DNA of 8,046 nt from an uncultured archaeon (GTDB lineage: Archaea > Asgardarchaeota > Lokiarchaeia > Sigyniarchaeales > Promethearchaeaceae): contig CAYRPF010000020.1 of NCBI GenBank assembly GCA_964426185.1, positions 34,245 to 42,290 of the forward strand, in the 5' to 3' direction. Of this stretch, positions 1 through 8,046 are shown piece by piece. Under the pieces are notes generated by a model. It worked only from the letters and a program-made list of their open reading frames with translations, searched no databases and was not told the DNA's origin. How positions within the stretch are numbered: position 1 is the first letter of the stretch; each line of letters opens with the position of its first letter. Made by a program: the position numbers and the translations under genes.

Positions 1-357
1 TCCTGCCAAAGATCGAATACGCGAATATATGATAAGCAACAACCCTCCCATTAAAATCCGTCCCATTAAGAATTTACTGAAATTTCTTTTAGTGTTTTTT
101 TGAAGAGATTGCATATTTCGTGATAACATTTTGCGGGTGATAATAAGACAAGTCATCACAGTAAAAACACTGCCCCAAACACCCATTATCATAAGCGGCG
201 TTAAAATAATCCACAATAAAGGTGAAAGTTGAGAGACGACCGGAATAAAGAGAGAAGGATCACCTTGAGCAATGGCTTGAGTGAATAGATGCACTAAGAT
301 CATAATGAATATGCCGAATCCTTTTGCAGTATCTATTCCCACCAACCGATTTTGCAT
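1..357 (-). CDS. Partial (runs off the left edge) polytopic membrane protein, DUF1624 / heparan-alpha-glucosaminide N-acetyltransferase / acyltransferase-3-like N-terminus
   Basis: Manual translation from ATG at 357 is open for 119 codons to base 1: MQNRLVGIDTAKGFGIFIMILVHLFTQAIAQGDPSLFIPVVSQLSPLLWIILTPLMIMGVWGSVFTVMTCLIITRKM... The start matches the R-x3-D-x2-(R/K)G-x2-I-x2-M-x3-H signature of this superfamily, followed by hydrophobic helices. An in-frame TAG just upstream fixes the start. Confidence 0.8.
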   Translation of the reverse strand, partial: MQNRLVGIDTAKGFGIFIMILVHLFTQAIAQGDPSLFIPVVSQLSPLLWIILTPLMIMGVWGSVFTVMTCLIITRKMLSRNMQSLQKNTKRNFSKFLMGRILMGGLLLIIYSRIRSLAG

Positions 358-380
358 AAGAATATTTGGGTGCCTCTATC

Positions 381-428
381 ATAAAAATCATTCGTTCGAA
401 TTAAATACCCAAAGCGAATGATTTTTAT
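381..428. promoter_or_regulatory. Perfect 14-bp inverted repeat (ATAAAAATCATTCG-N20-CGAATGATTTTTAT) between divergent genes; each arm resembles an outward-facing BRE+TATA
   Basis: 381-394 is the exact reverse complement of 415-428. Each arm read outward gives CGAA-TGA-TTTTTAT. The repeat is seen directly and the promoter role is inferred. Confidence 0.55.
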
Positions 429-476
429 AGAAAAAGAAGATAACAACATTAGGCACCTTTGAGTAGTAAAGCACCT

Positions 477-1127
477 ATGATAAACCAGCAACGAATTTTT
501 TGGAATGAAATAGCCGAGGAAAAGGAATTCGCAACACCTTTTCATTTAGAAGTTTTTTCTCAGTATTTATCCCCCGAAGCAAATATTCTGGATTATGGCT
601 GTGGATACGGAAGAATACTCTACGAATTATATAAAGCAGGATATAAGAACACGGTAGGAATAGATATTTCTGAAAAAATGATCATTCGGGGTAAATCAAT
701 TCATCCGTATTTGAATTTGCATCATATTGAAGGAAACAGAATGGATCAGGTTCAATTTGATGAAAATACATTTGATGCCATAATCACCCAATCGCTTTTT
801 ACATGTATTCCATTTGAAGATGATCAAAAAAACATAATTCAACAAATAAAGCAAATGCTAAAACCAGGTGGGTATTTATTTTTCACAGATTTCTTAATTA
901 CTCCCAATTCGCGTAATCGAGCGCGATATACCCGTTTTGAAAAAAAATATAATCACTATGGAATTTTTGAACTTCCAAATGGAGGGGTTTTTCGGCATTA
1001 TTCACAAAAAGAAATATCTGAACTTTTAAGTGATTTCAATATAATCTTATCAAATACAGAGGTTTTTACCACCATGAACGGTAATCTTACTAATGGTATT
1101 TTCTGCGTTGCGCAGAAGCAAAAATAG
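477..1127 (+). CDS. Class I SAM-dependent methyltransferase (Methyltransf_11/25-like), substrate unknown
   Basis: Motif I ILDYGCGYG, acidic post-I GIDIS, FDENTFDAII and LKPGGYLF. ATG at 477 is preferred over TTG at 459. Stop is TAG at 1125-1127. Confidence 0.9.
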   Translation: MINQQRIFWNEIAEEKEFATPFHLEVFSQYLSPEANILDYGCGYGRILYELYKAGYKNTVGIDISEKMIIRGKSIHPYLNLHHIEGNRMDQVQFDENTFDAIITQSLFTCIPFEDDQKNIIQQIKQMLKPGGYLFFTDFLITPNSRNRARYTRFEKKYNHYGIFELPNGGVFRHYSQKEISELLSDFNIILSNTEVFTTMNGNLTNGIFCVAQKQK

Positions 1128-1155
1128 AAAAAACATTTTAATATAAGTGATTTTA

Positions 1156-2274
1156 TTAACGCTGATAAAGAATCTGTGTTCGAAATTGATGAAAATTTGC
1201 TGGTTTAATGTTTTCCATATTAATTTCAGGAATTTGAGAGAGATCTTGAGATTCTACAAATCGATGTAATATTCCTATTGCTTCTTGATTAGAAGGATGC
1301 TTTTCATGAAAATTATGCACACCCCGATCTTTACCCGCAGCTGAAGGATCACAAAGAATTCGGGTCTTGGATAGATCAGATTGGGTTAAAGCATGTTTAA
1401 TTACCCAGAATAAGGAATAAAACCAAGGGGATCGAAACTGGTTGTGCGCAGCCAACACACTGCAAATTGTATTCTGTTGGATATTGGTAGGATTAACGGA
1501 GATGGTTTCTACTCCCAATTTAACGCAATCTCGAATGGATTTTGTTAAATCCATGATTGCTGCATATTCAGAAAGAAATGGGGGTTTGAATAATAAATAA
1601 GCTTTTACTCCAAAACCGTATGAATGAACTCGCTCGACTGCTTTAACCACTTGTTCCCATTTAAATCCTTTATTTATTATGTCGGTTCGAATGTAATCAG
1701 AACTGCTTTCAATCCCGATGCCAATTTCTAAATATTGAGTAGAAATAATTTCCCGATATCTCGTTAAAATGGTAGAATTGAGGTATTCTGGGCGGGATTC
1801 TATTACTATTTCTTTGATATTGGAATATTGAGATAAAGTTCGTAATATTCGAAGCTGCAATTCTAAGTCCAATTCATTTGTGTCGCAAAAACTACCCGAA
1901 GTAAACATCTTGAAGACAATTGAGTGATCGTTATCAGTTAAAATATCTTTAAATTTTTCCATCACACTGGAAAATTGCTGCCAGTAATGCTCTGGTTGAA
2001 TTTCTCCATCGGCGCGATCATTCCAATAACCACACATGGTACACCCTCCAGAAGAAGAAGCTGCCCAACTACAAGCACGTGAACGGAAAATTAGTGTAAT
2101 TTCAGACCCCATTCCAGAGCGTAAGCGATCAGGTTTGGTGAAACATGCAACTGGCCTAGTAAATTGATGAGATTTAGCAGCTTTTTGGTGGCGCAAAGGT
2201 CGATTCCTCAAGTATTGCAATTCTTCTTGTAAATATTTCGTAGCATTTTTATAATGCGGTGGTTCGGCATTCAT
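1156..2274 (-). CDS. raSEA: Archaeosine biosynthesis radical SAM protein RaSEA (TIGR01210-like)
   Basis: IFRSRACSWAASSSGGCTMCGY (extended CxnCxxC), KMFTSGSF, IESRPEY, EIGIGIES, KAYLLFKPPFLSE, SVNPTNIQ and RSPW are typical of this family. Its ATG overlaps the arcS TGA (ATGA at 2274-2271). Confidence 0.9.
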   Translation of the reverse strand: MNAEPPHYKNATKYLQEELQYLRNRPLRHQKAAKSHQFTRPVACFTKPDRLRSGMGSEITLIFRSRACSWAASSSGGCTMCGYWNDRADGEIQPEHYWQQFSSVMEKFKDILTDNDHSIVFKMFTSGSFCDTNELDLELQLRILRTLSQYSNIKEIVIESRPEYLNSTILTRYREIISTQYLEIGIGIESSSDYIRTDIINKGFKWEQVVKAVERVHSYGFGVKAYLLFKPPFLSEYAAIMDLTKSIRDCVKLGVETISVNPTNIQQNTICSVLAAHNQFRSPWFYSLFWVIKHALTQSDLSKTRILCDPSAAGKDRGVHNFHEKHPSNQEAIGILHRFVESQDLSQIPEINMENIKPANFHQFRTQILYQR

Positions 2275-4619
2275 GATTCTATCTCCTTTAAAAATTCAAG
2301 ATCGAAATTACTTCCAGAAGATGAGTGATGTTTTAGCTTTTTTCGTAGTTTTACCACGATTCCATATTCGTTATCTTTCAAATCGCAAGGAGCTCGTATC
2401 AATTCCCCTACACCCATATATTCATTCTCAGAATTGATTACTACCATGTCATCGCCCGGATGACTGGAAACATCAATTTGATCAACAATTGGCATAAAAA
2501 CAGTAGTACCACCCATTTCTGTAGTTTGTAGAGTTACATAATTTCGGTGATGTGCAATTAAACGTTGAGCCCCTCTAGGAGTTAATTTAATGAAACCAGA
2601 ATCTGTATACAATCTTCCAATTTGGAATTTTCCTGCACCGTCATAAGTAAAAACTTCATAGTAAAGCGGATTTCGAGATTTATTCACAATTATGCCAGTT
2701 TCTAAGAAAAGATCTCCTGCGCCGCGTCCAAATTGATAATCTAAAGTGGCGCGAACCATTATTTCGGCTTCAGTTAAGTGATGTGTCCTTGACCAAACAA
2801 CATTGTGCGGATTTAATTGAGTTGATTTTAGGTTTGATTCAAGTTGATTTTTTTCCCAAGAATTTTTAATCGCTTTTAATATGGTTTCTAATGCTAGTAA
2901 TCCAGTTTTTGAAGCAGAAGAAGAATGAGTTTTTTCACCCATAGAATACTTCCAGATTATTTCTGGTGCAGCAGAATCGGATTTAATCATTTGTTCGGCG
3001 AATTTTGCTGCTGAATAATAACCACCATTAACATGAGCAAGTACCAATAAAGGATCTCCCGTTTCATTAGAATATTTCTTCAACCAATGAGCTAATAATT
3101 CTCCAGTTGTTTTAATTTCATAAGAATCCCATTCTCCAGTTACCGGAATGTCATAATGTGCGGCAGGAAAAATATGTTCAAGTTCTCTTGGAACCACACC
3201 TAAAGGAGAAGTGATGATAATTTGATGAACAAATGGAAATAACGTTTTTCCAAGAGTTTTACGAATAACTCTTTTAAAGGATTTATGGGATTTTGATTGA
3301 GAATAAGGTTTCGTAGCTGCACATGGTAAAATTATAACCATTCGATAAAATTGAGCCGGATAGATCTCTGTTTTTACCCGATTAATAAAATTCTGAACTT
3401 CTGGTCGAGTATATGATTCTGTACCAATGCAATTTACTCGATAATTGGAATTAAGTTTATATCTTGAATTAATTTCTTCTCCAAATTCATGGTCTATAAT
3501 TCTTAACATTGAAGCAGATTCAGGACTGGAATGGATTTGTTTTTCAAGATAGGTTCGAAGCGATCCTTCGTGATTATATTGCTCAATTTGTCGCATTTCT
3601 GATCGTGCGGTAAATATATTATGATATAATATTTCATACTGCTGTTCGATTGTTTCATGCCCTTTTCCTGGAAGATTAGATTCCAATAATTGACATCCTC
3701 GACATGAACAGAGAGGAAAATGCAGTTTTCTTAGCCAATCTCGCGATTGAGTTGAAAAATATAACCCTTGAAATGAATAAGCAAAAAGAGAATGGGTTTC
3801 AATACAGTCGAAACCTAAATAAACCGCCAGTGCATAATCTTGCGGAAAAATGTCCCCTCCAGCAATCCACATTAAATTAGAAGAGGTTTTAAGTTTAAAA
3901 TCAAAAATGAATTCTAAAATATCGGATTGGGCGCGTAAATTACTAAAGATATTTGTAAATTTTAGACCGAATAACAAACTCTCATGTTCATTAATCCAAG
4001 AAATATAGAATTCGCGAATATTTTTCATGGAAGTAAATGGAATCTCTAAAATAAAAGAAGCATTTGGGTGATTGGGAAAAATTTTATTAGAGTAATAAGC
4101 AAACCGGTCTTTTATTAATGCAAGTTCATATTCTCCATATCGATCATAGTTGGTATTGGGTAAATTTGCAGATAACACATGAATAGATGAATACAATGAT
4201 TTTTTGAGTGAATCTGAAATCTCGCTTTGAGATAACTCGTTTTTTTTCCTCAATTGTTCTAAATCGGAATTTTCCAAAGATGATATGCCATACAAATCAA
4301 GATTTTCTTTGATAATAGGAAAAAATTTTGATGAAATATCAACATCTCCATTTTTTGAAAATAACCCCAAAGGATCGTGCACTTGAGCTATAATGAAAGG
4401 ATTGACGGGAGCAAATATTAGTTTTAAAAAATCTGAACTGGTCAAGAACTCTTTATGATTAGTCGCATTTTTTTTTAATGTATAATTTGAGGATAAGGAA
4501 ATAATCTCTTGATATGAAAAAATTAGGTTTGGGGTATAATAATTTTTGTTTCCCCATTTAATCCGCCCCATGCGACTTAATCCTTGTTGATCTCTAATTT
4601 CAAATTTCACTTGTGGCAT
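2271..4619 (-). CDS. arcS: Archaeosine synthase ArcS (TgtA2; lysine transferase to preQ0-tRNA): degenerate TGT barrel, ArcS core and C-terminal PUA
   Basis: TGT-like start FEIRDQQGLSRMGRI, Zn site CSCRGC...YHN, ArcS hallmarks ILPCAATKPYSQSKSH, ITSPLGVVPRELE, PAAHYDIPVTGEW and LDYQFG, and a PUA-like C-terminus (HPGDDMVV...GVG...GIVVKLR). ATG at 4619 (782 aa) fits the TGT N-terminus better than TTG at 4679. Confidence 0.9.
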   Translation of the reverse strand: MPQVKFEIRDQQGLSRMGRIKWGNKNYYTPNLIFSYQEIISLSSNYTLKKNATNHKEFLTSSDFLKLIFAPVNPFIIAQVHDPLGLFSKNGDVDISSKFFPIIKENLDLYGISSLENSDLEQLRKKNELSQSEISDSLKKSLYSSIHVLSANLPNTNYDRYGEYELALIKDRFAYYSNKIFPNHPNASFILEIPFTSMKNIREFYISWINEHESLLFGLKFTNIFSNLRAQSDILEFIFDFKLKTSSNLMWIAGGDIFPQDYALAVYLGFDCIETHSLFAYSFQGLYFSTQSRDWLRKLHFPLCSCRGCQLLESNLPGKGHETIEQQYEILYHNIFTARSEMRQIEQYNHEGSLRTYLEKQIHSSPESASMLRIIDHEFGEEINSRYKLNSNYRVNCIGTESYTRPEVQNFINRVKTEIYPAQFYRMVIILPCAATKPYSQSKSHKSFKRVIRKTLGKTLFPFVHQIIITSPLGVVPRELEHIFPAAHYDIPVTGEWDSYEIKTTGELLAHWLKKYSNETGDPLLVLAHVNGGYYSAAKFAEQMIKSDSAAPEIIWKYSMGEKTHSSSASKTGLLALETILKAIKNSWEKNQLESNLKSTQLNPHNVVWSRTHHLTEAEIMVRATLDYQFGRGAGDLFLETGIIVNKSRNPLYYEVFTYDGAGKFQIGRLYTDSGFIKLTPRGAQRLIAHHRNYVTLQTTEMGGTTVFMPIVDQIDVSSHPGDDMVVINSENEYMGVGELIRAPCDLKDNEYGIVVKLRKKLKHHSSSGSNFDLEFLKEIES

Positions 4620-4682
4620 CTTAAGTAAAAACAAATTCAAGATTGTCAAAAAATTTTTCGGAATAAAATAATTGAGCAATAA

Positions 4683-5912
4683 CTAAGATTTTCGCCAATT
4701 TGATTGCATTTCATCAAGGTTCAAAGGATTTTTTTCTTTGGTCCAAGCAATGGGCTCTATTTCTCTATTTAAAGGATTTACAATATCTTGAAATGTAGCA
4801 TCTTGATAGATTTCTCTTGCCAACTGCATCAATCCTTGCATCCCAATTGGTTCTTCTTCTAACCAATGTGATTCCCAGATTTTTAGATGAGAAAAACTTT
4901 CATAAATCAGCTTACAGTATTTTTCTTGATTAGCTAAGATTTTATCCAAATATACAGTTTTTCCTTTTTCGGATTTAGGAATTAGACGATTTAAATGAAG
5001 GGCATCAACCGAAATAAATCTACGAGAGAGTTCTTCGGCTCGTTTGGCTTCTTCATAAGATGGTTTTTCAGGTATAGAAACTAATCTGAGTGAGCCAATC
5101 CCTTTTAATAATGTAGCAATCCTTTCACTCCGTTTTTCCATTTCATAAAGTAAATCCAAAATTTCCTGGGCTAAATTTTTTTGTTCCTCCTTATTTAAGG
5201 GGTTTGAAGGCTGTGCCTCACGATTTACGGCTCTTTTTGCCATCCATACTGCCGGTTGTGCCCACTTTGTTAATGATTTTAATTTATTGAAAGAATCTTG
5301 GAGCACGGAGATAATTTTGAGAGCAAGTTTCATCAATCGACGGGATGGATCAGCAGGAACTTCAAAGAGGGCAATCATATTTCCAGTAGGAGGAAAATCA
5401 CAAATAATTAAATCAAATTTCGGAAGGAATGGTCGCTCATCCAATGGAGTATTTTTTGATTGATCGAGTGCAATATAGTGGAGTTTACGTTCGCCTAAAG
5501 CTTCCATCGGATTCTCGGCATCCAAAATACTTTGAAAGAAAAGAGCATTTTTCATTGCTAACGGAAGATTCTCACTTCGGAGAGATTCTTCTACAATACT
5601 CTCTAATTGAGGAAGCAATGCCATTATTTTTGAAGATTTAAATAGTTCTCGCGTTTTTTGAGTAAGTTCTCCTGTATAACTAAGTGTATACAAATCAGGA
5701 TCTGGCTCAATTACATATAAATTTGGAGATACTTGAGTAATATCATTTCCGATATTTTTTTCAAATAGATCCGAGAGATTATGGGCGATGTCAAATGATA
5801 CTAAGAGAATTTTTTTCTGAGGTACTAATTGCGCTAAGTGAACAGCCGTAGCAGCTGAAATGGATGATTTCCCAACACCACCTTTCCCTCCAAGTACAAT
5901 GAGATTATCCAT
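4683..5912 (-). CDS. Single-domain ArsA/Get3(TRC40)-family SIMIBI ATPase with divergent switch motifs
   Basis: Deviant Walker A GGKGGVGKSS, switch I SFDIAHNLSDLF, switch II DFPPTGN, VSIPEKPSYEE, LNRL and EEPIG. There is one ATPase domain and only two Cys residues. Confidence 0.88.
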   Translation of the reverse strand: MDNLIVLGGKGGVGKSSISAATAVHLAQLVPQKKILLVSFDIAHNLSDLFEKNIGNDITQVSPNLYVIEPDPDLYTLSYTGELTQKTRELFKSSKIMALLPQLESIVEESLRSENLPLAMKNALFFQSILDAENPMEALGERKLHYIALDQSKNTPLDERPFLPKFDLIICDFPPTGNMIALFEVPADPSRRLMKLALKIISVLQDSFNKLKSLTKWAQPAVWMAKRAVNREAQPSNPLNKEEQKNLAQEILDLLYEMEKRSERIATLLKGIGSLRLVSIPEKPSYEEAKRAEELSRRFISVDALHLNRLIPKSEKGKTVYLDKILANQEKYCKLIYESFSHLKIWESHWLEEEPIGMQGLMQLAREIYQDATFQDIVNPLNREIEPIAWTKEKNPLNLDEMQSNWRKS

Positions 5913-5934
5913 AACTAATCCAAATAACGTTGCC

Positions 5935-6440
5935 CTACAAAAAAGAATTCTTCTTTTTCACAACCCAAATATTTTTATTTTTAAAGAATTTAAATATAAA
6001 TGAGGATAATACTCCTCAAGTTACAAGAAAATTCACGACTCACAAATGAACTCTTCTAAATTTCCCTTCCTACGAAAAGCAGAATGGTTCAGTGTTCATC
6101 GTGAATGTTAATAGATAAATATATCATAACCTTTATCAAATATTTCATCTATTATCCTAACAATATCACATATCACAATTACATCAAATATCATCCAAAT
6201 TCAATTATTACCACGAAATTAAAGATAATAATTACAATATGGAATATATATAAACAAAACCATATCACAAAGGAAGAAGAAATATCCCATAGATAGAACA
6301 TCTTAGGGTAAAATAAATGGAAACCTATTCGATTATAATTACGAATTATCAGATTTACCATTCTCAAATAAAAAGTTCATCTTGCCCATTAACATAGGAG
6401 AAAATATAATCATTTAACCACAATAATCAAATTAAAATTA
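5935..6440 (-). ncRNA. Candidate ~500-nt structured RNA (long 5' leader of the ATPase-arcS-raSEA operon, or an independent ncRNA)
   Basis: Consecutive non-overlapping hairpins at 6407-6440, 6316-6362, 6238-6291, 6203-6233, 6157-6198 (weak), 6109-6154, 6031-6106, 6001-6018 and 5935-5963. Single mismatches inside stems are A-C on + and therefore G-U on -. No known family recognised; folded by hand only. Confidence 0.5.
6001..6018. promoter_or_regulatory. Palindrome TGAGGA-N6-TCCTCA abutting a minus-strand TATA-like TTTATATT (6000-5993)
   Basis: The perfect 6-bp dyad is seen directly. It could be an operator at the BRE position of a proximal promoter or simply a small RNA hairpin. Confidence 0.35.
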
Positions 6441-6464
6441 AGAATTATCTAAACACAAAATTTA

Positions 6465-6473
6465 GTTTTAAAT
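6465..6473. promoter_or_regulatory. Putative bidirectional TATA element (+ TTTTAAAT 6466-6473; - TTTAAAAC 6472-6465)
   Basis: Resembles the archaeal TTTAWAW box on both strands and lies at the point where A/C-rich sequence switches to G/T-rich. The predicted starts (~6442 on -, ~6496 on +) coincide with the first hairpin on each side. Such motifs are common in AT-rich DNA. Confidence 0.35.
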
Positions 6474-6480
6474 TCATAAT

Positions 6481-6668
6481 AAATGAAATTCAATCATTTT
6501 GATTTTGTGATTTGAAATTCAGTGTGAATTTTTGTGGAATAAAATTTGGTTTCATTTCTCCAAGGTTAATGAAGACAACCTGATCCTTGAGACTTTAAAA
6601 TCATTTTCTTCTTTCGTTTGGTGATTTATTGTTTTGTTTTGTGAAAAAACAAAAGAAACAGTGAATTA
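6481..6668 (+). ncRNA. Candidate structured 5' leader of dnaG (three hairpins, one carrying box C/D-like motifs)
   Basis: H1 6481-6557 (AAATGAAA/TTTCATTT base, AAATTCA-GTG-TGAATTT apex, G-U-rich middle). H2 6557-6592 (CAAGG...ATGAAGA-CAAC-CTGA...CCTTG). H3 6622-6668 (20 bp, 4 G-U pairs, 1 bulge). The wobbles work only on the + strand. Confidence 0.5.
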
Positions 6669-6672
6669 GACT

Positions 6673-8019
6673 ATGACAAAAGGAATTAACGAAAATATTG
6701 ATCAAGCAAGCGCAAAATACAATATCGTCGCAAATTTCACCGTAAATGGAGTGGTGGAAGTACAAGATATTGTTGGTGCATTATTTGGTCAAACAGAAGG
6801 TCTATTAGACTCTTTAGAATTACGCGAATTACAGAAAACAGGACGAATTGGACGCATTGTGGTAAATGCGGCTTCAGAAAAAGGAATTACTACGGGAGAA
6901 ATAGTCATTCCTTCCAGTTTAGATCGGACTGAAACTGCAATTTTAGCGGCCACCTTGGAAACAGTAGATCGCGTAGGACCTTGTAGAGCATCCCTTCAAC
7001 TAAAAGAAATTAAAGATTTACGTAAATCAAAACTCGCACAAATTGAAGCGCGGGCGAAAGAACTTTTAAAGGATTGGAAAGCTGATTCAGCAGATAGAAA
7101 TTCAATTTCAGAAAAAATTACTAACGAACTAGAGAAGGAATCGGTGATTACTTGGAATGGGTTACCTGCTGGTGACCAAATTGACAATGCAGATGAGATA
7201 ATTATTGTTGAAGGTCGAAATGATATTCAACAATTGCTTAAAATTGGAGTTAGAAATACCGTAGCGGTAAATGGAACTTCAATTCCCAAAGTAATTGTAG
7301 ATTTAACTCAACAAAAAGACTGTACTGCTTTTTTAGATGGAGATAGAGGAGGAGAAATGATCTTAAATGAACTATTACAAGTATCTAAGATTAAATACTA
7401 CGCACGTGCTCCTCAAAATAAGGAAGTCGAAGAATTAACACCAAAAGAAATGGTAAGCTGCCTTCAAAATAAGCGCCCAATTTCTGATTTGTTAACAGAA
7501 CGCCGAAAACGAATTGAAAAACCAATTACTTCACAGTTTCCACGAAAATCAACGTCTCTAAGAAAGTATACAAAAACAAAAGGAAACTATACTTCTTCAC
7601 GACCAGGAAAGGATCATTCCCCTCGAATGAAACGTAGTTTTGGAGGGAATCGAACCAATCGAAATACTCAAATTGAAAGATCAAATCGTCGTTTTAAAAA
7701 GGACAAAACAGATAGACCAAAAATCTCCTTACCAAAAGATAAAATTGCACCCGTAGTCAAAGAAATAATTTCAAGTAATTTAGCAGTTGGATTAAATGAC
7801 TATTTTGAAGAGATTCATCGTAGTTCAAATGTTAAAATTTTCGATGAATTGAATCATAAAATGACTACTATTATTTTAGATGGAGTTGTAAGCCAAAGGT
7901 TTTTAGACGAAGCACTAAAACACCATGTAAAATATATTGTAGCAGTAAATATTGATCGAAATTTGAAAGTGGAAAATCCATCCGCAATTGAGTTATATTA
8001 CTTCAAAGATTTTCTCTAA
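6673..8019 (+). CDS. dnaG: Archaeal DnaG (bacterial-primase-like TOPRIM protein, known as an exosome-associated RNA-binding subunit)
   Basis: N-domain GVVEVQDIVGALFGQTEGLL...LRELQKTGRIGRI and PSSLDRTETAILAATLETVDRVGPC, TOPRIM IIIVEGRND...AFLDGDRGG, ARAP..KEVEEL, and C-domain IILDGVVSQRFLD. Confidence 0.97.
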   Translation: MTKGINENIDQASAKYNIVANFTVNGVVEVQDIVGALFGQTEGLLDSLELRELQKTGRIGRIVVNAASEKGITTGEIVIPSSLDRTETAILAATLETVDRVGPCRASLQLKEIKDLRKSKLAQIEARAKELLKDWKADSADRNSISEKITNELEKESVITWNGLPAGDQIDNADEIIIVEGRNDIQQLLKIGVRNTVAVNGTSIPKVIVDLTQQKDCTAFLDGDRGGEMILNELLQVSKIKYYARAPQNKEVEELTPKEMVSCLQNKRPISDLLTERRKRIEKPITSQFPRKSTSLRKYTKTKGNYTSSRPGKDHSPRMKRSFGGNRTNRNTQIERSNRRFKKDKTDRPKISLPKDKIAPVVKEIISSNLAVGLNDYFEEIHRSSNVKIFDELNHKMTTIILDGVVSQRFLDEALKHHVKYIVAVNIDRNLKVENPSAIELYYFKDFL

Positions 8020-8046
8020 AATTTATATCCTTCCATTTCAGCTTTT

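Follow-up and report, generated by a model that had tools for sequence, protein, structure and literature searches.

Most likely, the spacer between dnaG and get3 of a Promethearchaeaceae archaeon encodes a conserved, undescribed structured RNA that lies on the strand opposite to the one first proposed and belongs to a different gene. An initial annotation had placed a large structured RNA of no recognized family on the minus strand at 5935-6440, upstream of the get3/arcS/raSEA operon. The structured RNA itself stands up: the element is conserved, non-coding and without a match in Rfam. It is larger than first delimited, however, spanning 6002-6672 (Table 1). In our preferred reading, to which we assign a probability of about 0.58, it forms a structured 5′ leader of the dnaG mRNA of approximately 670 nt, and its likeliest job is post-transcriptional control of the DnaG level. 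Such a leader would exceed reported archaeal leaders severalfold and would precede an exosome gene in the archaea that, among those in culture, are most closely related to eukaryotes. Among the open papers searched, we found none that describes regulatory RNAs or transcription start sites of Asgard archaea.

Genomic setting

The window, that is the whole 8,046-nt stretch of DNA analyzed here, derives from a 3.26-Mb genome of 34% GC that encodes a selenocysteine tRNA. Its minus strand carries raSEA, arcS and the gene of a Get3/TRC40 ATPase, and its plus strand carries archaeal dnaG. The two genes flanking the spacer are divergent (get3 start 5912, dnaG start 6673) and lie 760 nt apart. The window DnaG is 77% identical to a protein of Ca. 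Harpocratesius sp., and that protein is 95% identical to the DnaG of the related genome G001; we infer that the window genome is that of a Lokiarchaeon, a Harpocratesius-like member of Promethearchaeaceae, with G001 in the same genus. Two further relatives encode DnaG sequences identical to those of Ca. Lokiarchaeum ossiferum (G010) and Promethearchaeum syntrophicum (G011).

Also present in the genome are exosome genes for Csl4 and for two RNase PH subunits, the latter two adjacent. The window DnaG displays a KY pair at residues 15-16, putatively equivalent to the essential K6/Y7, an equation made by position rather than by alignment. Downstream of dnaG in L152-L162 lies a conserved convergent cluster of secE, ftsY, prefoldin, L18a/LX and eIF6 genes, so that dnaG appears to be monocistronic. 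On the far side of get3, the ArcS-like protein (2271-4679, minus strand; 802 amino acids) carries about 250 extra N-terminal residues outside the ArcS profile; it scores below the ArcS cut-off and shows a weak TGT match. Elsewhere in the window genome (G000; L175, C12:24171-24832), an apparent long intergenic region upstream of a Pth2-like gene contains two short ORFs that by eye resemble the ribosomal proteins L40e and L38e.

Table 1. Features of the dnaG-get3 spacer and its flanking genes, in window coordinates.
Feature	Position	Strand	Basis
get3/TRC40-family ATPase, divergent neighbor	4683-5912	-	TIGR00345, 136.7 bits (cut-off 135)
Predicted separate get3 promoter, near-leaderless	5940-5954	-	Weak matrix score here (4.6); AUG 27 nt downstream
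Predicted archaeal promoter: BRE 5965-5971, T-rich TATA box 5972-5979	5965-5979	+	Top of 1506 spacer sites, both strands
A-rich structured RNA, predicted 5′ leader of dnaG (~670 nt)	6002-6672	+	Predicted start T6001/G6002; folding z-score
H1, hairpin at the extreme 5′ end	6002-6017	+	Pair probability 0.98
P2, long stem with interruptions, conserved 5′ domain	6031-6106	+	Folding and homolog alignments
P3, second stem of the 5′ domain	6109-6154	+	Compensatory A-U to G-C change in G002/L161
A/C-rich linker, unpaired; candidate site of protein binding	6155-6200	+	Unpaired in MFE and centroid structures
P4 hairpin	6203-6233	+	Probability 0.94; kept in G001 and L152
Predicted nested long-range rod: A-rich arm 6272-6423 with U-rich arm 6532-6615	6272-6615	+	Helix probabilities 0.71-0.99
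Seven U4-U5 tracts, possible aCPSF1 termination/attenuation signals	6466-6640	+	None in 6002-6465
AGUGA of dnaG, Shine-Dalgarno-like, preceded by an A-rich stretch	6660-6664	+	GUGA core in 16/19 loci
dnaG, archaeal DnaG (exosome RNA-binding subunit)	6673-8019	+	NF003108, 412 bits (cut-off 300), profile 1-411/419

Promoters on either side of the spacer

We scored the spacer with a promoter matrix trained solely on the 26 tRNA upstream regions of the window genome. The top-ranked site sits 22 nt before G6002, the first base of hairpin H1. Equivalent sites rank first in G001, L152 and L073 as well, and in 17 of 18 loci they are among the 25 best of 1500-3000 sites, with a gap of 22-23 nt kept in 13. 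They score at least 2.6 in 17 of the 18, compared to a median of −2.9 in random intergenic windows. Read towards dnaG, the homologs display a BRE and a T-rich TATA box, and the first hairpin base coincides with a pyrimidine-purine step. For L153, L158, L159 and L160 the 5′ end was picked by eye; L158 lacks a good promoter site. By the same matrix, the 200 nt immediately preceding dnaG contain no site that scores above shuffles (all p≥0.35), and neither does the minus strand beyond +380 (all p≥0.075). By prediction, the element thus shows the arrangement of a dnaG leader, with a sense-strand promoter upstream and none between that promoter and the gene.

On the other side, get3 appears to have its own promoter. 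The predicted site is stronger, at similar spacing, in G001, G010 and L154, and 10 of 15 loci have a promoter-like site 26-43 nt ahead of the get3 start. A get3 leader would call for a minus-strand promoter upstream of the stems and no separate get3 promoter; no conserved promoter of that kind was found upstream, and get3 has a predicted one of its own. Moreover, in Promethearchaeum other genes separate the element from get3, whereas it still adjoins dnaG. The proposed role as a leader of the get3/arcS/raSEA operon therefore probably does not hold, and get3 is unlikely to be the target of the spacer RNA. The outermost stem of the initial annotation (5963-5935), which is not conserved in G001, coincides with the A-run and T-run of the predicted get3 promoter. 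At 5940-5979, the window contains two predicted promoters that diverge back to back, with about 10 nt between them. The form that promoters take here, an A-run followed by a T-run, is palindromic and can be mistaken for a hairpin.

Folding, strand and covariation

Against dinucleotide shuffles, 5935-6440 folds better than expected on both strands, slightly more so on the plus strand (z −2.96) than on the minus strand (z −2.45), contrary to the minus-strand specificity that had been claimed. Across 6002-6672 the z-scores are −3.82 (plus) and −2.89 (minus). In the homologs, z is lower on the plus strand for the first 300 nt in 15 of 18, and for consensus folding in all five alignments (plus versus minus, −10.1 versus −5.3 in Lokiarchaeum and −7.7 versus −5.1 in Harpocratesius, absolute values that are inflated by column shuffling). 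The Lokiarchaeum consensus energy is −37.1 kcal/mol on the plus and −28.0 on the minus strand; in Harpocratesius, the genus of the window, the raw consensus energy is lower on the minus strand (−22.2 versus −18.6 on the plus strand). Because the minus strand is rich in G and U, both its G-U pairs and its lower raw energies are to be expected. The same skew explains the stem imperfections that read as G-U on the minus strand and had been taken as a sign of a minus-strand RNA. Counting G-U pairs automatically selects the G/U-rich strand and can thereby invert a strand call.

The eight stems of the initial annotation can all be drawn on the minus strand where they were placed, but several are not conserved helices. 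Those at 6001-6018, 6031-6106, 6109-6154 and 6203-6233 are real and belong to the conserved block, yet they are mostly Watson-Crick and form on either strand. By contrast, the stem at 6440-6407 needs G-U pairs, is absent on the plus strand and corresponds to no conserved helix in relatives, and the stem at 6291-6238 retains 0.8 expected pairs in the minus-strand ensemble and likewise lacks a conserved counterpart.

Substitutions between relatives lean towards the plus strand. Changes to G-U affect seven paired positions on the plus strand of Lokiarchaeum and three on the minus strand, and G-U substitutions in H1 fit the plus strand in L161 and in Promethearchaeum; a strand-neutral count of G-U against A-C over all groups gives only 13 to 8. 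In the Lokiarchaeum 5′ domain, 95% of cells are paired and five pairs are changed on both sides (slid controls, 33-46%), statistics that come from four related sequences, the same ones that yielded the structure. A cross-genus MAFFT alignment retains P3 as its sole consensus stem, since MAFFT misaligns helices across genera. The covariation anticipated for homologous spacers appears as compensatory changes in the 5′ domain, on few related sequences; covariation support for a conserved sense-strand structure is modest.

Together, the promoter, the folding z-scores and consensus folding, the G-U changes and the avoidance of U tracts described below argue that the RNA is very probably encoded on the plus strand and starts at the predicted T6001/G6002. 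A minus-strand RNA running from about 6440 to 5935, be it a get3 operon leader or a small RNA as first modeled, is consistent with stems drawable with G-U pairs, with the lower raw energies, and with a terminator-like score of the 6018-6001 hairpin and its tail. Against it, we found no conserved minus-strand promoter upstream of the stems, the U-rich tail is missing in most homologs, the z-scores favor the plus strand, the transcript would bear about 25 U4 tracts per kb, and get3 appears to be driven by a promoter of its own and, in Promethearchaeum, does not adjoin the element. We therefore regard a minus-strand RNA as highly improbable.

By best-window z, the spacer ranks 23rd among 107 long intergenic regions of the genome, so hairpin density alone would not justify calling an RNA. 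Folding alone is not exceptional; rather, conservation, promoter geometry and the U-tract pattern exceed chance. The ranking, the weak covariation statistics and the many Watson-Crick core stems, which are also DNA palindromes, would suit a long promoter region or DNA element (protein sites, an origin-like skew) in which inverted repeats arose by chance and no RNA structure is selected. Such an element would, however, explain neither the strand-asymmetric depletion of U4 tracts, nor G-U-tolerant changes on one strand, nor compensatory changes, nor the fixed promoter-to-hairpin spacing, and we consider it unlikely.

Conservation among relatives

We collected 21 spacers from related genomes and contigs, and the tests use 18 or 19 loci; G005, G008 and G004 have long spacers in which the element could not be placed confidently. 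A gene-free dnaG-get3 spacer is conserved across Promethearchaeaceae, with no called genes in ten annotated contigs. It measures 760-965 nt where get3 adjoins, and two spacers reach about 1500 nt or more. The predicted leaders of the homologs span 652-815 nt (median 749), apart from one of 1384 nt (L157:1117-2500), twice the usual distance between predicted start and dnaG and without a called gene. In P. syntrophicum MK-D1 and L. ossiferum the plus-strand start is predicted 723 nt and 751 nt ahead of the AUG, respectively. Window positions 5965-6257 match G001 at 75% identity (E 5e-49), and G002 gives a partial match. Conservation is highest in the 5′ 160 nt, at 76% identity to G001 and 64% to L. 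ossiferum over a shuffle baseline of 55%.

Sequence turnover between genera is fast. A sequence-only profile (R1) detects just Harpocratesius and Lokiarchaeum, 5 of 101 genomes; in Promethearchaeum and five further lineages the correspondence is by position, length, composition and layout rather than by sequence. Linkage to the downstream dnaG is nevertheless fixed in 19 loci, also where get3 is displaced. BLAST and profile searches find the element in single copy per genome, ruling out a dispersed repeat or mobile element. In G002, a short tandem duplication covers the promoter/H1 junction (L003:1345-1385).

In the sister family, a small ORF occupies part of the spacer, with 200-530 nt remaining ahead of dnaG, suggesting that, among the genomes searched, the giant leader may be limited to Promethearchaeaceae. 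This ORF (53-66 amino acids, on the get3 strand between dnaG and get3) is conserved in 12 of 12 loci examined (L013, L016-L020, L022, L024, L025, L027, L029 and L030), with an N-terminal YW, a central GR-aromatic and a C-terminal FF(P) motif, and is absent from translated Promethearchaeaceae spacers.

No Rfam covariance model matched the spacer below E 5, the one hit at E=5 being a chance snoRNA match, and none matched 10 homologous loci or 20 distant dnaG loci. The archaeal SRP RNA (RF01857; C10:54346-54663), the archaeal RNase P RNA (RF00373; C10:45377-45665) and 5S rRNA (RF00001; C73 and C40) are encoded elsewhere in the genome. SRP and RNase P RNAs score under the Rfam gathering thresholds in these genomes, and the model search found no RNase P RNA in G010. 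A C/D box guide RNA was rejected, as 18 of 19 leaders have no plus-strand C box, and so was a SECIS-like tandem GA motif on the minus strand, which is not conserved in relatives.

The spacers contain no conserved peptide or ORF; relatives differ by frameshifting indels. One candidate for a leader peptide gene is the plus-strand ORF 6105-6296. In 8 of 9 Harpocratesius/Lokiarchaeum loci its AUG falls within the junction of P2 and P3, which is nearly invariant. This ORF is frameshifted between close relatives, with lengths of 27-63 amino acids, loses its AUG in G006 and has no Promethearchaeum equivalent; its length is not beyond shuffles here (p 0.07), and it yields neither a Pfam match nor a conserved peptide. 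That it is the functional unit of the spacer is the least likely of the explanations considered here.

Architecture of the predicted leader

In transcript order, the predicted RNA would comprise the 5′ hairpin, a domain of two stems, an A-rich linker, a rod, an A-rich stretch, the Shine-Dalgarno sequence and the dnaG start codon. The 5′ hairpin can be drawn in 19 of 19 leaders, for which it served as the anchor. The first 300 nt of the leaders contain 36-53% A, preferentially unpaired, and in the homologs A content peaks in the linker (49-54%). K-mer searches recovered no shared motif clearly over shuffles except the Shine-Dalgarno sequence. Pairing of the 5′ segment with the Shine-Dalgarno sequence, which a translational switch acting by sequestration would conserve, reaches p<0.05 in 5 of 19 leaders (median p 0.15). 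In the window, a predicted local hairpin of 14+6 bp (6622-6668, plus strand) covers this sequence, and most homologs are more open.

All 18 folded homologs contain helices that span more than 200 nt and usually end 20-60 nt before the AUG. The duplex between the two arms reaches z≤−2 in 11 of 18 homologs and z≤−3 in 8 of 18, as compared with 2 and 1, respectively, of 74 control intergenic regions; of 15 pairings across genera, 2 and 1 reach these values. The window's own arm duplex is weak (z −1.2). Of the long-range pairs predicted from single sequences, 55 are kept in close relatives versus 49 expected, and 141 are broken. Because individual pairs are not retained above expectation, support for the modeled rod applies to a tendency and does not extend to single pairs.

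The distribution of U tracts is polarized. On the plus strand, the 5′ ~500 nt of the leaders contain 13 U4 tracts where 46 are expected (10 versus 22.5 when one locus is counted for each of 10 lineages), whereas A4 runs, which would be U runs on the minus strand, occur at expectation (230 versus 232, about 25 per kb). Almost all U4 tracts lie in the last 220 nt, at 16.7 per kb (shuffle level 13.5 per kb). These terminal tracts are mostly predicted to be paired, often over long range and often to the A-rich arm.

Does the RNA extend into dnaG? The lack of a promoter in the last 200 nt, together with the Shine-Dalgarno sequence of dnaG, makes the upstream promoter the likeliest source of dnaG transcripts. 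Since no internal promoter intervenes and +250-420 pairs over long range with the last 190 nt, the RNA is probably continuous with dnaG, up to the ribosome-binding site. A serious rival is a stand-alone plus-strand non-coding RNA, about 500-640 nt long, that has its 3′ end at the U tracts and acts in trans, for instance as an exosome or Sm scaffold or decoy, while dnaG is expressed by read-through or from a promoter missed by the matrix. In line with this alternative, the element has its own strong promoter and 5′ hairpin, its closed long-range fold ends short of the AUG in most homologs, U tracts lie at its 3′ end, and its length is far over that of typical archaeal leaders (PMC4983044). Yet dnaG has no second promoter before it and a Shine-Dalgarno sequence that requires a leader, the RNA always stays with dnaG where get3 is displaced, and it turns over fast between genera, unlike SRP and RNase P RNAs, which are still detectable with Rfam here. 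On balance we consider a stand-alone RNA rather improbable; it would be compatible with attenuation.

A possible feedback on dnaG

The dnaG leader, as we read it, suggests a route for regulation. DnaG of archaea belongs to the exosome and uses its N-terminal domain to bind A-rich RNA (PMC3672285, PMC4227792), and U tracts are the signal for aCPSF1, including its Lokiarchaeal orthologue (PMC8716108). Joining the A-rich arm, the A-preference of DnaG and the paired U tracts, one can envision that the promoter at 5965-5979 would start a plus-strand transcript near G6002, in which the rod would hide the leader's only U4 tracts from the termination nuclease aCPSF1. Excess DnaG, or the DnaG-exosome, might then bind the A-rich arm or linker, which would expose the U tracts or recruit decay and so cut dnaG expression in a negative feedback. 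We propose such feedback through attenuation tentatively, as a possibility on the doubtful side. Indeed, one observation speaks against it: runs of at least five A are not enriched in the leaders, although iCLIP has implicated short poly(A) stretches as an exosome recruitment signal (PMC7667871).

A bolder version, to which we give somewhat less credence still, treats the element as an RNA sensor of about 700 nt, in which the A-rich arm would mask the aCPSF1 U tracts until opened by DnaG, or in which the terminated product would persist as a stable trans-acting RNA. If true, RNA-decay capacity would be coupled to premature termination, in an attenuator built from archaeal forerunners of the exosome and CPSF machinery of eukaryotes. 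Homologs of the element occur in the cultured P. syntrophicum and L. ossiferum, and Lokiarchaeal aCPSF1 is known to work in a methanogen.

Comparison with known systems

Like archaeal SRP RNA, RNase P RNA and 5S rRNA, the element is a large structured RNA with its own predicted promoter; those RNAs differ in being encoded elsewhere in the genome and without a match to the spacer. It shares clustered U4 tracts with aCPSF1-dependent terminators, but its tracts lie upstream of the gene and are predicted to be base-paired, and their use in an attenuator would be a departure. Eukaryotic PABP autoregulates through an A-rich 5′ UTR. The parallel lies in an A-preferring RNA-binding protein whose own mRNA carries an A-rich leader; the dnaG leader differs in being heavily structured and without poly(A) enrichment.

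Archaeal 5′ UTRs are mostly 150-200 nt long in Methanosarcina mazei and reach up to 250 nt in Haloferax (PMC4983044). Such long 5′ UTRs resemble the predicted dnaG leader as Shine-Dalgarno-containing leaders with room for regulatory structure, whereas the dnaG leader would be three to four times as long and would combine a conserved multi-domain fold with a polarized A-rich/U-rich design.

In its mode of action, the predicted dnaG leader would come nearest to the leader of the E. coli rne mRNA, which is about 360 nt long. The dnaG leader is archaeal, about twice as long and without an Rfam match or sequence link to rne; DnaG is an RNA-binding exosome subunit whereas RNase E is an endonuclease, and feedback is proposed for dnaG. 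In the rne leader, structure is kept despite ~70% sequence divergence and mediates feedback (PMC13692253). What the two have in common is a long structured leader on an RNA-decay gene, built from a 5′ hairpin, stem-loops and an unpaired initiation region.
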